In this document: positions 1 through 35,065 of the stretch, in pieces | How the letters are laid out: each line of letters begins with the position of its first letter | Position numbering within the stretch: the first letter of the stretch is position 1 | Virus record (IMG/VR): IMGVR_UViG_2778261624_000006 | DNA from: a virus | Lineage: Duplodnaviria > Heunggongvirae > Uroviricota > Caudoviricetes | Direction: 5' to 3' (one strand) | Length of the DNA: 35,065 nucleotides | Notes under the pieces: generated by a model | What the model saw: only the letters and a program-made list of their open reading frames with translations | The model's database searches: none | Told to the model about the DNA's origin: nothing | Translations under genes and position numbers: made by a program

Positions 1-97
1 AAAATAATCTCGGTGTGAGATGCTTTACGTCTTCCAAGCCCCCTTCCTTGCCGTAAATGGAAAGATACATCTAATTATAGAATTTATATGTTTTACC

Positions 98-673
98 CTA
101 CGGCAGTGCTGGCCATTCAATATCCTGTGCAGTTGACGTATCAACACGGTTCAGCAACACCCGATACTTTTTCCAGGCTTCCAGCAATGAGGTTTCTTCC
201 TCCGTTGCGATTTCCAGATCTACAGCATCCTGAAGTGGCGCAATATGCTCACTGGCTACCTGCATCAGGCTGTTTTTTGTTTCTTCCGCCTCTCGGATCC
301 GGAACAGTTTTTCTGCTTCTGCATCTTTCACCCAGGCTGTGCCGTTCCACTTCTGAAACTCCCCTTCCGGCGATAACCAGGTAACATTTTCCGGTAACGG
401 ACCGAGTTCAGAAATAAATAACGCGTCCCCTGACGCTACGTCATAAACCGTTTTACCCCGATGGTCTTCAACGAGATGCCACGATGCCTTATCACTGTTG
501 AAAACAGCCACAAAGCCAGCAGGAATATCTGGTGGTGCAATATCGGTACTGTTTGCTGGCAGACCTGTATGAGGCGGAATATATGCGTCACCTTCACCAA
601 TAAATTCATTAGTTCCGGCCAGCAGATTATAAATTTTTATGGTCCGTGGTTGTTCACTCATTCTGAATGCCAT
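98..673 (-). CDS. tfa: tail fiber assembly protein (Tfa)
   Basis: 191-aa ORF immediately downstream of and overlapping the side tail fiber gene; sequence recalled as lambdoid Tfa; stop TAG at 98-100. Confidence 0.85.
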
Positions 674-3639
674 TATGCAAGCCTCACAATATAGTTAAAT
701 GCGATGTTTTTGACGGTGTTTTCCGCGTTACCAGCAGCGTTAACGGTGATGGTGTGTCCATGTGAACCAATCGCAACGGAGTGCGTATGAGCACCAATAC
801 CGACAGTATGCGCGTGTGCACCTGCAGATGCTGCTGTGCCGGACAGTGAATGGCTATGATTACCATCTGTACTGGTATTCGCTAACCACCCCGTAGACAT
901 ACCTACTGAGCCTTGTACACCCCAGGTATTTTGACCTGAGCTTGTATAACCATATTGATAAGTATCTTTAAAAACACTGGGGTTAAATCGACGGCCATCT
1001 CTATGGCTGTGATTACCAGCTGCATTCGTGCTGCCACTTAAACTATGGGTATGCGCACCAGTGTTATTCGTGGATTTAGTGCCGTAATCAAACGACGATG
1101 TGGTTTTCGTCCCCAAATCCGTACTGGATGCGCTGGCGCTGTGGGTATGCGATTTAATGCCGTCCTGTTCCTGAGACAATACGGCCCGACCACTGGCAGG
1201 TTTGCCCTTAATCGTCCAGCCACGCATATCAGGGATCACGCCTGACGGATAAGCGGCTGCAAGTTTCGGGTATGCAGATTTGTCAAAAGTCTGCCCCTGC
1301 ATCAGGGCATAGCCAGACGGAACGGTATCTGATGGCCACGGGATTGGTGCGCCAGGCGGATAAAACTGCTCTGATGGCGTATAGAGTGAATAAACTGTAC
1401 CGTCCGTTAACCCTTCCGGCTTATTAGCAGAATATGCTGGTGACGTATGAATCGTCACGCTGGCATTACTGGTATAATCCCATTGAATATTTACACCAGT
1501 CGCATAATTTCCGATTGCAACGTAAATATCGTAAGTATCACCAGATGTATTGACCCAGGCAAAATTTGTAAACCCTGTCGATGTGCGCTGCCATAAAGCA
1601 CCAGTAATCCCCTTCGGATTACCATTACCTGCACGTAAAACAAGTTCAGATATACCTGCCTGTTGAGGTGACCCCACGTTAAATCCAGCGCCACCAATCA
1701 ACGTAATTGAAACAACAGAACTCGCCTGTGGCATGGTTACCGTTGCTAATTTGAACCAACCAGCACCACCGCTGAATGACATTGTTGTTGAGTTAAGCGT
1801 ACCAATATCTTTCGGCGTCAGTGTTATATCCGCTGAAAGCGCCTTACCATTCACCTTACGGGCAGAAGGTACCCGACCATTCGCATTGTCATTAGCTGCT
1901 TTCACTGCTTTCGGTGTCGCAGCAAGCGTTTCAGATGTGCTGTTGGTTGCACTACTGAGCTGGACAATTCCTTTTTGTGCTGTCGTAGCGTCCTGTGCGG
2001 TGTATTTCCCGTTAGCCAGGTCATACGCGGCCTTAACGGCTTTTGGCGTTGCCGCCTGTGACTCGGAAGTGCTGTTAGTCGCACTGCTGAGCTGAACTAT
2101 CCCTTTCTGTGCTGTCGTTGCATCCTGTGCGGTGTATTTCCCGTTAGCCAGGTCATACGCGGCCTTAACGGCTTTTGGCGTTGCCGCCTGTGACTCGGAA
2201 GTGCTGTTGGTCGCACTGCTGAGCTGTACTATCCCCTTTTTCGTCGTGCTCGCATCCTCAAGCGCCACGGCGGATGCAATATCCTCTGCCCGTTTTGCTG
2301 CTGTCTCGGCGCGCGTTGCCGCGGATTCCGCCGTACTTTTGCTCTGTGCTGCCGCTGCCGCACTGCCAGCAGCCTCTGTCGCCTTCGTGGATGCCGTCGT
2401 GGCGCTGCCCCTCGCTGCTGACGCCTGTCTGGTCGCCTCATCTTTTGAAGCAGACGCAGATGATGCCGATGACGCCGCCGAACTGGCGGACGATGCGGCA
2501 GCCGTTTTTGAGGATTCTGCGCTGGTTTCCGACGCTTTCGCGTTCGTTTCGGATGTCTTCGCTGCGGAAGCAGACCTCGCTGCTGCGCTGGCCTGTTCAG
2601 TGGCTTCGCCAGCCTTCGTTGTGGCTGTTGAAGCGGATGATGCGGCGCTTTCTGCCGATTTTCCGGCGGCGGTGGCACTGACTGCTGCCTCCTCTGCCTT
2701 AATGGACGCCTCACGGGCCGATGATGCAGCTGCTGTCTCAGAGTCTGCCGCAGCTGAGGCGCTCTGTTCCGCTGCCGTTTCAGAAGACCTGGCATTCGTC
2801 TCGGACGTTTTTGCCGCCTTCACGGAATTTCCTGCCGCCGTTGCCGAGGAGGCTGCACTGCTGGCGCTTGTGGAGGCGTTCGTTTCTGATGATTTTGCCG
2901 CCTCTTTGGAGGCCGCCGCATCTCTGGCTGAAGTGGCGGCTTCTGACGCTTTCGTCGTCGCAGTGGATGCAGAAGTGGCTGCTGATTTTTGTGACGCTGC
3001 AGCATTCGTTTCTGACGTTTTCGCCGCACCGGCACTGGTGGCCGCCGCGCTTTTTGAGGACTCTGCAGCGGCAGCACTTTTTGATGCTTCAGTGGCCTTT
3101 GTTGATGCCGTTCCTGCGCTGGAAGACGCCTCCTGAGCCGAAGTCGCGGCCTGTCCGGCTGACGTGCTGGCTGCACGCGCTGAGCCTGCAGCATCAGTCG
3201 CATGGGTTGCCGCCTCACGGGCAGATGTGCCGGCATCACTGGCTGACTTCTTCGCGGCTGCCGTGTTCTGTGCCACCGCGGACGCGTTACGCGTCACCTC
3301 TTCCACCATCAGTTCAAAACGGCGCAGAGCCTCCGGACGGGCATCATCCTCCGTCATGGCACCGAGAAAATCATTCAGCGTACCGGGTCGGGAATCTTCA
3401 TACACGGTGATGGTCCCGGCATGTGACGGCGGGAATCCTTCCACCAACAGAATAACGCTGTACTGACCGTACTCAACGTCCATGCTGTAACGCCCGGCTT
3501 CATCCGGATTTTCTGAGGCCAGCGTGTTCACCACCACCGTGGTGCTGTTACGTTTTGCTTTCAGCTGGATTGTGCAGTTCTGTACCGGTTTTCCTGTGCC
3601 GTCTTTCAGTACACCTGAAATCTTTACTGCCATATTCAC
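673..3639 (-). CDS. stf: side tail fiber protein (Stf), 988 aa, with long Ala/Ser/Thr-rich region, three tandem 45-aa repeats and His-rich HxH motifs near the C-terminus
   Basis: Single long ORF after lom in the lambda gene order; conserved N-terminus; repeat unit [44 protein letters not shown] seen three times; GAHTHS, GNHSHS and GAHAHT motifs. Confidence 0.85.
1837..2241. repeat. three tandem ~135-bp direct repeats inside stf (two near-identical copies ~1972-2106 and ~2107-2241, one diverged copy ~1837-1971)
   Basis: Direct reading of the DNA: the same ~135-bp string recurs back to back; encodes the 45-aa fiber repeat. Confidence 0.8.
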
Positions 3640-3642
3640 CCC

Positions 3643-3670
3643 ACAAAAAAGCCCGCCTGAACCGGCGGGC
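3643..3670 (-). terminator. putative rho-independent terminator downstream of lom
   Basis: GC hairpin GCCCGCC-TGAACC-GGCGGGC followed on the minus strand by TTTTTTGTGG. Confidence 0.5.
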
Positions 3671-3697
3671 TGTCATAACACTGTGTTACCTGGCTAA

Positions 3698-4297
3698 TCA
3701 GAACTTATAACCGACACCCACGATGAAACCGTCAGTGCGCCAGTCGCCACTGCCGGAGCCTTCATAAGCAATATCAATGGCCACGGATTCGGTCGGGTTA
3801 AACTGCACGCCAGCTCCCCACGCCAGAGACGTGTTGCTGTGGCGACCGTCATCACTTCCGGTCAGCACGTCGTGCGTTTTCCCCTTGTTGTCAGTTACGC
3901 GGAGATAATCCCCGGAGAAAGTCGACACACGGCTGTAAGCCACACCCGCCATCGCATACGCGCTGAACCATTCATTCACGCGCACAGACGGCCCCGCCAT
4001 TACGCTGAACCAGCGGTTACGAACGGAATCTTCATGCCAGCGAGTATCGCTGTAATGGGTCAGCTGGCGATTCTTGTCTCCTGCATAGCTGAATGACGTC
4101 ACCAGCCCCAGCGTATCCGTAAACTCATAACGGTATTTCACGTTAATCCCGTTCAGATCATCACTGCCGGGAACGTTGGTCCGGGCATGAAGATACCCCG
4201 CGCTCAGCGTGGACTGATGTTCAGAGGCCCATGCAGGCGCACCGGATACGGCCAGACAAATGGCTGCGGACAAAATGGCGGCACAAACTTTACGCAT
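3698..4297 (-). CDS. lom: outer membrane protein Lom (Ail/Lom family)
   Basis: 199-aa ORF with signal peptide and beta-barrel-like sequence ending in a C-terminal Phe; lies between J and stf as in lambda. Confidence 0.9.
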   Translation of the reverse strand: MRKVCAAILSAAICLAVSGAPAWASEHQSTLSAGYLHARTNVPGSDDLNGINVKYRYEFTDTLGLVTSFSYAGDKNRQLTHYSDTRWHEDSVRNRWFSVMAGPSVRVNEWFSAYAMAGVAYSRVSTFSGDYLRVTDNKGKTHDVLTGSDDGRHSNTSLAWGAGVQFNPTESVAIDIAYEGSGSGDWRTDGFIVGVGYKF

Positions 4298-4320
4298 AAT
4301 TACCTCTCGCTTTTCTGCAA

Positions 4321-4345
4321 TAAAAAAGGCGTCATTCCTGACGCC
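4321..4345 (-). terminator. putative rho-independent terminator downstream of J
   Basis: Hairpin GGCGTCA-TTCC-TGACGCC followed on the minus strand by TTTTTTATT. Confidence 0.5.
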
Positions 4346-4367
4346 ATTTATTGGGGTTATAAATATT

Positions 4368-7300
4368 TCAACGAATACTGATGCCGGAAGACGCTTTTTT
4401 GGTCACAATCACCGTACAGTCGGTGATATTGCCTGCCCCCTGATTGCCTTTCTGGAAAATCTTAAACTCCAGAGTGACGCTACCACCACCACTAGGCATA
4501 TCAATAACTGCACTGTAATTTCCGCTCCCCGGATCGTCATACGCTATACCGTTAAAAATAATGGGCGGAATAATAATCTGGCGGTCAAAGTTATGATCAT
4601 CGCTGATGGTGACTGTAACCGTACCGTTTGGTGTTTCCGTGTTACCCCACGTACCGACTTTTTTCGGGAAGGCTTTTGATACAGCTTTAACGAAATCCCC
4701 TCTGACCAGGGTCGCCTCCAGCATGCCCTTAATCGTACAGTTCTGGTTAATCGTGACATTGTTGAGCGTTCCTGAGTTCGCATTCACACTACCACTGATA
4801 TCCGCATTTTTAGCGGTCAGCTTTCCGTCTGATGTCAGGGAAAATACCGGAGGACTGCCACCGCTGGTAATGGCGGGGGCTGTCAGGCGCTTCAGGAACA
4901 CGTCGTTCATGAATATCTGGTTGCCCTGCGCCACAAACATCGGCGTTTCATTCCCGTTTGCCGGGTCAATAAACGCGATACGGTTAGCGGCAACCAGAAA
5001 CTGGCTCAGTTTGCCTTCCTCCGTGTCCTCCATGCTGAGGCCAATACCCGCGACATAATGTTTGCCGTCTTTGGTCTGCTCAATTTTGACGCCCCACATG
5101 GCATTCCATTTATCGTTAGCGTCCTGCCACTCTTTCGAAAACTCATCCAGTCTGCTGGCGTTATCCTCCGTCAGATCAACTTTTTCCAGCAGCTCCTTGC
5201 CGAGATGGGATTCGGTTATCTTGCCTTTGAAAAAATCCAGGTAACCTTCCGCATCATCGCTCGCCCGACCGACGGCCTCCACGAATGCCGATTTGCCAAC
5301 GGTGTTCACACTGCGGATATAAAAGTAATAATCATGGCCCGGTTTGATATTGATACTGGCGGCTATCCAGTACAGCGCCGTACCAAGATAGCGGGCTGTG
5401 GTTTCTACCTGCCTGATATCGGTAATCCGCGTTTCCGAGAACCAGAACTCAAACTGTACCGTCGGGTCATAAACGGCAAGATGCGGCGTGGCGGTTATCT
5501 GAAAATAGCCCGGCGTCAGCTCAATCCGCGACGGCACTGCAGGTGCGGCAATCCGGAACGATACCGATGCCGGATCGCCCTGCTGCCCCCGGGCATTTAC
5601 CGCCCGGACTGTCAGCCTGTAGTTCCCCAGCGCCAGTTGCGTGAAGCGGTATGTGGTTTCCGCCGTCCGGGCTGTGCTGACCAGCCGCTCACTGCCGTCA
5701 TCCGCTGCCACGGTCAGGCGAAGCATGAAACTCACGCCCTTCACCACCTTCGGCGTATCCCAGCGAGCCAGTACCTGATACTCCCCGCTGTCTGCGGTAA
5801 CTTCGGCAGTCAGGTGCTGCACTGCTGGCGGCGTGACACCATTCACCGTGCCGCTCTGGTCGCCGTCAAAGTGCGCCCCGTTATCCACGATGGCTTCTTT
5901 TTCCGGTACATGCTGCACGGCGGTGATGGCATACGTGCCGTCGTCGTTCTCACGGATACTCACGCAGCGGAACAGGCGCTGGCGCAGCGTCGGCAGCTTC
6001 AGCCCCCACACGCTGTATCCGGCAACGCCGTCAGGAACACGGCTCACTTTTACCTTCACGCCGTCGGTGACGGACTGGACCTCCACGCTGACCGGATTGC
6101 CACTTCCGTCAACCAGGCTTATCAGCGTGGTACCGGAGGATGGCAGCGTGATTTCACGGTCGAGCGTCAGCGTCCGGATCTGGCTGTTTACCGCCAGCAC
6201 GCGCCCGCCGATGCTGATACCGGCATAGTCATCATCACAGATTTCAATGACATCGCCCGGCACATGGCGAAGCCCTTCTGCGCCCACGCTGAAGTCCACG
6301 GTCTGCGTTTCCAGCAGCTCCGTTTTAATCAGCCACAGCCCGGTTCGGTGTGCCTGCCCCCGGCTGGTACAGCCAAAGGCATCCATCTTCGTGACATTAC
6401 GACCGTAACGGGCAATGGCCTGCGTGTCCTCCACAAGCTCTGTTGCCGTTTCCCAGCCGTTATCCGGGTCAATCCAGTTCACCTCAACGGCATTATGGCG
6501 GTCCTTCAGGGCGCTGAAACTGTAGCGGAACGGCGCGCCATCATCCAGCATCACCACATTACTGCGGTTATAGGTCCACACCTTATCCGACGGCCGGTCC
6601 TGCACGAACGTCAGCGTCTGCCCGTTCCATACCGGCATACAGCGCATCGCCGAGCAGAAATCACTGAGCACATCCCACGCCTTACGCTGTGTGGTCAGGT
6701 ACGCATTACAGGTGATGCGCGGCTCCGTACCGCCAAAACCGTCCGGCACCGACTGGTCGCAGTACTGGCCGATGACATACAGCGCCCATTTATCCACATC
6801 TGCCGCACCAAGACGTTTCCCCATGCCGTAGCGCGGGTGGGTCAGCATATCCCACAGACACCAGGCCATGTTGTTGCTGTATGCCGGTTTTAACGTTCCG
6901 TCCCAGATACCGCTGTATTGCCGCGTCTGCGGGTTATAGTTCGACGGCACCTGCAGAATGCGCCCGCGAAGATGATAATTACGGCTCACCTGCTGGCTGC
7001 CGAACTGCTCCGAATCCACCTGTACGCCGACCAGTGCCGTATTCGGGTAGCACTGTTTCACATCGATGATTTCGGTGTATGACGACCAGAGCGTTTTGTT
7101 CTGCAGCTGGTCTGTGGTGCTGTCCGGCGTCATCCTGCGCATCCGTATATTGAACGGGCGCGGCGGCAGGTTACCCACCACCACCGAGGCCAGATACTGC
7201 GAGGTGGTTTTGCCCTTAATGGTGATGTCTTTTTCCGTCACCCAGCCACCATTACGCTGTATCTGAACCAGCAGGCGAACTTCCGACGGATTCCGGTCCC

Positions 7301-7682
7301 CCTTTGAGGTGGTTTCCACCAGTGCCTGCACACCGAAGGTAAAGCGCAGTCGGTCAATGTTTGCCGACGTGATGGTCCGGGTGATCGGCGTGTCGTATTT
7401 CACTTCCGTACCCAGCACCGTCTCGGAGCCGGAGGATTCAAATCCCTCCGGCGGTGTCTGCTCCTGCTCACCGGCCCGGAACACCACCGTGACGCCGGAG
7501 ATGTTGGTATTCCCCTCACTGTCCAGCACTGGCGTACTGTTCAGCAGCACGCTTTTTAATCCATCCACCGGACCTTCAACCGGCCCTTCGCTGATGGCAT
7601 CGATCACACTCAGCAACTGCGTGGACTTCAGGTTGTCCTTCGTTTCGCGCGGAGTATGCCCCTTACTGCTGCCTTTACCCAT
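4368..7682 (-). CDS. J: tail tip host specificity protein J (central tail fiber), 1104 aa; C-terminal region differs from lambda J
   Basis: N-terminal ~950 aa recalled as near-identical to lambda J; ATG at 7682; the last ~150 aa do not match my recollection of lambda J and the protein is 28 aa shorter. Confidence 0.95.
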
Positions 7683-7742
7683 TCCTCACGCTCCATAAAC
7701 GACAAAACCGCCCGGAAGCGGTTTCACATAAAACGTTTTTCA

Positions 7743-8414
7743 TCAACGACCAATCACCACAACCTGACCACCGTCCCCTTCGTCTGCCGTGCTGATCTCC
7801 TGAGAGACCACCCGCGACCCCACGCGCATTTCACCGTACAGAACGGGCAGAACATTGCCCTGGGCAACCATGTTATCCAGTGAGGAGAAATAGGTGTTCT
7901 GCTTACCGTTATCCGTTGTCTGTGTACGGGGAGTTCTGGCTTTCGGTGCCAGCATCTGCGCCACACCACCGAGCACCATACTGGCACCGAGAGAAAACAG
8001 GATGCCGGTCATACCACCGGCCCCAATGGCTGCCCCCCATGCTGCAAGGGTGGCTCCGGCGGTAAAGAATGATCCGGCAATGGCGGCAGCCCCCAGGACA
8101 ATCTGGAATACGCCACCTGACTTGGCCCCGGCGACTCTGGGAACAATATGAATCACAGCGCCATCAGGCAGAGTCTCATGTAACTGAGCCGTTAACCCGG
8201 ACGTGCTGACGTCCCGCCCGGCAATCCGTACCTGATACCAGCCGTCGCTCAGTTTCTGACGAAACGCCGGGAGCTGTGTGGCCAGTGCCCGGATGGCTTC
8301 AGCCCCCGTTTTCACACGAAGGTCGATGCGGCGACCAAATCGTTGTAAATCCCCGTAAAGGCAGATGCGCGCCATGCCCGGTGACGCCAGAGGGAGTGTG
8401 TGCGTCGCTGCCAT
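7743..8414 (-). CDS. I: tail tip assembly protein I
   Basis: 223 aa, same length and position as lambda I; overlaps the K 3' end by ~100 bp as in lambda. Confidence 0.9.
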   Translation of the reverse strand: MAATHTLPLASPGMARICLYGDLQRFGRRIDLRVKTGAEAIRALATQLPAFRQKLSDGWYQVRIAGRDVSTSGLTAQLHETLPDGAVIHIVPRVAGAKSGGVFQIVLGAAAIAGSFFTAGATLAAWGAAIGAGGMTGILFSLGASMVLGGVAQMLAPKARTPRTQTTDNGKQNTYFSSLDNMVAQGNVLPVLYGEMRVGSRVVSQEISTADEGDGGQVVVIGR

Positions 8415-9055
8415 TTGTCGGTGTACCTCTCTCGTTTGCTCAGTTGTTCAGGAATATGGTGCAGCAGCTCGCCGTCGCCGCAGTAAATTGCGGCGTGATT
8501 CGGCACCGATGAACCAAAACAGCACAGCAGCACATCGCCCGGCTGTGCCGCTGACAACGGCACCTGATACAGCCCCGTCGCCTCCAGATTATCCAGATAG
8601 AGATTCTGGCCGTTACGCCACCAGTCATCCTCACGATGAAAGTCCGGCATCTCAATCCCCGCCAGATGATAAGCATCCCGGAACAGTGTGTAACAGTCCG
8701 TCACACCGTGCTCAAAGCGCCGCCCGGTGAGATGCGGCACACAGCGGAACTTATGAATCGTCCCCCGGCAGACCAGCCACCACGGCAAATCACTCTGCAC
8801 CTGCAGCCGCCGGTCGGCCTCACTCAGCCAGGGTAGACCACCGGGGTGGCTGTGGACCAGCGCCACAATCTCACCCTGCATTTCTGCCTGCAGCCAGTCT
8901 TCCGGCGACATACGGAAATACGCCTCCGGCTCACCGGAGATATTCACGCAGGGGAAATATCTTTCCCCCTCCGGCGTGCTTACCACGAAGCCGCACGACT
9001 CCGCTGGCGCACATCGCCGGGCGTGCGCCAGAATCGCTGATTCTGTCTGTGTCAT
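8312..9055 (-). CDS. K: tail tip assembly protein K (MPN/JAMM domain plus NlpC/P60 domain); 247-aa reading, classic 199-aa start would be at 8911
   Basis: JAMM-like motif HSHPGGLPWLSEAD; Cys/His NlpC/P60-type C-terminus; the ORF begins 5 bp after the L stop. Confidence 0.85.
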   Translation of the reverse strand: MTQTESAILAHARRCAPAESCGFVVSTPEGERYFPCVNISGEPEAYFRMSPEDWLQAEMQGEIVALVHSHPGGLPWLSEADRRLQVQSDLPWWLVCRGTIHKFRCVPHLTGRRFEHGVTDCYTLFRDAYHLAGIEMPDFHREDDWWRNGQNLYLDNLEATGLYQVPLSAAQPGDVLLCCFGSSVPNHAAIYCGDGELLHHIPEQLSKRERYTDKWQRRTHSLWRHRAWRASAFTGIYNDLVAASTFV

Positions 9056-9060
9056 GGGAT

Positions 9061-9759
9061 TTACTGCGAAAGTTTGTTAATGGAAAGGAAGCCGCCAAAG
9101 TTGCCGACGTTATTGCGGAACTTACAACCGCTCAGGCATTTGCTGCATTTATCCTTCGTGATATCGGACGTTGGCTGGTCATATTCATCCGCGACAGCCG
9201 GACCGCTATAACCGCACTCGTCACCGCGATAGGTCCAGGTGCAGGTGTTGGCCAGCATGATACGTCCCGGAAAAACAGCGCCATCCGTTTCCGTCGGCGT
9301 GGACAGTACAAAGGAGGCACTCACCGCGCTCAGTTCGCTGCACTGCTCAATGCGCCAGCGGCTGATCACCTCCTGCTCCGGATCGGCGTAACTGTTTCCG
9401 TTGACGAAGTTCACCGCATCCAGAAAACGGGCGTAAACCTTACGCCGGACCACCGTTCCGCCGACCAGACTCTGCATATCTTCCGCCATCCCGGTGACCA
9501 TACCGTACAGGTTAGAAACCGTCAGCGTGGGGCGCGTACTGGTGCCTTTGCCATTCAGTTCAAAACCGCTCCCCTGAATGGGATACGGCTGATACTGTCG
9601 CCCCTGCCAGGTGACCGGCTCACCTTTTTCGTTCTGCTCATTACAGAAAAAATAACGTTCTCCACCGACCTCTGTCAGGTCGATTTCCCAGAGCACCACG
9701 CTGGCCGACTGCTCCGCACGGGTGCATTCATTCAGTGTTTCCTGCCGGATATCCTGCAT
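9061..9759 (-). CDS. L: tail tip protein L
   Basis: 232 aa, length and order as lambda L. Confidence 0.9.
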   Translation of the reverse strand: MQDIRQETLNECTRAEQSASVVLWEIDLTEVGGERYFFCNEQNEKGEPVTWQGRQYQPYPIQGSGFELNGKGTSTRPTLTVSNLYGMVTGMAEDMQSLVGGTVVRRKVYARFLDAVNFVNGNSYADPEQEVISRWRIEQCSELSAVSASFVLSTPTETDGAVFPGRIMLANTCTWTYRGDECGYSGPAVADEYDQPTSDITKDKCSKCLSGCKFRNNVGNFGGFLSINKLSQ

Positions 9760-10088
9760 CAGTTCACCACCTGTTCAAACTCTGCGCTGAACTCAACACG
9801 CAGCATACTGACCCGCGACGACCATTTTGCGCAGGTCACCTTTATCTGCCGCCACTCATAAGGCGGCGTCCACAGAAAGGATTTCCAGCCCCCGTGCTCT
9901 TCCAGAAACGACTCCAGTACCGTGGCCTCCTCACGGGGGACAGAAAGCGTCACGCTGTACGTTTTCAGGTTGGCATTCAGCCCGGCAGGCGCTCGCTGAG
10001 AATAGCCATCACCAAAGCGCACCTTTCTTACAGAAGGGACCGAAGCCACATCCATACCGGGTTTCACTTTCCAGCGGAAGGTCTTCAT
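9759..10088 (-). CDS. M: tail tip protein M
   Basis: 109 aa, length and order as lambda M; overlaps the H stop. Confidence 0.9.
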   Translation of the reverse strand: MKTFRWKVKPGMDVASVPSVRKVRFGDGYSQRAPAGLNANLKTYSVTLSVPREEATVLESFLEEHGGWKSFLWTPPYEWRQIKVTCAKWSSRVSMLRVEFSAEFEQVVN

Positions 10089-12646
10089 CGTCCACCTCCG
10101 GAGAACAGGCCACCATCACGCATCTGTGTCTGAATTTCATCACGGGCACCCTTGCGGGCCATGTCATACACCGCCTTCAGAGCAGCCGGACCTATCTGCC
10201 CGTTCGTGCCGTCGTTGTTAATCACCACATGGTTATTCTGCTCAAACGTCCCGGACGCCTGCGACCGGCTGTCTGCCATGCTGCCCGGTGTACCGACATA
10301 ACCGCCGGTGGCATAGCCGCGCATCAGCCGGTAAAGATTCCCCACGCCAATCCGGCTGGTTGCCTCCTTCGTGAAGACAAACTCACCACGGTGAACAATC
10401 CCCGCTGGCTCATATTTGCCGCCGGTTCCCGTAAATCCTCCGGTTGCAAAATGGAATTTCGCCGCAGCGGCCTGAATGGCTGTACCGCCTGACGCGGATG
10501 CGCCGCCACCAACAGCCCCGCCAATGGCGCTGCCGATACTCCCGACAATCCCCACCATTGCCTGCTTAAGCAGAATTTCTGTCATCATGGACAGCACGGA
10601 ACGGGTGAAGCTGCGCCAGTTCTGCTCACTGCCGGTCAGCATCGCCGCCATATTCTGTGCAATACCATCAAAGGTCTGCGTGGCTGCACTTTTTACCTGC
10701 GACATACTGTCCGTGGCGCTCTCTTCCCACTCACTCCAGCCGGACTTCAGGCCTGCCATCCAGTTCCCGCGAAGCTGGTCTTCAGCCGCCCAGGTCTTTT
10801 TCTGCTCTGACATGACGTTATTCAGCGCCAGCGGATTATCGCCATACTGTTCCTTCAGGCGCTGTTCCGTGGCTTCCCGTTCTGCCTGCCGGTCAGTCAG
10901 CCCCCGGCTTTTCGCATCAATGGCGGCCCGTTTTGCCCGTTGCTGCTGTGCGAATTTATCCGCCTGCTGCGCCAGCGCGTTCAGGCGCTCCTGATACGTA
11001 ACCTTGTCGCCAAGTGCAGCCAGCTGGCGTTTGTACTCCAGCGTCTCATCTTTATGCGCCAGCAGGGATTTCTCCTGTGCAGACAGCTGGCGACGTTGCG
11101 CCGCCTCCTCCAGTACCGCGAACTGACTCTCCGCCTTCCACAAATCCCGGCGCTGCTGGCTGATTTTCTCATTTGCTCCGGCATGCTTCTCCAGCGTCCG
11201 GAGTTCTGCCTGAAGCGTCAGCAGGGCAGCATGAGCACTGTCTTCCTGACGATCGCCCGCAGACACCTTCACGCCGGACTGTTTCGGCTTTTTCAGCGTC
11301 GCTTCATAATCCTTTTTCGCCGCCGCCATCAGCGTGTTGTAATCCGCCTGCAGGATTTTCCCGTCTTTCAGTGCCTTGTTCAGTTCTTCCTGACGGGCGG
11401 TATATTTCTCCAGCGGCGTCTGCAGCCGTTCGTAAGCCTTCTGCGCCTCTTCGGTATATTTCAGCCGTGACGCTTCGGTATCGCTCTGCTGCTGCGCATT
11501 TTTGTCCTGTTGAGTCTGCTGCTCAGCCTTCTTTCGGGCGGCTTCAAGCGCAAGACGGGCCTTTTCACGATCATCCCAGTAACGCGCCCGCGCTTCATCG
11601 TTAACAAAATAATCATCCTTGCGCAGATTCCAGATGTCGTCTGCTTTCTTAAACGCAGCCTCTGCCTTAATCAGCATCTCCTGCGCGGTATCAGGACGAC
11701 CAATATCCAGCACCGCATCCCACATGGATTTGAATGCCCGCGCAGTCCTGTCTGCCCAGGTCTCCAGCGTGCCCATGTTCTCTTTCAGGCGGCGGGTCTG
11801 GTCATCAAACCCTTTCGTTGCGGCCTCGTTCGCCGCCTGCAATGCCCCGGCTTCATCGCCGGAACGCTGCAACTGAGCAACATACGCAATCTGCTCCGTC
11901 GTCACGTTATGGAACTGGCGTGCCATCGCCGTCAGCCCCGACGTCGGGTCTGTGGTCAGCTTCCCGAAGGCTTCAGCGACCTTGTCCACCTCCACGCCGG
12001 ATGCAGAGGAGAAACGCGCCACACTCTGGCTGATGGACGCAATCTGAGCCTCACCGCTTACCCCCGCCTTAACCAGTGCGCTGAGTGACTCGCTGGTCTG
12101 GTTAAACGTCAGCCCTGCCGCCTGCCCGGCTCTGGACAGGACCAGCATACGATCTGCCGTCAGTCCCGCCTGATTGCCGGAAAGGACCAGCGTTTTGTTG
12201 AAATCGGACAGGGTTGAGTTGCCCTGATACCAGGCATACGCCAGCGCACCGGTCGCCACCGCCAGCGAGGTGGCCCCCACCATCGGCAGGGTGATCGCAC
12301 CGGCAAGCCCCCTGAACATGGGGATCATCCCGCCGAAGGAGTCCTTCACCTGCCCCCCCTGTTGCAGCAGGATCAGCCACGGACTTTGCCCGCCTGCAAG
12401 CTGCGTGGCCACGTCGGTGAACTGTGCAGGCAGCATACGCATGGCGGCTTTATACTGCCCGACGGAAATCCCCGCTTTCTGTGCAGCCAGCGCCTGTCGG
12501 CTCAGCGACTGTTCAACGACTGCCGCTGTTTTTTTCGCATCACTTTCCGTACCGGAAAAATGACGCCTGACTCTGGCCATCTGCTCGTCAAATCTGGCCG
12601 CATCCAGACTCAAATCAACGACCAGATCGCCTACCGGTTCAGCCAT
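10085..12646 (-). CDS. H: tail tape measure protein H
   Basis: 853 aa, identical length to lambda H; coiled-coil-rich middle and Gly-rich C-terminus. Confidence 0.92.
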   Translation of the reverse strand: MAEPVGDLVVDLSLDAARFDEQMARVRRHFSGTESDAKKTAAVVEQSLSRQALAAQKAGISVGQYKAAMRMLPAQFTDVATQLAGGQSPWLILLQQGGQVKDSFGGMIPMFRGLAGAITLPMVGATSLAVATGALAYAWYQGNSTLSDFNKTLVLSGNQAGLTADRMLVLSRAGQAAGLTFNQTSESLSALVKAGVSGEAQIASISQSVARFSSASGVEVDKVAEAFGKLTTDPTSGLTAMARQFHNVTTEQIAYVAQLQRSGDEAGALQAANEAATKGFDDQTRRLKENMGTLETWADRTARAFKSMWDAVLDIGRPDTAQEMLIKAEAAFKKADDIWNLRKDDYFVNDEARARYWDDREKARLALEAARKKAEQQTQQDKNAQQQSDTEASRLKYTEEAQKAYERLQTPLEKYTARQEELNKALKDGKILQADYNTLMAAAKKDYEATLKKPKQSGVKVSAGDRQEDSAHAALLTLQAELRTLEKHAGANEKISQQRRDLWKAESQFAVLEEAAQRRQLSAQEKSLLAHKDETLEYKRQLAALGDKVTYQERLNALAQQADKFAQQQRAKRAAIDAKSRGLTDRQAEREATEQRLKEQYGDNPLALNNVMSEQKKTWAAEDQLRGNWMAGLKSGWSEWEESATDSMSQVKSAATQTFDGIAQNMAAMLTGSEQNWRSFTRSVLSMMTEILLKQAMVGIVGSIGSAIGGAVGGGASASGGTAIQAAAAKFHFATGGFTGTGGKYEPAGIVHRGEFVFTKEATSRIGVGNLYRLMRGYATGGYVGTPGSMADSRSQASGTFEQNNHVVINNDGTNGQIGPAALKAVYDMARKGARDEIQTQMRDGGLFSGGGR

Positions 12647-13073
12647 ACCGGACTCCTCCTGCGATCCCTTCTGATACTGTCATCAGCATTACGTCATCCT
12701 CCGTCATGTCCGCCACATCCGGGGAAGCGGGGATAACTTCATTCCCGTCCGGGCCAAAGCGGACACCTCCGGCAAGCCCTGCCGCTTTCTGCATCAGCAC
12801 ATCATCTTCAGGCTCTTCGTCAGCCTCGCGCCGGTTCAGCAGACTGAAATCCAGCGGATGCATATCCGGATCGCTGAAAAACAGGCTGAGCACGGTGTAC
12901 GTCAGCCCGGAAAAGTGCATATCCAGCAGAACATCATGAAAATAATGGGTACTGTAAAAGCGGTGCCAGTCGGCATACTCCGTGGATGACATCCCGGCAA
13001 GCATGGCACGCCAGTCGGGTCGCCCCATCTCACGCGCCAGTTTCAGGGCAAAACTCAGCTCACCGTCGAACAC
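12639..13073 (-). CDS. T: tail assembly chaperone T region (expressed as G-T fusion by -1 frameshift)
   Basis: 144-aa ORF in the -1 frame overlapping the G 3' end; slippery heptamer lies just upstream. Confidence 0.8.
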   Translation of the reverse strand: MFDGELSFALKLAREMGRPDWRAMLAGMSSTEYADWHRFYSTHYFHDVLLDMHFSGLTYTVLSLFFSDPDMHPLDFSLLNRREADEEPEDDVLMQKAAGLAGGVRFGPDGNEVIPASPDVADMTEDDVMLMTVSEGIAGGVRYG

Positions 13074-13477
13074 TTTCCCGCAGAAACAGGCTCTGCGGGC
13101 CCGGCGTCCTCTGTCTGTTCAGGGGCATTATTCACCACAAACTCATACATACCAGACAGCCGGTACACCACGTTTTCAGCATGAGAAATTGCCTCCGTGG
13201 GCCAGGTGGTAAGCACTTCCTGCTCAATCTGTTTAACGGCTTCATTCATGGACGGCATCTGCGTCTTCTGCGGATGGTTATGCCACAGGGACATCGCCAC
13301 CAGAAACGCGCCGGTTCTGATGGCGTCTTCCACAGTAAACTTCCGGTTGCTGTCTGACTCCGCCTGTTCTGCCTGCCGTTTCATCAGGGCGAGATGCTCA
13401 ATGCGCTGCAGGGCTGACAGTTCAGAAAGCGTGACGGTCACACCGTTATGTTCAAATGATTCGGTTTTCAGGAACAT
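13055..13477 (-). CDS. G: tail assembly chaperone G
   Basis: 140 aa, length and order as lambda G. Confidence 0.9.
   Translation of the reverse strand: MFLKTESFEHNGVTVTLSELSALQRIEHLALMKRQAEQAESDSNRKFTVEDAIRTGAFLVAMSLWHNHPQKTQMPSMNEAVKQIEQEVLTTWPTEAISHAENVVYRLSGMYEFVVNNAPEQTEDAGPAEPVSAGKCSTVS
13074..13080 (-). promoter_or_regulatory. programmed -1 ribosomal frameshift slippery site GGGAAAG (G to G-T)
   Basis: Plus strand reads CTTTCCC at about 13074-13080, which is GGGAAAG on the coding strand, ~6 codons before the G stop. Confidence 0.65.
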
Positions 13478-13492
13478 CGCTGACTCTCCGGA

Positions 13493-14233
13493 TTAACTGG
13501 CGGTGACGGTAATTTCTGCAACCGCAGCAAACTCACCATTACCGGATACAACCGGAATGTTGACCTTGCCTGCAGCAACGCCGTTCACGGTGATGGTCAT
13601 ACCACTGACCGACACGGTGGCTTTTGTTTTATCCGCAGACACCGCACGAAAGCTCTTGTCGGTTACGCCCTCCGGCTGGAAGGCCACGGTCAGCGTGGTG
13701 CTCTGCCCTTTCACCACCGAGGTGCTGGCAGGCGTCACGGTCATGCCGGTTGCCGCTGTTACCGTGCTGCGATCTTCTGCCATCGACGGACGTCCCACAT
13801 TGGTGACTTTCACCGTGCGGGTGATCACTTCCTTCGCCGTCACCGCCTTACCGATACTGCTGACCCAGCCACGGAACACATCGACCGTGCCGTTCGGGAA
13901 GCGGATTTTATAGGCACGGGTATCGCCTTCATTAAACCACGCCAGCAGCGCCTGCTGCCCCTGCTCTCCGGGCATCCACGCCAGCGTGAAGCTGGTATCT
14001 CCGGCAGATTTCTGCCCCTGCCCGGTCGCAGTCCAGTCTGCATCTTCATCATCGAGATAGCTGTCGTCATAGGACTCAGCGGTCAGTTCGCCGGGCGTCA
14101 GGTCTTTAACTTTTGCCAGACGCGACCAGTCAACGTCTGAAAGCGGATTCGCATAAGGGTCACCGCTCCCCTTATAAACCCACAGGGTGGTCCCGGCACC
14201 TTTCACCGGCATTGTAGGATTTGGTACAGGCAT
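13493..14233 (-). CDS. V: major tail tube protein V (246-aa reading; ORF track extends to 14263)
   Basis: Sequence from [16 protein letters not shown] matches lambda V as recalled; C-terminal Ig-like domain. Confidence 0.9.
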
Positions 14234-14240
14234 AGCGTCC

Positions 14241-14636
14241 TCACATTTCATAGGTAATGACATAAGTCAGATCGGCTGAACTCCACAGGCCCGCATCATC
14301 GTCGCGCCGGTAGTCATAGCCGCTGGCCACCATACTGGTGATCAAATCTGACAGTGCCGGGATATCGCTCATCACCGGATAAATCCGGGACTCCATCCAC
14401 GCATCCAGCTCTGAATCCGGCACCTGAGCAGGCAGGAAAACTTCGATATGCAGCTCCGCCTGCCAGGTATCGCTGTCCAGCTCTTCGCCCGTGTATTCAG
14501 CGCCGGTGAGATAAACGGCAACTGCCGGAAAATCCGCCTCATCAAAAACAGCGGGGCGACCATCAAAAAACGTCGCCCCGGTGTCATGCTTCTCCAGTGC
14601 ATCCAGTACGGCTGCACGGAGTTCAGTATGTTTCAT
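14241..14636 (-). CDS. U: tail tube terminator protein U
   Basis: 131 aa, matches lambda U in length and order. Confidence 0.9.
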
Positions 14637-15211
14637 CGCTTTATTACCATCCTCAGTTGATGCTGCAGCGCATAGCCCAGCTCTTTCGGAAGACGTTCAC
14701 GCCGTATCCGCTCAATATTTTGTTTAAACGCCGTGGTCAGCGGCACCGCCATCGGGATTTTCACCACATCAATGGGGTAACGGTTTTTCCCGGCCACACG
14801 CTGCATGACATGCCACCGGCCATTTTTCAGTTGCTGAATAAACGCGCCGGGAATACGACGGTTACCCACCACAAGCACGCTGCCGCCACCTTTCAGGGAT
14901 GAACGCTGCCCCTTTTTACGACGCCTGCGGCGCGAAAGGACAACCCGCGCATTACCCAGCTTGATTACGGGCAAATCCCCCCGGTTAACTTTGATTCTGG
15001 CCTGCGGATTTTTGACCGTGGCCCTTTTCAGCCTGGCCCTTTCCTTTACCAGTTTCCGGCGTACCTTTGTCTCACGGGCAACCTGTGACGCCGACTGCGA
15101 TATCGCGGATGAAGCAACGCGGTTAATGGCCATTGCGGCGGCACCAGGCACCGCCGTTTTGCTGATACGGCTGAGGTTTTCAACGGCCTGCTCAAGACCT
15201 TTTATGGCCAT
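14633..15211 (-). CDS. Z: tail completion protein Z
   Basis: 192 aa, basic protein, lambda Z length and position. Confidence 0.9.
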   Translation of the reverse strand: MAIKGLEQAVENLSRISKTAVPGAAAMAINRVASSAISQSASQVARETKVRRKLVKERARLKRATVKNPQARIKVNRGDLPVIKLGNARVVLSRRRRRKKGQRSSLKGGGSVLVVGNRRIPGAFIQQLKNGRWHVMQRVAGKNRYPIDVVKIPMAVPLTTAFKQNIERIRRERLPKELGYALQHQLRMVIKR

Positions 15212-15222
15212 ACATCCCCCTT

Positions 15223-15576
15223 TCAGCGGCGACGGTTAACGGCAGGCGGTACGCCCCGTCCAAGCCAGAGATGACAACTTCCGCCATCATCCGGCGAAAC
15301 CCGATCTACCCAGAAATTTTCCTCACCGATGGTCAGCGTGTCTCCACGCCGCAGCTGCCGCACCTCATCAGTCCGGACAAACAGGGACGGGCTGGAGCCT
15401 TCAACGCGCACGCCCTGTCCGGCATAGCTGATATTTTCAGGGTCATCAAAAACACCACGTATCACCGCACCTGACTGCTCACCGGATGTAATGGTGGCTG
15501 ACGTTCCCATGTACCCGCGTATCGTTTCATCGGCGCGGGCAATGGCAGCATCGAACAGGTTATCGAAATCAGCCAC
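15223..15576 (-). CDS. FII: head-tail joining protein FII
   Basis: 117 aa as lambda FII. Confidence 0.9.
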   Translation of the reverse strand: MADFDNLFDAAIARADETIRGYMGTSATITSGEQSGAVIRGVFDDPENISYAGQGVRVEGSSPSLFVRTDEVRQLRRGDTLTIGEENFWVDRVSPDDGGSCHLWLGRGVPPAVNRRR

Positions 15577-15587
15577 AGCGCCTCCCG

Positions 15588-15983
15588 TTATTGCATTCTG
15601 GCCAGGCCGCGCTCTGTCATTTCGGCTGCCACACCGGCAGAGACACGAAACGCCGTTCCCGGCAGCACAAATGCCACAGCCTCATCCCGCGTGGCGTGAA
15701 GTGCATCAGTATGCAGCGTCACCAGTGCCACAACCGTGACCAGATCAGCCGTATCAGTCACGGTATCCGGCTGCGCTGATACAACCTCATTTTCATGTCC
15801 GGTCAGCGCATTTTCCGGGCTGACAGATGTGTCCTGACCGGCAGCGTCATCCGTGTCATCAAGCTCCTCTTCCAGCTCTGCCACACGGAGCACCAGTTCT
15901 TCTTTCGTCCCCGTCAGGCTGACATCACGGTTCAGTTGCTCACCCAGCACCTGAAGACGGGCAATCAGTTCATCTTTCGTCAT
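15588..15983 (-). CDS. FI: DNA packaging protein FI (132-aa reading from MTKDELIAR; ORF track extends to 16022)
   Basis: Matches lambda FI from the internal Met; acidic linker region. Confidence 0.85.
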   Translation of the reverse strand: MTKDELIARLQVLGEQLNRDVSLTGTKEELVLRVAELEEELDDTDDAAGQDTSVSPENALTGHENEVVSAQPDTVTDTADLVTVVALVTLHTDALHATRDEAVAFVLPGTAFRVSAGVAAEMTERGLARMQ

Positions 15984-16024
15984 AGACTCCTCCACAGAGA
16001 GAAAATGGCCCCGAAGGGCCATGA

Positions 16025-17050
16025 TTACGCCAGTTGTACGGACACGAACGCATCAGGGTCAGCCAGCAGCATCAGCGGTGCTGACTGAATCATGGTGAAC
16101 TCACGCGCCGGATCGCCGGTGGTCACCCAGTTTTTCGGGTAGCGGGCAGAGGCGTTAATACCTTCGCGCTGTGCGTCCGCATCCTGAATGCAGCCATAGG
16201 TGCGCAGACCGCGTGCCTGAGTGTTCCCCAGCACCATCGTGTTGTCCGGAAGGAAGTTCTTTTTGACGTCGTTTTCCACGTACTGTCCGGAATACACGAC
16301 GATCGCCGTATCGCCATACATCCCCTTATAGGACACCGCTTCGCCCAGGTCTTTTACCGCTGTCTCCAGCTCGGAATTAGAGCCGCGACGGGTATCCAGC
16401 TTCTCCTTGACGGCTTTGAAGGAACGGAACAGCGCCCAGCCTTTCGGATCAAACACGATGATATTCACCACTCCGCTGGCGTTCAGCGCATAGGCTTCGA
16501 TATCGTCGGTCGGGTCATACGTGGACTTGTCACGCTTGCTCCACTCCGTACCACCGGACTGTGTGATGTTGTTCGCCGCACTGCGGCCCATATCCACCTC
16601 AACCGGATCGAAGGCTTCACCGGTCATGGTGTATTTGCCCTTAAGCACAGCAGAAACTGCCTGCATCTCTTCGACCTGAGCAATGGCCAGCTCTTCGTCT
16701 CGCATGTTCTGCATGATGATGCGACGGCGGCGGTAAGCCGGGTCCGCCAGATTCTGCGGATCTTCATCCGGCAGGCGACGCAGGGTCATCTGCGGATTCA
16801 CCTCATGCTTCGGCTTGACATATCCCGGTGTAAATTCAGAGGTGGAGCCGCCACGGGAGCGGATAACCTCACCGGAAACAATCGGCGAAACGTACAGCGC
16901 CATGTTTACCAGTCCCGGAATTTGTGAGAGATAGACTTTCTCCGTGGTGAAGGGATAGCTCTCACGGAAAAAGAGACGCAGAAACAGCGGATCAAACTTA
17001 AATTTCTTCTCATTTGCCGCCAGCAGCTGGGCGGTTGTGTACATCGACAT
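16025..17050 (-). CDS. E: major capsid protein E (341-aa reading from MSMYTTAQLL; ORF track extends to 17077)
   Basis: Near-identical to lambda E as recalled. Confidence 0.95.
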   Translation of the reverse strand: MSMYTTAQLLAANEKKFKFDPLFLRLFFRESYPFTTEKVYLSQIPGLVNMALYVSPIVSGEVIRSRGGSTSEFTPGYVKPKHEVNPQMTLRRLPDEDPQNLADPAYRRRRIIMQNMRDEELAIAQVEEMQAVSAVLKGKYTMTGEAFDPVEVDMGRSAANNITQSGGTEWSKRDKSTYDPTDDIEAYALNASGVVNIIVFDPKGWALFRSFKAVKEKLDTRRGSNSELETAVKDLGEAVSYKGMYGDTAIVVYSGQYVENDVKKNFLPDNTMVLGNTQARGLRTYGCIQDADAQREGINASARYPKNWVTTGDPAREFTMIQSAPLMLLADPDAFVSVQLA

Positions 17051-17105
17051 AAAAAAATCCCGTAAAAAAAGCCGCACAGGCGGCCTTTAGTGATGAAGGG
17101 TAAGG

Positions 17106-17438
17106 TTAAACGATGCTGATTGCCGTTCCGGCAAACGCGGTCCGTTTTTTCGTCTCGTCGCTGGCAGCCTCCGGCCAGAGCACATCCTCATAACGGAACG
17201 TGCCGGACTTGTAGAACGTCAGCGTGGTGCTGGTCTGGTCAGCAGCAACCGCCAGAATGCCAACGGCAGTACCGTCGGTGGTGCCATCCCACGCAACCAG
17301 CTTACGGGTGGAGGTGTCCAGCATCATCGGGGTCATTGCAGGCGCTTTCGCACTCAATCCGCCGGGCGCGGTTGCCGTATGTGCCGGGTCACTGTTGCCC
17401 AGCGGCTGGTAATGGGTAAAGGTTTCTTTGCTCGTCAT
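17106..17438 (-). CDS. D: head decoration protein D
   Basis: 110-aa reading from [12 protein letters not shown] matches lambda D. Confidence 0.92.
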
Positions 17439-17447
17439 AAACATCCC

Positions 17448-18053
17448 TTACACTGGTGTGTTCAGCAAATCGTTAACGGCATCAGATGCCGGGTTACCTG
17501 TAGCCAGCGGTGCCGGTGCCCCCTGCATCAGACGATCCAGCGCAGTGTCACTGCGCGCCTGTGCACTCTGTGGTGCAGCTGCCAGAATGCGGCGGGCCGT
17601 TTCCACGGTCATACCGGGGGTTTCTGCCAGCACGCGGGCCTGTTCTTCGCGTCCGTGAGCCTCCTCACAGTTGAGGATCCCCATAATGCGGCTGTTTTCT
17701 GCCGCAACCGCAGCGGTGATCTGCGCGTTCACGTCCGGCTGCGCCGCGCTGGCGTTTTCGCCCTCCGTCGCTGGCACCACGTCAGTAACGTCAGTCTGCG
17801 AAGCAGTGGCTGAAACAGTTGTTGATTGAGTCTCTTTGGTCATTCGCCCTCCTGAGAGACGGGATTTACGCGCATCCAGTGCATCACGCATGACGGTGAT
17901 CGCATCGGTGCTGTTAACAAGTTCATCAGCCAGTCCGGCATCAATGGCCTCCTGACCGCTGTACACTGCAGCCTCGGTATCCAGCACAGCCTGCACAGAC
18001 AGGCCGGTATATGCCGACACCTTCTGCGCAAACATCCGGCGGGTTGCGTCCAT
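17448..18053 (-). CDS. Nu3: scaffolding protein Nu3 (in-frame internal start within C)
   Basis: ATG at 18053 gives a 201-aa product (MDATRRMFAQ...) sharing the C stop, as in lambda. Confidence 0.8.
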   Translation of the reverse strand: MDATRRMFAQKVSAYTGLSVQAVLDTEAAVYSGQEAIDAGLADELVNSTDAITVMRDALDARKSRLSGGRMTKETQSTTVSATASQTDVTDVVPATEGENASAAQPDVNAQITAAVAAENSRIMGILNCEEAHGREEQARVLAETPGMTVETARRILAAAPQSAQARSDTALDRLMQGAPAPLATGNPASDAVNDLLNTPV

Positions 18054-18747
18054 CCGGGACTGCAGTGTCTCCCGGACGTCATCCGGAAGATGGCTGTAGG
18101 GATTGCCATCCACCTTATGGCTGCCGCTGTAAATCAGCGTGATTTCCACACCCTGTTTCTCCAGCGCAGCACCGTAATTACTGTGAGCCATCATGACGCC
18201 GATGGAGCCTGTCCGGGCGGTCTGCGTGACCAGACGCCGGGAGGCGGCACTGGCAAGCAGCTGACCTGCACTGCAGTTCATGTCGTTGGCCAGCGCCCAT
18301 ACCGGTTTTATGTCTCGCACACGGGCGATGATGTCAGCGCAGTCAAATGCCCCCGCCACCATTCCGCCTGGCGTGTCCATATCGAGCAGAATGCCGTCCA
18401 CCATCGGGTCGCTGGCAGCCTGTTGCAGACGGGCGATAATGCCGTTGTAACCGGTCATCCCCGAGTACGGCTGCAGCGCCCGCGTCCGGCTGACCAGCGT
18501 GCCGGACACCGGCAGCACGGCGATGCCGTTCATGACCTGATAACTGCGGGCCTGTCGTGGTCCGTCATCATCACCGGATAATGCCAGCGTCGCGAGTGCC
18601 TCCTGGGCAGTCAGGCTGTCGCCGGACACCGCATCCGTCAGGCGGCTGATCCCAAGCTGGCCTGCAAGCGCACAAAAGAAAACCCGCGCATAGGCGGGTT
18701 CAAGCATCAGCGGCTCATTAAAGGCCATGCTGGCAATATGCGGGAGA

Positions 18748-18767
<20 letters not shown>
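17448..18767 (-). CDS. C: capsid assembly protease C, GTG start
   Basis: Protein from (V)TAELRNLPHIASMAFNEP matches lambda C; GTG at 18767 preceded by a GAGGAGG Shine-Dalgarno; overlaps the B 3' end. Confidence 0.9.
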
Positions 18768-22448
<3,681 letters not shown>

Positions 22449-22474
<26 letters not shown>

Positions 22475-22994
22475 TCAGCAACCCCGGTATCAGTTCATCC
22501 AGCGCGGCTGCTTTGTTCATGGCTTTGATGATATCCCGTTTCAGGAAATCAACATGTCGGTTTTCCAGTTCCGGAAAACGCCGCTGCACCGACAGGGGGA
22601 TCCCGTCGAGAATACTGGCAATTTCACCTGCGATCCGCGACAGCACGAAAGTACAGAATGCGGTTTCCACCACTTCAGCGGAGTCTCTGGCATTTTTCAG
22701 CTCCTGTGCGTCGGCCTGCGCACGCGTAAGTCGATGGCGTTCGTACTCAATAGTCCCTGGCTGGAGATCTGTCTCGCTGGCCTGCCGCAGTTCTTCAACT
22801 TCCCGGCGCAGCTTTTCGTTCTCAATTTCAGCATCCCTTTCGGCATACCATTTTATGACGGCGGCAGAGTCATAAAGCACCTCATTACCCTTGCCACCGC
22901 CTCGCAGAACGGGCATTCCCTGTTCCTGCCAGTTCTGAATGGTACGGATACTCGCACCGAAAATGTCAGCCAGCTGCTTTTTGTTGACTTCCAT
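22449..22994 (-). CDS. Nu1: terminase small subunit Nu1
   Basis: 181 aa; N-terminal helix-turn-helix; matches lambda Nu1. Confidence 0.95.
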
Positions 22995-22999
22995 TGTTC

Positions 23000-23215
23000 A
23001 TTCCACGGCCAAAAACAGAGAAAGGAAACGACAAAGGCCCAAAAGTTCGTTTTCAGCACCTGTCGTTTCCTTTCTTTTCAGGGGGTATTTTAAATAAAAA
23101 CATTAAGTTACGACGAAGAAGAACGGAAACGCCTTAAACCGGAAAATTTTCATAAATAGCGAAAACCCGCGAGGTCGCCGCCCCGTAACCTGTCGGATCG
23201 CCGGAAAGGACCCGC
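23000..23215 (-). other. cos packaging site (cosB, cosN, cosQ region); 12-nt cohesive-end sequence at about 23172-23183
   Basis: Plus strand reads CCCGCGAGGTCGCCGCCCCGTAACCTG, the reverse complement of the lambda end joint with cohesive end GGGCGGCGACCT; the region up to Nu1 matches the lambda left end. Confidence 0.9.
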
Positions 23216-23383
23216 AAAAATGATAATAATTATCATCTACATGTCACAACGTGCATCTACGCCATCAAACCACGTCAAATAATCAATTATGACGCAGGTA
23301 TCGTATTAATTGATCTGCATCAACTTAACGTAAAAACAACTTCAGACAATACAAATCAGCGACACTGAATACGGGGCAACCTC

Positions 23384-23578
23384 ATGTCAACGAAGAACAG
23401 AACCCGCAGAACAACAACCCGCAACATCCGCTTTCCTAACCAAATGATTGAACAAATTAACATCGCTCTTGAGCAAAAAGGGTCTGGGAATTTCTCAGCC
23501 TGGGTCATTGAAGCCTGCCGTCGGAGACTAACGTCAGAAAAGAGAGCATATACATCAATCCAAAGTGATGATGGATGA
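23384..23578 (+). CDS. small conserved phage protein (64 aa), Arg-rich N-terminus, possible ribbon-helix-helix DNA-binding fold
   Basis: ORF with ATG about 200 bp from cos reading away from it; GGGGCAACCTC immediately upstream as RBS; family uncertain. Confidence 0.6.
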   Translation: MSTKNRTRRTTTRNIRFPNQMIEQINIALEQKGSGNFSAWVIEACRRRLTSEKRAYTSIQSDDG

Positions 23579-23938
23579 ACATCCCGGTTTCTTCCACCAT
23601 CGCACCGGAAAAGCGACTATGAGGGTAACCCTGCGTCTGTCAGCACAGTAAAACCCGGTGTGCATCGTTTTTGATTATTCCCGCACACTCACGCAGAAGG
23701 AATTCCCCGTCGGGCTACGGTCATGGTTAATGCGGGAATACGGCGACGATACAGCGCAGCTAAAAGGGTAATGGACAGATAGAGCGGTTTATTTCATTCC
23801 ACAGGATTCTGAGTGCCCCCCCTCCTCCAATAGGCTGAGCATCCACCTATATAGTTTTAATTTTCATCAATCCATTTAACTATCGTTTAATTGTTGTCAC
23901 ATAGGATTCTGCCGTTTTTAACAATGCAGGATAATAAG

Positions 23939-24232
23939 ATGAAAAAAATGTTGTTTTCTGCCGCTCTGGCAATGCTTATTACAGGATGTGCTCAACAGAC
24001 GTTTACTGTTGGAAACAAACCGACAGCAGTAACACCAAAGGAAACCATCACCCATCATTTCTTCGTTTCGGGAATTGGACAGGAGAAAACTGTTGATGCA
24101 GCCAAAATTTGTGGCGGCGCAGAAAATGTTGTTAAAACAGAAACCCAGCAAACATTCGTAAATGGATTTCTCGGTTTTATTACTTTAGGCATTTATACTC
24201 CGCTGGAAGCGCGTGTGTATTGCTCACAATAA
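23939..24232 (+). CDS. bor: Bor lipoprotein (serum resistance), 97-aa reading from MKKMLF
   Basis: Lipobox LITGC; strong match to lambda Bor as recalled; opposite strand to the lysis genes as in lambda. Confidence 0.9.
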   Translation: MKKMLFSAALAMLITGCAQQTFTVGNKPTAVTPKETITHHFFVSGIGQEKTVDAAKICGGAENVVKTETQQTFVNGFLGFITLGIYTPLEARVYCSQ

Positions 24233-24263
24233 TTGCATGAGTTGCCCATCGATATGGGCAGCT

Positions 24264-24725
24264 CTATCTGCACTGCTCATTAATATACTTCTGGGTTCCT
24301 TCCAGTTGTTTTTGCATAGTGATCAGCCTCTCTCTGAGGGTGAAATAATCCCGTTCAGCGGTGTCTGCCAGTCGGGGGGAGGCTGCATTATCCACGCCGG
24401 AGGCGGTGGTGGCTTCACGCACTGACTGACAGACTGCTTTGATGTGCAACCGACGACGACCAGCGGCAACATCATCACGCAGAGCATCATTTTCAGCTTT
24501 CGCATCAGCTAACTCCTTCGTGTATTTTGCATCGAGCGCAGCAACATCACGCTGACGCATCTGCATGTCAGTAATTGCCGCGTTCGCCAGCTTCAGTTCT
24601 CTGGCATTTTTGTCGCGCTGGGCTTTGTAGGTAATGGCGTTATCACGGTAATGATTAACAGCCCATGACAGGCAGACGATGATGCAGATAACCAGAGCGG
24701 AGATAATCGCGGTTACTCTGTTCAT
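24264..24725 (-). CDS. Rz: i-spanin Rz
   Basis: 153-aa reading from [17 protein letters not shown] matches lambda Rz; N-terminal transmembrane segment and coiled coil. Confidence 0.9.
24323..24505 (-). CDS. Rz1: o-spanin Rz1 lipoprotein, embedded in the +1 frame of Rz
   Basis: 60 aa with lipobox VVVGC and a proline-rich stretch; entirely inside Rz. Confidence 0.9.
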
Positions 24726-25219
24726 TGCTGACCCCACAAACAGATTTCACGCTCAATCTCACGACGAGTCATGAGACCTTTCCATTGCTTACCGCCAGCA
24801 TATGTCCAGCGACGTAGCTGATCACATGCGCCTTTGATATCGCCCTGGTTTATTTTGCGAAGAAGCGTCGATGTTCTGAAATTGCCAGCACCCACGTTGT
24901 AAACGAATGAGTAAAGAGCGCCGCGCATTGTTTCCGGTATATCGACTTTGATGTACGGGTTAATTTGTCTGGCGACCGTGGCAAGGTCTTTATTCAGGAG
25001 GGCTTTGCATTCTGCTTTGGTATACGTTTTACCGAGCATGATGTCTTTTCCTGTATGCCCGTGACATACAGTCCATACACCAACAATATCTTTGTATGGT
25101 ATGTAGCTGACACCTTCCAGACCATCGTTACCACTTGGGCCAGTGATTAACACTGATGCTATAGCAATTGCTCCGCCACCAATAGCAGCAGCAACGGCTT
25201 TTCGTAATGATGGAGGCAT
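24722..25219 (-). CDS. R: SAR endolysin (T4-type lysozyme, glycoside hydrolase family 24; phage 21 R-like)
   Basis: N-terminal Gly/Ala-rich signal-anchor-release segment [20 protein letters not shown]; catalytic E, D and T spacing typical of T4-type lysozyme; ATGA overlap with S. Confidence 0.9.
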
Positions 25220-25434
25220 TATTCACCTCTCGCAGCCTTGCGCTTATCTTCTTTAATCTTGAAATAAAGGTTTGTCAGGTACGTCAGCAGGCCAAATACC
25301 AGGCTACCCAGCACACCTATTGCTGCCCACTGTGAGGGCGTGACTTTATCGAGCAGCTGTAAAAACCAGTAACCGGCACTACCTGCTGAGGTGCCATAGG
25401 CGACACCCGTTGTTAACTTATCCATGGATTTCAT
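25219..25434 (-). CDS. S: pinholin S (phage 21 S-like), dual-start motif MKSMDK
   Basis: 71-aa reading with two transmembrane segments and a basic C-terminus; matches S21 as recalled; ORF track extends further 5' to 25479. Confidence 0.88.
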
Positions 25435-25560
25435 AACCCCACCTCGCAGACAAAGCGGGTGTAAATTGAGGGAATACAACGTATCGCAAAAAAGCAGAAA
25501 CGTAACAGACTCGGAGTCAGTGAATAACTCAGGTATTGGGTTATCAGCTAATATCGAGAC

Positions 25561-25592
25561 TCAAAAAATGGAAAAACCCGCTCGACGGCGGG
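25561..25592 (-). terminator. putative intrinsic terminator upstream of S on the late strand (candidate tR')
   Basis: Hairpin CCCGC-loop-GCGGG followed on the minus strand by TTTTTCCATTTTTT. Confidence 0.45.
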
Positions 25593-26023
25593 TTTAAGCT
25601 GTGTGACGAAGTAACCACTCTTAACAGCATAACCAATTTTTTACGTACGTAAACCACAAAATGATATTTGCGAGAATGCTACCGAGTATTGAAAACACCA
25701 CTACAAATACATAAGCAAATCTCAACAAATAACCAACAAATAATTTCCAGTGTTATTTTTAGCCGATTTAAATTGAACCTTCAAATTACAGAGCACTTAT
25801 AAATAACATCCGTTAATATAAATTGGCTAATAGATTTATTTTTATTCAGCCAAGATCCATGAATAGGATTCGATAGAAAAAAGTTCAGATAAAAATAGAG
25901 ATCTACTTCACAAATCAAACGAGAAACCAAAACTTACATCTTGAAATAATCACATTGATTAGATGAATATTTATCGCGCAGTGACATCATTTTTTAATAA
26001 TAGTTCAAAAAAAAGGGCTCACG

Positions 26024-27106
26024 ATGAAAAAATTAACAGTGGCAATTTCTGCTGTAGCTGCATCAGTACTGATGGCGATGTCTGCTCAGGCAGCTGAAAT
26101 TTATAATAAAGACAGTAACAAGCTGGATCTATATGGGAAAGTTAATGCCAAGCACTACTTCTCCTCTAATGATGCAGATGATGGTGATACTACTTATGCC
26201 CGTCTTGGCTTCAAAGGTGAAACCCAAATCAACGATCAACTGACTGGTTTCGGTCAGTGGGAATATGAATTCAAAGGCAACCGCGCTGAATCTCAAGGCT
26301 CCTCCAAAGACAAAACCCGTCTTGCATTTGCAGGCCTGAAATTCGGGGACTACGGCTCAATCGATTACGGCCGTAACTACGGTGTAGCATATGACATCGG
26401 TGCGTGGACTGACGTTCTGCCAGAATTCGGTGGCGATACCTGGACCCAAACAGATGTGTTCATGACTGGTCGCACCACTGGTGTTGCAACTTATCGTAAC
26501 AACGACTTCTTTGGTCTGGTTGATGGTCTGAACTTTGCTGCTCAGTATCAGGGTAAAAATGACCGCACTGACGTAACTGAAGCTAATGGTGATGGTTTCG
26601 GTTTCTCCACTACTTATGAGTATGAAGGATTCGGTGTAGGTGCAACCTATGCTAAATCTGACCGCACTAATAATCAGGTTATCTACGGTAACAACAGCCT
26701 GAATGCATCTGGTCAAAATGCTGAAGTATGGGCAGCTGGTCTGAAATATGATGCGAACAACATCTATCTGGCTACCACCTATTCTGAAACCCAGAACATG
26801 ACTGTTTTTGGTAATAACCATATTGCCAACAAAGCACAAAACTTCGAAGTAGTTGCACAATATCAGTTCGACTTCGGTCTGCGTCCGTCCGTTGCTTACC
26901 TGCAATCTAAAGGAAAAGACTTGGGTGCGTGGGGTGATCAGGACCTGGTTGAATATATTGATGTAGGTGCAACCTATTACTTCAACAAAAATATGTCCAC
27001 TTTTGTTGATTACAAAATCAACCTGATTGATAAGAGCGATTTCACGAAAGCATCTGGCGTTGCTACCGATGATATCGTTGCTGTAGGTATGGTTTACCAG
27101 TTCTAA
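26024..27106 (+). CDS. nmpC: phage-encoded general porin (OmpC/OmpF family; NmpC/Lc-like)
   Basis: 360 aa; signal peptide ending AQA; 16-strand porin signature with C-terminal YQF; sits between Q and S on the opposite strand as in DLP12 and PA-2. Confidence 0.9.
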
Positions 27107-27243
27107 TTTGATTACTAAAAGATATGTTGCGGGAGGCTTTGCCTCCCCAACATATAAGTGGCTCCCTCAAGCCACTTCCTTTAGGAGCACAACCTTGCTT
27201 CTAACTATATAAACCTTCTGTTATATATTACCCTTTATTTTTG

Positions 27244-27277
27244 GGGGCGTTGCAACGCCCCATTTTTAATAATTTTT
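27244..27277 (+). terminator. rho-independent terminator downstream of the porin gene
   Basis: GGGGCGTTGCAACGCCCC hairpin followed by ATTTTTAATAATTTTT on the plus strand. Confidence 0.6.
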
Positions 27278-27294
27278 AGTAAACAATTGGCATA

Positions 27295-27678
27295 TTAATT
27301 AGAGTTATTAACAACGATATCCATCTCTAACCGGATATCTAATGCCATTAACATCCCTTCAATTATGCCCTCAGCCTTCTGTAACCTTTTCCCGATATAA
27401 CCATCAGAGCAGCAATGCTTACCTGCCAGTGACATGAATGTCATACCGACTACATAATAATCTACTAATAAATCGTGCAAATCGCTGTTGTTCTTTTTCA
27501 GACGGGCCATGCACCCGCAAATAATCATCGCGTCATCGTCACAACATTGCGGGCGAGATTTTACTTTTGAAGTAATTAATCCCTTAAAACCGGCGGCAAT
27601 GGACGACCAGGTCACATCTTCATGATTATTAGCCGCCCACGCTCCCCAACGCTCAAGAACCATCTGAATATCACGCAT
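27295..27678 (-). CDS. quuD: late gene antiterminator Q (phage 82 / QuuD type); ORF track extends to 27693
   Basis: Cys-rich zinc-binding region ([20 protein letters not shown]); position directly before the late region; matches DLP12 QuuD as recalled. Confidence 0.85.
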
Positions 27679-27763
27679 CAACTTACTCCACAAAACTCAG
27701 ACCAGAACGCCAATTACAAGCAAAAATCAACAAAACAGTATTAGTTGATTGTTATCTCTGACT

Positions 27764-27886
27764 TCATACTCCTGCTCCTGTCAGTGTTTTGGCGTAATTC
27801 TTCAGTATTCGGTAATCGGTCAAAACAGAGCCGGGGAAACGATATAAGCGCAGACGCCCCCAGCGGTGGCGAAGAAGTTCTGCCAT
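27764..27886 (-). CDS. small hypothetical ORF (40 aa) between rusA and Q, possibly YlcG-like
   Basis: Hand-translated ORF MAELLRHRWGRLRLYRFPGSVLTDYRILKNYAKTLTGAGV; not in the ORF track because shorter than 60 aa. Confidence 0.3.
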   Translation of the reverse strand: MAELLRHRWGRLRLYRFPGSVLTDYRILKNYAKTLTGAGV

Positions 27887-27900
27887 ATTAAACTCAAACA

Positions 27901-28263
27901 TCATTCATTCCCCATTTCGGTGATGGTCAGTTCCAGCCTCCCACCTTTGGTAACAGGCATCTTCACAACGCGGTAATCAACGACCTGAGCATCATCCAGC
28001 CAGAAACCTGCTTTAGTGAGTGCGTCAAAAGCGGCTTTTTGCAGATTATCCAGGTCACGGCGACGGCGATCCGGCATGTGGCACTCAATGCGGATTTTCA
28101 CAGGCATAGCCAGGCCGATATCCAGCATTGCGTTTTTAATGATTCGGGCGACGTTATCGCGGTATGCCTGCCCCTCTGCGCTGACGTGCGTGCGCCCGCG
28201 ATTATGGCGGTAATAGCGATTATTGCTCGGAGGCCAGGGTAATGTGATGCTGTAGGTATTCAC
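27901..28263 (-). CDS. rusA: Holliday junction resolvase RusA
   Basis: 120 aa; matches E. coli RusA as recalled; nin-region position. Confidence 0.9.
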
Positions 28264-28550
28264 GCCTTAATAACCCCCTCTTTCAGCCAGATAACCTGTG
28301 TTCTCGCCATACCTTCCAGCGCGCATTCTTTTGCATATGCAGCATCGACAAAATGTGTGCGGCGGTCGATTTCGTCGTGGCAGGCAGAACATGCAATGGT
28401 GGCAATCAGGTCTGGCGGTTTGGTACCGGTGCCGCACAATCCAGTCAGCCGGATATGTGCCAGTACAGACGTTTCAGGGTTGCCATTACATACGCCAGGG
28501 ATTCTTACCTGGCATTCCCGACTACGCGCTGCTTTTCTCAAATCAGCCAT
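28260..28550 (-). CDS. ybcO: nin-region protein YbcO (DUF1364, putative nuclease), 96-aa reading from MADLRK
   Basis: Cys-rich motif [14 protein letters not shown]...CSACHDEID; the start overlaps the ninE stop (ATGGCTGA). Confidence 0.8.
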
Positions 28551-28713
28551 GATTCCTCCTTGCTGCCAGTCGCAACCATTTTTTATCAACCAGGCTGGCG
28601 GTATATCCGAGCAGTGTTGGTATTTCGGAAGGCTTCAGCTCCGGTTTACGCTTACGACGATCTGGTACTCTGTAGATGTGTCCGTTCATGACACGAATAA
28701 GCGGTGTAGCCAT
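28543..28713 (-). CDS. ninE: NinE-like small protein (56 aa)
   Basis: Hand-translated: [56 protein letters not shown]; start overlaps the ybcN stop (TAATG); below the ORF track size cut-off. Confidence 0.6.
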   Translation of the reverse strand: MATPLIRVMNGHIYRVPDRRKRKPELKPSEIPTLLGYTASLVDKKWLRLAARRNHG

Positions 28714-29168
28714 TACGCCTCCTGCTTGTCGCGGAGCAGCTGGAACTCGCAGCTCTGCGGAATAGTCAGGTGGCAGCCAATATTCACCGCCCAGGCTTCA
28801 ACCTTACACAGGAAGACATACATCTCTCCGGTATCAAGATCGGAGGTATGGCGTAACGACTGGATAGTGGTGATATCACCGGTTACGACATCAACCAGGT
28901 CTTTGGTTTCATAACCGAGATATGTGTGTTTGAGAGCATCTTTTACCCAAGCTGGAGTAGCGAACGTTTTACCCCTGCTGATGAGGTATTCACTGATTTC
29001 GCTGTACCACATGTGGCTGAGTGCATTCTGGGAAAGACTGCGTTTCTCACGCCACGGTTTAAGCACCATGCGAAAGCATTTGCCCTCCTCCAGATAAGGC
29101 TGGATCTGCCGACCGATAGCGGTGAAGTTACCGCGATGTAATTTGATGCCATCTTGTGGGAGATTCAC
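28713..29168 (-). CDS. ybcN: YbcN-like nin-region protein (DLP12 ybcN homolog, DNA base-flipping protein), GTG start
   Basis: 151 aa; matches DLP12 YbcN as recalled; not lambda NinB. Confidence 0.8.
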
Positions 29169-29266
29169 GCTTCACCTCCGCAGAGGTCAAACGCTGGATA
29201 CAATATATCGCAGGTGCATTTCTGCATCTGTGGAGGGAGAAGAGAGTTTGGATTGTGTGTGCGCAT
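29165..29266 (-). CDS. small hypothetical ORF (33 aa), possibly YlcH-like
   Basis: Hand-translated [33 protein letters not shown]; stop overlaps the ybcN start; very short, so weak. Confidence 0.3.
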
Positions 29267-29355
29267 AAACGTCCCCGTTTAGCGCAGAAGTCACCGGAGT
29301 TGTTCAGGCTCCGATGACATGATTATGGCGAGTTGATTATCGCAAATCAAAGGTT

Positions 29356-29712
29356 TTAATTGTGCTTTATTCCTTCAAGCGTTGCCTTCATACCAACCAA
29401 AGAAATGTTTAGCTCTCCAACTTTCTCAGGGCTATATAATTCAGAATGAAGCCAATATTCTGATTTATCTAAACATCTTTTAGCCAGCTCTCGATCAAAG
29501 TCTACGACTTGGGAAGACGCTTCATACCAAAGCCTATAAAGTTTTTCTTCTTCGTTTGGGTTATTAGGCTCACCACGTTTTAATTTTTCAGTATATAAAA
29601 TTGTTGAATAAATCGCAGGAGTTAATCCAGTGATTGCCCTCTGCCGCAGATCGGATTTGTTTGTTATCCACCCCAACAGACGATCTCCCATCCATGTGAT
29701 AATTGTATCCAT
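29356..29712 (-). CDS. hypothetical protein (118 aa), no family recognised; AT-rich gene
   Basis: Clean ORF with plausible start; no transmembrane segment or signal peptide; no motif I can place. Confidence 0.6.
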   Translation of the reverse strand: MDTIITWMGDRLLGWITNKSDLRQRAITGLTPAIYSTILYTEKLKRGEPNNPNEEEKLYRLWYEASSQVVDFDRELAKRCLDKSEYWLHSELYSPEKVGELNISLVGMKATLEGIKHN

Positions 29713-30173
29713 GCTTTAGCCCTTCTTAGTAAATAGTGTGTAGGGCGACTGAAGGACCGAGTTTATGCTTTTTCGCATTGCTTTCAGTTAGTACACCGGT
29801 ATCGCACCGGAAACAATCCTACGGCAAATTGGTTGTCTGACCTCTCGGTTTTTCGTGCATTAACCGATACCCACTACAGTCTCGGCGAAAGCTGCACACC
29901 CCCAGGGTGTACTGGTAGCACTCGGCACAGCCTAGCACGCCACTTTCTTCTCACTATCCAGTCTAATTTTATCCCCTAGTCAGACACTCAGATGTAGTGC
30001 TCCGCAGCGGCATGCGGGGGAATACAAAAACTCGGACAAAATTGGGCCCTCCTTTTTGAATCACTCGCGGGGATGTAGTTATTAATACATGGAAAAAGAT
30101 CTGTTTTCAAATCCAACATTATATGGTTTCAATACCACGGGGTGGCTATGTGTTTCTCATTGTTAATTGGAAT

Positions 30174-30497
30174 CTACTGTAATCGATCCGAACGTAAATG
30201 CGGCAAAACTCGACTCCACTTATCATCCTGCCACGGCCGGAATTTTACATGTGCCGTTTCTCTGGCAAGGATTGCCTGTGCCTTATTGAGTATCTGGGGA
30301 TATTCTTGCTCGATAGAAGTGAAGCGACCAGCTTCACGATGCTCCGCAACCTGAAGAAGAGGAGTAACGTTCTGGTAGGTAATTAACATCACATTCCCTG
30401 CTCGCCATAACCAGGCGAGTGTGCAAAGTTCGTTATCAGTGAATTGTTTTGTGATTGGGTATTGTTGAACTGCTAGAACGAGAACGCCAGCATCCAT
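30174..30497 (-). CDS. hypothetical protein (107 aa), no family recognised
   Basis: Clean ORF; an extended -10 promoter-like element lies upstream; no recognisable motif. Confidence 0.6.
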   Translation of the reverse strand: MDAGVLVLAVQQYPITKQFTDNELCTLAWLWRAGNVMLITYQNVTPLLQVAEHREAGRFTSIEQEYPQILNKAQAILARETAHVKFRPWQDDKWSRVLPHLRSDRLQ

Positions 30498-30575
30498 TGG
30501 CAGTCTCTATAGTAAAACCATAGCTCAGGACGCTTCGTTCAGGATAGATAATTTTATTGTACTTACCTAACTTTC

Positions 30576-30590
30576 TTATTATAGCACGGT
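30576..30590 (-). promoter_or_regulatory. candidate extended -10 promoter (TGcTATAAT) for the 107-aa gene
   Basis: Minus strand reads GTGCTATAATAAG about 80 nt upstream of the ATG at 30497; no good -35 element. Confidence 0.4.
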
Positions 30591-30608
30591 TGAAAAAGTG
30601 ATTATTAC

Positions 30609-32135
30609 TCAAAAATAAACCTCACCATCAACCATATATTTGAGAGTACTTATCGCCTGCTGGGCGGATATTGTTTTCATTAAAGGATAGTGTTTAAAAA
30701 CAATGCCATTCATAAAATAGATATCACAGGTTTTATTATCTGTATTGATTATGATTTTTTCGAATGTTTTATAGGCAAGTGTACGACATAGCTCTCGCCC
30801 ATTTTTACTGGTTAAGTCAATAGCATGAAAATCACCAAGTGAACTCACCGCTTTACTCTTCAAAGTTTTTAATGATACAGAAGCCCTTCGTAATTCCTTA
30901 TCTAATACTCTGATTTTTTCTGCTATAGCGGTAACTTCAGGCGCAACAGATAATGCAGCAATTAAATTATTAATTTTCATGTGGAGCTCAATAATTTTCA
31001 ACTCTAAAGTTTCATTAGCATCTTTCTTGTTTTCAACTGGTTGGATTTTACTACAATTAAAAAGCAACTCATTAATGATATTATAATCAACCAAATCTCT
31101 CTTTATTGATGGCCTGTCACATCGATGCAGTCTTCTCATCGGACAAACATAATAGCCATGCAAACTTCCAGATACCGCATGAACAATCATGGTATTACCA
31201 CAAGCCTCGCACTTCATAACTGTTCGAAGTAGATTTATCAACATAGGATTTTTGCTACTATTGCTAATACCAAAAGGTGCCAACCGAATTTCCTGTACAG
31301 CGTAAAACAAATCATCTGATATGACTCTGGGATAATAGCCAGCGATTTCACTTATTCCTTTACCTCTTGCACGATATGAAGGTACGCATATACCTATCAG
31401 AGCTTTATTCGCTAATAATTTTTCAATTACAGAAGGTCCCCATGCACTTTCTTTTCCTGAGAAATTCTTTACAGCATGATCATTTAAATACTTGGCTATT
31501 GCATTCAATGAGCGCCTTTCCATCCTGAGTTTAAAAATTAGCTCAATAGTTTTCACCCTGTCGGGGTCTGGAACAAAAGCCGTTCTTTTGTCATCTAAGG
31601 AGAGCCATCTCGGACAAGACGCCGTCATAATCGTACCTGATTCCAGTGCATCCTGCCGTTTTTTCTTCCATGATAATTTAACCCGACTTGACTTTATCTC
31701 GCTTTCTTCATTTGCCCTTTGTGCTATAAGTATGGCTTTTATTAATGAATATGGCTCATTCAAAGAGTCAATATTATAGACTGTATTGTCGCAAAGAGTT
31801 ATAACATCAATACCGTGATTCAAAATCAATTTCAGACGTTCAATCGCTTCACCGACTTTTTCTCTTGAAAGTCTGTCCAGACTTTCAACTAACAATGTAG
31901 TTCCTGGCAATATATAACCATGCTCTATAGCATCTAAAAATTCCGAAAAAGCTCCTGATTGTGCATGCTTTCCTTTGAATGCACTTAATCCTAAATCTTC
32001 ATATGTTATGGTATCAAGATAATAATCACTATTTACCTTTAACCATTCAGCAATAAGTCTTCTCTGTCGGTTTAATGAGTCGCCAGACATCTGACCTGGT
32101 GATGAAAATCGCATATATGCTATGGCTTTTTTCAT
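30609..32135 (-). CDS. ybcK: large serine recombinase (resolvase-type catalytic domain, recombinase domain, zinc ribbon); YbcK-like
   Basis: N-terminal AIAYMRFSSPGQ...R motif of serine recombinases; Cys cluster CEACGNT...YYVCP...C; 508 aa, the typical large-serine-recombinase size. Confidence 0.85.
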   Translation of the reverse strand: MKKAIAYMRFSSPGQMSGDSLNRQRRLIAEWLKVNSDYYLDTITYEDLGLSAFKGKHAQSGAFSEFLDAIEHGYILPGTTLLVESLDRLSREKVGEAIERLKLILNHGIDVITLCDNTVYNIDSLNEPYSLIKAILIAQRANEESEIKSSRVKLSWKKKRQDALESGTIMTASCPRWLSLDDKRTAFVPDPDRVKTIELIFKLRMERRSLNAIAKYLNDHAVKNFSGKESAWGPSVIEKLLANKALIGICVPSYRARGKGISEIAGYYPRVISDDLFYAVQEIRLAPFGISNSSKNPMLINLLRTVMKCEACGNTMIVHAVSGSLHGYYVCPMRRLHRCDRPSIKRDLVDYNIINELLFNCSKIQPVENKKDANETLELKIIELHMKINNLIAALSVAPEVTAIAEKIRVLDKELRRASVSLKTLKSKAVSSLGDFHAIDLTSKNGRELCRTLAYKTFEKIIINTDNKTCDIYFMNGIVFKHYPLMKTISAQQAISTLKYMVDGEVYF

Positions 32136-32319
32136 GGTGACACCTGCTAACGTATGCTTTTATAAACCTTAGTGGTGGGATATAATTTTTGTTTAATTTT
32201 TATTTAAAAAGACAATTAAGGTCACATTATCTTGAATATACAACAATAATCGTATTGCAATTTTCTTACGCCATAATCTTGAAAGCACAAAAGAATACAT
32301 AAAAAAATAAAGACATTAA

Positions 32320-32360
32320 CAAAAAGCATAAAACGAGGCTCATATAAATATAAGAGCCTC
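32320..32360 (-). terminator. putative rho-independent terminator downstream of emrE
   Basis: Hairpin GAGGCTC-loop-GAGCCTC followed on the minus strand by a T-rich run GTTTTATGCTTTTTGTT. Confidence 0.5.
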
Positions 32361-32391
32361 CATATTTTAGTCGTTTAGAAACAAATTATTT

Positions 32392-32724
32392 TTAATGTGG
32401 TGTGCTTCGTGACAATAAATTAATAACCAACACACCGGCACAAATCAACATCATGCCTATAATGGCTGGCAGGTCCAGCCGTTGGCCGAAAAGTCCCCAT
32501 GACAGTAAGCTAATCAGGACAATACCGACTCCTGACCAGATAGCATAAGCAATCCCTGTAGGAATATAAGCCAGCGTCTGAGCTAATAACCAGAATGATG
32601 CACAATAACAAATAATTGTACCAACAGATGGCCATAACCGTGTAAAACCTTCTGAAAACTTCATTAAGGTTGTACCAATGACCTCTGCAAGTATTGCACC
32701 ACCAAGATAAATATAAGGGTTCAT
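32392..32724 (-). CDS. emrE: SMR-family multidrug efflux transporter EmrE (110-aa reading from MNPYIY; ORF track extends to 32778)
   Basis: Four-transmembrane SMR protein with conserved Glu in TM1 (AILAEVIGT); matches E. coli EmrE as recalled. Confidence 0.92.
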   Translation of the reverse strand: MNPYIYLGGAILAEVIGTTLMKFSEGFTRLWPSVGTIICYCASFWLLAQTLAYIPTGIAYAIWSGVGIVLISLLSWGLFGQRLDLPAIIGMMLICAGVLVINLLSRSTPH

Positions 32725-32791
32725 AGAATATTCTTTCCTGTTCAAACTGGAGAGAATTGTACTACAGTTTGAACTCAACTCACCTGTTTCA

Positions 32792-33094
32792 TCATTGTGT
32801 ACCCATTGATGTTCTTTTATATACCCTCAATACCCGTTTCATCGCGGCACTCTGGCGACACTCCTTAAAAATCAGATTCGTGCTCACCTTTCCTTCCCGT
32901 TCTTCTCTGGTAGCAAACCGGTAATACACCGTTCGCCAGACCTTACCTTCGATAACCAGAAGACCTGCCCGTGCCATTTTAGCCGCAGCCTGATTTATGC
33001 TGGTTACCGTTGCGCCTGTTACCGCGGCAACGTCCTGCGCACAGAATTTCTTATGAGTCCCCAGGTAATGAATAATTGCCTCTTTGCCCGTCAT
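32792..33094 (-). CDS. ren: Ren-like protein
   Basis: 100 aa; matches lambda Ren over most of its length as recalled; immediately follows P with an ATGA overlap. Confidence 0.8.
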   Translation of the reverse strand: MTGKEAIIHYLGTHKKFCAQDVAAVTGATVTSINQAAAKMARAGLLVIEGKVWRTVYYRFATREEREGKVSTNLIFKECRQSAAMKRVLRVYKRTSMGTQ

Positions 33095-33792
33095 ACCCTT
33101 GCTCCTTTCAGCCCAAACTTAGCTTTGATTTCTGCGATCTTCGCCAGAGCCTGTGCACGATTTAGAGGTCTACCGCCCATGACAGGAAGTTGTTTTACTG
33201 GTTCAGGTATAGCCTCACCACGGTTAATTCGTGCGGTCATACAGGACAGTTCATCGGCAGCCTTGCGCCGTAATTCCGCGTCAGTCAACGCATTGGCCCG
33301 CATGTTCTGATACAGGTTGGTAACCAGCCAGTAGTGCGCGTTTGATTTCCACGGATAAGACTCTGCATCCGGATACAGCCCGCGCTTCCGGCAATACTCG
33401 TAAACCATATCAACCAGCTCGCTGGCGTTTGGCAGCCCGGCGGTAACGGATGCTTCTTCCCGGCACCAGGCGACAAACTGCCCGGGTGATGGCAGGAATG
33501 GTCGATTCTGCCGACGGGCTACGCGCATTCCAGCGTTAACCTGTTCCATTGTGGTGATCCCGTTTTCCCGGAAAGCCAGCACCCACTGGCGGCGGATTTC
33601 GTTCAGTTCATTCTGGTCACGGTTAGCCAGGCTCGCCGGGAAAGTTGCCAGTAACTGGCTGAACACACCATTGATGATCTGCGCTACCTGCTGTACCTGA
33701 GGCTTTTCGTCGTACTGTTCCGGCATGTTGTTGGCGATCCGACGCATCTGCTCACGGTCAAAGTTAGTCATCTGTGCGGCGATGTTTTTCAT
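33091..33792 (-). CDS. P: replication protein P (DnaB helicase loader)
   Basis: 233 aa, lambda P length; follows O with overlapping stop and start. Confidence 0.9.
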   Translation of the reverse strand: MKNIAAQMTNFDREQMRRIANNMPEQYDEKPQVQQVAQIINGVFSQLLATFPASLANRDQNELNEIRRQWVLAFRENGITTMEQVNAGMRVARRQNRPFLPSPGQFVAWCREEASVTAGLPNASELVDMVYEYCRKRGLYPDAESYPWKSNAHYWLVTNLYQNMRANALTDAELRRKAADELSCMTARINRGEAIPEPVKQLPVMGGRPLNRAQALAKIAEIKAKFGLKGARV

Positions 33793-34808
33793 AGATCCAC
33801 CCCGTAAATCCAGTCTGTGTTTGTCAGGTCGAGTTTTGGTTTGCTAGCTGTCACGCCTGCCTGTTGCTTGTTACGGTTGATTTCGAGTTGGGTCCACTTG
33901 TCGCGGAGTTTGGCCGGACTTAGCACGTTACCGGACCAGAAGTTGTCCTGGCATGCCCAGCGGAACAGCACGCACATGTCGCGGTGGTTACGTCCGTCAC
34001 GTTCACGCATCAGGCGGATATCGTTAGCCCACCCTGCAAAATTCGGTTTTCTGGCTGATGGCGCGATGGTCTTCACCATGTCAAACATCCACTCTGCGGC
34101 GGTCAGGTCTTCTGCTGTCCCCCACCTGCTGCCGCTCTGAATTGCAGCATCTGGTTTCTCCACAGGAAGGTCGTTTTCTGGCTGGTCAGAGGATTCGCCA
34201 GAATTCTCGGACGAAAAAGGTTTTATATTGTCTTTTGTTAGTTTGTCTTTTGTGTTTACCTGATTCGGGTAAACGTCTTTACCTGATTTGGGTAAACTTT
34301 TTTTACCTGATTCAGGTAAATTTACCTCTTTCAGGTAAACTTTATTTTTCTTACCTGATTCGGGTAATGTTGACCATTCACTGACCACATTATTAATGCC
34401 GGTATTCCGCCCGCTCTGAATAAGAATCCCACGCTTTACCAGAACACTTTTTGCAGCAGAACATTTGTGCGGCAATATCCCGGTCAATTCGGACAGTTGC
34501 TCGTTGCTCACCCAATCCTGTTTTTTATTAAAGCCATATGTTTTGCGCATGACAGCTAGGAAGACCAGAAGCTGGTGCTGTGTTAATCCGGCCAGCATCA
34601 CAGCTTCCAGCAACTCATTTGCAATGCGCGTATAACCATCATCGAGATCTGCCACGCGCGGCTCCTTTTGTGCCGCATCCGGCACTGGAAAATTGAATAT
34701 CTCAGCAGTGTTTGCCATAATTCCTCCCGCAATGAGTGTGTTACGATTTGCACCTGAAAGTCGGTTCTGTTCCAGCAGACCGGCTTTCGCCATTTCTGAA
34801 CCTGTCAT
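33789..34808 (-). CDS. O: replication initiator O (non-lambda specificity type), contains the origin iterons
   Basis: N-terminal region resembles lambda O; iteron-encoded LPESGK repeats in the middle; the start ATG overlaps the stop of the upstream gene. Confidence 0.85.
   Translation of the reverse strand: MTGSEMAKAGLLEQNRLSGANRNTLIAGGIMANTAEIFNFPVPDAAQKEPRVADLDDGYTRIANELLEAVMLAGLTQHQLLVFLAVMRKTYGFNKKQDWVSNEQLSELTGILPHKCSAAKSVLVKRGILIQSGRNTGINNVVSEWSTLPESGKKNKVYLKEVNLPESGKKSLPKSGKDVYPNQVNTKDKLTKDNIKPFSSENSGESSDQPENDLPVEKPDAAIQSGSRWGTAEDLTAAEWMFDMVKTIAPSARKPNFAGWANDIRLMRERDGRNHRDMCVLFRWACQDNFWSGNVLSPAKLRDKWTQLEINRNKQQAGVTASKPKLDLTNTDWIYGVDL
34205..34370. repeat. replication origin: five ~19-bp iterons (TTACCTGATTCGGGTAAAC type) plus adjacent AT-rich tract, inside O
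   Basis: Direct reading: repeated palindrome-containing units at about 34255, 34278, 34303, 34321 and 34350, with a T-rich tract at about 34210-34250. Confidence 0.8.
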
Positions 34809-35065
34809 ATCGCCCCCAGCATGGTAGTAACCATCGCCATCAATGGACCAGCCAGATCTGGGTCCACACGAAACATCGACACAATACCTTCACTAATTTC
34901 CTTCAGTTTCTGGTGGCGTGGTGCGTTGAGAATGACAGCCTGTTTTGCCTCACTGAGTTCCTTTTCCATTTCAGCCAACCTAGCCATGAAGCTATCCTGC
35001 TCAACCAGGTAACCGCGATATTCCAGCGGTAGTACCGCCAGAATTGCCGGGGTCAGTTCACGCAC
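34805..35065 (-). CDS. partial CDS (5' end beyond window) in the cII position; not lambda cII, possibly YdaT-like
   Basis: ORF runs off the window edge; the C-terminal 86 aa do not resemble lambda CII; motif PAILAVLP recalled from YdaT-family proteins. Confidence 0.45.
   Translation of the reverse strand: MRELTPAILAVLPLEYRGYLVEQDSFMARLAEMEKELSEAKQAVILNAPRHQKLKEISEGIVSMFRVDPDLAGPLMAMVTTMLGAI

Follow-up and report, generated by a model that had tools for sequence, protein, structure and literature searches.

An in-frame deletion in the receptor-binding domain of a 434-type tail tip protein J in a DLP12-like prophage

The 35,065-nt stretch of viral DNA analyzed here (the window) holds a lambdoid prophage whose gene J, coding for the central tail fibre or tip attachment protein, ends in a C-terminal region that differs from lambda J and makes a protein shorter than that of lambda. 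As this part of J meets the receptor, the locus raises the question of whether the short and divergent C-terminus is an alternative receptor-binding allele in its own right or a known allele that has lost a part. The first-pass annotation had favored the former and expected the phage to use an outer-membrane receptor other than LamB.

The gene is found at 4368..7682 on the minus strand as a 3315-nt open reading frame of 1104 aa, identified by its translation and by Pfam and NCBIfam matches. Its product matches six Pfam families in order (FNIII-A_GpJ, Phage-tail_3, Ig_J, Ig_J_second, Phage_Tail_Tip, and Ig_GpJ_C) and scores 2226 bits against the NCBIfam model lambda_TipJ (NF049904), for which the cut-off is 1950. 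The window reads the prophage backwards, with the order Nu1-A-W-B-C-D-E...H-M-L-K-I-J-lom-stf-tfa, and the placement of J after H-M-L-K-I and before lom and stf/tfa agrees with the annotated clusters of phage 434, lambda, and the prophage of Escherichia coli KSC207. Judged by its sequence, J belongs to the lambda TipJ family.

We aligned J with the J proteins of lambda (NC_001416, 1132 aa), 434 (1137 aa), and mEp460_ev081 (1137 aa). In comparison with lambda, 45 to 50 of the 50 positions are identical in each 50-column block up to column 950, giving a protein identity of ~97% up to residue ~950, while the last four blocks have 38/50, 21/50, 6/49, and 12/43 identical positions. The DNA follows the same pattern: J nt 1–2820 (aa 1–940; 4863..7682, minus strand) are 95.3% identical to lambda and 96.0% to 434 and comprise the hub domains, the FNIII domains, the helical shaft, and most of the beta-prism fibre, whereas from nt 2821 to the end the identity to lambda is 63%. 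The break falls at J nt ~2820–2880, that is, at ~4803–4863 of the window. Within this junction zone (J nt ~2821–2880, aa ~941–960; 4803..4862, minus strand), identities computed in 60-nt windows begin to fall against lambda but stay at 59 to 60 of 60 against 434. The earlier description of J as lambda-like over ~950 residues, non-lambda over the last ~150, 28 aa shorter than lambda J (1104 versus 1132 aa), and joined within the gene thus holds, and, given the position of the break, its stretch 4368–4830 was the right one. Over lambda residues ~960–1132, J lacks the identity to lambda J that would mark a LamB-type allele.

The source of the non-lambda end is a common one. Among 50,697 phage records, the best whole-gene matches are mEp460_ev081 (97.0%), phage 434 (96.3%), and the lambda h434 hybrids, each aligned as two pieces that cover 3414 nt of the record and 3315 nt of the window. 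The last 533 nt of J are 97–99% identical to these phages (97.2% to 434), again in two pieces, here spanning 632 nt. The specificity region itself, the last ~145 codons (4368..4802, minus strand), delimited by its DNA identity to 434 and mEp460_ev081 and holding the deletion described below, has DNA identities of 98.2% to 434 J and 98.7% to mEp460_ev081, computed over the last 533 nt at the aligned positions of the two pieces. The pairwise alignments that had been proposed as a check therefore place the C-terminus far from lambda and at 98.2% DNA identity to 434. Of 5,426 complete E. coli genomes, 2,725 match the J 3' end, at up to seven places per genome, and in 2,071 the match extends over 80% or more of the query; the 434-type allele is present in at least 38% of these genomes. 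The high identity of the last ~150 codons to 434 J identifies the C-terminus, at the sequence level, as a phage 434/mEp460-type receptor-binding allele. Two other identities were considered: the A8 or 1A2 allele was rejected, as the C-terminal half aligns weakly to A8, and an unknown allele was rejected in view of the 98% DNA identity to the 434 type.

Lambda phage in which the 434 gene takes the place of J binds OmpC, the receptor of 434 (PMC11101478, introduction), and lambda particles have been retargeted to OmpC with J C-termini of natural prophages joined at lambda residue 964 (PMC11338833). By analogy, J would belong to the 434 class, whose receptor is OmpC and not LamB. With the literature on 434 J, on OmpC-retargeting chimeras, and on the 9WCB complex, both the mosaic build of the gene and its switch in receptor class belong to established knowledge; the 434-type receptor swap is well known, and there is nothing new in kind here.

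What the 434 assignment does not account for is the length. The 434-type J is 5 aa longer than that of lambda, and the shorter length is thus not a trait of an alternative receptor allele, as had been suggested. Protein and DNA alignments agree on one clean gap of 33 codons as the sole length difference from the 1137-aa allele, and the 5 additional residues minus these 33 give the 28-aa shortfall. The in-frame loss of 99 bp joins J nt 3164 and 3165 (4518..4519, minus strand) and takes out residues 1056–1088 of 434 J (NPGGTRYTGYGFEVRKNGVLIASRETKGAIPGS), which align with lambda J 1048–1079.

The deleted residues lie within the Ig_GpJ_C receptor-binding domain (PF12421), which in the window covers aa 1001–1104 (4371..4682, minus strand) and is internally truncated. 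The Pfam match is split into two stretches with a score of 66 bits, whereas in an undeleted relative (P0123) it forms a single stretch over profile positions 1–134 of 135 with 88 bits; the complete and uninterrupted domain of the 434 type is thus not found in this copy. The conserved DRQ motif is 72 aa away from the C-terminus, compared with 100–106 aa in the 109 complete relatives. Across 56 aligned and diverse J C-termini, two residues of the missing segment are invariant (V250 and G254), and three more, Y243, N253, and I257, are conserved in at least 90% of the sequences (P0001 numbering).

The structural extent of the loss was approached by modelling the C-terminus with and without the deletion as an AlphaFold monomer; these models are informative for the core of the domain, but the fibre part is modelled poorly as a monomer (mean pLDDT 58–61). 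In the undeleted model, the block pLDDT over the deleted stretch is 88–96. This stretch (237–269) spans the modelled strands 240–243, 245–252, and 255–261, the NG turn between the latter two, the next loop, and the first two residues of strand 268–275. Residues with pLDDT of at least 90 number 54 in the undeleted model and none in the deleted one, although the latter, with block pLDDT of 63–85, retains a partly ordered domain in the prediction. The undeleted model matches the OmpC-bound A8 domain (9wcb_F) with a TM score of 0.68 (E 4e-16), the deleted model with 0.47. At E ≤ 0.001, the undeleted model has 34 structure matches and the deleted model 6, all of them gpJ chains; generic beta-sandwich folds are no longer matched by the deleted model at this threshold. 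The proposed check by structure prediction thus has a divided outcome: the undeleted 434-type C-terminus resembles the OmpC-bound A8 domain, but the deleted version does so less well. According to the models, the Ig-like domain would lose three core beta-strands as well as most of two variable loops.

The receptor-binding domain of gpJ contacts its receptor through four "bottom" loops (PMC11101478), and four indel and variability hotspots have been reported in J, at lambda residues 1012, 1048–49, 1077–78, and 1107 (Maddamsetti et al. 2018, PMC6646904). The alternation of variable loops and conserved segments in the alignment, the secondary-structure model, and these hotspots together suggest that the second half of loop L2, the whole hairpin above, and L3 are lost.

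The deletion appears in a single assembly. The exact protein, WP_089599710.1, is found on one contig only, NLTT01000033.1 of the E. coli draft genome GCA_002233175.1, of which the window is an exact piece. The initial protein search returned mostly fragments and 90%-identity clusters, from which deletion alleles could not be counted; the cluster of WP_089599710.1 has 766 members, and the complete ones among those listed are 1137 aa long. A 52-mer across the junction, designed so that neither half alone seeds a match, failed to match any of the 5,426 complete E. coli genomes and 50,697 phage records; a junction-spanning 34-mer found nothing in 185,579 species-representative genomes, IMG/VR viral contigs, and JGI metagenome contigs. 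The best 60 E. coli matches to the last 533 nt all have the undeleted 632 nt. These comparisons mark the shortening as a deletion private to this copy and not a property of the 434-type allele. Two private substitutions in the receptor-binding domain were also identified by comparison with relatives, Q992L (434 numbering; position 4708, minus strand), at a site that is Q in 124 of 127 relatives, and A1131S near the C-terminus (position 4391, minus strand); they would fit relaxed constraint, their number being too small for a test.

The breakpoints share 1 nt of microhomology. No direct repeat is present at them, and from J nt 2801 to the end (the 3' ~600 nt) no 9-mer occurs twice. With so little microhomology and no repeated 9-mers, the event looks like illegitimate recombination, and a collapse by the assembler is unlikely. 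Slippage or collapse via an imperfect 8-mer near both ends (CCCGGGAG and CCCGGTAG) was considered and rejected: the copies are 88 nt apart and out of register, and would not produce the observed junction.

We consider it about 75% probable that J is a 434-type, OmpC-class gene with a private deletion from illegitimate recombination, and that this represents loss of function and early prophage decay rather than new specificity. Most likely, the deletion cripples or strongly alters the receptor-binding domain. In the proposed course of events, illegitimate recombination would give rise to the private in-frame 99-bp deletion, excising the beta-hairpin between two variable loops together with most of both loops. 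As the N-terminal 1000 residues are intact, and so are the conserved strands at the C-terminus, the J trimer would still assemble into the tail tip, but its receptor-binding domain would be misfolded or deprived of half of the binding face. A trimer without these strands and loops should be unable to bind OmpC productively, and virions would then form, yet with poor or no adsorption or ejection, an early step in the decay of an otherwise intact DLP12-like prophage. If it is decay, it is recent, as the other head and tail ORFs keep the lengths of their KSC207 counterparts. The expectation of a different outer-membrane receptor can thus be upheld in part: the specificity region is not of the LamB type and the 434 allele is reported to use OmpC, so that use of a different receptor was probably true of the ancestors of the prophage, but this copy may well not bind any receptor.

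Some features speak against loss of function. The reading frame is preserved across the deletion and nothing downstream is lost, the conserved C-terminal strands included, as would be expected of a tolerated or selected change, and the excision of a hairpin from loop to loop is the topologically mildest way of shortening a beta-sandwich. The shortened domain might thus be a functional, minimal one, whose remodelled face changes the specificity for the receptor or OmpC variant, or the triggering of ejection. Such a reading draws on the borders of the deletion, which fall at the natural J indel hotspots 1048–49 and 1077–78 (PMC6646904), on the remaining tail genes being intact and nearly identical to those of KSC207, and on Q992L and A1131S, which could be compensatory. 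It also draws on a second in-frame J deletion among 120 listed homologues. This independent case from another E. coli assembly (P0031, L006 1-404; GCA_949281425.1, contig CASDMB010000051.1) lacks 129 bp, or 43 codons, at the same place in the receptor-binding domain of a 434-type J, starting 10 nt upstream and ending 20 nt downstream of the deletion in the window, with 5 SNPs belonging to another allele directly after it. Without selection, two events would both be in frame with a probability of 1 in 9, and the coincidence is thus only a hint of function; moreover, P0031 is on an 819-nt contig and its deletion is possibly an assembly artefact. Against a functional minimal domain stand the loss of family-invariant core residues and of the three strands predicted with the highest confidence, the singleton status among thousands of 434-type copies, the constant domain length in all 109 complete relatives, and the natural indels of the literature, which are short loop changes without removal of strands. 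The evidence points away from a functional deleted domain, and we regard it as unlikely. A broader idea, with the 99-bp and 129-bp deletions as its two examples, holds that the gpJ hairpin between two receptor-contact loops is dispensable, and that in nature J repeatedly arrives at a remodelled, smaller binding face with new specificity for a receptor or OmpC variant by in-frame excision from loop to loop; it appears very unlikely.

The deletion could also be an artefact of sequencing or assembly, and the true prophage would then have an ordinary 1137-aa 434-type J. Its occurrence in one draft assembly only would agree with this, as would the several J copies of E. coli genomes, which can confuse assemblers, and the short contig of the second case. 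However, the 48.8-kb contig is colinear with the prophage of a complete genome on either side of the junction, the breakpoints lack a repeat of k-mer size that would cause a collapse (the microhomology being 1 nt), and the loss amounts to exactly 33 codons, which together make an artefact quite improbable. The first-pass reading, a distinct and naturally shorter J allele adapted to a non-LamB outer-membrane receptor, is right about a non-lambda C-terminus from an allele reported to use OmpC (PMC11101478). The normal 434-type length of 1137 aa nevertheless exceeds the 1132 aa of lambda, the shortness comes down to one private gap, and no population of short alleles was seen in the genomes, phage records, and contig sets searched; as an account of the length, it is scarcely credible.

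The surroundings of J were compared with the nearest prophage, that of E. coli KSC207, which is of the DLP12 type, adjoins ompT/envY/nfrA, and runs colinear with the window over its full 35 kb. The 99-bp gap is the only indel longer than 2 nt between the two, and J otherwise differs at six positions. Three of the differences are within 29 nt (7146–7174, minus strand; J codons 170–179: D170G, S178N, and one synonymous) and look like one short patch brought in by recombination, not like separate mutations. Across the window, the tail, lysis, and accessory regions have 0–4 differences per kb, while the head/terminase block has 7–29 and the replication genes 12–33 per kb (15000–23000 and 33000–35065); this uneven divergence points to mosaicism through recombination among prophages that are otherwise nearly identical. 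Small compensating indels (−1, −2, −1, and +1 nt) are seen at 15755–15952 (minus strand) in the DNA-packaging FI-like gene (15588–16022), shifting the frame for a few codons in two short stretches while the ORF stays open. The side tail fibre gene (673–3639, minus strand) codes for 988 aa, much longer than lambda Stf, and has no NCBIfam match; at 1931–2239 it contains two adjacent segments of ~177 nt with 92% identity, an internal tandem duplication. A large serine recombinase gene (ybcK-like, 508 aa; 30609–32135, minus strand) and emrE, for an SMR multidrug efflux protein (32392–32778, minus strand), are present as in DLP12. An intact gene for a 360-aa porin is located at 26024–27106 (plus strand), between a Q-like antiterminator and the lysis genes; it scores 518 bits against the NCBIfam model "porin OmpC" and corresponds to nmpC of DLP12, the KSC207 counterpart being annotated as "porin OmpC." Phage porins of the PA-2 lc and DLP12 nmpC kind accompany down-regulation of OmpC, and such down-regulation would fit a phage with a J of the OmpC-binding type.

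For annotation, the appropriate label for J is a 434-type (OmpC-class) allele whose receptor-binding domain has an internal deletion, not a new receptor specificity, and the case illustrates how a difference in length from lambda can conceal a lesion instead of an adaptation. Were the deleted domain functional, it would mean that the Ig-like domain of gpJ tolerates the loss of a whole hairpin, which would be relevant to the engineering of gpJ chimeras for DNA delivery.

Among known systems, J is closest to 434 J (UMO75286.1) and its kin in the lambda h434 hybrids, mEp460_ev081, and many E. coli prophages, with 96–97% DNA identity over the whole gene and 97–99% in the specificity region; all share the lambda-like N-terminal ~950 residues and the neighborhood I–J–lom–stf–tfa. 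Unlike 434 J, the J of the window is without residues 1056–1088 and has Q992L and A1131S. With the LamB-binding lambda J (NP_040600.1; structures 8XCK and 8XCJ) it has in common the domain architecture and the C-terminal Ig-like family PF12421, whereas the specificity region has 63% DNA identity and different loops, the 434-type receptor being OmpC and not LamB (PMC11101478). Its mosaic junction zone matches lambda aa 964, the position at which published chimeras were joined (PMC11338833). The A8 gpJ chimera, solved with OmpC (PDB 9WCA and 9WCB), and the 1A2 allele (PMC11338833) are likewise natural prophage J C-termini that use OmpC; A8, however, is full length and a different allele, to which the segments after the deletion align as a separate stretch with 24.6 bits. 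The borders of the deletion coincide with two of the four J indel hotspots, lambda 1048–49 and 1077–78 (PMC6646904), but the indels described there are short and clade defining, whereas here the 30 residues between two hotspots are gone in a singleton. Finally, the KSC207 prophage has a locus like that of DLP12, the defective prophage of E. coli K-12, and the same accessory genes as DLP12 and phage PA-2, those in common with DLP12 being emrE, ybcK, rusA, quuD, an nmpC-like porin gene, and essD/rrrD/rzpD; unlike DLP12, the prophage in the window has kept a complete set of head and tail genes.

Follow-up and report, generated by a model that had tools for sequence, protein, structure and literature searches.

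[quoted passage not shown] K is needed at the tip-initiator stage of tail assembly (PMC3224144), is absent from lambda virions by mass spectrometry (PMC10721106) and is resolved in no tail structure (PMC12617516). The 247-residue form of the protein is standard in current prophage annotation. The records J02459 and NC_001416 (with NP_040598), together with the entries copied from them, still give a K of 199 residues that has neither Glu19 nor the core strands of the JAMM domain, and the figure of ‘199 residues’ for K persists in recent papers on structure and bioinformatics (PMC7291167). The practical value of the analysis described here lies in curation, that is, in correcting the reference annotation, and its discovery content is small.

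As the object of study we use a stretch of 35,065 nucleotides from a virus of the Caudoviricetes (IMG/VR record IMGVR_UViG_2778261624_000006), called the window below; all positions refer to it unless lambda coordinates are named. The list of open reading frames contains a minus-strand frame that begins with ATG and consists of 247 codons followed by TGA, for a product of 247 aa and 28.3 kDa. We read this frame as the complete lambda-type K gene, encoding a JAMM domain followed by an NlpC/P60 domain, with the 199-residue form explained by a G missing from the reference and processing of gpI as the proposed role; our probability for this reading is about 0.85. The features on which it depends are collected in Table 1.

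Table 1. Features of the K locus, listed from gene L to gene I (coordinates of the window)
Feature	Position	Strand	Basis
Gene L (tail-tip hub protein, 232 aa), next gene upstream of K	9061..9759	-	Pfam Phage_tail_L, 338 bits
L stop TAA and 5-nt spacer ATCCC	9056..9063	-	No Shine-Dalgarno motif
Full-length K gene	8312..9055	-	ORF list; Pfam PF14464 and PF00877; phrog_30; homologue lengths
Codons 1-48, extension missing from the classic 199-aa K	8912..9055	-	dN/dS; pLDDT; distant relatives
JAB/MPN+ (JAMM) domain, residues 3-104	8744..9049	-	Pfam; 2kks_A; Foldseek 5ld9_A
Glu19 codon, predicted catalytic glutamate of the JAMM motif (in PAESCG)	8999..9001	-	Conservation
GGAGG, Shine-Dalgarno-like, 11 nt upstream of Met49, inside codons Pro43-Glu44-Ala45	8923..8927	-	Duplex energy
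G missing from reference lambda, between lambda 14266 and 14267	8921	-	Alignment of the window with NC_001416
Met49 ATG, classic K start (lambda 14276)	8909..8911	-	Alignment with lambda
HSHPGGLPWLSEAD, predicted zinc-ligand motif HxHx7Sx2D, residues 68-81 (His68, His70, Ser78, Asp81)	8813..8854	-	Read from sequence
NlpC/P60 (C40 papain-like) peptidase domain, residues 111-224	8384..8725	-	Pfam PF00877
Candidate NlpC/P60 triad Cys121, His187, His199	8693-8695, 8495-8497, 8459-8461	-	Position in family alignment
103-nt overlap, in different frames, of the last K residues (214-247) with the first I residues (1-34)	8312..8414	-	ORF list
Gene I, 223 aa: ubiquitin-like N-domain, Gly100-Gly101, hydrophobic helices, plug domain	7743..8414	-	Pfam Lambda_tail_I, residues 14-97, 100 bits

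The neighbourhood of the frame is that of a lambda tail cluster, with the gene order L-K-I-J on the minus strand throughout; L and I are identified by Pfam, and J lies at 4368-7682. The stop codon of L (9063-9061) and the ATG of K (9055-9053) are separated by only 5 nt, and in related phages the corresponding spacer measures 4-11 nt. At the other end of the gene, the overlap between K and I is annotated likewise in lambda. The classic start, Met49, lies 48 codons downstream of the first ATG and aligns exactly with its lambda counterpart; the gene model is therefore the one originally predicted, in which the frame was said to extend 48 codons upstream of an internal Met at about 8911 and to begin 5 bp past the L stop. 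Family comparisons also favor the long form: the minor tail protein family phrog_30 matches K over residues 1-247 (E 1.3e-163), and among close homologues, which carry names such as ‘C40 family peptidase’, ‘phage tail protein’ and ‘Mov34/MPN/PAD-1’, a length of 247 aa predominates. Other candidate frames in this part of the window were set aside. Opposite-strand frames at 8365-8730 and 8276-8512 are shadows of a GC-rich gene selected in the K frame, and a 190-aa gpI of the kind annotated in the PhiR series, with a GTG start overlapping the K stop, would cut into the Lambda_tail_I domain.

The textbook K has 199 residues because reference lambda lacks one G just upstream of Met49. In J02459/NC_001416, the 1982 reference, the absence of this nucleotide moves codons 1-45 into another frame; apart from the G, the window differs from reference lambda K by two substitutions, at 8834 and 8507. 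The original prediction that K is longer than its classic annotation is thus borne out by a frame of 247 codons, but the difference is not a mere choice of start, since it goes back to the gap in the reference. A 70-mer without the G occurs exactly in only four phage records (J02459, NC_001416, OR474059 and OR974322), no record among the 3,943 that match in E. coli attains 99% identity to it, and the G is present in all complete E. coli genomes that match as well as in 92 of 94 related loci. The nucleotide is likewise present in the independent lambda derivatives checked, namely lambda-gt10, DE3, imm21, imm434, Lambda_AGU (LC730321), KT232076 and PV340536, the last being a lambda record in which K is annotated as 744 nt. 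For lambda-gt10 in MutaMouse, the change is listed as ‘14266 C>CG’ (PMC6760142).

Most likely, the missing G is a sequencing error in the 1982 reference. The alternative would be a real frameshift in the stock sequenced at that time, from which a 76-aa N-terminal fragment and a 199-aa C-terminal fragment would have been made, with tails still being assembled. At least one frameshift of laboratory lambda, that in stf, is real (PMC10721106), and in reference lambda an ATG at 14133 opens a frame of 76 codons; two further records, OR474059 and OR974322, also share the G-less sequence. These two are, respectively, an UNVERIFIED construct and a ‘lambda’ from a chicken swab that is probably a reference-guided consensus, whereas the G is found in every independently sequenced lambda derivative checked. 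Moreover, lambda-gt10 and Lambda_AGU share a second single-nucleotide difference from the reference, delG138, which is the pattern expected from reference errors. A frameshift in the 1982 stock consequently appears distinctly improbable.

If the upstream codons are part of the gene, they should evolve as coding sequence, and this is what is seen. Across the most divergent comparisons, with the K genes of Stx phages, dN/dS is 0.06-0.08 for codons 1-48 and 0.09-0.11 for codons 49-213, and the variable sites of the extension are concentrated at third positions (10, 4 and 25 at the first, second and third codon positions). In the K frame, the extension evolves under purifying selection. That frame is open over residues 1-247 in 92 of 94 related loci, and both exceptions are the reference lambda sequence. 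For a wider view we used a distant set of 82 cluster representatives (33-58% identity, median length 243 aa), with residue counts taken over 83 sequences. Residues 8-48 are covered in all 82 representatives. Glu19 is kept in 82/83 distant relatives and is invariant in the alignment of closer ones (A1); His68, His70 and Asp81 are kept in all 83 sequences and Ser78 in 79. The candidate residues of the second domain are similarly constant, with Cys121 and His187 each kept in 82/83 and His199 in 83/83.

The extension also decides whether the first domain is whole. With the 247-aa protein as query, the Pfam family Prok-JAB (PF14464) scores 52.3 bits against a cut-off of 25 and aligns over profile positions 3-112 of 114; with the 199-aa protein, the score falls to 23.3 bits, under the cut-off, and only profile positions 63-112 are matched. 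The NLPC_P60 family (PF00877) follows with 49.2 bits (cut-off 23) over its full profile, positions 1-105 of 105. The profile searches therefore agree with the prediction of an MPN/JAMM-like domain completed by the extension and succeeded by an NlpC/P60-type domain, and the predicted metal-binding motif fits the HxHx7Sx2D pattern, with its glutamate upstream as had been proposed. Searching the sequences of the PDB gives a match for the JAB half in 2kks_A, an uncharacterized JAB-like protein (1.3e-5), and marginal matches for the NlpC/P60 half (8idc_E, E 0.12); no solved gpK structure was found by this search. Two more specific NCBIfam models were below threshold, the desampylase family NF041370 (29.8 bits; cut-off 130) and the phage cell-wall peptidase family TIGR02219 (23.9 bits; cut-off 81.9). 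Because its score is under the cut-off, K is not an orthologue of the NCBIfam desampylase; judged by these profile scores, it is a relative of both families and a member of neither. In the literature searched, no data were found on gpK biochemistry, meaning zinc binding and peptidase or isopeptidase activity.

A predicted structure points in the same direction. In the AlphaFold model, residues 1-40 of K form a helix and two core strands with pLDDT 88-93, the extension contributing a helix (residues 3-15) and strands (20-27 and 30-36) to the predicted JAMM fold; AF2 pLDDT is 85-93 across most of residues 1-100. The top Foldseek match is 5ld9_A, P. furiosus JAMM1 (E 8.5e-6, target TM 0.65, rmsd 2.8 A over 109 columns), and the best matches (5ld9, 5lda, Rpn11 and CSN5), which are JAMM enzymes of the deubiquitinase/desampylase kind, have probability 1.00. 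The top 50 matches are all against the JAB half; residues 111-247, the NlpC/P60 half, are modeled with moderate to low confidence (block-mean pLDDT 43-88, pTM 0.60 and an alignment of 16 sequences). An MPN fold for the JAB half is supported by this model, and the suggested fusion of a deubiquitinase-like fold to a peptidase is consistent with the matches to 5ld9, Rpn11 and CSN5 taken together with PF00877. Any gpK cloned, modeled or assayed from the reference sequence would be truncated, probably with a misfolded N-terminal domain, which bears on how the role of K in tail-tip assembly is studied.

Where translation begins is a related question. No Shine-Dalgarno motif is present before ATG 9055, where the duplex energy with the 3' end of 16S rRNA is +0.7 kcal/mol; initiation there is thus probably coupled to termination of L. 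The GGAGG before Met49 gives -9.5 kcal/mol, and the equivalent site was marked as an RBS by the annotators of lambda imm21 (CPT). Even where the long frame is open, the 199-aa start continues to be preferred by some annotators and gene callers. Clusters of 199-aa proteins occur in a large protein collection, and in the one contig examined (L086) the long frame is open in the DNA, so that its 199-aa call is the choice of the gene caller. No N-terminal sequence or mass-spectrometry peptide that fixes the K start was found in the literature, lambda ribosome profiling being outside the coverage of that search.

One might take the classic annotation at face value, with the 199-aa protein from Met49 as the only product and the 48 upstream codons untranslated or incidental. 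It is what J02459/NC_001416 and several copying records state, and it has the Shine-Dalgarno-like motif before Met49 on its side. Against it, purifying selection acts on the upstream codons in the K frame, and without the Glu19 and core strands that these codons encode the first domain is incomplete. The codons are found in all of the distant relatives, in which Met49 is not conserved; the shortness of the reference protein, moreover, comes from a gap of 1 nt and is not evidence of initiation. We regard this reading as scarcely credible, and the most likely translation start of K is ATG 9055.

Starting at ATG 9055 need not mean that a single protein is produced. In-frame pairs of products are known in lambda from C/Nu3 and S107/S105. 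With a strong GGAGG before Met49 and none before ATG 9055, a shorter K product could also be made, and a lambda-like subgroup might contain both a 247-aa protein and a 199-aa one, the latter comprising the NlpC/P60 domain and an incomplete, inactive JAB remnant. Most close lambda-like loci retain both GGAGG and Met49. Among distant relatives, however, position 49 is Met in just 12/83 and Ile in 52/83; replacement by Ile, Leu or Val amounts to 71/83 in this set and 7/16 in closer relatives. An internal start is therefore not a feature of the family. Furthermore, the GGAGG lies within codons of the conserved Glu42-Pro43 region and may follow from the protein sequence alone, its 11-nt spacing exceeds the optimum, and experimental evidence for two K species was not found in the literature. 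Two products are accordingly an unlikely arrangement, and we continue with the 247-aa protein from ATG 9055.

What this protein may do is suggested by its neighbor. Gly100-Gly101 of gpI follow the ubiquitin-like domain, and gpI has been resolved from residue 101 only (PMC11101478), or from residue 135 in another structure. The N-terminus of gpI may simply be flexible. The virion mass-spectrometry supplement lists one gpI peptide (9.87% coverage, no sequence), and is uninformative on removal of the ubiquitin-like domain (PMC10721106). K would take part early in tip assembly, where the order is J, I, L, K, and would not be retained in the virion. Iyer et al. (2006) proposed that it proteolytically processes the neighboring gpI. 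In this mechanism, the JAMM domain, whole in the 247-aa form only, would cleave gpI behind the glycine that ends its ubiquitin-like N-domain, at Gly100-Gly101, and the cut would free the hydrophobic and plug part of gpI found inside the tip, which cryo-EM resolves from residue 101 onward. We offer this step tentatively, and the odds are somewhat against it. If true, it would represent a phage-encoded, E1/E2-independent assembly switch consisting of a ubiquitin-like pro-domain and a dedicated JAMM protease. Such processing was beyond the reach of work with the 199-aa reference protein, which is truncated.

NlpC/P60 enzymes are typically peptidoglycan endopeptidases. By this token, K could chiefly be a cell-wall hydrolase, with its NlpC/P60 domain cutting the peptide stems of peptidoglycan at infection instead of phage proteins during assembly; there is weak similarity to the ‘putative phage cell wall peptidase’ model TIGR02219, and the enzyme by which lambda crosses the peptidoglycan is unidentified (PMC11101478). 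That similarity, though, scores far under the cut-off, and the Pfam scan of K shows no signal peptide or wall-binding domain. K is also required at the tip-initiator stage, and since it was not detected in virions by mass spectrometry and is resolved in no tail structure, it does not reach the cell wall. A chief role in wall hydrolysis is thus very improbable, and processing of gpI remains our preferred, if tentative, proposal for the function of K.

Among known systems, the most similar is lambda gpK itself, of the ‘TAPK’ family found in lambdoid and T1-like siphophages, with 99.6% nucleotide identity over 764 nt; across lambda and lambda-like phages, identity to this K is 99.6-99.9%. The L-K-I-J order, the 103-nt K/I overlap and the JAB plus NlpC/P60 architecture are common to both, and there is no biological difference: the reference record differs only by the two substitutions and by the G, which restores the frame. 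The NlpC/P60 peptidases (MEROPS C40), such as RipC and the phage cell-wall peptidases, share with K the full-length PF00877 match and the conserved Cys-His-His; in contrast to the RipC type, K would be a cytoplasmic, assembly-stage protein that is not in the virion. The prokaryotic and other JAMM/MPN+ peptidases with ubiquitin-like substrates (P. furiosus JAMM1 with SAMP2 in 5ld9/5lda, haloarchaeal desampylase, Rpn11 and CSN5) share the Glu...HxHx7Sx2D signature; the predicted K fold superposes on 5ld9, and K too has a Gly-Gly-ended ubiquitin-like domain, encoded next door in gpI. Unlike JAMM1, Rpn11 and CSN5, K is fused to a second peptidase and has no E1/E2 partner, and the substrate presumed for it, which lies in a phage structural protein, is a linear fusion rather than an isopeptide conjugate.

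In the window, K is a single open frame that runs 48 codons further upstream than the classic 199-residue K and begins 5 bp past the stop of L, as in the original prediction; the spacer is exactly 5 nt (ATCCC). The MPN/JAMM-like motif and upstream Glu ascribed to it can be read directly from the sequence: residues 68-81 are HSHPGGLPWLSEAD, and Glu19 lies within PAESCG. All factual elements of that prediction on K are correct.

Features of the K region (window positions)
Feature	Position	Strand	Details
Gene L (minor tail protein)	9061-9759	minus	upstream of K; Pfam Phage_tail_L, 338 bits
L stop TAA	9063-9061	minus	
K ORF	8312-9055	minus	247 codons, ATG start, TGA stop (ORF list)
K start ATG	9055-9053	minus	
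GGAGG	8923-8927	minus	perfect motif, 11 nt upstream of Met49, inside codons Pro43-Glu44-Ala45
Extra G relative to NC_001416	8921		between lambda 14266 and 14267; 10 nt upstream of classic ATG
Codon 49 ATG (Met49)	8911-8909	minus	base-for-base equivalent of classic lambda K start at 14276 (alignment)
K/I overlap	8312-8414	minus	103 nt, different frames; I downstream of K
gpI Gly100-Gly101	8112-8117	minus	directly after ubiquitin-like domain, AGAKSGG/VFQ

Both proposed domains are found by Pfam above their cut-offs (25 and 23 bits, respectively): Prok-JAB (PF14464) on residues 3-104 with 52.3 bits, and NLPC_P60 (PF00877) on residues 111-224 with 49.2 bits. The extension does complete the JAMM domain, since the long protein covers profile positions 3-112 of 114, whereas the 199-residue form covers only positions 63-112 at 23.3 bits, under the threshold; the NlpC/P60 domain is retained in the short form. 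In an AlphaFold2 model built from an alignment of 16 sequences, residues 1-40, at pLDDT 88-93, contribute one helix (3-15) and two strands (20-27 and 30-36) to the domain core. The best Foldseek match in the PDB is P. furiosus JAMM1 (5ld9; E 8.5e-6, target TM 0.65, rmsd 2.8 A over 109 columns), followed by the complex of JAMM1 with ubiquitin-like SAMP2, then Rpn11 and CSN5. The C-terminal half is modeled at moderate confidence and has no match among the top 50, so its papain-like fold rests on the Pfam match and on conserved Cys121, His187 and His199. The two-domain interpretation is sound.

Several lines of evidence indicate that the extension is coding. The frame is open over residues 1-247 in 92 of 94 related loci, the remaining two both being reference lambda. 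Between the window and Stx-phage K genes, dN/dS (Nei-Gojobori) is 0.06-0.08 over the extension (codons 1-48), compared with 0.09-0.11 over codons 49-213. Among 75 unique alleles, the extension varies at 10/4/25 sites across the three codon positions. Sixteen of its residues (I8, L9, H11, A12, A16, P17, E19, S20, C21, G22, V24, Y33, N38, S40, P43 and F47) are invariant in 16 homologues whose identity reaches as low as 67%. HMMER, run over all 1.84 billion cluster representatives, returns 2,781 relatives (293 with E <= 1e-30), and distant relatives of 230-260 residues (35-50% identity) align from query position ~4-10 to ~226-245. When 82 such distant representatives are aligned with the window protein, residues 8-48 are occupied in all 83 sequences; His68, His70, Asp81 and His199 are conserved in 83, and Glu19, Cys121 and His187 in 82 each. 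Position 49 is Met in 12 and Ile in 52. Taken together, the open frame, selection, occupancy and variable position 49 argue from sequence comparison that the long form is the one maintained by evolution and that initiation at the classic start is not conserved.

The short K can be traced to one base. Within K the window differs from NC_001416 at three places: substitutions at 8834 and 8507, and the extra G. In reference lambda, ATG 14133 opens a 76-codon ORF (MTQTES...GEPEA in the K frame, then out of frame until its stop), and with the frame broken upstream, the annotators of 1982 were obliged to use the next in-frame ATG. The exact G-less 70-mer occurs in only four phage records: J02459, its RefSeq copy NC_001416, OR474059.1 (an UNVERIFIED engineered lambda strain) and OR974322.1 (a 'lambda' assembly obtained from chicken cloacal swabs; its annotation is identical to RefSeq). 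The last two, the sole non-reference records with this version, look reference-derived or spike-in-derived rather than independent isolates. All other lambda and lambda-like records carry the G, including HK630, DE3, lambda imm21, imm434, KT232076, PV340536 and Lambda_AGU, and at 99% identity the G-less version is found in 0 of 3,943 matching records (3,926 complete E. coli genomes). A mutation private to the stock sequenced for the reference is a less likely source of the absence. Over the whole genome, Lambda_AGU (LC730321) shows 15 differences from J02459, delG138 and a G inserted after 14266 among them; an independent deep-sequencing study of MutaMouse classes '137 AG>A' and '14266 C>CG' in its lambda-gt10 transgene as constitutional (PMC6760142). 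That two unrelated derivatives have both single-base indels in common is what reference errors would be expected to produce; this would apply to the missing G in J02459 and, probably, to the extra G at its position 138. A further C is present in Lambda_AGU at 20833, within the side-tail-fibre region.

Annotated K length differs between records. It is 744 nt (247 aa) in lambda PV340536, phage 21, PhiR30_1, PhiR49_2, PhiR5_1 and PhiR55_1, 244 aa in Fels-1, and 199 aa, despite the G, in HK630 and lambda imm21; on one Logan contig (L086) a gene caller chose 199 aa on DNA with the long frame open. The dominant protein clusters are of 247 aa ('C40 family peptidase', 'phage tail protein' or 'Mov34/MPN/PAD-1 family protein'), and '199 residues' is still in recent use (PMC7291167). 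The short choice at loci L003, L005 and L086 is probably due to the GGAGG before Met49 (duplex energy -9.5 kcal/mol). No Shine-Dalgarno motif precedes ATG 9055 (+0.7 kcal/mol), which would be reached via coupling to L termination; the L-K spacer in relatives is 4-11 nt. Internal initiation at Met49 may give a minor product. A literature search turned up no experiment that fixes the N-terminus of gpK.

By prediction, K joins a JAMM zinc protease to a papain-like cysteine peptidase, with the catalytic residues of both intact. The tail initiator is built by J, I, L and K, acting one after another (PMC3224144); gpK is undetected in virions by mass spectrometry (PMC10721106) and is not located in any tail structure (PMC12617516). 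Its action on components of the tip would be transient, with gpI the most plausible target. The Lambda_tail_I domain (Pfam, gpI residues 14-97) was identified by Iyer et al. as a ThiS/MoaD-like ubiquitin fold with a conserved terminal glycine, and they proposed that the JAB domain of K removes this fold (PMC1779556); the cut would fall at Gly100-Gly101. In cryo-EM of the closed tail tip, gpI is resolved only from residue 101 (PMC11101478), and in another study from residue 135. This is compatible with such removal and equally with a flexible N-domain; the single gpI peptide in a virion mass-spectrometry table, its position not given, is too sparse to decide on cleavage. In several GenBank entries of recent date, those of the PhiR series, I starts at a GTG overlapping the K stop (8315-8317); in the resulting 190-residue protein, the ubiquitin-like domain would lack its first strand. 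Among the closer relatives compared (L087, L094 and L086), K-frame synonymous changes are absent from the K/I overlap.

The two-domain finding is real but already known: the lambda K JAMM motif was listed in 2003 (PMC300881), and the JAB plus NlpC/P60 architecture, ubiquitin-like gpI and processing hypothesis were published in 2006 (PMC1779556). The protein is lambda K itself (99.6% nucleotide identity). The useful addition is an explicit reason for the truncated reference K, a curation point rather than a discovery. Elsewhere in the window, the J ORF (4368-7682) encodes 1104 aa versus 1132 in lambda, and after lom the side-tail-fibre ORF (673-3639) is uninterrupted at 988 aa. The J/side-tail-fibre region is ~96% identical to PhiR- and mEp460-type phages rather than to lambda, which makes the window a lambda-like mosaic, phage or prophage, whose stf is intact, and not laboratory lambda.

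Follow-up and report, generated by a model that had tools for sequence, protein, structure and literature searches.

What does a perfect Fur-box palindrome do when it lies directly beside the packaging site of a phage, and which of its neighbours does it serve? We addressed this question in a stretch of 35,065 nucleotides (the window), which is a lambda-like prophage whose late genes run on the - strand. Nu1 is the first gene past cos and is followed by a 641-aa ORF at the position of lambda gene A. The cohesive-end sequence in the window corresponds to the annotated 12-base sticky end of phi80, and linear phage records terminate at it. An imperfect direct repeat (AACCCGCGAGGTCGCCG at 23164-23180 and AACCTGTCGGATCGCCG at 23187-23203, 71% identity) straddles this sequence. 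The cosQ call rests on a heptamer that is the same, and at the same place, as the cosQ annotated in the phage 434 record. Together with cosN and I2, cosQ forms the packaging termination signals (PMC4669245). The gap between cosQ, which the original prediction did not mention, and the palindrome is 7 bp. The Fur box lies beyond cosQ, and late transcription and the packaging motor both reach cos from that side. The coordinates of the features are summarized in Table 1.

Table 1 Features of the cos boundary and adjoining genes in the window.
Feature	Position	Strand or sequence	Basis or remark
Core Fur box, perfect 7-1-7 palindrome TGATAATAATTATCA	23221-23235		Direct reading and pattern search
Classical 19-bp Fur consensus GATAATGATAATCATTATC, 16/19 match	23216-23234	+	0.00 expected, 100 shuffles
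Full conserved block AAATGATAATAATTATCATCTACAT	23218-23242		Column information content across 31 unrelated contexts
Sigma-70-like match, 10/12	23220-23247	-	Consensus match, unmapped promoter; toward cosQ/cosN/Nu1
cosQ, packaging-termination subsite	23207-23213	-	AGGACCC, reverse complement of GGGTCCT
cosN cohesive-end sequence	23172-23183	AGGTCGCCGCCC; - strand reads GGGCGGCGACCT	Direct reading
Nu1 (terminase small subunit)	22449-22994	-	Pfam Phage_Nu1, E = 3.9e-101; first gene past cos
ORF64, YlcI/YnfO family	23384-23578	+	Pfam DUF3950 2e-20; NCBIfam YlcI_YnfO_N

The palindrome had been predicted as a perfect 7-1-7 inverted repeat at an approximate position, about 40 bp from cosN and about 150 bp upstream of a 64-aa gene (ORF64). 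Direct reading and pattern search confirmed the position exactly, and the gaps measured 37 nt to the cohesive-end sequence and 148 nt to the ATG of ORF64. The core extends to an 8-1-8 repeat, ATGATAATAATTATCAT, at 23220-23236. The predicted match to a Fur box was also upheld: all 14 specified bases of the 7-1-7 unit TGATAATnATTATCA are present, the 19-mer is matched as listed in Table 1, and the element is the same as that of the nohB and nohA Fur sites described below. When up to two mismatches to the unit were allowed, the palindrome was the sole match in 35 kb, with 0.06 expected (6 of 100 shuffles gave one).

The prediction had left room for another factor binding near the packaging site. 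The location held, as the palindrome is an element of the cos module, while the other factor did not, only Fur being indicated. An IHF site was rejected: there is no WATCAANNNNTTR match at one mismatch or fewer within 23200-23260, and the nearest matches to the IHF consensus fall within the cosB region (23093-23105) and within ORF64 (23437-23450). An RNA hairpin or terminator was likewise rejected, since the A-U stem is weak, its energy is unexceptional (z = -1.7 and -1.0), and no intrinsic terminator was called at the palindrome.

The identical palindrome is found in the cryptic prophage DLP12 of E. coli K-12 (L004 1561-1575), in phage 434, and in phi80; Qin, also a cryptic prophage of K-12, has a variant of it. 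The DLP12 copy is located between ylcI and nohD (also named nohB), and the Qin version between ynfO and nohA. Their centres convert to positions 579824 and 1634624 of U00096.2, respectively, which are the coordinates of the Fur clusters nohB and nohA of Chen et al. 2007 (PMC2189734). Thus, the DLP12 and Qin sites are the published nohB and nohA Fur sites. In that study, nohB scored 25.3 bits and was the third strongest predicted Fur cluster in K-12, and Chen et al. cite for it the paper on Fur titration by Stojiljkovic et al. 1994. For nohA, the score was 22.3 bits, an oligonucleotide was gel-shifted at 150 nM Fur, and Chen et al. credit Vassinova and Kozyrev 2000 with the in vivo selection of a nohA fragment (PMC2189734). 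Table 4 of the same paper lists -133 for nohB; the coordinates imply -233, the same as for nohA. A later paper routinely counts nohB among Fur-regulated genes, and the target named in the literature for the homologous sites is the noh genes, that is, the Nu1 homologs.

The identity between the window and DLP12 begins 5 bp ahead of the palindrome and continues for at least 160 bp past it, and in both the element has the same placement with respect to cosQ, cosN, the Nu1 homolog, and ylcI. They differ in one extra A in an A-run of the window and in the base directly after cosQ, which is G in the window and A in DLP12. The terminase genes also differ, as the window prophage has a full-length ORF at the place of lambda gene A, whereas DLP12 has only a terminase fragment. 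Qin nohA is a homologous element at the same place with a near-identical site, but its central base is G where the window has A (Qin palindrome, TGATAATGATTATCA), the base before the palindrome is G, so that the last T of a -10-like hexamer is lost, and the -35-like hexamer reads GTGATA. We take the right end of wild-type lambda to be the Qin-type allele TGATAATGATTATCA. The window allele is the nohB allele, and the published in vitro Fur shift was obtained with the nohA allele, which differs from the window at the central base. Of 5,426 complete E. coli genomes, 4,661 contain a matching sequence, which amounts to 9,861 places in total. That the window palindrome is a Fur site already known through its homologous nohA and nohB copies is well supported, and, judged from its sequence, the window DNA very probably binds Fur. 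As a Fur site, the window palindrome adds nothing new, nohA and nohB being textbook members of the Fur regulon.

A Fur site could act without any cis target, as a decoy on replicating, high-copy phage DNA that derepresses the iron regulon of the host in the lytic phase by titrating Fur. Methods relying on Fur titration or on in vivo selection yielded the homologous fragments, as related by Chen et al., and the site is among the strongest predicted in K-12 (PMC2189734). Such recovery indicates that the site is able to titrate Fur in multiple copies. A decoy would, however, not need a fixed position beside cosQ, and one site per genome offers limited titration capacity. We consider this role most improbable.

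Published genome-wide data were used to ask where Fur occupies such sites. In CFT073, the ChIP-exo peak P53 (1424699-1424711) was detected under iron-replete conditions only (Gao et al. 2023, PMC10164565). The peak overlaps the phage-21-type palindrome TGATAATTATTCTCG (L006 995-1009), which adjoins cosQ. The genes flanking P53 showed log2 ratios (delta-fur/wild type) of 1.34 for the terminase large subunit C_RS07355, 2.13 for C_RS07370, 2.33 for C_RS07340, and 2.95 for C_RS26755 (PMC10164565). This up-regulation could be indirect, for example through prophage induction in the delta-fur strain.

Two further genes near cos regions were observed in this connection. The CFT073 phage-21-type prophage contains a divergent ORF (L006 645-965, - strand) that RefSeq does not currently annotate; past an internal start, its N-terminal stretch, MKIRNILAISLATSSFSCLAF, is hydrophobic, and it lies approximately 100 bp from the Fur-bound palindrome. 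This ORF may be the delta-fur-induced TU53 of Gao et al. In phi80, PHI80_64 (L002 961-1191), approximately 0.9 kb from cos, is annotated as 'putative Fur-regulated protein' and may be a second link between the cos region and Fur.

The DLP12 prophage is presumably located between sfm and fepA in BL21(DE3). The ChIP-exo tables for this strain contain no peak in that interval, those for MG1655 list a Fur peak at neither the nohD nor the nohA site, and those for other strains contain no peak whose transcriptional unit is named nohD (PMC10164565). In the RNA-seq data, nohD was silent in both wild type and delta-fur MG1655, and nohD, ylcI, and ynfO were slightly down in delta-fur W3110 at very low counts; none of these three genes was derepressed in K-12 delta-fur (PMC10164565). 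A regulatory output is thus seen in one strain only, CFT073, and could be indirect there. We place the chance that Fur binding affects transcription at the cos boundary slightly below even.

Conservation of the palindrome in other lambdoid genomes had been proposed as a check of the original prediction. We sampled cos sites with a pattern that does not include the palindrome, CCGCCCCG-N17-GGAAAGGACCC, comprising the left half of cosN and cosQ. Genome and viral collections were scanned, true cos sites (CCGCCCCGTA...) were kept, and duplicates were removed; the sample also takes in a few loci fetched earlier by similarity. Among the matches listed, 69 of 93 unique lambda-type cos regions bear the palindrome with three mismatches or fewer to TGATAATnATTATCA, and the conservation was thereby borne out. 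Within 16 bp of cosQ, zero, one, two, and three mismatches were found in 29, 16, 15, and 9 of the listed regions, respectively. The other 24 of the 93 have 6-9 mismatches, which is background-like, and no listed region has 4-5. The background probability of three mismatches or fewer elsewhere in the same loci is 0.2%. In the cos regions among the matches listed, the palindrome starts 3-7 bp past cosQ, most often 5.

Clustering of the bearers by downstream sequence gave 31 unrelated contexts among the matches listed, in phages of Escherichia, Kluyvera, Citrobacter, Klebsiella, Kosakonia, Buttiauxella, and Dryocola. The consensus of the block across the contexts is AAA(T/C)GATAAT(R)ATTATCA(W)TT(R)CAT, and this sequence is readable as a putative array of four to five Fur hexamers. 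Counted from the palindrome start, columns -3 to +21 have a high information content in the 31 listed contexts, and the value is about 0 after +22, so that conservation ends approximately 7 bp beyond the palindrome across unrelated contexts. In BLAST searches against phages, similarity to phage 21, phi80, N15, and Stx1a phages likewise covers cos and the palindrome and breaks off a few bp later. Lambda, 21, phi80, and N15 all have the element despite their different terminase and cosB specificities, suggesting that a host rather than a phage protein is the natural ligand.

Some cos regions depart from this arrangement. Those without the palindrome among the matches listed have no Fur-like site within 120 bp, where scores are background-like, and displaced Fur sites were rejected on this ground. 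In a lineage represented by L067 4133-4154 (with L069, L100, L102, L119, and L175), a lambda-type cos without the Fur palindrome is abutted at cosQ by an intrinsic terminator (AAGGCCGGAGAAATCCGGC and a T-run). We tried this terminator as an equivalent of the Fur box and rejected it, as it merely ends the structural-gene operon running toward cos and the parallel is weak. Gifsy-1-type cos regions (L180 about 1270-1330; L072 and L143) have another AT-rich inverted repeat, TTGTTACAATATAACAA, in place of the Fur palindrome, approximately 20 bp beyond cosQ. At the other extreme, a Buttiauxella MAG (L039) has two perfect TGATAATGATTATCA copies, 26 bp apart, beyond cosQ.

Cos sequences were also observed in assemblies with unexpected labels. 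A sequence identical to the Qin/lambda-type cos region is present in L009, L011, L015, L026, L028, L032, L038, L040, and L046, and one identical to the phi80 cos region in L043, under the labels Oceanobacillus, Neobacillus, Shewanella, Leeuwenhoekiella, Raphidiopsis, Aeromicrobium, Archangium, an Alicyclobacillus 'plasmid', and some MAGs. Several of these matches lie no more than approximately 25 bp from the edge of their contig, and a coverage of about 1x is given in three of the contig names. Laboratory lambda, as a contaminant or spike-in, appears to be the source.

The conservation bears on whether the palindrome is under selection at all. An AT-rich, promoter-like palindrome might bind Fur in vitro, or bind some other factor, and persist only through its linkage to cos in a module that recombines. 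The undetectable output in K-12, for which no ChIP-exo peak is given (PMC10164565), would agree with this, and the abundance of the sequence in E. coli genomes noted above could largely reflect shared ancestry. The element is also missing from 26% of the cos regions among the matches listed, so it is dispensable there. However, the distribution of mismatches is sharply bimodal, with 0-3 or at least 6 and an empty class between them among the matches listed, and the palindrome is kept while the adjoining cosN-cosQ spacer diverges. The G at position 2 of the palindrome is kept in 30 and the C at position 14 in 29 of the 31 contexts among the matches listed, and homology in unrelated contexts stops a few bp past the block. 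Another factor is further disfavoured by the lack of an IHF-consensus match at the palindrome and by the unexceptional hairpin. An element of no selected function is therefore unlikely in our judgement.

If the palindrome is a selected operator, the gene it serves has to be identified. The original prediction made it the operator of an iron-regulated promoter for ORF64, a divergent moron of the YlcI family, for which no sequence relative was found among solved structures. The start of ORF64 is 148 bp away on the outward strand. In CFT073, moreover, the transcriptional unit paired with terminase at P53, taken as the far-side one, was up 2.3-2.9 log2 in delta-fur (PMC10164565), so control of outward-facing genes by the box is possible in some phages. 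The comparison of contexts nevertheless argues against ORF64, since a homolog is present in only 4 of the 31 contexts that keep the palindrome among the matches listed. In phi80, N15, and more than 12 other contexts, the gene closest to the palindrome runs in the same direction as terminase, and its end is 10-200 bp from the palindrome. The constant neighbours of the palindrome in the 31 contexts among the matches listed are cos and the terminase operon only. In addition, the sequence TCCGGTTTCTTCCACCAT, which lies past ORF64 in the window (about 23583-23600), follows the palindrome almost directly in L063, L066, and L092. As sequence past ORF64 abuts the palindrome in other phages, ORF64 looks like an inserted cassette.

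The interval separating ORF64 from the box contains no + strand sigma-70-like promoter match at 9/12 or better toward ORF64, a box 148 bp away is rather distant to occlude a promoter of ORF64, and ylcI and ynfO were not derepressed in K-12 delta-fur, as described above. Iron control of the 64-aa gene was thus not borne out, and a role of the box as its operator is very unlikely. ORF64 is a facultative neighbour and at most an incidental beneficiary of the Fur box, and in annotation the box should be assigned to cos and terminase rather than to the 64-aa gene. An inverted repeat with 13-nt arms (ATCAATTATGACG and CGTATTAATTGAT, 85% complementary, 7-nt gap) is present at 23282-23314, between the Fur box and ORF64; this repeat could be the promoter/operator region of ORF64.

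On the strand facing terminase, the Fur box of the window overlies the spacer and the -10 of a sigma-70-like match, which consists of a -35 GTGACA (23247-23242), a 16-nt spacer, and a -10 TATCAT (23225-23220). As read from the sequence, a Fur box over the spacer and -10 of a putative promoter is classical repression geometry. The 10/12 match is present in the window and in DLP12 and is absent from the lambda/Qin allele and from phage 21; in the Qin allele, its absence is due to the G before the palindrome and to the GTGATA at the -35-like hexamer. Most other contexts have only chance-level 8/12 matches. Because the match is confined to the DLP12-type allele, a Fur-occluded promoter cannot be the conserved feature, and a conserved promoter of this kind was rejected.

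The position beside cosQ also allows a role outside transcription. Fur bound before cosQ might act on DNA packaging, as an obstacle or bend for the translocating terminase that aids or modulates termination, like IHF at cosB. The palindrome is on a fixed side and at a near-fixed spot, 3-7 bp on the approach side, in 69 of 93 regions and 31 contexts among the matches listed, its sole constant neighbours are cos and terminase, and cosQ, cosN, and I2 are the termination signals (PMC4669245). Mean information per column is 1.54 bits for the block, which is about as high as for the cosB-side cosN-proximal flank (1.52) and above the free cosN-cosQ spacer (1.06), although the value for the block is inflated because only palindrome-bearing sequences were averaged. 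Compared with lambda cos subsites, position and conservation fit, but presence in all cos sites does not, the element being missing from 26% of the lambda-type cos regions among the matches listed. The 4-bp variation in the spacing to cosQ (offsets 3 to 7) is a poor fit to a stereospecific contact. No subsite is marked at the palindrome in the records of 21, 434, and phi80, in which cos is annotated in detail, and convergent Fur boxes at unrelated cos ends were rejected, as those of HK97 and P2 have no comparable motif at three mismatches or fewer. Furthermore, fur is absent from the text of a Keio-collection screen that gave 57 host genes for lambda plaque formation (PMC2900299). A packaging accessory site is, in our analysis, a rather unlikely function.

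We therefore return to transcription at the cos boundary. We conclude that the Fur box is an accessory yet widely conserved part of the lambda-type cos/terminase module. The palindrome being a genuine high-affinity Fur operator, with Fur-dependent control of transcription at the cos boundary as its most likely role, is the reading that we prefer, and we give it about an even chance of being correct. In iron-replete cells, Fe(II)-Fur would bind the 7-1-7 core, as shown elsewhere for identical or near-identical DNA, and a second Fur dimer might occupy the flanking hexamers, so that roughly 23213-23243 would be covered. Bound Fur would occlude the AT-rich, -10-like sequence, which in the window is part of the 10/12 promoter match directed toward cos-Nu1-A. 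RNA polymerase would thereby be hindered from starting at the cos boundary, or from drifting through it, into the terminase operon, and outward transcription may also be hindered where a divergent moron is present. Iron starvation or loss of Fur would relieve the block. Under this model, terminase would stay silent in lysogens with ample iron, which have an intact cos in the chromosome.

A stronger proposal is that selection maintains the box as a facultative subsite of lambda-type cos, which could be called 'cosF', through which the iron status of the host acts on the cos boundary by means of Fur. We regard this as doubtful, though less so than the alternatives weighed above. If it were true, the site would gate terminase expression or cos cleavage in lysogens, in which the intact chromosomal cos makes stray terminase dangerous, or it would tune termination at cosQ. 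One of the strongest Fur sites of E. coli is in any case a position-locked neighbour of cosQ in approximately three quarters of the lambda-type cos regions among the matches listed. This cos-wide conservation may be new; it is undescribed in the packaging and Fur literature searched, a set outside which the key cosQ papers lie, and the only Fur box of lambdoid phages found in that literature is the one of sitABCD, at a different place.

Comparison with known systems places the element between iron regulation and packaging. It resembles classical Fur boxes, such as those of fhuA, fepA-fes, entC, cirA, and others, in its consensus and in binding that probably depends on holo-Fur, and the homologous CFT073 peak is likewise found in iron-replete cells only. 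It differs from them in abutting a DNA-packaging signal instead of a mapped promoter of an iron gene, and the derepression in delta-fur is absent in K-12 for the cos-linked site. The Fur boxes of phage-borne sitABCD in lambda-like gut coliphages (PMC6969025) are also carried by lambdoid phages and tie phage DNA to the Fur regulon. Those boxes are upstream of an iron/manganese transporter moron, where the regulatory logic is obvious, whereas the window box is at cos with no iron-related cargo adjoining (PMC6969025 for sitABCD). The third system is the IHF site I1 in cosB of lambda and 21. IHF is documented to act in the assembly of terminase at cosB, whereas the Fur site has a variable spacing to cosQ and is missing from a quarter of the cos regions among the matches listed. 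We know of no packaging role for Fur. The two sites are alike in that each is a site for a host DNA-binding protein conserved in cos across packaging specificities.

Follow-up and report, generated by a model that had tools for sequence, protein, structure and literature searches.

The stretch of DNA analysed here (35,065 nt, referred to below as the window) carries four lysis genes between positions 24264 and 25434, all on the minus strand: S (25219..25434), R (24722..25219), Rz (24264..24725) and Rz1 (24323..24505). They are tightly packed: the ATG of R overlaps the stop codon of S by 1 nt (TAATG), the start of Rz overlaps the end of R by 4 nt (ATGA), and Rz1 lies wholly within Rz in the +1 frame, its start offset by 220 nt. 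A first-pass annotation, made from the sequence, had already given exactly this interval for the cassette, and its identification of all four is borne out by Pfam matches and by alignment to reference phages. The lysis regions used for comparison, gene by gene, were those of phage 434 (OL657227), lambda (NC_001416), phage 21 (OL657228) and the cryptic prophage DLP12 of Escherichia coli K-12. The PHROGs collection assigned the products of the cassette to holin, endolysin and Rz-like spanin families; in NCBIfam no family was found for S, Rz or Rz1, and the lysozyme matches for R all stayed below threshold. Longer reading frames offered by a mechanical list (starting at TTG, 25479, and GTG, 24737) have no support from any homologue and were set aside.

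The same annotation had ascribed to S the dual-start motif MKSMDK of the phage 21 type and to R an N-terminal signal-anchor-release (SAR) segment, had held both to be unlike the holin and transglycosylase of lambda, and had described Rz and Rz1 as close to those of lambda. Alignment agrees with it on these points. S matches S21 of phage 21 at 61/71 residues (86%; 165/216 nt, 76%), and R matches R21 at 165/165 (494/498 nt). The SAR segment is present, and neither protein has detectable similarity to its lambda namesake (no alignment at all for S, and no meaningful one for R, with an E value of 3.9). Rz and Rz1, on the other hand, match those of lambda at 152/153 and 59/60 residues.

S opens with ATG AAA TCC ATG GAT AAG (M-K-S-M-D-K; ATG AAA TCC ATG occupies 25434-25423). 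Translation from Met1 gives a product of 71 aa (25219..25434), and from Met4, whose in-frame ATG is at 25425, one of 68 aa (25219..25425); Lys2 is confined to the longer form. In the phage 434 record, the product matching the 71-aa form is called antiholin, and that matching the 68-aa form is annotated as 'holin class II' ('pinholin class II' in phage 21), and by analogy with these annotations and the literature both starts are probably used in the window, giving an antiholin and an active pinholin, respectively. The Pfam family PF04971 ('Bacteriophage P21 holin S') matches residues 5-67 over positions 1-63 of the 64 in the profile (2e-35; 121 bits against a cutoff of 26). The protein is identical to S of phage 434 (71/71), an allele, shared with DLP12, that has been much less studied than S21. 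The ten changes relative to S21 (I7L, S8T, I11V, W27L, Q30K, S32T, L47F, F49L, R61K and R64K) are all conservative and leave M1-K2-S3-M4 unchanged, the first six residues being the same in the two proteins.

Hydropathy calculation places two transmembrane domains in S. The first (TMD1, residues 8-27) is weakly hydrophobic, with a mean Kyte-Doolittle (KD) value of 0.38 and Gly, Ala, Ser or Thr at 12 of its 20 positions, and the second (TMD2, residues 36-56) has a mean KD value of 1.57; the C-terminal tail is basic (six Lys or Arg, three Asp or Glu). The 68-aa product of S21 is known to make small depolarising holes of about 2 nm, from which a cytoplasmic endolysin is not released (PMC9636201; PMC6139136). 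Given the 86% identity to S21, and given that TMD2 is altered only by L47F and F49L, it seems likely that S of the window would likewise form holes of about 2 nm that depolarise the membrane and are too small for a cytoplasmic endolysin.

Both starts of S are preceded by a Shine-Dalgarno region, read from the sequence as GAGGTGGGG (25437..25445, minus strand), whose GAGG is invariant across the window, phage 21, phage 434 and DLP12; two ribosome-binding sites, side by side, are marked at the matching place before S in the phage 434 record. When the RNA of 81 nt around the dual start was folded and compared with shuffled versions, there was no signal of a regulatory stem-loop (z = 0.27 for the window and -1.24 for phage 21), so the control of the ratio of 71-aa to 68-aa product is not to be inferred from the sequence.

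R encodes a SAR endolysin of 165 aa, a GH24-type lysozyme by its match to PF00959 (phage lysozyme, 1.3e-45). Besides being the same protein as R21, it is identical over its full length to chain A of PDB 3HDE (annotated 'Lysozyme'), and its residues 27-165 match 3HDF; the structure comparison also brought in 4ZPU, which is the DLP12 protein RrrD. The SAR segment is the hydrophobic stretch at residues 8-27 (seven Ala, four Gly, one Ser and one Thr), with R6 and K7 just before it, and it is followed by the catalytic motif E35-x8-D44-x5-T50, the only match in the protein to the lysozyme motif E-x8-D-x5-T as defined in PMC9239132. Release and activation of R21 by depolarisation or by the pinholin is an experimental property (PMC6139136), and complete sequence identity suggests that R of the window would be released by depolarisation in the same way.

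The remaining two genes encode the spanins: Rz the inner-membrane subunit, or i-spanin (153 aa; PF03245, 2.6e-54), and Rz1 the lipoprotein, or o-spanin (60 aa; PF06085, 2.9e-20). Rz has an N-terminal transmembrane domain at residues 4-24 (mean KD value 2.4), together with Cys99 and Cys152. In Rz1 the lipobox VVGC fits the pattern [LVI][ASTVI][GAS]C; Cys20 is followed by Thr-Ser, Cys29 is present, and the mature part contains ten prolines. In the lambda spanins Cys99 and Cys152 of Rz and Cys29 of Rz1 form intermolecular disulfides (PMC6139136).

Upstream of S, the window departs from phage 21 and resembles 434 and DLP12. About 140 nt before S, on the strand of the late genes, there is a terminator-like hairpin recognized by its match to the consensus (25574..25595, minus strand; AAACCCGCCGTCGAGCGGGTTT followed by the T-run TTCCATTTTT), which is present with 100% identity in phage 434 and DLP12. 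Shortly after it, at about 25475-25490, the window has an insertion of 16 nt (CTGCTTTTTTGCGATA) relative to both. Just upstream of the hairpin (25621-25728, minus strand) is a very hydrophobic reading frame of 35 aa, MLRFAYVFVVVFSILGSILANIILWFTYVKNWLCC, which has no match in Pfam or PHROGs and may be there by chance. No tRNA genes were found upstream of S, unlike the situation in phage 21. Instead, an intact porin gene (360 aa; PF00267, 3e-153) lies at 26024-27106 on the plus strand, beyond which is the antiterminator gene Q (PF06530; 27295-27693, minus strand). From the gene order, late transcription would begin downstream of Q and continue through the porin gene to S, R, Rz and Rz1; as the porin gene lies on the opposite strand between Q and S, late transcripts must cross it in the antisense direction, as in 434 and DLP12.

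The gene content of the surrounding prophage was checked over the right-hand 23 kb (12000-35065), and the left third consists of large minus-strand reading frames that were taken as tail genes. The minus strand carries head genes, the portal and terminase genes, Nu1, the lysis genes, Q, rusA, ybcO, ybcN, ybcK, ren, P and O, while bor (23939-24232, downstream of Rz and on the opposite strand, as in lambda), a DUF3950 gene and the porin gene are on the plus strand. The 23-kb stretch is 97.4% identical to phage Turner, and over 22900-28634 the identity to K-12 is 93-98.6%. Between 22449 and 35065 (minus strand) the genes follow the DLP12 order: ren, an SMR-like gene, ybcK, ..., ybcN, ninE, ybcO, rusA, ylcG, Q, porin, S, R, Rz, bor, ylcI (DUF3950) and Nu1. 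Here this DLP12-like block is attached to a full lambda-like set of head and tail genes, so that the window has the appearance of a complete DLP12 relative.

Several further features of this prophage may be mentioned. A gene of the nin region, lying between ren and ninB/ybcN, encodes a large serine recombinase of 508 aa (30609-32135, minus strand; Resolvase, Recombinase and Zn-ribbon domains). Its counterpart in DLP12 and in phage PhiR34_1 is YbcK, and what it would do in a lambdoid phage is not evident. In the gap between ybcK and ybcN (29200-30600, minus strand), the ybcL and ybcM of DLP12 and PhiR34_1 are replaced in the window, a local module swap that has brought in a protein of 107 aa with a P22 AR C-terminal domain (30174-30497) and a reading frame of 118 aa without a Pfam match (29356-29712). 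The DUF3950 protein (64 aa; 23384-23578, plus strand) is a homologue of YlcI; its gene lies in the interval from bor to the cos/Nu1 region, an arrangement shared by 434 and DLP12.

Among the reference systems, phage 21 (positions 39866-41036 of OL657228) has the same four genes, with the same overlaps of 1 and 4 nt, the embedded Rz1, the MKSMDK motif and a downstream bor on the opposite strand; it differs in its S allele and in the unrelated region upstream of S, which contains pR' and two tRNA genes and has no porin gene. Its record annotates an antipinholin (S21-71), a pinholin class II (S21-68), a SAR endolysin, an i-spanin and an o-spanin (citing PMIDs 2019562, 10361276 and 17900620). Phage 434, whose record reads antiholin, class II holin, SAR endolysin, i-spanin and o-spanin, and DLP12 (essD-rrrD-rzpD-rzoD) share this layout and have, in addition, the S leader with its hairpin, the opposite-strand porin gene between Q and S, and the downstream bor and DUF3950 genes. 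The differences of phage 434 from the window amount to two residues in R (163/165), six in Rz (147/153) and one in Rz1 (59/60), and its porin gene is interrupted by IS5, as is the corresponding nmpC of DLP12 in K-12. The sequenced 434B stock (OL657227) is in fact 99.0% identical to K-12 DLP12 over 4.1 kb of its late region, the IS5 in the porin gene included, in one colinear alignment, and the record itself flags this late stretch as 'region of 434 nonhomology'; these sequences suggest that the stock may have acquired its late region from a DLP12-like prophage. Lambda has the same gene order, a dual start in S, near-identical Rz and Rz1, and 93-100% identity over the 3' three-quarters of bor, but its S, a class I large-hole holin with three transmembrane domains, is unrelated, and so is its R, a cytoplasmic transglycosylase.

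We therefore regard 24264-25434, with a confidence of about 95%, as the lysis cassette of a lambdoid prophage that is apparently intact and belongs with DLP12, 434 and phage 21, and we expect it to follow the published pathway of pinholin, SAR endolysin and spanin. The identities of the genes, their architecture and the defining residues can be read directly from the DNA; the mechanism that follows comes from the literature on identical or near-identical proteins (PMC9636201; PMC6139136; PMC9239132). S would be translated both from Met1, giving an antiholin of 71 aa with an extra N-terminal Lys, and from Met4, giving the pinholin of 68 aa, and the two forms would build up together in the inner membrane. 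On triggering, the weakly hydrophobic TMD1 would leave the bilayer, TMD2 would assemble pinholes of about 2 nm, and the proton-motive force would collapse; the pinholin is described as forming about 1000 heptameric channels of this size. R, exported by the Sec system and until then kept inactive by its N-terminal SAR segment, would be released by depolarisation, refold and cut the peptidoglycan, and the Rz/Rz1 complex spanning the periplasm would then fuse the inner and outer membranes.

Might the cassette instead be a host module? For the essD-rrrD-rzpD/rzoD genes of DLP12, domestication has been proposed, with roles in cell-wall maintenance, biofilm formation and vesicle production, and the window shares with that cryptic prophage the gene order ybcN, ninE through Q, porin, S, R, Rz, bor and ylcI to Nu1; moreover, the 'lysis module' of DLP12 is transcribed and affects the production of outer-membrane vesicles (PMC7918800). 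Unlike DLP12, however, the window has a full lambda-like set of head, tail, packaging and replication genes, and cassettes identical to it are present in ev207, PhiR34_1 and Turner, whose records were deposited as phage genomes. That the window is an apparently complete relative of DLP12 argues for a role of the cassette in phage release, and we consider domestication unlikely as an account of it, while recognizing that phage-release and host-domesticated roles are not mutually exclusive. A decayed cryptic remnant was also rejected as the main reading, as structural and replication genes are present.

A second question concerns the relationship to lambda. The first-pass annotation had seen in the cassette a special mosaic, phage 21-type S and R joined to lambda-type spanins, and this implies a recent hybrid in which an S-R segment of phage 21 was recombined onto the Rz and Rz1 of lambda itself. 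The onset of lambda homology at the R/Rz boundary is indeed abrupt (at about 24722): in sliding windows of 60 columns, identity to lambda never exceeds 47% upstream of about 24745, and near-identity starts within 24705..24745, where the stop of R meets the start of Rz. From 24704 it is 98-100% across both spanin genes and on into the 3' end of bor, with 93% in two bins to 23985; the homology thus covers the 3' three-quarters of bor and drops near 23990. Rz of the window is also marginally nearer to that of lambda than to that of phage 21 (150/153). The same boundary is found, however, in phage 21, phage 434 and DLP12, all of which, like the window, are unrelated to lambda across S and R and then 88-100% identical to it from about 24722. 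Phage 21 itself carries lambda-type spanins (149/153 for Rz and 59/60 for Rz1), and Rz1 of the window matches that of phage 21 at every one of its 60 residues, one better than lambda's. Differences of just one to three residues between spanins are too few to assign parentage. As phage 21 itself has lambda-type spanins, the combination of a pinholin, a SAR endolysin and Rz/Rz1 is the native layout of phage 21, and there is no separate 'phage 21-type' spanin that lambda's could have displaced. Since the boundary is the same in phage 21, 434 and DLP12, the junction between S/R and Rz is old and shared, and is not particular to the element in the window. A fresh hybrid of lambda and phage 21 is therefore rejected as very improbable, the junction being identical in phage 21 itself, and the claim of a special mosaic is left without support: the cassette of the window is the canonical phage 21 cassette. 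It is scarcely credible, finally, that S is a canonical large-hole holin releasing a cytoplasmic endolysin, as in lambda: nothing speaks specifically for this beyond the fact that holins of both kinds are small dual-start membrane proteins, and S belongs to the S21 family, lacks similarity to lambda S, has two transmembrane domains rather than three, the first of them rich in Gly, Ala, Ser and Thr, and is partnered by an endolysin identical to the Sec-exported R21.

A different join, absent from the first-pass annotation, can be discerned at the level of alleles. Across the cassette, 89 sites distinguish phage 21 from 434, and the window was scored at each. From 25439 to 25154, a stretch that takes in the whole of S and 65 nt at the start of R, it agrees with 434 at every differing site except two, at which it matches neither; from 25058 to about 24600 it agrees with phage 21 at every differing site, and at the few that remain, in Rz, the pattern is mixed. 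There is thus a crossover inside R, within 25058..25154, with 434/DLP12-type sequence on the S side and phage 21-type sequence on the Rz side, and this switch to the phage 21 allele accounts for the two residues at which R of the window differs from that of 434. By this crossover, which is specific to this copy, S and its leader, of the 434/DLP12 allele, have come to stand beside an R of the phage 21 allele. The exchange is of the fine-scale kind usual among lambdoid phages, and no effect on function is apparent from it. The R protein is still identical to R21. There is only a slight chance that this combination of alleles (S of the 434/DLP12 type with its leader hairpin and the 16-nt insertion, and R of the phage 21 type) alters the timing or expression of lysis relative to phage 21 and DLP12. 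If it did, holin alleles could be given new endolysin partners through recombination within R, although this would still be variation within a fully understood system.

How common such cassettes are was judged with a stretch of 1301 bp (24200-25500). This is 100% identical at the nucleotide level to Escherichia phage ev207 (NC_049949) and 99.5-99.9% identical to sequences in PhiR34_1, ev243, Turner and 2G7b; coverage reaches 80% or more in 47 phage records. The same level of coverage is reached in 2678 of the 5426 complete E. coli genomes, many of the copies being 100% identical, and the RefSeq names for these copies are essD, rrrD, rzpD, and iss or bor. With about half of complete E. coli genomes carrying it, the cassette must be considered ordinary. 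Full-text searches of the literature on lysis in 434, phage 21 and DLP12 together with nmpC, and on Rz21, hy21 or S21R21, brought up nothing relevant. The cassette is already known, thoroughly characterized and extremely common, and is not a noteworthy chimera.

For the lysis pathway as such, then, the window adds little, since phage 21 is the system in which it was elucidated, and R here is the same protein as R21. Its practical value lies in correct annotation, the products being antiholin/pinholin, SAR endolysin, i-spanin and o-spanin, and in a caution for those interpreting lambdoid prophages: near-identity of Rz and Rz1 to those of lambda does not signal a new chimera.

Follow-up and report, generated by a model that had tools for sequence, protein, structure and literature searches.

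The window, by which we mean the whole stretch of 35,065 nucleotides that was analyzed, carries a lambdoid prophage region in which the late genes run on the minus strand. The Q antiterminator gene, whose product belongs to the recognised Q family (PF06530), is followed by a gap with three hairpins, by a porin gene in the opposite orientation, by an AT-rich spacer, and by the pinholin gene S, after which R and Rz come on the minus strand (Table 1). The porin is annotated as OmpC, OmpD, or NmpC in homologous phages and in DLP12. GC content was 0.27–0.33 across 25600-26000 versus 0.42–0.50 in the flanks, in agreement with the AT-rich region (25600-26023) of the original prediction. The order of Q, porin, and S is ordinary and very common in E. 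coli. The whole 2.5-kb segment shared 92–99.9% identity with many E. coli phages, it also matched the 'qsr'' segment of DLP12 that is present in phage 434B, and the Q-porin-S segment was present at a coverage of at least 80% in 2398 of the 5426 complete E. coli genomes (~44%). As for phage records, 367 matched a query containing Q and the 188-bp gap, and 356 matched a query containing the putative late promoter and terminator module (pR'/tR') in front of S.

Table 1. Features of the Q-porin-S segment, in coordinates of the window and ordered along the late (minus) strand
Feature	Position	Strand	Description and basis
Q antiterminator gene (QuuD/Q933W type, 127 aa)	27295-27678	minus	Pfam PF06530 (Q21 family), E 3.5e-53, full-length match
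Q-porin gap	188 bp, between porin and Q		three hairpins inside
Plus-strand terminator	27244-27261, to 27275	plus	GGGGCGT-TGCA-ACGCCCC, then AUUUUUAAUAAUUUUU; proposed porin transcript end
Middle hairpin	27156-27178 (about 27157-27176)	either	AAGUGGCU...AGCCACUU; no adequate U-run on either strand
Long palindrome	27155-27122, CUUUU(U) to 27117	minus	15 pairs and one bulge; proposed terminator for transcripts leaving Q
Porin gene (Lc/NmpC/OmpC-like)	26024-27106	plus	Porin_1, E 3e-153; intact
Spacer, AT-rich	590 bp, porin to S
Divergent promoter zone beside porin start	25958-26023	both	transfer from K-12
Secondary late-strand start, class II	about 25990	minus	K-12 FWD_(II)-576081 (PMC4681348), transferred via L015
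Porin start site	about 25977	plus	K-12 RVS_(I)-576094 (PMC4681348), transferred via L015
Secondary late-strand start, sigma-E-like	about 25974	minus	inferred; GAACTA-16-TCACT at 26006-25980
pR' (predicted)	25653-25626	minus	-35 TTTACG (25653-25648), 16-nt spacer, -10 TATGCT (25631-25626)
Predicted late transcript start	25619	minus	A in TAAG/AGUGG; alignment to K-12 and 933W/Sp5 start sites
Most conserved block of module	25596-25623 (-4 to +24)	minus	TAAGAGTGGTTAC invariant
tR' (predicted)	25595-25563	minus	8-pair stem 25595-25574, then UUCCAUUUUUU U-run to 25563
S (phage 21-type pinholin, dual start), first late gene	25219-25434	minus	Pfam PF04971, E 2e-35

The original prediction held the location of the late promoter to be ambiguous between a site directly after Q and the AT-rich region. 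On the basis of the sequence alone this ambiguity stands. A sigma-70 weight-matrix scan gave 7.9 bits (ranked 11th) for pR' versus 7.7 bits for the best site after Q (TTGCAA-19-TAATAT), and a consensus promoter scan recovered neither candidate at its threshold. Promoter scoring was dropped as a discriminator, since these two scores give no separation. The ambiguity does not persist once related phages and transcript maps are added. A search of the S-proximal 265 nt against phage genomes returned 356 records, approximately 280 of which, mostly from Stx phages, matched just query positions 47–129 (25654-25572 of the window). In the 933W record (Y10775), the matched stretch is annotated as 'promoter, homologous to pR'' and 'terminator, homologous to tR'', and it overlaps the end of Q. 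The minus strand of 25654-25572 was 77–78% identical to this annotated region. Specifically, TTTACG-16-TATGCT of the window aligned base for base with TTTACG-16-TATCAT of the 933W pR', and the two sequences are in register through the -35, the 16-nt spacer, the -10, the invariant TAAGAGTGGTTAC block, the hairpin stem, and the U-run.

Transcript maps of related loci allowed the putative start to be placed more exactly. The start of the pR' transcript of Sakai Sp5 was mapped by dRNA-seq, 258 nt upstream of the 3' end of StxS as determined by Term-seq (Sy et al. 2020, PMC7547250). In the 933W locus (L004), the sole fitting terminator ends at L004:1193, which puts the start at L004:936. This position is 7 nt after the TATCAT of TTTACG-16-TATCAT, the sole promoter-like match there, and the base homologous to it in the window is A 25619. 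For K-12, the TSS table of Romero et al. 2014 (PMC4681348; reference U00096.2) contains a class I start site, FWD_(I)-576452, which was seen in exponential growth without induction. The small RNA IS019 is given at 576438-576505 on the forward strand, between nmpC and essD (PMC4681348). No start site is listed in that table between 565237 and 576081, hence none in the quuD-nmpC gap (PMC4681348). Start and end sites were carried over from K-12 and Sakai to the window by alignment. The offset from U00096.2 to NC_000913.3 (U00096.3) was taken as +777 from the essD coordinates; a cross-check with sokE was approximate (773–778), which leaves an uncertainty of 1 nt in the start. With this offset, 576452 corresponds to position 3730 of the K-12 locus (L015), exactly the predicted A of TAAG/AGTGG, and the 3' end of IS019 (576505) to L015:3783, that is 25566 of the window, inside the U-run. 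The Term-seq supplements of PMC7815308 had no entries for this locus, and the transcript compendium PMC10392735 held fragmentary assemblies for it and nothing more. No late promoter or terminator is marked in the annotated Q-porin-S records that were examined (MG1655 DLP12, phage 434B, and five other phages).

The homology to 933W, the class I start and short RNA of K-12, and the lack of a listed start between quuD and nmpC together point to the S-proximal site as the position of pR'. By transfer from the K-12 orthologue, this is predicted to be a constitutive sigma-70 promoter on the late strand, upstream of the late operon. The late switch (pR' and tR') is accordingly placed by comparison, and would be found just upstream of the lysis genes, not beside Q. 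The distance from the Q stop (27295) to the -35 of pR' (25653) is 1.64 kb and includes the porin gene, that is, pR' is not immediately downstream of Q. Late transcription that starts at 25619 would skip the porin gene. This strongly favors the alternative in the original prediction in which the promoter is in the AT-rich region and the porin is bypassed, with pR' (25653-25619) at the S-proximal edge of that region.

An intrinsic terminator on the late strand ~150 bp upstream of S had also been proposed, and it is recovered here as tR' (25595-25563), 129–160 nt upstream of the S start codon, which in turn (25434) corresponds to +186 of the pR' transcript. The hairpin of tR', AAACCCGC-CGUCGA-GCGGGUUU, spans +25 to +46, and its U-run extends to +57. 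It folded at -12 to -13.9 kcal/mol, was matched in the terminator scan, and is the sole terminator before S in the window. Its homologue in 933W is the annotated tR', which has the same stem and another loop. The scan found 3 sites in 2.6 kb versus 1.7 ± 1.3 expected, and as these counts alone are not significant, support for the terminators comes from homology and conservation. Such support suggests that an intrinsic terminator is present shortly after the start and before the first late gene. In K-12, the candidate sRNA IS019 is the terminated pR' transcript of DLP12. In Sakai, the pR' RNA runs 258 nt, past the homologous first hairpin (PMC7547250), which is not a complete terminator there because the RNA reads through to +258. 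A regulatory sRNA of the StxS type, derived from pR', would be an Hfq-binding 3' fragment that is processed by RNase E and has defined mRNA targets; the 3' region of StxS is absent from the window, and an Rfam scan of 24500-28500 (E ≤ 5) returned sub-threshold terminator look-alikes alone (Trp_leader, 20.8 bits; TarB, 19.6 bits). A terminated pR' RNA of ~54 nt (IS019-like) would be present in about half of E. coli genomes.

The predicted pR' is nearly invariant in seven porin-bearing phages. Among these, 0–1 variable columns per 30 were observed in 25647-25528 versus 5–12 per 30 in 25887-25648. In distant phages (933W, mEp460_4F5, PhiR55_1, and SfII), similarity starts near the -35 and ends directly after the U-run, and the flanks on either side of the module are unrelated. 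The most conserved block (-4 to +24) is invariant across the window, DLP12, 933W, mEp460_4F5, PhiR55_1, and SfII, with their Q proteins 42–88% identical, and TAAGAGTGGTTAC was found once in the window, at 25611-25623. This invariant block is a candidate site for Q loading and for a sigma-dependent pause. By eye, the stretch from +3 to +11 (UGGUUACUU) weakly resembles an extended -10, and no clear -10-like pause element was recognisable. The Q21-type binding element had one chance-level match elsewhere in the window and none at the module. An 11-nt direct repeat (AAGAGTGGTTA / AAAATTGGTTA, 18-nt spacing) lies near the promoter and is not conserved in 933W.

The Q protein of the window is 85–88% identical to those of PhiR55_1 and ev087, 42% to that of SfII, and 29% to Q21. 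Against Q933W, identity is 78% over residues 1–120, and the two proteins diverge fully after ...RLEMD. The conserved core of Q stops at this codon 120, the 7-aa tail is lineage-specific, and the tails past it differ in every lineage compared. On the one hand, SfII retains the module although its Q is 42% identical. On the other hand, the module was absent, when looked for, from 12 ev087-type phages despite a Q that is 88% identical, so the type of Q does not strictly predict this target.

The cluster of three hairpins that had been anticipated after Q was found in the 188-bp gap, within a few bases of where it was expected, and it includes the 15-bp-stem palindrome after the porin stop (27122-27155, 15 pairs and one bulge). 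This palindrome folded at -22.7/-23.3 kcal/mol with z of about -6.3/-6.7, and none of 200 shuffles folded as well. The sequence next to it on the plus strand, AAGUGGC, contains no U-run, and its variation in the seven phages is confined to bulge and loop positions. The hairpin at 27244-27261 (-13.9 kcal/mol) was the sole plus-strand match in the terminator scan; its minus-strand continuation, CAAAAAUAAAG, lacks a U-run. In the seven phages its stem is invariant, and all substitutions are in the loop. The middle hairpin (-11.8 to -14 kcal/mol, z -2.1 to -2.9), whose stem is cut to 6 pairs by an AG>CT change in two phages, may be part of the porin 3' UTR. On this structural and comparative evidence, the hairpins after Q are best read as convergent terminators for porin and Q, and the palindrome with its U-run (27155-27117) most likely ends transcripts leaving Q and would protect the porin from antisense transcription.

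At the other end of the porin gene, transcription of the K-12 porin starts 46 nt before the start codon, and 26007-25888 contained 0–2 variable columns per 30 in the seven phages. Transcripts that leave this divergent promoter zone on the late strand must still pass tR'. The porin gene, which has a promoter and a terminator of its own, forms a cargo cassette in reverse orientation between the Q core and pR'. It is self-contained and of variable presence among relatives, as is characteristic of a moron or lysogenic-conversion cassette.

Very probably, this locus has a standard Q-dependent late switch of the Q933W/QuuD (DLP12) type, with the target 1.64 kb downstream of the Q gene. The constitutive sigma-70 promoter (25653-25626, minus strand) would start RNA at ~25619. 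Without Q, the polymerase would stop at +25 to +57, giving an RNA of ~50–55 nt that is the presumed counterpart of K-12 IS019. After induction, Q would act in trans by loading on the polymerase at pR', probably via the invariant block, and the Q-modified polymerase would then read past tR' and transcribe S, R, Rz, and the genes for head and tail. Within this scheme, we infer the Q binding site, the pause element, Q-dependent read-through, and the efficiency of the terminator in vivo.

It is very unlikely that the late genes lack a single controlling promoter and that expression of the lysis genes depends chiefly on the late-strand promoters close to the porin start (~25974, sigma-E-type; ~25990, class II), with 25595-25563 as nothing more than an attenuator of their transcripts and Q in a minor role. 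The DLP12 literature describes RpoE control of the lysis cassette, and one later paper (PMC7918800) defines a promoter fragment from -121 to +650, counted from the RpoE-dependent start that it takes from Rueggeberg 2015. The '-121' forward primer of this paper maps to 26096 of the window, which puts the +1 of the reporter fragment near 25974 on the minus strand. A match to GAACTA-16-TCACT is found at 26006-25980, the promoter stretch is highly conserved, and the class II site of K-12, FWD_(II)-576081, maps to ~25990 (PMC4681348). However, these promoters are located upstream of pR' and tR', where they would add to the Q switch and not replace it, and the class I start, the category with the strongest evidence, is the pR' site (PMC4681348). 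Moreover, the module is kept in 933W, SfII, and PhiR55_1, all of which are without the porin-proximal sequence, and the sigma-E start site is derived indirectly from this primer.

The initial textbook expectation was that pR' would directly follow Q and that the palindrome would serve as tR', as the canonical layouts of lambda, 21, and 933W have pR' immediately after Q; it was rejected on homology and start-site data. In such an arrangement, which we regard as highly improbable, TTGCAA-19-TAATAT (27255-27225) would be pR', the palindrome with CUUUU (27155-27117) would be tR', and the late transcript would read antisense through the porin and the downstream terminator into S. The gap does contain this promoter-like match of 7.7 bits and a very stable palindrome with a short U-run on the late strand, and in the ev087 group a closely related Q is followed, at ~100 nt, by a terminator. 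Yet the 188-bp gap is without homology to any annotated pR', and TAAGAGTGGTTAC is located elsewhere (25611-25623). The spacer of the candidate promoter is 19 nt, and its -35 falls in a hairpin loop, the place where the gap varies most (TTGCAA, TTGAGA, TGGAAA, TTGAAA). In K-12, the quuD-nmpC gap is without a listed start and the class I site is at another location (PMC4681348). Of the two alternatives in the original prediction, the one with the promoter beside Q and a late transcript antisense through the porin is not supported. Finally, it is scarcely credible that 25653-25563 is mainly a small-RNA gene (IS019-like, cf. StxS) that has a regulatory function independent of late control and whose position before S is incidental: K-12 does have a discrete short RNA in the candidate sRNA IS019 (PMC4681348), and processing of the pR' transcript of 933W/Sp5 gives rise to StxS, a regulator that binds Hfq (PMC7547250), but an sRNA is compatible with the pR'/tR' role, both being present in Stx phages, StxS originates in the 3' portion of a 258-nt RNA, which the window lacks, and no Rfam family was above threshold.

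With the Q-dependent switch placed upstream of S, relatives that lack the porin were compared by what stands between Q and the module. PhiR55_1 has Q, one reverse ORF (148 aa), the module, and late genes, and SfII has Q, two reverse ORFs, the module, and S. In mEp460_4F5, a reverse ORF is followed by the module and late genes, with Q not located in the stretch examined. No Pfam match was obtained for the reverse ORFs of these three phages. The same slot contains nothing in 933W and Blc (lipocalin) in ev087. These gene orders suggest that the slot between the Q core and pR' repeatedly took up reverse-oriented cargo and that the porin would be one instance of this. We give roughly even chances to the broader proposal that Q genes of the QuuD/Q933W type recurrently acquired reverse-oriented, self-terminated cargo (porin, lipocalin, unknown ORFs) at the junction past codon 120 and that the ~54-nt pR' RNA is possibly regulatory like StxS. 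If this is true, cargo in the slot would be shielded from late transcription while cargo after tR' (e.g., stx) would be induced, and a unit that is usually treated as contiguous, namely Q and its cognate pR', would be split.

The explicit recognition of this Q-pR' cargo slot is the sole mildly new point of the analysis. The late start is already in the K-12 literature as IS019, the cassette type is well known, and the current understanding of Q antitermination is unchanged. In QuuD/DLP12-type prophages, pR' and tR' should be annotated upstream of S (essD) and not after Q, and porin expression in lysogens would be free of head-on late transcription. The position of cargo relative to pR'/tR' would predict its induction in the lytic cycle, which bears on toxin and virulence genes in related Stx phages.

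Among known systems, K-12 DLP12 (quuD-nmpC-essD) has the same gene order as the window. The K-12 nmpC is disrupted by IS5, whereas the porin of the window is intact, and 17 nt of the S 5' UTR of the window (25493-25477) are missing from K-12. The pR'/tR' module of the 434B/DLP12 copy is identical to that of the window, and phage 434B, in which Q, the late promoter, and the lysis region were replaced by the DLP12 segment, has been grown and sequenced, which indicates a working late module. Phage 21 shares with the window the PF06530 Q family and lysis genes of the S21 pinholin and SAR endolysin type. Its pR' transcript is likewise very short, with a terminator hairpin within the first ~50 nt. 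In contrast, its Q binding repeat (ATTGAGCA/AATGAGCA) is absent from the window, its pR' follows the Q stop at a distance of 7 nt, and S is preceded by tRNA genes. The porin of the window is also linked to lc of phage PA-2 (reportedly described by Blasband et al. 1986) and to the lambdoid moron genes of lysogenic conversion, as an OmpC-like porin on the opposite strand between Q and S that has its own start site and terminator and an AT-rich region adjoining it.

The closest comparison for the switch itself is with 933W and Sakai Sp5, in which the -35 TTTACG, the 16-nt spacer, the TAT..T -10, the start A, TAAGAGTGGTTAC, and the AACCCGC/GCGGGTT hairpin with its U-run all align with the window. 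In these phages the promoter is constitutive and a short RNA is present in lysogens (PMC7547250). In 933W, Q continues for 24 residues past ...RLEMD, the -35 of pR' overlaps its last codons, and Q and pR' are contiguous, whereas in the window the Q tail is replaced after codon 120 and the porin cassette separates Q from pR'. In addition, S of 933W comes after a further terminator at +258 (the StxS 3' end), tRNA genes, and stx, whereas the window has the first hairpin alone.

Phages of the ev087 type (12 records in all) encode a Q antiterminator 88% identical to that of the window, yet they lack the pR' module, i.e., the late promoter pR' and the terminator tR' that lie just upstream of the holin gene S in the window. 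Past an StxS-like terminator, their gene order continues with a reverse Blc lipocalin gene and then three forward ORFs.

Coordinates of features in the late regions of the window, of 933W (locus L004) and of ev087-type phages (L009, LR597644, phage Lambda_ev087)
Feature	Location	Strand	Position or context
17-nt insertion/deletion polymorphism, CTGCTTTTTTGCGATA-like	window 25493-25477	minus	S 5' UTR
Direct repeat AAGAGTGGTTA / AAAATTGGTTA, 18 nt apart	window 25612-25640	minus	spans -10 and start site
Divergent promoter zone, tightly conserved	window 25958-26023		by porin start
Hairpin annotated as putative tR' in 933W record	L004 959-984		+24 to +49 of mapped pR' transcript
Second terminator, 933W	L004 1166-1193		+258 of pR' transcript
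StxS-like terminator, GCCAGCCTCCCCAAAGGCTGG + T8	ev087-type phages		~100 nt after Q, in place of pR' module
Second terminator-like hairpin	ev087-type phages		85 nt upstream of S
ev087-type stretches concerned	L009 485-640 and 3373-3541		

In Stx phages, the first hairpin of the pR' transcript appears to be leaky, since the transcript mapped in Sakai, the StxS precursor, runs on to end at the second terminator (PMC7547250); leakiness of the first hairpin is not discussed in that paper. The direct repeat at pR' could be a Q binding repeat of the DLP12 lineage, but neither 933W nor SfII conserves it. The 17-nt stretch in the S 5' UTR is carried by the window, 2G7b, Lambda_4C10, and PhiR29_1, and is missing from DLP12/434B, PhiR26_1, and PhiR70_1. 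According to the predicted fold, its U-run would sit in a hairpin loop and form no terminator.

Start sites transferred from K-12 (PMC4681348) place the porin start at ~25977 (+) and a class II start on the late strand at ~25990 (-). The same zone holds a sigma-E-like match (GAACTA-16-TCACT) with a predicted start near 25974 (-), which is consistent with the '-121' fragment definition of the DLP12 lysis promoter (PMC7918800).

Elsewhere in the prophage, the early/nin-side region contains a 508-aa ORF (30609-32135, -) whose N-terminus (MKKAIAYMRFSSPGQ...) looks like that of a large serine recombinase. Downstream of Rz, on the strand opposite to the late genes, a Bor/Iss-like lipoprotein ORF (23891-24232, +) encodes a lipobox-containing signal peptide (...LITGCAQQ...); lambda, phage 21, and 434B likewise carry bor at this position.

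Follow-up and report, generated by a model that had tools for sequence, protein, structure and literature searches.

An intact NmpC/Lc-type porin gene with an ipeX-type 3'-untranslated region between Q and the lysis genes of a DLP12-type lambdoid prophage

The stretch of phage DNA analyzed here (35,065 nucleotides; hereafter the window) carries, between the late antiterminator gene Q and the lysis cassette, a porin gene that, judged by its sequence, is an intact prophage allele of the NmpC/Lc type, a kind that is already known, common and described. Very probably, the locus as a whole is to be explained by a DLP12-type lambdoid prophage that carries a general porin of the nmpC/lc type as a 'moron', with which it would convert the surface of the lysogen. 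Work reaching from the 1970s to the 2000s has already described the porin gene, where it lies, its regulatory RNA and the conversion phenotype, and the locus therefore has little weight as a discovery. Its value is one of annotation, as an intact prophage NmpC/Lc allele that goes under the RefSeq label 'OmpC', and two modest leads on prophage–host surface remodelling emerge from it: allele variation restricted to loops, and an overlap, in antisense, between ipeX and the late leader. The features of the locus are collected in Table 1.

Table 1. Features of the porin locus and its neighbourhood, in coordinates of the window.
Feature	Position	Strand	Basis
Rz with embedded Rz1 (spanin)	Rz 24264..24725; Rz1 24323..24505	-	Pfam Phage_lysis
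Lysozyme (endolysin)	24722..25219	-	Pfam Phage_lysozyme
P21-type holin	25219..25434	-	Pfam Phage_holin_2_1
Lysis cassette, whole	24264..25434	-	Pfam Phage_holin_2_1, Phage_lysozyme, Phage_lysis
Intrinsic terminator, ~140 bp upstream of the holin start codon	25574..25595	-	AAACCCGCCGTCGAGCGGGTTT then TTCCATTTTT
AT-rich regulatory region of the porin gene, ~30% GC	25596..26023	+	GC profile
Weak candidate porin promoter	TTGAAA 25941-25946, 18-nt spacer, GAATAT 25965-25970	+	Manual reading
Porin gene (nmpC/lc/'ompD' type), intact	26024..27106	+	Open reading frame list, Pfam, phrog_410
Signal peptide, 23 codons, cleavage AQA/AEIYNK	26024..26092	+	Identity with the sig_peptide feature of PA-2 J02580
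Structured 3'UTR of the porin mRNA, ipeX	27107..27270	+	Near-identity to K-12 DLP12 and PA-2
Strong late-strand hairpin, probable tR' of a short late-leader RNA	27113..27155 (stem 27122..27155)	-	Fold and U-run
Candidate late promoter pR'	27225..27255	-	Manual reading of the 188-bp Q–porin spacer
Porin/ipeX intrinsic terminator	27244..27267 (hairpin 27244..27261)	+	GGGGCGTTGCAACGCCCC then ATTTTTAATA
Late-gene antiterminator Q (QuuD type)	27295..27678	-	PF06530 E 4e-53; phrog_79; quuD in CB9615 and K-12

The porin gene runs from ATG to TAA over 360 codons with neither a frameshift nor an internal stop codon, as seen from the open reading frame list and its translation, and it contains no insertion sequence. 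The initial annotation had taken the gene for intact and for a complete OmpC/OmpF-family porin with a signal peptide, and both statements withstand careful translation and profile searches. The Pfam model Porin_1 (PF00267) matches over all of its 337 positions (E 3.1e-153; 510.6 bits against a cut-off of 23.7), the NCBIfam model of the OmpC subfamily scores 518 bits, above its cut-off of 484, and phrog_410 aligns over 360 of 360 positions (E 1e-224). The mature chain, residues 24-360, aligns end to end with the solved trimeric porins OmpK37, OmpC, PhoE and OmpF (E 1e-137 to 1e-120), and the first 23 residues (MKK...AQA) equal the annotated signal peptide of PA-2 Lc without a single difference. 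In the alignment with K-12 OmpF and OmpC, OmpF shares the mature N-terminus AEIYNKD and OmpC comes close to it, and the pore-lining residues K16, R42, R82, D113, E117 and R132 of OmpF are all kept, together with the PEFGGD stretch of loop L3. The C-terminus (...VGMVYQF) ends in the terminal Phe of the aromatic beta-signal. Every trait of the general diffusion porin family (Porin_1; OmpC/OmpF/PhoE) that can be checked in a sequence is thus present.

Exact matches in annotated genomes settle the identity of the porin, which is 100% identical in amino acid sequence to the porins of CB9615 (WP_000737275.1) and PhiR34_1. The RefSeq product name of the CB9615 copy is 'porin OmpC' despite its prophage context, and the name 'OmpD' was met only as an annotation in phage records. 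A MAFFT alignment places the porin at 91.4% identity with PA-2 Lc, and at the same value with K-12 NmpC once IS5 is taken out (90% with Lc by BLASTP), as against 64% with OmpC and 62% with OmpF of K-12. The chromosomal OmpC and OmpF share with it the family, the fold, the constriction residues and the mature N- and C-terminus, but are encoded at the micF-ompC and ompF loci; an assignment as chromosomal OmpC orthologue was rejected on the 64% identity and on the prophage context found in place of the micF-ompC locus. The marks of the NmpC/Lc module that can be read from a sequence, in turn, are all found: identity of ~90-91%, a position between Q and holin opposite to the late operon, and ipeX ahead of the terminator.

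The window is collinear with the argU-integrated DLP12-type prophage of E. coli O55:H7 strain CB9615 from J to O, at 94-99% nucleotide identity, and its gene order is also that of the isolated phage PhiR34_1 and of the remnant DLP12 of K-12. In DLP12 (qsr'), nmpC lies between quuD and essD just as the window porin lies between Q and holin, in the same orientation, within the same flanking genes from ybcN to nohD and within the collinear order quuD, nmpC::IS5, essD, rrrD, rzpD, borD, and it shares the signal peptide, the N-terminal half and the ipeX 3'UTR. The K-12 gene differs in being split by IS5 after codon 346, whereas the window porin is uninterrupted at the equivalent position (~27062); its product has 365 amino acids with other sequences in loops L4, L5, L6 and L8, as compared with 360 here, and its prophage is without the head and tail genes, both of which the window keeps. 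Lc of PA-2 is the classical lysogenic-conversion porin ('protein 2'). The lc locus (J02580) is 92% identical in nucleotides across 1.8 kb and has in common with the window both annotated CRP sites, the signal peptide and the 3' region, while its product of 365 amino acids represents a different loop allele. The arrangement had been likened from the outset to DLP12 (nmpC) and PA-2 (lc), and the collinearity with both upholds this comparison. Closest of all are the CB9615 argU prophage and the phages PhiR34_1 and PhiR68_2 (annotated as 'OmpD' in both phages), with a locus 99.9% identical to that of the window; these elements carry ybcL-ybcM, whereas the window has unrelated DNA at 29352..30599. 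In the 434B recombinant, the same Q and the same lysis genes are found with a porin gene disrupted by IS5 after codon 346. Because this arrangement is present in the genome of an isolated phage, the late genes of 434B are presumably expressed across or past the Q–holin interval.

The locus is widespread. Of 5426 complete E. coli genomes, 3918 (~70%) contain a match to its 1821 bp (1.8 kb), with a single place covering at least 80% of the locus in 2465 genomes and an identity of at least 99% in 139 records. Among phages, 43 records match, and PA-2 lc (92%) is one of them.

As first described, the porin gene is placed between Q and the lysis cassette and is read against the late genes: both neighbours lie on the minus strand, upstream of Q follow rusA, ybcO, ninE and ybcN on the same strand, and beyond the lysis genes bor/iss lies on the plus strand. 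The coordinates of the lysis cassette were carried over from the CB9615 annotation with an offset of +5479, and Q additionally shows distant similarity to Q21 in the structures 6jnx and 6p18 (E 8e-7). Homology to the porin-less phages Ayreon, cdtI and mEp460 ends at ~25450, ~16 nt upstream of the holin start, and on the Q side the homology with 1H12 and its relatives ends inside the last codons of Q, at ~27319. These two breaks delimit an exchangeable porin module of ~1.87 kb. In other phages the Q-to-S slot holds blc/ybgA (1H12) or a DNA methylase gene (Ayreon). The lambdoid morons lom and bor/iss and the Q-to-S cargo genes stx, blc and those of methylases are likewise independently transcribed within the late region, but encode different proteins; to our knowledge, the porin is the only such lambdoid cargo that comes with a regulatory RNA directed against porins of the host. 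A PADLOC search of the porin and its neighbours gave no match to a defence system. In 1H12 (905..1586), which has a related Q, the first cargo gene after Q, the lipocalin gene blc, is also encoded opposite to Q and immediately follows a terminator that faces in the late direction; it mirrors the arrangement of the porin.

Allelic variation was compared in 13 NmpC/Lc-type porins at the protein level and in 11 copies of the locus at the DNA level. The first ~180 residues are almost invariant among the 13 proteins, and the differences fall nearly all into five stretches (residues ~181-186, 214-232, 262-266, 299-313 and 334-349), which align with loops L4-L8 of OmpF/OmpC in the C-terminal half. 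In the 11 DNA alleles, variable columns cluster correspondingly at 26550-27100, and little variation is seen in the 120 bp before the ATG, in the block 25500-25650 and in the 3'UTR. A confinement of variation to surface loops is usual where a porin acts as receptor or antigen.

On the plus strand, the terminator scan found a single signal at the 3' end of the porin gene, the hairpin at 27244..27261 (-13.9 kcal/mol), which is followed by ATTTTT; its stem is kept in 11 of 11 alleles, and its loop varies. With this terminator the porin mRNA would carry a 3'UTR of ~162 nt, and this predicted 3'UTR corresponds to ipeX, for which a length of 167 nt has been published. The spacer from the stop codon to Q shows a handful of differences from K-12 DLP12 and PA-2, and the 3'UTR (27107..27270) folds with an energy of -63.2 kcal/mol (z = -8.8). 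An Rfam scan of 23500-29500 at E values up to 1 gave nothing over the ipeX region and one chance miRNA match. According to PMC12197685, ipeX of DLP12 is an RNA of 167 nt made as part of the porin transcript; its repression of OmpC and OmpF is attributed to Castillo-Keller 2006 in PMC12197685, PMC5069750 and PMC8065619, and its origin from the porin promoter in DLP12 and PA-2, as well as its function, is also covered by PMC7177473. The initial annotation made no mention of ipeX, but asked whether expression of host ompC or ompF changes in the lysogen. For such a change a mechanism is already in the literature, and the ipeX sequence that would exert it is almost unchanged here. The prophage sRNA svsR (PMC12247714) was considered as a relative of the porin/ipeX locus and found unrelated, as it lies in cI and targets lamB.

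A further hairpin lies directly beside the porin stop codon (27122..27155). It folds with ~-23 kcal/mol on either strand (-22.7, z = -6.2), and its stem is followed on the minus strand by CUUUUAGU, which contains the U-run CUUUU, and on the plus strand by AAGUGG, which has no U-run. The initial annotation had credited the porin with a terminator of its own. This holds for the plus-strand terminator, whose hairpin and T-run lie ~140 nt past the stop codon, but not for the hairpin beside the stop, should that one have been meant, since it is oriented for the late strand. In lambdoid phages, pR' and tR' just downstream of Q are established for lambda, 82 and 21. The spacer between Q and porin contains a matching candidate for pR', with a -35-like TTGCAA (27255-27250) and a -10-like GGGTAATAT (TAATAT; 27230-27225) that are separated by 19 nt. 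The candidate resembles lambda pR' (AAAATTGGGTAAATT), its -10 element resembles that of lambda (GGGTAAATT), and a second -10-like element, TATAGT (27209-27204, minus strand), follows ~15 nt past the first. The -35 element falls within the loop formed by the porin terminator, and the candidate block is nearly invariant in the 11 alleles. A motif, ATATAACAG, is common to the window spacer and 1H12, whose Q is related (87% in nucleotides) and whose cargo is different, and 1H12 has a canonical late-direction terminator at the place equivalent to the hairpin at 27113..27155. A sigma-70 consensus scan of the intergenic regions returned no promoter for the porin (plus strand) or for the late strand; given this silence and the 19-nt spacer, the placement of pR' between Q and porin is plausible rather than proven. 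A position between porin and holin, near 25574-25595, was also considered and is less likely, because 1H12 keeps both the motif and the late-direction terminator directly after Q.

If the placement of pR' is right, ipeX and the late leader would be fully complementary, and the two transcription units would converge over each other's control signals: the ipeX 3'UTR (27107 to ~27268, plus strand) would span, on the other strand, the candidate pR', its leader of ~100 nt and tR'. That such a convergent pair exists and is mutually inhibitory is a very doubtful proposal. Were it true, inhibition would be reciprocal, by promoter occlusion or collision and by cleavage of double-stranded RNA; the overlap could explain the processing of ipeX from the porin mRNA, and it would couple the expression of lysogenic conversion to the late switch. 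No mention of a convergent arrangement of ipeX and the late leader was found in the searchable literature.

Upstream of the porin gene, both CRP sites annotated in PA-2 are identical in the window (25599..25619 and 25895..25915). A search of the window with the CRP consensus gave 15 matches against 16 expected by chance, so that the assignment of these sites is drawn from their identity with the PA-2 sites only. If transcription started near 25977, the proximal CRP site would be centred at -72.5, as is usual for class I sites. The minus-strand terminator between porin and holin (hairpin energy -12 kcal/mol) lies in the most conserved intergenic block of this interval, where the 11 alleles differ in a single column of 25550-25599 and in no column of 25600-25649. 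It could be an insulator of the lysis genes or a second late terminator; in the lysogen it may keep stray antisense transcription from reaching the lysis genes, and polymerase modified by Q may read through it. The terminator directly adjoins the distal 'CRP site' of PA-2, which extends to 25619, in one conserved block.

Conversion of the lysogen surface, the explanation favoured here, would proceed as follows. As its sequence shows, the gene encodes a porin of the OmpC/OmpF family that is exported through Sec and keeps every constriction residue of the pore; it occupies an exchangeable cargo slot and points against the late operon. In the lysogen it would be transcribed from its own catabolite-sensitive promoter, as suggested by the literature on PA-2 and DLP12, and the transcript would end at the terminator 27244-27267. 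The mRNA would carry an ipeX-type 3'UTR and, given the sequence identity and the function published for ipeX, would lower host OmpC and OmpF post-transcriptionally. As a net effect, host porins that serve as phage receptors would be swapped for a phage porin with allele-variable surface loops; the conversion would remove the receptor of the phage itself and that of other OmpC-dependent phages, and the cell would stay permeable. After induction, Q-modified RNA polymerase starting in the Q–porin spacer would read antisense through the porin gene and pass the terminator 25574-25595 into the lysis genes. The ipeX tail predicts reduced OmpC and OmpF in the lysogen, which would bear on its sensitivity to phages and colicins and on its permeability to antibiotics.

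The tail tip of the phage bears on the receptor. The last 300 residues of J match those of phage 434 at all aligned positions but ~12 (86% overall when a 33-residue gap is counted), as compared with 66% identity to lambda J. Phages 434 and PA-2 adsorb to OmpC, for which the 434-type J is specific. The combination of a 434-type J with the porin and ipeX would amount to removal of the phage's own receptor, and fits the idea, raised in the initial annotation, that the prophage porin excludes phages which use host porins.

The selected product may instead be mainly the ipeX RNA, which would remove the OmpC and OmpF receptors, with the porin acting as a compensating channel and not as the excluding agent. 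Among the alleles, the 3'UTR is more uniform than the 3' half of the coding sequence, K-12 retains ipeX though its porin gene is disrupted, and the function described for ipeX (PMC12197685 and PMC5069750) agrees with such a role. The 3'UTR, however, overlaps the probable late promoter, leader and tR', and this overlap alone could explain its conservation. A primary role of ipeX is possible, though on the unlikely side, and it complements surface conversion by the porin without excluding it.

It is unlikely that the benefit of the porin lies mainly in permeability or stress, that is, in uptake under catabolite derepression, tolerance of heat and envelope stress, or antibiotic entry, and not in phage exclusion. 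Such a benefit would suit the CRP sites annotated in PA-2, the contribution of NmpC to the heat resistance of E. coli AW1.7 (reported by Ruan 2011, as cited in PMC4563881) and the finding that nmpC mRNA is a target of RybB, and so belongs to the host envelope-stress regulon (PMC3333887). Almost all allele variation, however, is located in the half of the protein with the surface loops, as expected from pressure by phages, colicins or antibodies and not from transport. A gain in permeability would not be exclusive of conversion of the surface.

An intact gene may also be ordinarily silent, for example through silencing over the AT-rich upstream region, and persist as a passenger linked to Q and the lysis genes. 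The nmpC gene of E. coli B is called 'quiescent' in the title of Prilipov 1998, as cited in PMC3333887, which means that an intact nmpC can be silent; the ~30% GC of the upstream region and the lack of a good sigma-70 promoter in the scan point in the same direction. Against this, in an LF82 lysogen the expression of NmpC from the related prophage Perceval stands 10-fold above the local background (PMC9928086), Lc is a major protein of PA-2 lysogens (Schnaitman 1975, as cited in PMC8065619), and ipeX RNA has been detected in clinical isolates and in K-12 (PMC7177473 and PMC11230228). The near-invariance of the N-terminal 180 codons and of the promoter-proximal DNA across alleles likewise argues for selection, and ordinary silence of the gene is distinctly unlikely. 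A chance open reading frame, a decayed pseudogene or a host chromosomal porin outside a prophage has no support and is refuted by the full-length family matches (E 1e-153 to 1e-224), by phage genes on both flanks and by the same arrangement in isolated phage genomes.

The J gene (4368..7682, minus strand) has an in-frame deletion of 99 bp (33 amino acids) in the receptor-binding end, with its junction near 4466-4470. The residues missing from the window J, as they stand in 434 J, are NPGGTRYTGYGFEVRKNGVLIASRETKGAIPGS. All of the best 12 matches among complete E. coli genomes and all of the top 40 phage matches have the extra 99 bp, and the deletion looks private to this element. It may alter or abolish adsorption, and because of it the receptor of this phage is uncertain.

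Other genes of the window also face the host. A Lom/Ail outer-membrane protein (lom) is encoded at 3698..4297 (minus strand) and a Bor/Iss serum-resistance lipoprotein (bor/iss) at 23939..24232 (plus strand), and a gene for an EmrE-type small multidrug efflux protein (32392..32724, minus strand) adjoins the ybcK serine recombinase gene (30609..32135). The DNA at 29352..30599, which stands in place of ybcL-ybcM of DLP12, CB9615 and PhiR34_1, gave no match in PADLOC. It contains two open reading frames on the minus strand, one of 118 amino acids (29356..29712; phrog_12412, with no Pfam match) and one of 107 amino acids (30174..30497; phrog_7640) with the C-terminal domain of the P22 antirepressor.

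Follow-up and report, generated by a model that had tools for sequence, protein, structure and literature searches.

The founding model of phage genetics was provided by the lambdoid phages of E. coli. RNAs that are both large and structured are rare, and a number of them later proved important, including ribozymes, riboswitches and RNA cages. The ROOL and GOLLD RNAs tend to adjoin tRNA genes. Both are large 'ornate' structured RNAs that are often prophage-borne and are represented by Rfam families, and they have been the subject of cryo-EM work (bioRxiv 10.1101/2024.12.08.627333). Prophage small RNAs (sRNAs) have also been described in enterobacteria, including DicF, IsrK, STnc100, the Pas sRNAs and AgvB/AsxR (bioRxiv 10.64898/2026.05.13.724894). 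In the present study, a 35,065-nucleotide stretch of DNA from a member of the Caudoviricetes (IMG/VR record IMGVR_UViG_2778261624_000006; hereafter the window) was found to encode a 332-nt RNA which, like ROOL and GOLLD, is long, multi-helix, conserved, non-coding, borne by temperate phages and recognised via covariation. It appears to be a large RNA gene, supported by covariation and hitherto undescribed, that heads the lambdoid nin region.

The RNA gene lies in a slot between ybcN (28713-29168) and ybcK, which encodes a 508-aa serine recombinase (30609-32135). The original prediction had named ybcL, ybcM and ylcH as the K-12 genes in this position, and comparison with K-12 bore this out, with DNA homology being lost at 29351 and regained at 30600. 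A ylcH homologue is still present as a 33-aa ORF on the minus strand (29165-29266, annotated in RefSeq), which overlaps the start of ybcN and occupies the same place as K-12 ylcH. Upstream of ylcH and ybcN, a conserved linker (29183-29351) forms the right edge of the variable slot, its homology to K-12, phage 82 and phage 4A7 ending at 29351-29354; a consensus promoter scan called a promoter-like site within it (29350-29322, minus strand), and the phages IdasGreatGrand and PhiR26_1 carry a second copy of the linker upstream of rha. Both small ORFs of the original prediction are located where it had placed them, on the minus strand: one of 118 aa (29356-29712; phrog_12412; 'hypothetical protein' in RefSeq) and one of 107 aa (30174-30497), separated by a spacer of 461 bp (29713-30173). 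Its observations that the former is AT-rich (GC 0.35-0.41 versus ~0.5 in the flanks) and that the latter has an extended -10 promoter were likewise accurate, the promoter being a perfect TGcTATAAT on the minus strand (TG at 30586-30585, TATAAT at 30583-30578), 80 nt upstream of the ATG. The whole 1.6 kb arrangement is shared by 95 complete E. coli genomes and phage Turner. Other E. coli and phages carry alternative contents, including ybcL-ybcM, an esterase, a 169-aa orphan, or a HEPN protein with a partner, in keeping with the predicted variability of the slot and supporting its interpretation as a cargo hot spot. Searches with PADLOC-DB 2.0 profiles returned no matches for the 118-aa, 107-aa and ylcH-like ORFs, nor for four of the alternative cargo proteins. 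In PhiR26_1, PD-lambda-1 is located near the slot.

The spacer, which had been taken as empty, encodes a structured non-coding RNA that runs on the minus strand from 30074 (5' end) to 29743 (3' end; covariance model R1, 359 bits) and is the constant partner of the 118-aa gene. The 5' domain spans nt 1-104 and the 3' multi-helix domain nt 112-329; the latter is closed by a long-range helix, and about 18 helices are spread over the two. The element is present in 159 of 5,426 complete E. coli genomes, as well as in Klebsiella phages and in prophages of Enterobacter and Obesumbacterium, giving a range of at least four genera; isolated phages that carry it include Turner, IdasGreatGrand and Klebsiella phage Kp4856-1. 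A total of 84 loci were collected, representing 31-34 distinct sequences with identities of 64-100% and a length that is always 330-332 nt. Invariant blocks of up to 49 nt are interleaved with variable helices, and the 5' 104 nt are almost invariant. The orientation is also constant, on the sense strand of the early-right operon at the head of the nin region. The neighbours vary, comprising rha, a MazG-like gene or one of several others upstream and, downstream, a gene for a protein of 118, 178 (with two hydrophobic helices), 183, 177 or 93 aa, or none, as in L057; these downstream genes are mutually unrelated orphans. In 59 E. coli genomes the 118-aa gene has suffered a 137-bp deletion that leaves a 66-aa stub, and the RNA is full length with an identity of 95-99%.

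The region is unannotated in every record examined. Searches against Rfam 15 gave no match for 2.7 kb at E <= 1, a snoRNA matched by chance (16.9 bits) as the sole result for 481 nt at E <= 10, and, when gathering thresholds were applied to seven other lineages, no family that overlapped the element. No tRNA or tmRNA was detected by scanning, no repeats were reported by Tandem Repeats Finder (29100-30700, score >= 30), and the element contains neither a conserved hydrophobic toxin ORF of ~50 aa nor a match to the Sok antisense RNA (RF01794). A 19-mer scan of the contigs of species-representative genomes produced a single match, by chance, in Aquibacillus, indicating that the element is absent from these genomes. 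In the searchable literature, three conserved blocks (as DNA and RNA) were absent from relevant papers, the one match being to an unrelated eukaryotic paper, and a keyword search found no description of the RNA.

The structure was assessed in three alignments (A3, A5 and A7) using RNAalifold consensus folding together with register-slid and shuffled controls. These alignments comprised 89-97 pairs, 17-25 of them compensatory, with 96-97% of cells paired. The RNAalifold consensus reaches 97 pairs, including 22-25 with double compensatory changes; the sequences share descent, and such counts are not independent events. Controls slid out of register, which keep the phylogeny, gave 3-8 covarying pairs compared with 25 observed, and paired cells amounted to 96.1% versus 90.7% after shuffling, the observed values being reached in none of 500 shuffles. 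The many invariant G-U pairs fix the strand of the RNA. Helices in the 5' 104 nt are mostly beyond the reach of the covariation test because this part is nearly invariant. The folding energy of single sequences was unremarkable (z = -0.7 to -0.8 for the minus strand and -0.07 for the plus strand), and the energy of the consensus structure exceeds each predicted minimum by 10-18 kcal/mol, and by far more in the two most divergent lineages.

A protein gene or pseudogene in the spacer was ruled out, as each of the six frames of the element is interrupted by stops in at least one of the three lineages translated and substitutions are spread over codon positions (33/26/29) with no 3-periodicity. 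A 108-aa antisense ORF is open in one lineage only. Further candidate features were rejected. A leader peptide, suggested by a perfect AAGGAGG and a 19-codon ORF, loses both Shine-Dalgarno sequence and frame in L074 and L076, and its frame is changed in L057 and L104. A complementarity of 12 nt between RNA nt 112-123 and the ybcN mRNA (28858-28869) is at chance level and is not preserved in 14 other lineages; nor did the RNA show any complementarity to phage genes that was conserved. By inspection, an AUGC-GAAAAA-GCAU hairpin does not fit a nut-like boxA/boxB, owing to its loop size, the L076 variant and the absence of a boxA. A riboswitch-like terminator/antiterminator was discounted by eye, the candidate pairing of GUCGCC with GGCGG not being conserved, for example in L026.

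A putative promoter for the RNA is located at 30081-30110 on the minus strand (TTGAAA at 30110-30105, TG at 30089-30088 and ATTAAT at 30086-30081) and stops 6 nt before RNA nt 1. Its layout recurs in every type of upstream sequence, consisting of TTGAAA, TTGTAT or TTGATA, a gap of 17-18 nt, an AT-rich hexamer with or without a preceding TG, and 5-7 nt to RNA nt 1. By consensus the site is weak, its -10 lacking the canonical A at position 2, and a simple consensus scan passed over it. At the other end, most other lineages have an intrinsic terminator 3-10 nt behind the RNA with stems that are different and compensating, and in these lineages the ribosome-binding site of the next gene follows within about 25 nt, without a promoter of its own. 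The terminator is missing in the window lineage and in every lineage with the 118-aa gene, and several lineages, including that of the window, have the RNA fused straight to the next gene. The linker in the window (29713-29742, minus strand) is formed by the 30 nt before the start codon of the 118-aa gene; it contains AAGAAGGG and no terminator.

The 107-aa ORF is established as the C-terminal half of a Rha-type antirepressor, which the emrE-ybcK module truncated at about 30485. Like the P22 Ant/Rha/BRO antirepressors it has a P22_AR_C domain (Pfam PF10548, E = 1.1e-15, residues 15-85), and it shares 85% identity with residues 100-202 of an intact 202-aa homologue in IdasGreatGrand, which combines this domain with a Bro-N domain at residues 17-100. 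It differs from these proteins in that no N-terminal Bro-N was found, the alignment covering residues 100-202 of the homologue only, and in that its start codon comes from foreign junction DNA; PHROG Ant families likewise match it at their C-termini only. DNA homology with intact rha stops at 30484, and the adjoining junction DNA of the ybcK module (30485-30599) supplies both the ATG and the extended -10 promoter. This junction stretch is common to phage 4A7 (30326-32296) and is not shared with K-12 or IdasGreatGrand. The ORF and the ybcK junction occur together in 344 genomes, compared with 160 for the 118-aa gene.

The 118-aa protein was correctly predicted to be uncharacterised, having no match in Pfam, NCBIfam or PADLOC and only uninformative fold matches. 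An AlphaFold2 model (pLDDT 78.7) consists of four helices and suggests that the protein is a four-helix bundle of an unannotated family. A profile search recovered 351 relatives and no Pfam domain; A33, T37, Y40, W62, K83 and W87 are invariant in the family. With a pI of 5.7 the protein is acidic, and it lacks any signature of nucleic-acid binding. Its identification as a HEPN ribonuclease was rejected, given that Foldseek found such chains at E ~0.8 only and no R-x(4-6)-H occurs among the invariant residues. One relative (P0073) is fused to TIR_2. Another family member lies 18 nt behind the gene for a TIR protein, and one shares an island with HigB and ImmA-like genes. All homologues with at least 69% identity (from Escherichia, Enterobacter and Obesumbacterium) have the RNA 3' end 30-33 nt upstream and no terminator, and a covariance-model search near distant relatives (<=51% identity) found the RNA to be absent.

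Based on these results, we consider it likely that the slot is a mosaic of three mutually unrelated parts: a relic antirepressor, a self-contained RNA gene and the gene for a four-helix protein of 118 aa. A rha/Bro-type antirepressor gene was deprived of its N-terminal Bro-N half by the joining of the emrE-ylcJ-ybcK module at about 30485, and a P22AR_C-only ORF of 107 aa was left behind the extended -10 promoter carried by the junction. The RNA would be transcribed on the minus strand from its own putative sigma-70-type promoter and, in most lambdoid prophages with the element, would end at the intrinsic terminator. As it is retained while both neighbours swap or decay, the RNA is probably the selected, functional core of the region. 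We think that it works as RNA itself, either in trans or by forming the scaffold of an RNA-protein particle, with expression from the prophage in the manner of a moron. The absence of a terminator in the window lineage suggests that the transcript runs on into the 118-aa gene, 30 nt downstream, and such read-through would make the RNA that gene's promoter and 5' leader as well. The data establish the anatomy of the slot, the truncation, and the RNA's conservation, lack of coding capacity, covariation, strand and linkage to the 118-aa gene. Use of the promoter, the ends of the transcript and stand-alone action of the RNA are what we infer here, and our best guess is that the element is a stand-alone prophage non-coding RNA which in the window doubles as a 5' leader. 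More tentatively, it could represent a new functional class, ornate and prophage-expressed, acting as a ribozyme, a particle scaffold, an RNA-based sensor or effector in conflicts between phages or between phage and host, or a new processive antiterminator.

Several other explanations were weighed. It is extremely improbable that the spacer, as a dead gene or recombination linker, is functionless DNA in decay, with a structure that is an artefact of kinship; single sequences fold no better than shuffled ones and annotation is lacking in all records, but such DNA would hardly show exact length conservation, 49-nt invariant blocks at 64-83% overall identity and an excess of covarying pairs over phylogeny-keeping shifted controls, nor would it keep a promoter-like site and terminators, or persist in four or more genera amid the turnover of its neighbours. 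Very unlikely, too, is the reading put forward in the original prediction, in which the proteins of 107 and 118 aa would make up an undescribed system of two genes for defence, toxin-antitoxin or anti-defence. It could draw on the shared orientation of the ORFs, the variable slot, the promoter of the 107-aa ORF and the recurrence of the arrangement in 95 genomes. Nothing was found pointing to such a role, however, and neither ORF matches PADLOC. An independent RNA gene separates the two ORFs, and their differing distributions (344 versus 160 genomes) contradict the idea that they travel together as one cargo unit; IdasGreatGrand has the 118-aa gene beside an intact rha, and L037-type prophages have it beside only the last ~25 rha codons. 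The 107-aa ORF, to which no motif had been assigned, is identified by its P22_AR_C match as a fragment of the 202-aa antirepressor, and profile search and structure prediction left the 118-aa protein as a predicted four-helix bundle without an annotated family. Decay into remnants, which had been named as an outcome that would count against the two-gene idea, applies to the 107-aa ORF as a truncation product; the 118-aa ORF belongs to an orphan protein family. The 107-aa ORF might nevertheless be a domesticated, independently expressed P22AR_C protein, for example one that interferes with the repressors or antirepressors of related phages, a suggestion that we find possible but doubtful. Its perfect extended -10 promoter and its open, annotated state in copies that are 92-96% identical, across 344 genomes, are consistent with this, as is an omega (dN/dS) of 0.13 between two truncated copies. 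The reading of this value is ambiguous, and recombination with intact alleles accounts better for the high dS of 0.42. It is less easily reconciled with a start codon and first ~10 residues derived from junction DNA, a weak Shine-Dalgarno sequence, a diverged copy that stops early at 99 aa, and phage 4A7, in which only the first ~57 codons are retained. Domestication would concern this ORF alone and is compatible with the mosaic explanation elsewhere in the slot.

The remaining two alternatives concern what the RNA does. It could be a purely cis-acting leader, whether a ligand- or protein-sensing attenuator or an antitermination element of the put/EAR type, that determines whether transcription gets past the following terminator into the cargo gene and the nin/Q genes, and has no function as a free RNA. 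That it invariably lies in sense orientation where the nin region begins, with a terminator or gene immediately after it, fits this, as do the close spacing of the terminator in most lineages, the promoterless next gene with its nearby ribosome-binding site, and the direct fusion of RNA and gene in several lineages, including that of the window. We nonetheless judge it rather unlikely, given that the downstream genes are mutually unrelated or, in L057, absent, unlike a riboswitch regulon, that inspection by eye showed no alternative pairing of the RNA 3' end with the terminator that was conserved, and that decay of the downstream gene leaves the RNA intact. The put and EAR elements are, moreover, about one fifth the length of the 332-nt RNA, which counts against a leader of that kind. 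A two-component accessory system of the RNA and the 118-aa protein, such as an RNA-protein defence or anti-defence module, is unlikely. The strict, always terminator-free linkage in at least four lineages and three genera argues for it, and the TIR fusion, the TIR-adjacent and HigB/ImmA-like island members and the cargo hot spot would be in character; the TIR links, however, amount to two of 351 cases, the RNA is commoner with other genes or none and survives deletion in the 118-aa gene, relatives at <=51% identity lack it, and the protein is acidic with no signature for binding nucleic acids. A stand-alone prophage RNA, doubling as a leader in the window, is the reading we retain.

If the RNA does represent a new functional class, it would be one that occurs in the best-studied phage group and host and was overlooked until now, because annotation pipelines see an empty spacer. 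It is tractable, being available in cultured E. coli strains and isolated phages, with natural variants that have or lack the terminator and the downstream gene. Under this analysis, a 'gene' common in RefSeq, annotated as the P22AR C-terminal domain protein beside ybcK, becomes a truncation product. A widespread orphan protein family, now and then joined to TIR domains, is also defined.

Comparison with known systems places the element closest to four groups of RNA. The type III toxin-antitoxin systems (ToxIN, CptIN and TenpIN) share the order that is predicted for it, with a promoter, a non-coding RNA, an intrinsic terminator and a promoterless protein gene on a mobile element. Their RNA is a tandem repeat array, which the 332-nt RNA is not; here the RNA is conserved and the downstream proteins are mutually unrelated, the window has no terminator, the 118-aa protein is a predicted four-helix bundle instead of a ToxN-like endoribonuclease, and no cognate, co-evolving endoribonuclease toxin gene was found downstream. 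HK022 putL/putR and EAR are likewise structured, sense-strand RNAs of an early operon located just before a terminator and the terminator-rich nin genes, although the 332-nt RNA is dissimilar to them, has its own putative promoter and does not lie just after pL or pR. With the prophage sRNAs it shares the status of a non-coding gene in a lambdoid prophage, putatively with its own transcription and, in most lineages, a terminator, but those are base-pairing RNAs of 50-200 nt with few hairpins, in contrast to about 18 helices here. Relative to ROOL and GOLLD, the 332-nt RNA is shorter and matches no Rfam family in sequence or structure; as sampled, it is confined to lambdoid prophages of Enterobacterales, where it occupies a fixed place at the nin region's head and has a putative promoter and terminator of its own.

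The window holds a lambda-like prophage that occupies the E. coli DLP12 position, and its region of interest is identical to that of strain KSC207. The early-right operon is encoded on the minus strand, in the order O, P, a ren-like gene, emrE, ylcJ, ybcK (30609-32135), the 107-aa ORF (30174-30497), a 461-bp gap, the 118-aa ORF (29356-29712), a ylcH-like 33-aa ORF (29165-29266), ybcN (28713-29168), ninE, ybcO, rusA, ylcG and quuD. The segment replaced relative to K-12 is 29352-30599, and the K-12 content of the slot is ybcL-ybcM-ylcH, as the original prediction had stated. Both ORFs and the long spacer are present, the 118-aa gene is AT-rich as described (GC 0.35-0.41), and the extended -10 assigned to the 107-aa ORF is a perfect TGcTATAAT (30586-30578, minus strand) located 80 nt 5' of the start. 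The slot, with its two small proteins, had been put forward as the best candidate in the window for an undescribed system; the place was right and the reason wrong. One protein is a broken antirepressor and the other an orphan, and the "spacer" is an RNA gene. The identification of the spacer as a 332-nt structured RNA gene, apparently undescribed, is well supported.

The spacer core is 78-83% identical to DNA of Klebsiella phages Kp4856-1/Kp4862-1 and of an unrelated E. coli prophage, in all of which the flanking genes differ on both sides. Additional copies were obtained from exact-block scans of IMG/VR and metagenomes and from look-ups of 118-aa homologues, giving 84 full-length loci with 31-34 distinct sequences from about 14 lineages, at 64% to 100% identity and 330-332 nt in every copy. 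The RNA was absent from the species-representative genome collection. No coding frame is conserved: each is broken by stops in at least one lineage, and the variable columns, 88 in all, are spread 33/26/29 over the three phases. A short ORF following a perfect AAGGAGG was rejected as it is not kept across lineages. In one IMG/VR prophage (L048:3066-3396) unrelated, IS-like sequence interrupts the RNA from about nt 305 onward, and one divergent lineage (L074:620-1148) carries a tRNA gene as well as a match to the isrJ sRNA just 5' of the RNA module.

Invariant blocks, the longest 49 nt, are interspersed with variable, covarying segments. RNAalifold analysis of 12-13 representatives gave 89-97 pairs, including 17-22 with compensatory double changes, and with 34 distinct sequences aligned by covariance model, 96.1% of cells were paired and 25 pairs (188 cells) had changed on both sides. 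Shuffles of the alignment gave 15.4 pairs (70.7 cells), reaching the observed value in 0/500, and phylogeny-preserving controls in which the 3' partner was slid by 1-3 columns gave 3-8 pairs. Support is best for helices nt 128-133/183-188, 137-139/155-157, 166-170/174-178, 259-269/275-284 and 189-197/204-212, the last with covariation at 6/9 pairs and up to five pair types. Many invariant G-U pairs, which would be A-C on the opposite strand, place the RNA on the window minus strand with its 5' end at 30074 and its 3' end at 29743. The model comprises a 5' domain (nt 1-104), little tested by covariation because it is nearly invariant, and a larger 3' domain with closing helix 112-117/324-329. 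Single-sequence folding energy was not better than that of shuffles, and the consensus fold lies above the computed minimum of each sequence. The element is conserved, non-coding and folded, and we consider it very probably a genuine structured RNA.

Three diverged types of upstream sequence share one layout, comprising a TTG-type -35 (TTGAAA, TTGTAT or TTGATA), 17-18 nt, an AT-rich hexamer that in most cases follows a TG, and 5-7 nt to the first conserved base of the RNA. The predicted promoter in the window consists of TTGAAA (30110-30105) and TGtATTAAT (30089-30081, minus strand); the -10 is non-canonical and was missed by a simple promoter scan, so that promoter activity is inferred. Most lineages have a strong intrinsic terminator from 3-10 nt past nt 332, with stems that vary in sequence and keep their pairing. 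The window lineage lacks it, as do all other lineages with the 118-aa gene, and none precedes the 93-aa and 177-aa genes either. In the lysogen the RNA would be transcribed from its own promoter and, in other lineages, would end at the terminator to give a free RNA of about 350 nt. In the window lineage transcription may read through into the 118-aa gene, making the RNA also that gene's promoter and leader.

Such a leader arrangement would suit a purely cis-acting attenuator or antiterminator, a reading we regard as unlikely; no conserved alternative pairing was found, and the 3' neighbours vary between 178-aa (the commonest), 183-aa, 177-aa, 93-aa and 118-aa orphans, or none before a NinB-type gene. 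The 5' neighbours include rha (the Bro-N/P22_AR_C antirepressor gene), a MazG-like pyrophosphatase and other orphans, and proteins encoded 3' of the RNA had no Pfam or PADLOC match. An obligate pair of the RNA and the 118-aa protein could be read from their co-occurrence in E. coli (159 and 160 genomes, respectively), and from the RNA ending 30-33 nt upstream of all 118-aa homologues with at least 69% identity, a set comprising E. coli, Enterobacter bugandensis, Obesumbacterium proteus and uncultured relatives. Homologues at 51% identity occur in other contexts without the RNA. In 59 of the E. coli genomes (L037-type prophages) the 118-aa gene has a 137-bp deletion leaving a 66-aa stub (phrog_8527) beside a full-length RNA of 95-99% identity, and the RNA is therefore independent of the gene; we judge the obligate pair improbable. 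An RNA that stands alone, whether as a trans-acting molecule or a scaffold, has in our estimate an even to slightly better than even chance. In the 59 complete genomes with L037-type prophages, rha is reduced to its last ~25 codons 5' of the RNA. Outside E. coli, the gene found most often behind the RNA encodes the 178-aa protein (MNEAWAAITAG...), which has N- and C-terminal hydrophobic helices and no match in Pfam, PHROGs or PADLOC; the gene lies about 52 nt 3' of the RNA terminator in several loci, including L072, L081 and L076.

The 107-aa ORF has a Pfam P22_AR_C match (E = 1.1e-15), and its similarity to PHROG anti-repressor families is confined to their C-terminal ends. Intact homologues (202-249 aa) occupy the same place in phages IdasGreatGrand, PhiR26_1 and PhiR5_1, and the ORF has 85% identity to residues 100-202 of the Bro-N + P22_AR_C protein of IdasGreatGrand. 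DNA homology to the intact genes ends at window 30484; 30485-30599, including the ATG and extended -10, is ybcK-module DNA common to phage 4A7, which retains no more than the first ~57 codons of the rha fragment before an esterase cassette. The gene is truncated, and the simplest reading of the ORF is a relic of module joining. The truncated form and junction occur in 344 of 5,426 complete E. coli genomes and stay open in copies 92-96% identical, and two truncated copies compared gave dS 0.42, dN 0.055 and omega 0.13. Residual function is therefore possible; recombination with intact alleles could also produce the dS/dN pattern.

The AlphaFold2 model of the 118-aa protein (pLDDT 78.7) is a four-helix bundle. 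The protein has few close relatives (21 clusters), and a profile search recovered 351 representative clusters. Most are stand-alone proteins 120-135 aa in length; they have no Pfam domain and share the motif A..A...ET..Y / E..L..LW..A / D..LA.RC..K..YW..P..W. One member (P0073, 309 aa) is fused to TIR_2, another is encoded 18 nt 3' of the gene for a 495-aa TIR protein (TIR + ORF6C; L113:2496-4438), and another is found among HigB, ImmA-like and P4 cII genes, contexts that do no more than hint at a role in conflict systems.

The slot is a recombination hot spot with a conserved linker (29183-29351) as its right boundary, and this linker, duplicated around cargo modules in some phages, looks like a recombination linker for the exchange of modules. 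The ~105-140-bp sequence 5' of ylcH/ybcN (29183-29325) contains a promoter-like site and the annotated -35/-10 of phage 82. Some phages have a second, direct linker copy 5' of the rha module, so that the cargo is bracketed (locus L004:5093-5230; PhiR26_1, L002:5018-5121), and in L074 linker sequence flanks the RNA module on both sides. Other cargo in the same or adjoining slot includes a HEPN-domain protein with a 133-aa partner (E. coli 03_3469, L116:1398-2194), a PD-lambda-1 defence gene (PhiR26_1, L002:5430-6932) and an esterase (phage 4A7, L102:1386-2429), confirming that the ren-ybcN interval is a cargo hot spot, for accessory as well as defence genes. The genes ybcK (large serine recombinase), ylcJ (small ORF) and emrE (EmrE efflux gene) travel as a single block in the early-right operon (30609-32778), with a fixed end junction (30485-30599) inside rha in 344 genomes. 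Elsewhere, the prophage carries a full-length match to Rfam IS009 RNA (RF02111; 226.7 bits; 132-330, minus strand) at its far end near the tail-fibre assembly gene, the iss serum-survival gene and an intact OmpC/NmpC-type porin gene (26024-27106, plus strand); the nmpC copy of K-12 is disrupted.

The RNA is alike in kind to ROOL and GOLLD, the prophage-borne ornate RNAs, in gene syntax to type III toxin-antitoxin loci, and in position to put/EAR elements. None of these classes was retained, since the element has no Rfam match, repeats, cognate toxin or conserved alternative pairing, and a literature search found no description of it; we therefore regard it as a new family within a known general kind of RNA. 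Its function may be of a new kind, and the RNA gene is easily tested by experiment. Compared with known enterobacterial prophage sRNAs, it is far bigger and more complex.

Follow-up and report, generated by a model that had tools for sequence, protein, structure and literature searches.

The stretch of DNA analyzed here (the window, 35,065 nucleotides in full) represents a lambda-like E. coli prophage of the DLP12 type that is integrated at tRNA-Arg. Read along the minus strand, its genes run from the replication genes through a ren-like gene, emrE, ylcJ, ybcK and a 107-aa gene to a spacer, beyond which lie a 118-aa gene and then ybcN/ninE/ybcO/rusA/ylcG/quuD (Table 1). The original prediction had singled out this gap as unusually long, devoid of ORFs on the gene-bearing strand and moderate in GC content, and all of these points are borne out: the gap measures 461 bp between the end of the 107-aa gene and the start of the 118-aa gene, its largest minus-strand ORFs (39, 31 and 43 aa) are not conserved, and its GC content is 46.2%, as compared with 27-38% in the other spacers of the window. 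The overall value proves to be a mixture, in that a core of 51.2% GC is preceded by 99 bp (30075-30173) of only 32.3%.

Table 1. Features of the spacer and its surroundings. Position n of the RNA corresponds to window coordinate 30075-n.
Feature	Window coordinates	Strand	RNA positions	Remarks
ybcK	32135-30609	minus		large serine recombinase; upstream of the 107-aa gene
107-aa gene	30174-30497	minus		P22 antirepressor C-terminal domain only (PF10548, E = 1.1e-15); outside the RNA unit
Spacer	29713-30173			between the 107-aa and 118-aa genes
CCATAT(A/G)(A/T)T motif	30118-30126	minus		conserved; just upstream of the -35-like hexamer; reads TATAAT in the window
Promoter-like element	30082-30110	minus		TTGAAA (30110-30105), 17-nt spacer, TATTAA (30087-30082), 7 nt to RNA position 1
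Structured RNA core	30074-29743	minus	1-332	332 nt
5' domain	29971-30074	minus	1-104	P1 (1-6/99-104), P2/P2a/P2b arm (7-61), P3 hairpin (66-90)
19-codon ORF	29980-30039	minus	36-95	UUG at 36 to UGA at 93-95
Candidate pseudoknot, upstream arm	29978-29985	minus	90-97	GUCUGAC[U/C]
3' domain	29747-29963	minus	112-328	217 nt; enclosed by P4 (112-117/323-328)
Junction helix		minus	121-125/216-220	inside P4
Branched arm		minus	128-188	inside P4
Hairpin 163-181	29894-29912	minus	163-181	contains ACACCC-CCA-GGGTGT; conserved in most lineages
Hairpin 189-212		minus	189-212	inside P4
P8		minus	226-231/314-319	inside P4
Candidate pseudoknot, downstream arm	29835-29842	minus	233-240	GGUCAGAC, within the invariant block GAGAGGUCAGACAACCA
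Variable hairpin		minus	259-284	3' domain
Invariant hairpin		minus	297-310	3' domain; AUGC-GAAAAA-GCAU
Linker	29713-29742	minus		30 nt, from the core to the 118-aa start codon (ATG); window lineage lacks a terminator
118-aa gene	29356-29712	minus		phrog_12412; frequent but not obligatory partner of the RNA

Two short GC-rich inverted repeats had also been pointed out within the gap, and both are present, ACACCC-CCA-GGGTGT at 29896-29910 and CCGCA-GCGGCA-TGCGG at 30002-30017. The first corresponds to a conserved hairpin. Conservation is lacking for the second, in which most relatives show uncompensated changes of the partner bases; these bases pair instead within helices P2 and P3 of the fold described below. 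Taken alone, the window sequence folds no better than its shuffled versions (z = -0.23 for the minus strand and -0.56 for the plus strand). These near-zero scores indicate that the hairpins by themselves do not exceed chance, and that the signal comes from comparison with relatives. As regards the remainder of the prophage, the only match at an Rfam gathering threshold in the whole window is a full-length IS009 (RF02111; 132-330 on the minus strand, 226.7 bits), and to the left of the window (L107 9707-10752) a frameshifted serine/threonine kinase gene lies between kil and the repressor region, a stretch in which no N-like gene is annotated.

Relatives of the core are found in 159 of 5,426 complete E. 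coli genomes, with no annotated feature beneath the spacer copies among the E. coli matches listed. The spacer is likewise present in four deposited phages, two of which, Escherichia phages Turner and IdasGreatGrand, have a pair of tiny ORFs annotated within it. In Klebsiella phage Kp4856-1 and in E. coli 3426, copies that are 78-83% identical have altogether different genes on either side, and copies of 77-83% identity sit amid different genes on many viral and metagenomic contigs as well. In all, 99 loci and 33 distinct variants were assembled, by pattern scans of viral and metagenomic contigs as well as from contigs encoding homologs of the 118-aa protein; a first set of 30 variants was later joined by three more. 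The variants come from E. coli prophages, Klebsiella phages, Enterobacter bugandensis, Obesumbacterium proteus and metagenomes, and all 33 are 330-332 nt long and at least 77% identical.

Searches beyond these sources returned nothing further. Among the species-representative genomes of GTDB, a first pattern gave no matches and a second gave only GC-rich chance matches in Streptomyces and in metagenome-assembled genomes, which nhmmer rejected. The RNA was not found in a plasmid collection, and rescanning the viral contigs with a different anchor yielded no new loci, such that the viral-contig collection looks exhausted. Literature searches by keyword and by strings of the RNA sequence retrieved no description of the RNA. 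Two individual loci stand apart from the rest. On viral contig L045 (3066-3371), the RNA is cut within its last hairpin, near position 306, and fused to unrelated DNA, a break that may mark an insertion or rearrangement junction. In the Obesumbacterium proteus prophage L108 (1796-2637), some 840 bp without a called gene separate replication gene P from the RNA; this interval contains only short unconserved ORFs and a chance-level SdsR-like match (18 bits, E = 2.8).

Alignment of the variants reveals invariant blocks that alternate with segments varying in a paired fashion. An RNAalifold consensus, refined by hand, produced a model of 98 pairs in 16 helices. On alignment A3, which comprises 30 variants, 95.5% of pair cells are canonical, as opposed to 36-44% when the partners are slid by one to three columns; across alignments, pairing stands at about 95% against 34-44% in the slid controls. 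Compensatory changes, in which both sides of a pair differ, affect 19 pairs on A3 and 21 on A5 (31 sequences, with three variants more than the A3 set). These 19-21 pairs are the outcome of the comparative alignment that the original prediction had proposed as a check. The covariation score on A3 is 0.214, compared with 0.125 for shuffled alignments (none of 500 reached the observed value) and about 0.05 for the slid controls. With every copy at least 77% identical, the family is a narrow one; as a result, a good many pairs show no variation, and common descent inflates some of these counts. G-U cells make up 11.4% of pairs, and the same model imposed on the opposite strand is 84.4% canonical; the proportion of G-U pairs identifies the minus strand as the RNA strand.

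The best-supported helices are 128-133/183-188 and 137-140/154-157 (three compensatory pairs each), 189-197/204-212 (five to six), 259-269/275-284 (four) and 121-125/216-220, together with the single pair 226:319. Most compensatory changes thus fall in the 3' domain. The 5' domain is nearly invariant, and its P2a, P2b and P3 helices accept only changes that keep pairing, such as A-U to G-U; pair 73:84 of P3 switches from G-C to A-U in two variants. Within the 3' domain, the hairpin that includes the first of the inverted repeats carries a pair, 165:179, that is A-U in 11-12 variants and U-A in eight; the L066/L002 lineage has a degenerate version of this helix. The two domains may be joined by an invariant 8-bp pseudoknot. 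Its candidate arms, RNA 90-97 and 233-240, are exactly complementary in 31 of 31 variants; position 97 is U or C opposite G233, preserving the pairing, and both arms are otherwise invariant, which places them beyond the reach of covariation. A local 3-bp hairpin (233-235/242-244), also invariant, is the alternative to this pairing. Together, the covariation, the strand-specific G-U pairs and a conservation that is independent of the neighboring genes lend strong support to the earlier suggestion that the gap encodes a structured non-coding RNA, and we consider it very probable that the spacer holds a new family of structured phage RNA.

Examination of the genes around the RNA shows that none is conserved beside it across lineages. 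Depending on the lineage, the gene that follows encodes the 118-aa protein, a 95-aa protein, a 178-aa membrane protein, a 183-aa protein or a DUF1367 protein, making at least five unrelated downstream genes. Upstream, the 107-aa ORF, which has no N-terminal domain, resembles a piece of an antirepressor gene, either truncated or standing alone, and in other RNA-bearing lineages it is replaced or cut to a 28-aa remnant. A second large E. coli lineage, typified by L010, illustrates both kinds of change: its RNA is 98.5-99.1% identical to the window copy, its 118-aa gene bears a 137-nt deletion, and its upstream gene has been replaced, leaving only a 28-aa remnant of the P22 antirepressor C-terminal domain. 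Identity to the window in this lineage is 94.9% over the 99 bp upstream and 83-95% over the alignable sequence further downstream. Part of the L010/L016-type lineage (for example, in the flanks of L010 4931-5262) also has an 8-nt duplication, CACATAGC, upstream of the promoter-like element.

None of the downstream genes has an assigned function. AlphaFold2 models the 118-aa protein as a four-helix bundle (pLDDT 80), and a fold search against the PDB found no significant match (best E = 0.3). A HEPN assignment was considered for this protein and rejected, since the corresponding rows were weak (TM 0.3-0.44) and the conserved Rx4-6H motif is absent. A 51%-identical homolog on L112 (300-656) has a phage integrase gene and a DNA pol III theta-like gene as neighbors and is not preceded by the RNA, which indicates that the 118-aa family exists independently of the RNA. 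In Kp4856-1, the 183-aa gene (L003 3394-3945, minus strand; phrog_27260), which begins some 22 nt beyond the RNA's terminator, encodes the string RLRHNLLH, an Rx4H-like motif recalling HEPN RNases, and its product has no PADLOC or Pfam match. The 178-aa cargo gene, which comes right after the RNA's terminator at L066 9499-10035 (plus strand) and recurs in L060, L069, L053 and L067, specifies a protein with hydrophobic N- and C-terminal segments and no match in Pfam, PHROGs or PADLOC; the gap between terminator and start codon is too short for a promoter. When searched against PADLOC, the 107-aa, 118-aa and other cargo proteins matched no known defense family.

Signals resembling those of a transcription unit flank the core. 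In 21 of 22 distinct upstream contexts, a TTGAAA/TTGAAT/TTGTAT/TTGATA hexamer is followed by a non-conserved 17-nt spacer and by TTTAAT/TTAAAT/TATTAA, with this -10-like hexamer ending 6-7 nt before AUCCCC, where the first paired base lies. As judged from the sequence, this geometry looks like that of a promoter. A scanner for consensus promoters and terminators did not flag the RNA's signals in the window, a silence explained by the lack of A at -11 or of T at -7 in most -10-like copies; given the imperfect -10 and the silent scanner, we treat the promoter as putative. The conserved CCATAT motif that precedes the -35-like hexamer forms, in several relatives, part of the quasi-palindrome AACCATATGTTGTATAGTT, and could be an operator or an alternative -10 element. 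In L070/L088, a rearrangement 60 nt upstream of the RNA has replaced the -35-like hexamer and all sequence before it; the -10-like hexamer is retained there, and the RNA is 99.7% identical to the window copy.

At the other end, 13 of 21 distinct downstream contexts contain an intrinsic terminator 4-7 nt after the core, consisting of a GC-rich 7-bp stem-loop (dG about -10.5 to -12.7 kcal/mol) and six to eight T residues. The stems are of two unrelated sequences, CCGCC... and GCCACC..., and lineages with an intact 118-aa gene have no T-run terminator between the RNA and that gene. Because the terminator varies or is missing while the core remains unchanged, it appears to be a generic end signal rather than the expression platform of a riboswitch. 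No convincing conserved pairing was detected among the 3' end of the RNA, the linker and the start of the 118-aa gene. Complementarity between the RNA and the rest of the window extends to at most 12-14 nt; such matches are roughly as numerous as chance would give, and most of them involve the variable hairpin.

From these features, we lean toward the view that the locus is an autonomous lambdoid-prophage gene whose product is a structured non-coding RNA that works by way of its fold. In such a scheme, the minus strand would be read, codirectionally with the phage early-right operon; a dedicated sigma-70-like promoter would drive transcription in addition to read-through from that operon, and the RNA would fold into the 104-nt 5' domain and the 217-nt multi-helix 3' domain. 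In most relatives it would end at its own intrinsic terminator, as a moron-like unit, and in the window lineage, where the terminator is missing, it would double as the 5' leader of the 118-aa mRNA. It would most likely work in trans by virtue of its three-dimensional shape, binding or decoying a conserved host or phage protein or ribonucleoprotein, with simple antisense pairing the less likely mode. A free-standing, fold-based RNA is favored because the core is unchanged whatever follows it and the terminator is generic and replaceable, because the invariant bases lie in junctions and loops while the helices are free to covary, and because the RNA outlasts the decay of its neighbor and no antisense target stands out. 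The conservation of the RNA, its covarying fold, its strand, the absence of a coding signal and its independence from every neighboring gene are direct observations. Weighing against autonomy, the 5' end and the promoter are predictions from sequence, most -10-like copies lacking the A at -11, and the fixed 30-nt spacing to the 118-aa gene in at least six lineages fits a leader as well as it does a free-standing role.

The strongest rival, which we hold to be possible but distinctly less probable, is that the RNA is a cis-acting leader, a constant module placed before a variable accessory slot that controls either read-through of the terminator or translation of the next gene. Its layout fits such a role: a promoter-like element, the RNA and a terminator are followed in several relatives by a gene only some 22 nt on, which leaves no room for a promoter and implies that transcription passes through both the RNA and its terminator, and the identity of that gene differs by lineage as described above. 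Moreover, intact 118-aa genes start at +362 to +364 from RNA position 1 in six divergent lineages, for the most part with a weak or absent Shine-Dalgarno sequence, and the RNA sits just upstream of ninB-like genes, a position at which lambda carries its tR2 terminator. On the other hand, the terminator stems differ or are absent, do not overlap the conserved core and have no conserved antiterminator pairing; the associated genes share no common function, unlike riboswitch regulons; the L010-type lineage has kept the RNA at 99% identity while its downstream gene decayed; and 330 nt with 16 helices far exceeds known processive antitermination RNAs, such as HK022 put (about 70 nt). A leader role nevertheless keeps its place as a tentative alternative on account of the fixed 118-aa spacing, the window copy's lack of a terminator and the genes elsewhere that come after a terminator with no promoter of their own.

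A second rival holds that the transcript is a dual-function or small-protein mRNA, in which GGAGG and a UUG codon drive synthesis of a 19-codon peptide, or else a hok-like type I toxin mRNA; we regard this as improbable. The ORF does start 8 nt downstream of an invariant GGAGG (a perfect AAGGAGG), several of the differences among variants are synonymous, and hok-type loci typically make highly structured mRNAs of about 350 nt with long-range pairing between their 5' and 3' ends. However, codon 13 is an in-frame UGA in one variant group (L006/L013/L014), and most differences, those of the C-terminal half among them, are non-synonymous and map to helix P3, which covaries. Codons 1-10 show no variation, third positions included, a pattern suggestive of constraint on the RNA itself. 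Furthermore, the peptide is not hydrophobic, the GGAGG is partly paired in the consensus fold, and no other sense-strand ORF is kept across variants, so that the 19-codon ORF probably does not encode a conserved peptide.

A third reading places the function in the DNA, as an att or crossover target of the serine recombinase YbcK or as an anchor for module exchange, and strikes us as very unlikely. The original prediction had offered a recombination site as one option, and in the window the spacer indeed follows ybcK at a distance of about 500 bp; it borders a variable gene slot, where its DNA could well favor homologous exchange as a by-product. A ybcK homolog nonetheless adjoins the RNA in only 17 of the 99 loci, all of which belong to the window's own near-identical lineage, and neither compensatory changes nor strand-specific G-U pairs are expected of double-stranded DNA. 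Sites used by serine recombinases are short stretches of double-stranded DNA, some 40-50 bp long and imperfectly dyad-symmetric about a central dinucleotide, in contrast to the strand-specific fold of 330 nt seen here, and the recombination-site suggestion is accordingly rejected.

The remaining suggestion, that a protein-coding gene decayed to leave the spacer, is scarcely credible: an antisense frame of 108-110 aa is open in some relatives (L002, L066, L067 and L054), but it contains one to four stops in the window and in four other lineages examined, variable columns fall evenly over the three codon phases (48/41/48) with no three-base periodicity in the antisense or any other frame, every frame meets stops in some variant so that none is open across all, the frame-aware search for pseudogene remnants (six-frame pieces and the longest ORFs of the relatives) matched nothing in Pfam or PHROGs, and a near-constant length of 330-332 nt with block conservation is unlike decay.

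If the spacer does encode a structured RNA, E. coli and lambda-like phages have yielded it despite being among the most searched genomes; the RNA is unannotated in about 3% of complete E. coli genomes, and an RNA with about 20 covarying pairs is present as well in the culturable phages Turner, IdasGreatGrand and Klebsiella Kp4856-1. RNAs so large and ornate usually have elaborate roles, for instance as ribonucleoprotein scaffolds, ribozymes or sensors. A broader proposal, which we put forward as doubtful, is that this undescribed class of large phage RNA forms the constant "front end" of a swappable accessory or defense slot in lambdoid phages. Were this so, the front-end RNA would either respond to a signal from the cell or from infection or target RNA polymerase or the ribosome, and would decide whether its terminator is passed and the variable cargo is expressed. 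Just as novel would be an RNA that needs no partner and acts as a ribozyme or assembles itself into a particle. The RNA of the spacer is placed at the edge of a gene slot filled with variable accessory genes, in a genetically easy, testable system, and raises the prospect that phages use RNA modules to control or protect accessory cargo.

Compared with established RNA classes, the RNA has the defining features of none of the families tested. The covariance-model scan suggested by the original prediction gave no Rfam 15 match to the RNA, either at gathering thresholds or at E<=10; at the latter cutoff, the sole match in window 29300-30600 was snoR127 (15.6 bits), outside the RNA, and relatives L066 and L108 gave only chance-level matches of at most 20 bits. 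ARAGORN found no tRNA or tmRNA in the window. Several assignments were considered and set aside. A riboswitch or attenuator does not agree with terminators that are unrelated or absent, lie 4-7 nt beyond the core and have no conserved alternative pairing, nor with downstream genes that share no single pathway or function. IS110 bridge RNA, TnpB/IscB omega RNA and retron msr-msd were each discarded for want of a cognate enzyme conserved beside the RNA, Pfam and PADLOC searches of the neighbors having found no recombinase, nuclease or reverse transcriptase domains conserved with it. A hok-like type I toxin mRNA was rejected in that no sense ORF is shared by all variants and the 19-codon ORF is not hydrophobic and is cut in one group. 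Like hok/sok mRNAs, the RNA belongs to a mobile element, measures about 350 nt as a transcript, and combines highly conserved nucleotides and distant pairing with a small ORF behind a strong ribosome-binding site; it differs from them in that a conserved hydrophobic toxin ORF and a matching antisense RNA unit are both absent, as is any Rfam match to Sok or hok.

Phage RNAs that occupy comparable positions offer further points of reference. IsrK of Salmonella Gifsy-1 (RF01394), a 77-nt element that occurs on its own as a short RNA and also heads a longer mRNA as its leader, is similarly encoded in the nin/antirepressor region of a lambdoid prophage, but it matches only the 3' end and terminator of one relative at 12.2 bits (gathering threshold 50), which is chance level. 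The put RNA of HK022, about 70 nt long, forms two stem-loops just downstream of an early promoter and renders RNA polymerase resistant to terminators. Like put and EAR, the present RNA is a phage RNA positioned after a promoter-like element and before terminators in an early operon, and could act on its own polymerase; unlike them, it is about five times larger, has a different architecture and lies far from pR, beside the nin genes, and neither EAR nor any other antitermination family in Rfam matches it. Phage morons, accessory units of lambdoid prophages with a promoter and a terminator of their own, provide a parallel in organization, as promoter-like hexamers and, in 13 of 21 downstream contexts, a terminator flank a unit that is inserted between conserved phage modules and whose presence varies among related phages, with the differences that the cargo here is an RNA rather than a protein and that the window lineage has no terminator.

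The closest counterparts in general character are the GOLLD, ROOL and HEARO-type RNAs, large orphan structured RNAs of prophages that emerged from comparative genomics. The present RNA has no sequence or structure match to these families, is smaller, at about 330 nt, and is confined to lambdoid phages of the Enterobacterales, where it holds a fixed place in the early-right operon. Yet it shares with them the nature of a long, multi-helix, covarying RNA of temperate phages and prophages with no dedicated protein adjacent, set as an island of normal GC content in an otherwise AT-rich gap.

Follow-up and report, generated by a model that had tools for sequence, protein, structure and literature searches.

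What does an integrase-type serine recombinase do in the interior of a lambdoid prophage that integrates by other means? The question is raised by a 508-aa protein encoded in a 35,065-nucleotide stretch of caudoviral DNA (IMG/VR record IMGVR_UViG_2778261624_000006; hereafter the window), which is an apparently complete prophage, whereas the DLP12 prophage of E. coli K-12 is defective. An earlier note, made from the sequence alone, took the protein to be an accessory recombinase that could either drive a DNA switch or serve as the integrase of a small element that delivered emrE and the neighboring cargo genes into the nin region.

The ybcK locus and its prophage

Positions 29000-33300 match E. 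coli KSC207 with 100% identity, and the gene is annotated ybcK there; it is the ybcK gene of DLP12-type lambdoid prophages, already annotated in E. coli. The DLP12 YbcK of K-12 (UniProt P77698, "putative recombinase YbcK"), likewise 508 aa long, is the product of the same gene, with approximately 98% protein identity, and in K-12 too the gene follows ren-emrE in the early rightward region. In KSC207 the prophage ends approximately 7 kb past the right end of the window, where the tyrosine integrase gene intD adjoins a tRNA-Arg. The prophage's own integrase is IntD at argU, not YbcK, which confirms that YbcK is an accessory recombinase. The position given in the earlier note, between emrE and cargo genes, is also correct: on the minus strand emrE is followed by ybcK, then by an antirepressor remnant and a 118-aa ORF (Table 1).

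Table 1. Features of the ybcK region, with positions in the window and, where they apply, residues of YbcK.
Feature	Position	Strand	YbcK residues	Evidence
ren-like gene	32792..33094	-		PHROG 142
emrE (SMR efflux pump), separate module	32392-32724	-		Pfam, blastn
5' untranslated region of ybcK, AT-rich	32136..32391	-		Sequence
ybcK, complete ORF from ATG to stop	30609..32135	-	508 aa	ORF call
N-terminal resolvase-type catalytic domain	31653..32126	-	4-161	PF00239, invariant residues, AF2
Catalytic Ser11 codon of ybcK	32103-32105	-	11	Family alignment
Long alpha-E helix			128-166	AF2 model
Recombinase (RD) domain	31284..31565	-	191-284	PF07508, AF2 helical domain
Zinc beta-ribbon	31065..31232	-	302-357	PF13408, four invariant Cys
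Predicted antiparallel coiled coil	30849..31034	-	368-429	AF2 secondary structure
C-terminal beta domain, after coiled coil			458-507	AF2 secondary structure
Spacer 3' of ybcK	30498..30608	-		blastn, alignment
Truncated Rha/P22-type antirepressor gene, C-terminal remnant	30174-30497	-		Pfam P22_AR_C
Remainder of variable cargo slot	29351..30173	-		ORF call, PHROG, blastn
118-aa ORF in cargo slot	29356-29712	-		PHROG 12412

The 5' region of ybcK contains a frameshifted small ORF, annotated ylcJ, and a hairpin just after emrE (32335-32360, GAGGCTC..GAGCCTC). Matches to consensus promoters and terminators near ybcK were as frequent as in shuffled sequence. On the other side, phages IdasGreatGrand and PhiR5_1 have the antirepressor gene at full length, and their homology to the window breaks at 30484. 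Beyond the 118-aa ORF, the cargo slot contains 460 bp without an ORF, in which an Rfam search found no RNA genes. A role in defense was considered for YbcK and its neighbors and rejected, as none of them matched a PADLOC defense model.

YbcK is an intact large serine recombinase

YbcK contains the Resolvase (PF00239, 68.6 bits), Recombinase (PF07508, 54 bits), and Zn_ribbon_recom (PF13408, 33 bits) pfams, each scoring above its curated cut-off. In an alignment of 23 sequences of the YbcK family, with identity reaching down to 28%, the catalytic residues R9, S11, D87, R88, and R91 are invariant, as are the zinc-ribbon cysteines C309, C312, C331, and C339. The protein described in the earlier note, with a serine recombinase catalytic motif and a zinc ribbon, is thus borne out, and neither the catalytic serine nor the ribbon is disrupted. 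An AF2 model contains the catalytic domain, the alpha-E helix, an RD formed by a helical domain (aa 191-281), the zinc ribbon, and a coiled coil built by two helices (aa 368-397 and aa 401-429).

Foldseek searches with this model returned full-length matches to the SPbeta SprA, phiC31, and Bxb1 integrases, although sequence identity to integrases of this type is only 14-19%. Single-sequence phmmer of YbcK against the PDB found no match, whereas the family profile matched SprA (E 2e-20). YbcK also matches PHROG 95 ("integrase"), with its C-terminal part matching PHROG 2371, while the match to PHROG 125 ("DNA invertase") is weak and restricted to the N-terminal half. YbcK is therefore a member of the large serine recombinase (serine integrase) family with its architecture intact, sharing the five-part organization and the catalytic residues of SPbeta SprA, phiC31 Int, Bxb1 Int, and A118/TP901-1 Int. 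These phage serine integrases, however, are the sole integrase of their phage, adjoin attP, and end at the prophage boundary, whereas YbcK is encoded internally, in a phage with a tyrosine integrase, and has no known attP/attB pair or recombination directionality factor (RDF). RDFs share no homology between systems, and no candidate RDF of YbcK was identified.

Gene order and orientation are constant

The order P-ren-emrE-ybcK-[cargo]-ybcN, in one orientation, was found in all 80 IMG/VR viral contigs and in six of six annotated E. coli and phage loci. The gene is present in approximately one quarter of complete E. coli genomes (1,399 of 5,426), in one or two copies per genome that track lambdoid prophages, and in isolated viable phages including Perceval, 4A7, PhiR68_2, and Turner. 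In a spread sample of the 3,699 matching genomes, every match listed is a single co-linear piece. Across the loci and listed matches examined, ybcK has a single context in E. coli, always adjoining emrE. It is internal, rather than at the boundary of element and host, in all 80 viral contigs and in every E. coli or phage locus examined, and the sampled genome listings likewise contained no ybcK at a prophage end. No second YbcK-like gene, at a prophage end or otherwise, was found in E. coli, nor was a ybcK-only match or a recent gain or loss seen among the listed matches.

These observations bear directly on the proposed switch, in which YbcK would flip a nearby segment and so control emrE or the cargo genes. 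Small serine recombinases such as Pin, Gin, and Hin do invert prophage segments, which lends the idea some plausibility. However, DNA invertases (Hin/Gin/Cin/Pin) are proteins of approximately 190 aa with a C-terminal helix-turn-helix, whereas YbcK, at 508 aa, has an integrase architecture with RD, zinc ribbon, and coiled coil. Their crossover sites also leave both segment orientations among genomes, whereas no inversion variant of the ybcK region occurs among the 80 viral loci, the annotated loci, or the listed genome matches. The search of the flanks for att-type or inversion repeats that the earlier note called for gave nothing above chance: across 29000-33300 there are just the short families of direct and inverted repeats typical of chance, the ybcK flanks share as many k-mers with the window as a whole as shuffled sequence would, and repeats of at least 12 nt between the flanks and the remaining window are no more frequent than shuffling predicts. 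As order and orientation are fixed, the neighborhood is not a substrate of YbcK, and we consider an invertase-type switch extremely improbable.

emrE and the cargo genes are independent of ybcK

The second proposal of the earlier note, in which an element with YbcK as its integrase brought in emrE and the cargo genes, finds no support as stated on either side of the gene. Approximately 2,300 genomes contain emrE without ybcK, indicating that emrE was not delivered by ybcK. In strain HS, the only such locus read, a lambdoid remnant at fliE has emrE directly beside ybcL-ybcM; homology of the window to this stand-alone emrE extends over 32384-32801. Alleles of emrE that have ybcK beside them differ by 8% from those that lack it, which speaks against a recent gain or loss of ybcK. 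Alignment with HS shows ybcK as a clean indel of 2.1 kb, flanked by intact emrE and ybcL and including the 5' untranslated region, with 4 nt unaligned in the empty form. Since emrE adjoins ybcL-ybcM in HS, ybcK itself is a 2.1-kb present/absent unit.

At least five different contents occur as cargo 3' of ybcK. In K-12, 370 bp of unique sequence separate ybcK from ybcL-ybcM, whereas the window has the truncated antirepressor gene and the 118-aa ORF, and homology between the two breaks 9 nt past the stop codon. Within the spacer, homology stops at 30600 for K-12-type and at 30543 for O157-type loci. Overall, the proximal breakpoints are scattered (+9, +39, +283, +334, and about +415 nt after the ybcK stop), while distally the slot has one constant boundary (approximately 29351-29354), a pattern of deletion and replacement rather than of a single att site. 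Related phages fill the ren-ninB slot with ybcL-ybcM, an alpha/beta hydrolase, Rha antirepressor genes, a PD-lambda-1 defense gene, or an acyltransferase. The flanking DNA does vary among genomes, as the earlier note's reading presupposed.

Could emrE and ybcK, in a narrower version of this proposal, nevertheless form a nested element of approximately 2.3 kb (30525-32815) that entered next to ren, with YbcK as its integrase? The two genes are always linked in phages, and the G+C content of the block is 0.35-0.39, compared to approximately 0.5 in its neighbors. Comparison with prophages lacking the block, suggested in the earlier note as a way to define insertion boundaries, did reveal a sharp boundary on the ren side (32801-32849), where some 20 nt of the ren 3' end are duplicated; homology with phages lacking the block starts at 32819-32849, in the last codons of the ren-like gene. 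The same comparison yielded no clean insertion, as 1-2 kb are replaced in phages without the block. Moreover, emrE has the same ren-side boundary (32801) in the approximately 2,300 genomes without ybcK, the boundary on the ybcK side is not one point, and there are no att-like repeats at the two ends. A nested element is thus very unlikely.

Candidate recombination sites

Several repeats were evaluated as recombination sites and rejected. Of the two copies of the 18-nt repeat TTATATnnnnTCAATACC (30119, 32817), one lies at the ren-side boundary and the other at no boundary. In K-12-type phages, a perfect inverted repeat lies 200 bp 3' of ybcK; its 13-bp arms and 24-bp spacer span 50 bp, the size of an attP. 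The window lacks this repeat, and in 675 genomes it is always whole, none of them showing a half-site junction. No counterpart was found downstream of YbcK relatives, nor was any inverted repeat common to the regions downstream of the gene across the family. The 13-nt repeat TTTAGAAAyAAAT, present in K-12 at the ybcK stop codon and the emrE junction, is weaker in the window and occurs at the frequency expected by chance in AT-rich DNA. Conserved non-coding motifs up- or downstream of family members were found only in very close pairs. The searches identified no att site, partner site, or recombination junction for YbcK, but att sites (imperfect dyads with a shared central dinucleotide) are too degenerate to be excluded by sequence alone.

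Relatives, selection, and the mobility of ybcK

Relatives with 40-61% identity to YbcK are likewise encoded by single-gene modules that stand alone, occupying accessory slots in other prophages, in islands, and on plasmids. Those at 59-61% identity are found in the nin regions of other lambdoid prophages, where phages without the recombinase hold other cargo. Contexts across the family include lambdoid nin regions, the tail ends of lambda-like and Mu-like prophages, plasmids, and an ICE-like region, with no conserved partner gene. Relatives at prophage ends may be integrases or cargo, as their orientation relative to host DNA is inconsistent. Among the relatives as a whole, only one case of tRNA adjacency was found (ssrA in Atlantibacter). 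In two Pantoea genomes, recombinase genes 94% identical to each other share flanking sequence only from -223 to +59 nt, in otherwise unrelated contexts.

Between ybcK alleles dN/dS is 0.06-0.12, with dS up to 0.175, and all six alleles compared encode 508 aa. This ratio excludes neutral decay of the gene, although purifying selection might reflect a role other than recombination.

One explanation for these distributions is that ybcK is a minimal, IS-like element of 1.8-2.1 kb, in which YbcK inserts and excises its own gene in accessory slots of prophages, islands, and plasmids. The clean presence or absence of a unit holding only ybcK between emrE and ybcL is consistent with this, as are the Pantoea pair, the solitary nature of the gene in very different contexts, and imperfect 7-9-nt direct repeats (GTTTyTArA) at both K-12 junctions. 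However, these repeats are at chance level for AT-rich DNA, no terminal inverted repeats of a ybcK unit were found, and the indel between K-12 and HS could equally be explained by deletion between short repeats. Filled and empty pairs among the relatives show replacement of other cargo and no simple insertion. In E. coli the gene is confined to its place beside emrE and has been under purifying selection over a dS of 0.17 without moving. Fixed position and purifying selection together suggest that the gene is useful to the phage and is not still transposing itself, and we regard self-mobility as unlikely.

Alternatively, ybcK may be a passive passenger of lambdoid mosaicism, an integrase gene captured from another prophage lineage through illegitimate recombination and retained for another function, for example as a DNA-binding regulator or exclusion factor, or not yet decayed. 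Mosaicism readily accounts for one-gene modules bounded at gene ends, and truncated neighbors, such as the Rha/P22AR remnant in the window and a DUF1367 fragment adjoining one relative (L011), signal illegitimate joins. The repeat searches, which found no att sites, are compatible with a passenger, as is the silencing of ybcK by Rho in K-12, where a Rho/NusG-dependent terminator lies upstream of the gene, in the counterpart of its 5' untranslated region (PMC4150792). Against this, the low dN/dS rules out neutral decay; the catalytic residues, zinc ligands, and coiled coil are all kept; and the closest relatives are long resident in the nin regions of other genera. The lack of PADLOC matches also counts against a passenger. 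On balance, a passenger role seems improbable, about as much so as self-mobility.

A trans-acting recombinase as the favored explanation

We tentatively favor a possibility in which YbcK is a catalytically competent, trans-acting, integrase-type recombinase, encoded by a self-contained, early-expressed one-gene module with att sites outside the window. The module, of approximately 1.8-2.1 kb, occupies the slot for accessory genes between ren and ninB in DLP12-type lambdoid phages. Its gene belongs to the early rightward operon and lies behind a Rho-dependent terminator. This arrangement suggests that ybcK is silent in the lysogen and made only under N-type antitermination, and the Rho-dependent silencing in K-12 similarly argues against expression in the lysogen (PMC4150792). 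Expression would then follow infection or induction, when N-type antitermination is active.

Based on the fold and the conserved residues, YbcK probably follows serine-integrase chemistry. Dimers would bind two att sites of 40-50 bp and synapse via the coiled coil; Ser11 would cut at the central dinucleotide, and the strands would be rejoined after subunit rotation. The target sites are predicted to lie outside the window, and the likeliest reaction would be a second, trans-acting event of the integration/excision type that is useful to the phage, between a phage-borne site and a site in the chromosome or a resident prophage. Counting against this explanation, the searches found no att site or junction, and none of the E. 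coli loci examined has ybcK at a prophage end, where integration via an attP beside the gene would put it.

Comparison to known systems

Large serine recombinases that move small non-phage units with resistance genes include TnpX (Tn4451), TndX (Tn5397), and CcrAB (SCCmec). The pairing of an efflux-pump gene with ybcK is superficially similar to these elements, but no defined ends, shared dinucleotide junctions, or multiple insertion sites were found for ybcK, and emrE is independent of it. Serine transposases (TnpX/TndX and the IS607 type) likewise have defined ends, a circular intermediate, and several target sites or copies per genome, whereas ybcK in E. coli has one context and one or two copies.

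The locus also resembles a lambdoid "moron," in that ybcK occupies a slot with alternative contents and is AT-rich. Its limits fall close to the ends of genes, and a hairpin and a Rho-dependent terminator precede it. However, morons usually encode lysogenic-conversion or defense functions, and a full-length recombinase of the integrase type, kept under purifying selection, is atypical for such a slot.

Implications

The main outcome of this analysis is to correct the earlier picture: emrE and the cargo genes did not come with ybcK, and there is no local switch. A literature search found no publication on recombination activity of YbcK, and ybcK is among the few recombinase genes of E. coli K-12 without an assigned reaction. 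If att sites were found, YbcK would be a new E. coli-native serine integrase for use as a genome-engineering tool. Such sites would also help to explain why a phage with a tyrosine integrase retains a second, unrelated one, and would make the role of site-specific recombination in module exchange at lambdoid accessory slots testable.

More speculatively, and with considerable doubt, YbcK-type recombinases in general may be long-term, selected residents of nin regions in at least two enterobacterial lineages that carry out a site-specific reaction at infection or induction, perhaps integration at a second site in the chromosome or a resident prophage, or insertion of one-gene or cargo modules into accessory slots of phages. 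If module insertion is the correct option, YbcK-type enzymes would be a driver of lambdoid mosaicism rather than its passenger.

Identity and Domain Organization of ybcK

Window positions 29000–33300 match several E. coli chromosomes at 100% identity, and the ORF is annotated in them as ybcK, a known gene listed in K-12 as a "predicted recombinase". A full-text literature search uncovered no paper addressing its activity in recombination. In strain KSC207, the prophage encodes, on the minus strand, cII-like, O, P, ren, emrE, a frameshifted ylcJ, and ybcK, followed by a P22AR C-terminal remnant, a hypothetical gene, ybcN (ninB), ninE, ybcO, rusA, ylcG, and quuD, and then by genes for lysis, head, and tail. 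The prophage, a lambdoid one of DLP12 type, is full length and sits at argU. Its tyrosine integrase gene, intD, is located at the far end, immediately adjoining tRNA-Arg, which bears out the earlier note's view that ybcK is accessory to the prophage's own integrase. The porin gene of the window is intact, whereas its homologue in K-12 DLP12, nmpC, is disrupted by IS5.

YbcK contains the Resolvase (aa 4–161), Recombinase (aa 191–284), and recombinase zinc beta-ribbon (aa 302–357) pfams, each exceeding its curated cut-off. Across a 23-sequence alignment of relatives, with identity down to 28%, R9, S11, D87, R88, and R91 are invariant, as are the four cysteines C309, C312, C331, and C339. The AlphaFold2 model (mean pLDDT 82) contains a catalytic domain, a long alpha-E helix (aa 128–166), a helical recombinase domain, the zinc ribbon, an antiparallel coiled coil (aa 368–429), and a C-terminal beta domain, a predicted layout that shows a complete serine integrase. 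The model aligns over its full length (Foldseek) with the SPbeta SprA, phiC31, and Bxb1 integrases, and the family profile also matches SprA (E 2e-20). These domains, residues, and matches confirm ybcK as a large serine recombinase (LSR), and its recognition as an accessory one was correct.

All six alleles compared (the window, K-12, O157, strain C7, and phages Perceval and PhiR68_2) encode 508 aa, and their pairwise dN/dS of 0.06–0.12, at dS up to 0.175, is a clear indication of purifying selection. The gene is found in 1,399 of 5,426 complete E. coli genomes, where it is the sole member of its family, and in 12 phage records (97.6–98.0% protein identity), with the emrE-ybcK block visible in the annotation of the phages that carry it.

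Features in the window and in related loci
Feature	Sequence	Position	Strand	Description
ybcK	window	30609-32135	-	ORF call, ATG to stop, 508 aa
IS009 (RF02111)	window	132-330	-	full length, 226.7 bits; the window's only Rfam match above gathering score
Porin gene	window	26024-27106	+	360 aa, OmpC/NmpC-type, between quuD and lysis genes; opposite to flanking phage genes
Distal slot boundary	window	~29351-29354		fixed
Conserved segment	window	29713-30173		460 bp between antirepressor remnant and 118-aa ORF; 97% conserved with phage IdasGreatGrand
ren 3'-end duplication	window	32774-32843	-	last ~20 nt of ren, imperfect, 50 nt apart (GATGAAACrGGT..TTGAG)
nin-region remnant	L016, E. coli HS (NZ_CP185286.1 2758391-2770809)	3071-6419		decayed, DLP12-like lambdoid
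Inverted repeat	L019, K-12 type	4762-4811		AAAATACGTGACA-N24-TGTCACGTATTTT; perfect, 13 bp, 50 bp in total, 200 bp downstream of ybcK
DUF1367 5' copy	L011	9652-9851 and 12633-12831		200 bp, 86% identity
Recurring sequence	L011	8325-8435		~100 bp, near LSR
Recurring sequence	L022	9747-9842		~100 bp, near LSR
Recurring sequence	L183	2670-2779		~100 bp, near LSR

A Static Neighborhood with a Variable Slot

The neighborhood of ybcK is static. The order and orientation P-ren-emrE-ybcK-[variable]-ybcN-quuD are identical in 80 of 80 IMG/VR contigs with ybcK, and in every one of the complete-genome matches listed the gene lies in a single co-linear piece. As no inversion or translocation variant was found in either set, the DNA switch that had been suggested is unsupported. 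A search of the flanks for short inverted or direct repeats, as att-type or inversion sites, returned only short pairs at the level predicted by chance, and 12–14-nt k-mers shared by the flanks and the rest of the window did not exceed the shuffled expectation. That YbcK is an invertase is thus highly improbable.

At least five alternative contents occupy the ybcK–ybcN slot: ybcL-ybcM (K-12 type), an antirepressor remnant with a 118-aa ORF (this window), that remnant either by itself or with an alpha/beta hydrolase, or almost nothing (O157 type). Its proximal breakpoints fall 9, 39, 283, 334, and ~415 nt past the ybcK stop codon, and at +66 in the O157-type chromosomal locus. In phages IdasGreatGrand and PhiR5_1, which lack the emrE-ybcK block, the Rha/antirepressor gene is full length and 1–2 kb of other small genes occupy the emrE-ybcK position, indicating replacement rather than insertion. 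This pattern is not that expected of a single recombination site; it is the deletion and replacement usual for a lambdoid accessory slot, and selection keeps ybcK whole.

The conserved segment within the slot contains no ORF of at least 50 aa and no Rfam match. The inverted repeat in L019 is restricted to K-12-type prophages and intact in all of 675 genomes.

ybcK and emrE Are Separate Units

About 2,300 E. coli genomes contain emrE without ybcK; this emrE is 92% identical, and the match has the same extent as that of the HS remnant, the one such locus in which gene order was read. The HS remnant, flanked by a truncated yedK (SRAP) gene and fliE, reads emrE-ybcL-ybcM, then the ybcN-upstream region and a quuD fragment, with an IS200 also present. 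emrE is thus independent of ybcK, contrary to the idea that the recombinase delivered it, and the comparative data support neither mechanism proposed in the earlier note; a nested emrE-ybcK element is improbable.

Between HS and the K-12 type, homology stops at HS 5996 (ybcL side) and resumes at 6001 (emrE side). The intervening 2.08 kb in K-12 contains ybcK alone, with ~250 bp upstream and ~300 bp downstream, so that ybcK itself is a clean one-gene indel, either an insertion or a deletion between short imperfect repeats. The event is old, as the emrE alleles diverge by 8%.

The fliE-side end of the HS remnant coincides with the phage ren/emrE boundary (window 32801). The ren duplication is located exactly at this module boundary and could be the scar left by a module exchange.

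The YbcK Family in Other Bacteria

Relatives at 40–61% identity are found in Atlantibacter, Yersinia, Erwinia, Ewingella, Citrobacter, Kluyvera, and Pantoea, and further relatives occur on plasmids. The closest (59–61%) are in the nin region of lambdoid prophages, in the order X-LSR-(KGG)-DinI-orf-DUF1367-NinG-Q, with module ends ~110–150 nt upstream and 0–170 nt downstream of the LSR gene; the best 80 DUF1367 loci in IMG/VR contain other cargo in that position and no LSR. Others are terminal: the Atlantibacter relative is the last gene at a prophage tail-fibre end, 540 bp from ssrA, the Erwinia relative is at such an end near lepA, and the Yersinia relative, likewise the last gene there, follows a phage gene for tail-fibre assembly and one for an autotransporter. 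These terminal copies may serve their prophages as integrases or may be cargo adjoining attR. In Pantoea, one relative is at the edge of an island (P. dispersa), one is convergent with ren in a lambdoid prophage, and two genomes share a 94%-identical LSR gene in otherwise unrelated contexts, the shared stretch spanning just -223 to +59 nt. The gene is solitary in every case, and its orientation relative to host DNA is inconsistent.

SOS/DNA-damage accessory genes (DinI, UmuD/UmuC, SRAP/YedK peptidase) repeatedly adjoin YbcK-family genes (L023, L024, L025, L026, L184, L011, L180, and L183), in differing orders and orientations; the YedK-type neighbors are in Citrobacter and another enterobacterium. 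This adjacency may simply reflect shared cargo hotspots.

In the lambdoid prophage L011, a DUF1367 copy truncated at codon 60 is upstream of the 60%-identical LSR, and LSR-KGG-DinI-orf92 is in turn followed by the full-length gene; no truncated copy is present in the sister prophage L022. The ~100-bp recurring sequence, upstream of the LSR in two of these related lambdoid prophages and downstream in one, also occurs in many LSR-less phages and may represent a small repeat, either mobile or regulatory.

Possible Roles of YbcK

These observations identify ybcK as intact and selected, encoding an integrase-type enzyme and occupying an accessory slot as a single-gene accessory module. In K-12, ybcK is silenced by a Rho/NusG-dependent terminator situated within the 5' untranslated region of the gene (PMC4150792). 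As ybcK lies within the pR operon behind this Rho-dependent terminator, it would probably be expressed solely under N-type antitermination, i.e., upon infection or induction. Fixed position and long-lasting purifying selection are more consistent with a gain for the phage than with continuing selfish transposition, and we consider it unlikely that ybcK is a minimal self-mobile element; equally unlikely is a passively acquired gene retained for another role. Ranked ahead of these, with the nested element and then the invertase last, is a trans-acting integration or excision-type reaction at sites outside the window, which we favor tentatively. As neither an att site nor a recombinant junction for YbcK was found, none of the five readings is demonstrated. 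YbcK is a conserved second integrase in lambda-like phages.

Follow-up and report, generated by a model that had tools for sequence, protein, structure and literature searches.

A YdaT-family protein, probably a phi80-type CII, and a predicted antisense RNA gene upstream of replication gene O in a lambdoid Escherichia coli prophage

The window, by which the whole analysed stretch of 35,065 nucleotides is meant, closes within a gene of the minus strand that is followed, on the same strand, by a short spacer and by the replication initiator gene O (Table 1). The visible part of this gene is an 86-codon ORF that stays open through the window end, and the GTG with which it opens is an internal codon, Val94, and not a start codon. 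Both the start codon and the helix-turn-helix (HTH) domain of this cII-type gene lie outside the window. The full-length gene, encoding 179 aa, was taken from two near-identical E. coli loci (L001 and L002), and the 5' half, the start codon and the cro and cI genes were read from these relatives, with 99.7% DNA identity over 666 nt. The visible codons, which correspond to residues 94-179, are intact, and the protein sequence that they encode is identical to that of L001.

Table 1. Features at the right-hand end of the window, with positions in the whole stretch.
Feature	Position	Strand	Basis or remark
phi80-type cII gene (probable), 3' part: codons 94-179 and TGA stop (34807..34805)	34805..35065	-	ORF, Pfam, PHROG, relatives
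cII-O spacer, 86 nt, open in the O frame in the E. coli allele	34719..34804		holds the predicted antisense sRNA gene
pO-like sigma-70 promoter (predicted), TTGAAT-17-CATAAT, TG-extended -10	34693..34721	+	predicted +1 at ~34729
Antisense sRNA, predicted ~69 nt, putative phi80 M3 RNA homolog	34729..34797	+	both ends predicted
ATGA, cII stop TGA overlapping the ATG of the long O ORF	34805..34808	-	RefSeq O start, probably not the functional start
Replication initiator gene O, most likely 309 aa	33789..34718	-	ATG 34718..34716, Shine-Dalgarno GGGAGG

In the two near-identical relatives, the genes follow the order cI-like S24 repressor, YdaS-type cro, cII-type gene, O, P and ren. Similar neighbours are found in loci from about 60 species, in which the upstream ORF is a YdaS_toxin (40 of 59 loci, the rest being other Cro-type HTH proteins) and the downstream one a Phage_rep_O (30 of 45 loci). 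The gene thus has the placement of the YdaT family, with Cro on one side and replication genes on the other and with the repressor gene in divergent orientation, the O side alone being visible within the window.

The partial ORF encodes a YdaT-family protein that stands outside the lambda CII family. Its translation contains the segment PAILAVLP, from which the sequence-only reading had suspected a YdaT-family protein, and the profile searches bear this out: Pfam YdaT_toxin (PF06254, cutoff 21 bits) is matched by the partial protein with E=4.6e-20 and 72.3 bits, and by the full-length protein with 9.5e-30 and 103.4 bits. PHROG 163, named "CII-like transcriptional activator", is matched with 1.6e-32 and 1.4e-67, respectively, and the sequence matches in the PDB at E<0.01 are the YdaT chain 8bt1 and its homolog 3c4r, while no NCBIfam model matching the protein was found. 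The protein is 66% identical to the cII protein of phi80 and 95-100% identical to proteins labelled 'cII' in the viable phages PhiR5_1, IdasGreatGrand, 4A7, 1W and 3W, the full-length protein of the near-identical relative being 100% identical to genes labelled cII in viable coliphages.

An AF2 monomer model was built on the full-length near-identical protein P0005 (pLDDT 77). It contains helices at residues 29-43 and 45-58, a loop at 59-69, and further helices at 70-82, 88-104, 107-113 and 119-138; the last of these, together with 143-160 and 162-178, is predicted at pLDDT 83-94 and is encoded within the window. In Foldseek, good matches to this model were obtained only with 3c4r and 8bt1 (target TM 0.72-0.74, rmsd 2.6-3.1 Å, probability 1.00), so that the predicted fold is that of the YdaT family, its HTH part being outside the window. 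The part of the protein encoded in the window runs from the end of helix 4, through helix 5 and the helix predicted to mediate oligomerisation, to a helical C-terminal tail that is conserved. In the full-length protein, QKLFRFLD aligns with QKIFRWLD of 8bt1, including the conserved arginine of the recognition helix; this residue, R79, lies outside the window and is invariant in 36 homologs. DNA binding is known to need the recognition-helix arginine, R60 in CP-933P YdaT and R57 in Rac YdaT.

Taking into account that the variable sites of ydaT are distributed 29/18/50 over the three codon positions, and that its C-terminal half shows 40 synonymous against 19 non-synonymous variants, the gene evolves under purifying selection. 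Synonymous-site conservation, followed along the gene in search of an embedded PRE, is somewhat higher in codons 1-24 (0.72-0.83, against about 0.6 elsewhere), a measure confounded by relatedness.

This selection bears on a first alternative, in which the gene would be an inert remnant within a DLP12-like defective prophage, with no role in any decision. DLP12 of K-12 is indeed a defective prophage, cargo genes (emrE and ybcK) are inserted between ren and the nin genes in the window, and in some relatives neighbouring genes are pseudogenes (ren and kil in L001, for example). However, besides the signs of purifying selection, the 86 codons are intact and their product equals that of L001, which is itself the cII protein of viable phages, and the closest genome, KSC207, has a complete-looking prophage, from int to tail genes. 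We consider an inert remnant improbable.

Downstream of the gene, the spacer shows no homology to lambda upstream of the Shine-Dalgarno sequence of O, and its layout matches that of the 85-nt spacer between cII and gene 15 of phi80. It is predicted to carry, on the opposite strand, a homolog of phi80 M3 RNA and lambda OOP RNA, whose promoter would overlap the O start codon. The putative promoter is the sole promoter-like site in 34300..35065 and the positional homolog of lambda pO (TTGAGT-17-CATAAT), and the CAT of its -10 element is the antisense of the O start codon. Among loci of other species in which the ATG of the replication gene lies 87-90 nt past the cII stop, CATAAT or CATACT is present in all, and TTGnnn at a 17-nt spacing in most. 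In phi80, the annotated 5' end of M3 RNA lies 7 nt past the equivalent -10, and the phi80 record describes, in the same place and on the same strand, an 'M3 RNA; homolog of lambda oop RNA'.

The predicted transcript would consist of a 5' hairpin, a terminator hairpin (34756..34788) and then GCCAUUUCU, ending about 8 nt before the cII stop codon. Thus, a -10 over the O start codon and a terminator hairpin near the cII 3' end, both characteristic of OOP and M3, are found in the sequence, while the overlap with the cII coding region that is a property of lambda OOP is absent from the predicted sRNA. Its fold energy is -24.1 kcal/mol (z=-2.5). The hairpin shows strong covariation, with compensatory changes in 9 of 13 pairs and 92% of cells paired, against 31-44% when the partner is slid, and the wobble pairs are distributed asymmetrically: in 43 cells a C.A on the sense strand is a G.U on the antisense strand, whereas a G.U on the sense strand occurs in 1 cell. 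RNAalifold recovers 12 pairs on the antisense strand, 9 of them compensatory, and on the sense strand only the top 4 hairpin pairs plus 3 unrelated flanking pairs. The U-run after the hairpin, which reads UUUUU in most relatives, is the weaker UUUCU in the window; a simple terminator scan of 34300..35065 did not call the window's terminator hairpin, and the Rfam scan returned no family for the spacer, nor for lambda oop or M3 RNA.

Two other explanations of the conserved spacer were discarded. A terminator or processing site on the pR transcript would lack a U-run on the sense strand and would have to accommodate the 43 C.A mismatches with a consensus fold reduced to the top 4 pairs. A small conserved ORF beginning at an internal ATG (MAKAGL...) is contradicted by the absence of that ATG in a sizeable minority of the aligned homologs, as judged by eye, and by stops in its frame in three loci. 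By analogy with OOP, the sRNA would pair with the pR transcript and create a target for RNase III, lowering cII expression.

The existence of this putative RNA gene is relevant to the point at which O begins. On the minus strand, the stop of the cII-type gene does overlap an ATG (34808..34806) within the ATGA, as the sequence-only reading had observed, and this ATG opens a 339-codon ORF that contains O and from which RefSeq annotates the gene; what was not confirmed is the assignment of that ATG as the O start. The homology to lambda O and to phi80 gp15 begins exactly at the internal ATG 90 nt downstream, behind a conserved Shine-Dalgarno sequence; the protein read from there aligns with lambda O from the first residue of both, with 68% identity and a C-terminal part of about 140 aa that is almost identical. 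The encoded protein matches Pfam Phage_rep_O and TIGR01610, and the gene contains the ori, with five palindromic iterons (34251..34367). This downstream ATG is most likely the real start of O.

The alternative would be a functional ATGA, giving an O protein of 339 aa whose translation is coupled to the termination of the cII-like gene, as the sequence-only reading suggested and as the RefSeq start implies. In its favour, no stop interrupts the frame between the upstream ATG and the body of O, either in the window or in 80 of the 81 close E. coli relatives, and a G-run placed 3-4 nt before that ATG pairs with -8.4 kcal/mol. The 90-nt stretch also shows 4 synonymous and 9 non-synonymous substitutions. 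These counts do not differ from the 3 and 10 found over the initial 30 codons of genuine O, but they do from the 40 and 19 of the ydaT C-terminal half (Fisher p=0.025), so that the comparison is compatible with coding without being decisive. The pairing calculated for GGGAGG before the downstream ATG is -10.3 kcal/mol, and the two energies, by which both starts are usable, discriminate weakly between them.

Against a functional ATGA, the spacer is interrupted by an in-frame stop in 19 of the 24 other-species loci with comparable layout, and an in-frame start at the cII stop occurs in none of the 24. Stops fall inside the hairpin in L084, L090 and L125, and L020 has a 1-nt deletion in the cII-O stretch. 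The G-run before the upstream ATG follows from the Leu-Gly codons that are invariant in the cII tail, the constraint on the stretch appears to be that of an antisense RNA hairpin rather than of a protein, and phi80 gene 15 starts after the spacer. Since the real O start most likely lies 90 nt downstream and the spacer holds a predicted antisense RNA gene, translational coupling through the ATGA is unlikely. Some initiation may nevertheless take place at the upstream ATG, because the G-run is a usable Shine-Dalgarno-like sequence.

This leads to a more elaborate possibility, in which the E. coli lineage would have opened the spacer in the O frame and gained the ATG, so that a fraction of O would be made as a 339-aa isoform coupled to cII, with the entire coding sequence of its extension lying opposite the sRNA and the antisense RNA gating both O and cII. 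If true, replication and the lysogeny decision would be linked by a mechanism for which no counterpart has been described in lambda or phi80, but we regard this scheme as quite unlikely. An O starting at the downstream ATG has a practical consequence, namely that the annotation of O in RefSeq and in many phage records appears to be 30 codons too long. Likewise, neither of the two RefSeq E. coli loci inspected has an annotation for the predicted, structurally conserved OOP/M3-type sRNA gene.

As regards the function of the cII-type protein, YdaT has been reported to activate a PRE-like promoter (PMC8630535), and Casjens and Jobling gave ydaT the cII role (PMC5917428). CP-933P YdaT, a tetramer with a POU-like HTH, recognises an inverted repeat located between ydaS and ydaT (PMC9986795). 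Rac YdaT acts as an activator of racR and has its binding site, a box, at the start codon of its own gene (PMC11879457). By analogy with these two proteins, which are 27-28% identical to that of the window, the following sequence of events can be proposed. The protein would be made from the rightward early (pR) transcript, after cro; its N-terminal POU-like HTH domain, encoded outside the window, would bind DNA, and it would oligomerise via the helical C-terminal part encoded in the window. It would then activate a leftward establishment promoter near the cro/cII junction, leading to the production of repressor and, finally, to lysogeny.

The consensus of the CP-933P and Rac sites, TTGATT-N6-AATCAA, has no convincing counterpart at the cro-cII junction of L001 (where the best candidate has 3 mismatches), L002 or phi80. 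Copies with 1-2 mismatches are present at the start of cro in L002 and L001, and the window contains one perfect site, at 29333..29350 in the nin region.

It has been suggested by the Pfam names, YdaT_toxin and YdaS_toxin, that such a gene could encode the toxin of a YdaS/YdaT toxin-antitoxin pair, and over-expressed Rac YdaT is in fact toxic (PMC11879457). However, the label comes from a prediction algorithm and has not been borne out by experiment (PMC5917428, PMC8630535, PMC9986795), and over-expression of lambda CII is toxic too (PMC5917428). Moreover, the predicted fold combines a DNA-binding HTH with an oligomerisation helix, and the gene occupies the cII slot in loci from about 60 species and is carried as cII by viable phages. 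Fold and synteny point to a transcription factor, and a toxin appears very unlikely. The label has consequences for annotation: the 666-nt segment comprising cII, spacer and O is found in 2,414 of 5,426 complete E. coli genomes, all the matches listed bear the toxin YdaT label, and the name "toxin YdaT domain-containing protein" used by Pfam and RefSeq hides a probable lysogeny regulator.

The weakest alternative, a diverged member of the lambda CII family (PF05269), which could appeal to the shared genomic slot, to the database label 'CII-like' and to the short stretch over which, as noted by Wons et al. (PMC11879457), the recognition helix of Rac YdaT resembles that of lambda CII, is refuted at the level of sequence, profile and predicted fold and has next to no probability, given that the PF05269 profile does not match the protein at E<=1 (the lambda CII control scores 1.1e-48), BLASTP yields no alignment with lambda CII, hhalign gives a probability of 1.8% over 11 columns, lambda CII is assigned to PHROG 191 and not to 163, no CII chain occurs among the 67 Foldseek matches with E<=10, the sizes are 179 and 97 aa, and the symmetric YdaT tetramers recognise inverted repeats, the repeats recognised by CII being direct ones (PMC9986795).

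The claim that the gene in the cII position is not lambda cII is therefore confirmed. The check that had been proposed for it, a search of the full protein against CII and YdaT profiles, gave a divided result, since the protein does align with a CII, that of phi80, and with PHROG 163, whose name is a functional one, while it does not align with lambda CII. The further idea that the lysogeny circuitry might be non-canonical was not supported, as the protein is of the phi80 CII type, it is encoded as cII by viable phages, and the relatives have the standard cI/cro/cII/O/P layout.

Taking all this together, we consider it highly probable that the window carries the C-terminal half of a phi80-type CII, a non-orthologous functional equivalent of lambda CII, in a DLP12-type lambdoid prophage of E. 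coli, without coupling to O and with a spacer carrying an antisense sRNA. Of this reading, the analysis demonstrates the family to which the protein belongs, its fold, the position of the gene and its identity to cII genes of viable phages. The protein is no unusual occupant of the cII slot; it belongs to a long-known alternative type of CII. In lambdoid phages, the part of CII is known to be played by proteins of two or more unrelated families, of which the phi80/YdaT one is present in this prophage.

In comparison with lambda, both proteins occupy the slot after cro and before O, with a presumed role as activators of lysogeny establishment, and the two loci share an antisense sRNA with its promoter over the O start codon, this RNA being a predicted one in the window. 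In contrast, there is no detectable sequence, profile or fold relationship with lambda CII (PF05269, PHROG 191).

With CP-933P YdaT (PDB 8BT1), with 3C4R from E. coli O6:H1, which is 84% identical to it, and with Rac YdaT, for which there is no PDB entry, the protein shares the Pfam family, the recognition-helix motif QK(I/L)FR(W/F)LD with its conserved arginine, the PAI...P segment and the cII slot, and its predicted fold superposes on the two structures with the TM scores given above. The CII-like role of these relatives has been shown experimentally (PMC8630535, PMC9986795, PMC11879457). The protein of the window differs from them in about 24 additional, predicted-disordered N-terminal residues and in a longer, conserved helical C-terminal tail, PLMxMVTxMLGxx.

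The resemblance to phi80 CII (PHI80_49, AFV29185; 'cII gene' in GenBank X13065) extends over the full 179-180 aa without large gaps, and both proteins match PHROG 163 and Pfam YdaT_toxin, so that the window's protein may be described as an allelic variant in which the segment 109-135 differs most. Both genes lie between a Cro-like gene and an O-like initiator and precede a spacer of about 85 nt with an antisense sRNA, annotated in phi80 and predicted in the window. The O of the window is a lambda-like mosaic and not phi80 gp15, and the hairpin of the phi80 sRNA is of another sequence type (GGGCCUUUGAAG.. in phi80 and GAAAGUCGGUUCUG.. in the window). PMC11143913, citing Bothwell et al. 1976, mentions phi80 M3 RNA as experimentally observed and as a substrate of RNase P. 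The predicted sRNA has in common with M3 and OOP its location on the opposite strand between cII and O, a -10 (CATAAT) containing the antisense of the O start codon, a length of about 60-77 nt and two hairpins, the second being the terminator. It has no sequence similarity to lambda OOP, whose overlap with the cII coding sequence is about 50 nt long. Phi80 M3 ends 15 nt short of the cII stop, and the sRNA of the window is likewise predicted to end before it; thus, it matches the phi80 type and not the lambda type.

The open reading frame (ORF) that reaches the end of the window contains 86 sense codons followed by a TGA stop, and its GTG first codon is only the point at which the window is cut. 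In near-identical E. coli genomes (99.7% identity over 666 nt), the full gene is 540 nt long and encodes a 179-aa protein, of which the window carries residues 94-179. The features pointed out in a sequence-only reading of this DNA, i.e., the partial ORF, a PAILAVLP motif in its translation and an ATGA in which stop and start codons overlap, are all present. That reading also associated the gene with YdaT rather than with lambda cII, and Pfam, PDB, fold and motif evidence indicate that it was correct in both respects. The partial protein matches Pfam YdaT_toxin at 4.6e-20 and the full-length protein, taken from the near-identical genomes, at 9.5e-30, while the latter does not match Phage_CII (PF05269), a family recovered at 1.1e-48 by the lambda CII control in the same search. 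Neither BLASTP nor a profile of 36 homologs (alignment probability 1.8%) relates it to lambda CII. Its only sequence relatives in the PDB, besides two chance-level matches (E >= 1), are CP-933P YdaT (8bt1) and the homolog 3c4r, and these are also the only structures retrieved by Foldseek (target TM 0.72-0.74, rmsd about 3 A), with no CII structure among the matches, using an AlphaFold2 model (pLDDT 77) whose N-terminal 26 residues are disordered. The recognition helix QKLFRFLD resembles QKIFRWLD of YdaT, including the conserved Arg, the sole invariant residue reported for this helix (PMC9986795).

A YdaT-type protein in the cII slot is already known. Proteins 95-100% identical, annotated as cII, were found by tblastn in the viable coliphages PhiR5_1, IdasGreatGrand, 4A7, 1W, 3W and Perceval; phi80 cII shares 66% identity with the window-type protein, and the cII genes of mEp237, HK225 and HK639 are also similar. 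The cII role was given to ydaT by Casjens (2003) and Jobling (PMC5917428), and CP-933P YdaT, whose homology to phi80 CII was noted by the authors, activates a PRE-like promoter (PMC8630535). In PHROGs, the protein belongs to phrog_163, "CII-like transcriptional activator" (1.4e-67), and lambda CII to phrog_191, so that one functional name covers two unrelated families.

The window is a lambdoid prophage of the DLP12 type in reverse orientation, with the gene order Q, nin genes, ybcK, emrE, ren, P, O and phi80-type cII. In relatives, the next genes encode a Cro-type HTH protein of the YdaS family (4e-17) and a divergent S24/LexA-like repressor. Both this canonical cI/cro/cII/O/P layout and the cII-annotated homologs of viable phages speak against the earlier suggestion of a non-canonical lysis-lysogeny circuitry. 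In a comparison of loci from about 60 enterobacterial species, 40 of 59 upstream ORFs are YdaS_toxin, the remainder belonging to other Cro/HTH families (lambda-type Cro in 3), and 30 of 45 downstream ORFs are Phage_rep_O. Across the relatives L001-L082, at least three unrelated cro sequences are found in the 40 nt upstream of the start codon of a single cII allele (>=95% identity), and homology is lost at this codon or only a few nt from it. Given this clean mosaic junction, a cII-dependent promoter or operator common to these phages would have to lie within cII itself.

As side observations, emrE and ybcK, the hallmark DLP12 cargo, lie between ren and the nin genes, and the 128-aa ORF call for emrE has a spurious TTG-started N-terminal extension (the RefSeq product has 110 aa). 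No Rfam family other than the sRNA candidate family IS009 matches the window at gathering threshold. The near-identical E. coli locus L001 carries a C4 antisense RNA, isrK and c4 a1/b1 target elements beside a P22AR antirepressor fragment, a P1/P7-style antisense immunity module in the same prophage type; elements of these kinds have no window match at that threshold.

Coordinates of the features discussed (in the window unless a relative is named)
Feature	Coordinates	Strand	Remarks
Partial phi80-type cII	34805..35065	minus	window ends inside the ORF
ATGA	34808..34805	minus	cII stop overlapping the ATG of a 339-codon ORF containing O
Predicted M3/OOP homolog	34729..~34797	plus	fold -24.1 kcal/mol, z=-2.5
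Stretch with conserved RCC(A/U)	34789..34797	plus	columns 16-24 of alignment A3
Spacer hairpin	34756..34788		13 bp
Promoter-like site	34693..34721	plus	TTGAAT-17-CATAAT
ATG read as O start	34718..34716	minus	
Palindromic ori iterons inside O	34251..34367		five; TTACCTGATTCGGGTAA and variants, spacing 19-29 nt
emrE	32392..32778		multidrug transporter gene
ybcK	30609..32135		large serine recombinase
Candidate YdaT/CII-type control site	29333..29350		TTGATTATCGCAAATCAA, perfect palindrome
Rightward promoter-like site	29350..29322	minus	TTGATT-17-CATAAT
IS009	132..330	minus	226.7 bits, E=1e-55
YdaT-box-like sequence, L002	31595..31612		TTGATAATGACAAATCAA; 1 mismatch; across cro start codon
YdaT-box-like sequence, L001	5394..5411		TTGATTCAAATTAACCAC; 2 mismatches; just before cro Shine-Dalgarno sequence
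Antisense RNA elements, L001	9945..10142		

The ATG overlapping the cII stop is the O start in the RefSeq annotation, and had been taken as a sign of translational coupling. The overlap is real; as the O start, however, homology points to the internal ATG at 34718. Homology to lambda O, in both DNA and protein, begins exactly at this codon and its Shine-Dalgarno sequence (MANTAEIFNF against lambda MTNTAKILNF, residue 1 on residue 1), homology to phi80 gene 15 likewise starts there, and the 90 nt upstream have no lambda counterpart. Of 24 loci from other species that share the layout, with a Shine-Dalgarno sequence and an ATG 87-90 nt beyond the cII stop, 19 contain an in-frame stop within the spacer, and an in-frame start at the cII stop is found in none; in three loci, stops fall inside the hairpin, and a single E. 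coli locus shows a deletion of 1 nt at this place. The G-run before the upstream ATG gives a Shine-Dalgarno energy of -8.4 kcal/mol, versus -10.3 for ATG 34718, and the substitution pattern of the 90-nt stretch does not decide between coding and non-coding. ATG 34718 is read from the sequence as the probable O start, and some initiation at 34808 is improbable. Coupling is unlikely in view of the O homology start, the spacer stops, the constraint on the spacer as RNA and the antisense promoter. In the relative L049, the cII stop is changed from TGA to TGG (ATGGCAGG) and the frame runs into the spacer, either through a sequencing error or as a natural read-through variant. O itself is a mosaic, with an N-terminal iteron-binding half unlike lambda and a C-terminal part of ~140 aa almost identical to lambda O, consistent with the adjacent P being of the lambda type.

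Constraint on the spacer falls on RNA rather than on protein. Compensatory changes affect 9 of the 13 pairs of its hairpin, in which 92% of cells are paired, versus 80% in shuffles and 31-44% with the 3' partner slid. Non-Watson-Crick cells comprise 43 C.A on the cII-sense strand, equivalent to G.U on the opposite one, and a single G.U on the sense strand. RNAalifold recovers 12 pairs (9 compensatory) on the strand opposite cII, and on the cII-sense strand only the top 4 hairpin pairs plus 3 unrelated flanking pairs. This strand-specific pairing assigns the hairpin to a transcript of the plus strand, in which RCC(A/U) and a U-run lie downstream of it. The sole promoter-like site in the last 766 nt lies on the same strand, the CAT of its CATAAT being antisense to the O start codon, exactly the geometry of lambda pO (TTGAGT-17-CATAAT); all homologous loci in which the replication-gene ATG follows the cII stop by 87-90 nt retain the -10, and most of them a TTG-type -35 at 17-nt spacing. 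The curated phi80 genome places, at the same position and strand, a 60-nt "M3 RNA, homolog of lambda oop RNA", within the 85-nt spacer between cII and gene 15. M3 has been observed experimentally as a phi80 RNA and is a classical substrate of RNase P (PMC11143913). Because of the strand bias, the antisense promoter and this phi80 annotation, the plus-strand segment is read as a predicted M3/OOP homolog. The likeness of RCC(A/U) to the tRNA 3' NCCA end may be meaningful, M3 being an RNase P substrate; the motif is missing from the phi80-type hairpin.

While protein family, fold, gene position and conservation come from the present data, the following steps are modelled on studied relatives. The phi80-type CII would be made from the pR transcript, after Cro, and would bind an inverted repeat through its HTH domain, oligomerising through the C-terminal helices, the part encoded in the window; it has been reported that CP-933P YdaT combines a POU-like HTH domain with a tetramerising helix and binds TTGATT-N6-AATCAA between ydaS and ydaT (PMC9986795). 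The protein would then activate leftward transcription of the repressor gene from an establishment promoter. As in lambda, this promoter and its operator would be expected in the conserved 5' part of cII, since one cII allele serves several immunity modules; synonymous-site conservation, slightly raised over codons 1-24, is compatible with an embedded promoter, though not conclusive. On the model of OOP and RNase III (PMC2327240), cII expression would be lowered through pairing of the M3/OOP-like RNA with the intercistronic stretch of the pR transcript.

A perfect palindrome located between a 118-aa ORF and ybcN, among the nin genes, is the sole 0-mismatch match in 35 kb to the footprinted CP-933P YdaT operator consensus (rough chance estimate about 0.004). 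It covers the -35 and spacer of a rightward promoter-like sequence, and a related palindrome, TTGATAAAACACTATCAA, occupies the corresponding position in phi80, upstream of a ybcN-like gene. This may be a YdaT/CII-type control site, loosely like paQ, or chance. Both immunity types (L001 and L002) also have YdaT-box-like sequences at the 5' end of their cro-type gene, an arrangement similar to the binding of Rac YdaT over PydaST; this protein recognises a box located at the start codon of its own gene and is an activator of racR (PMC11879457).

The remaining value of these results concerns annotation: the "toxin" label, an O apparently called 30 codons too long and an unannotated putative sRNA, for which Rfam has no family. 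The 666-nt cII-spacer-O segment with all three issues is found in 2,414 of 5,426 complete E. coli genomes. Lambda OOP overlaps the cII coding sequence, whereas the sRNA predicted here does not, in agreement with the arrangement in phi80.
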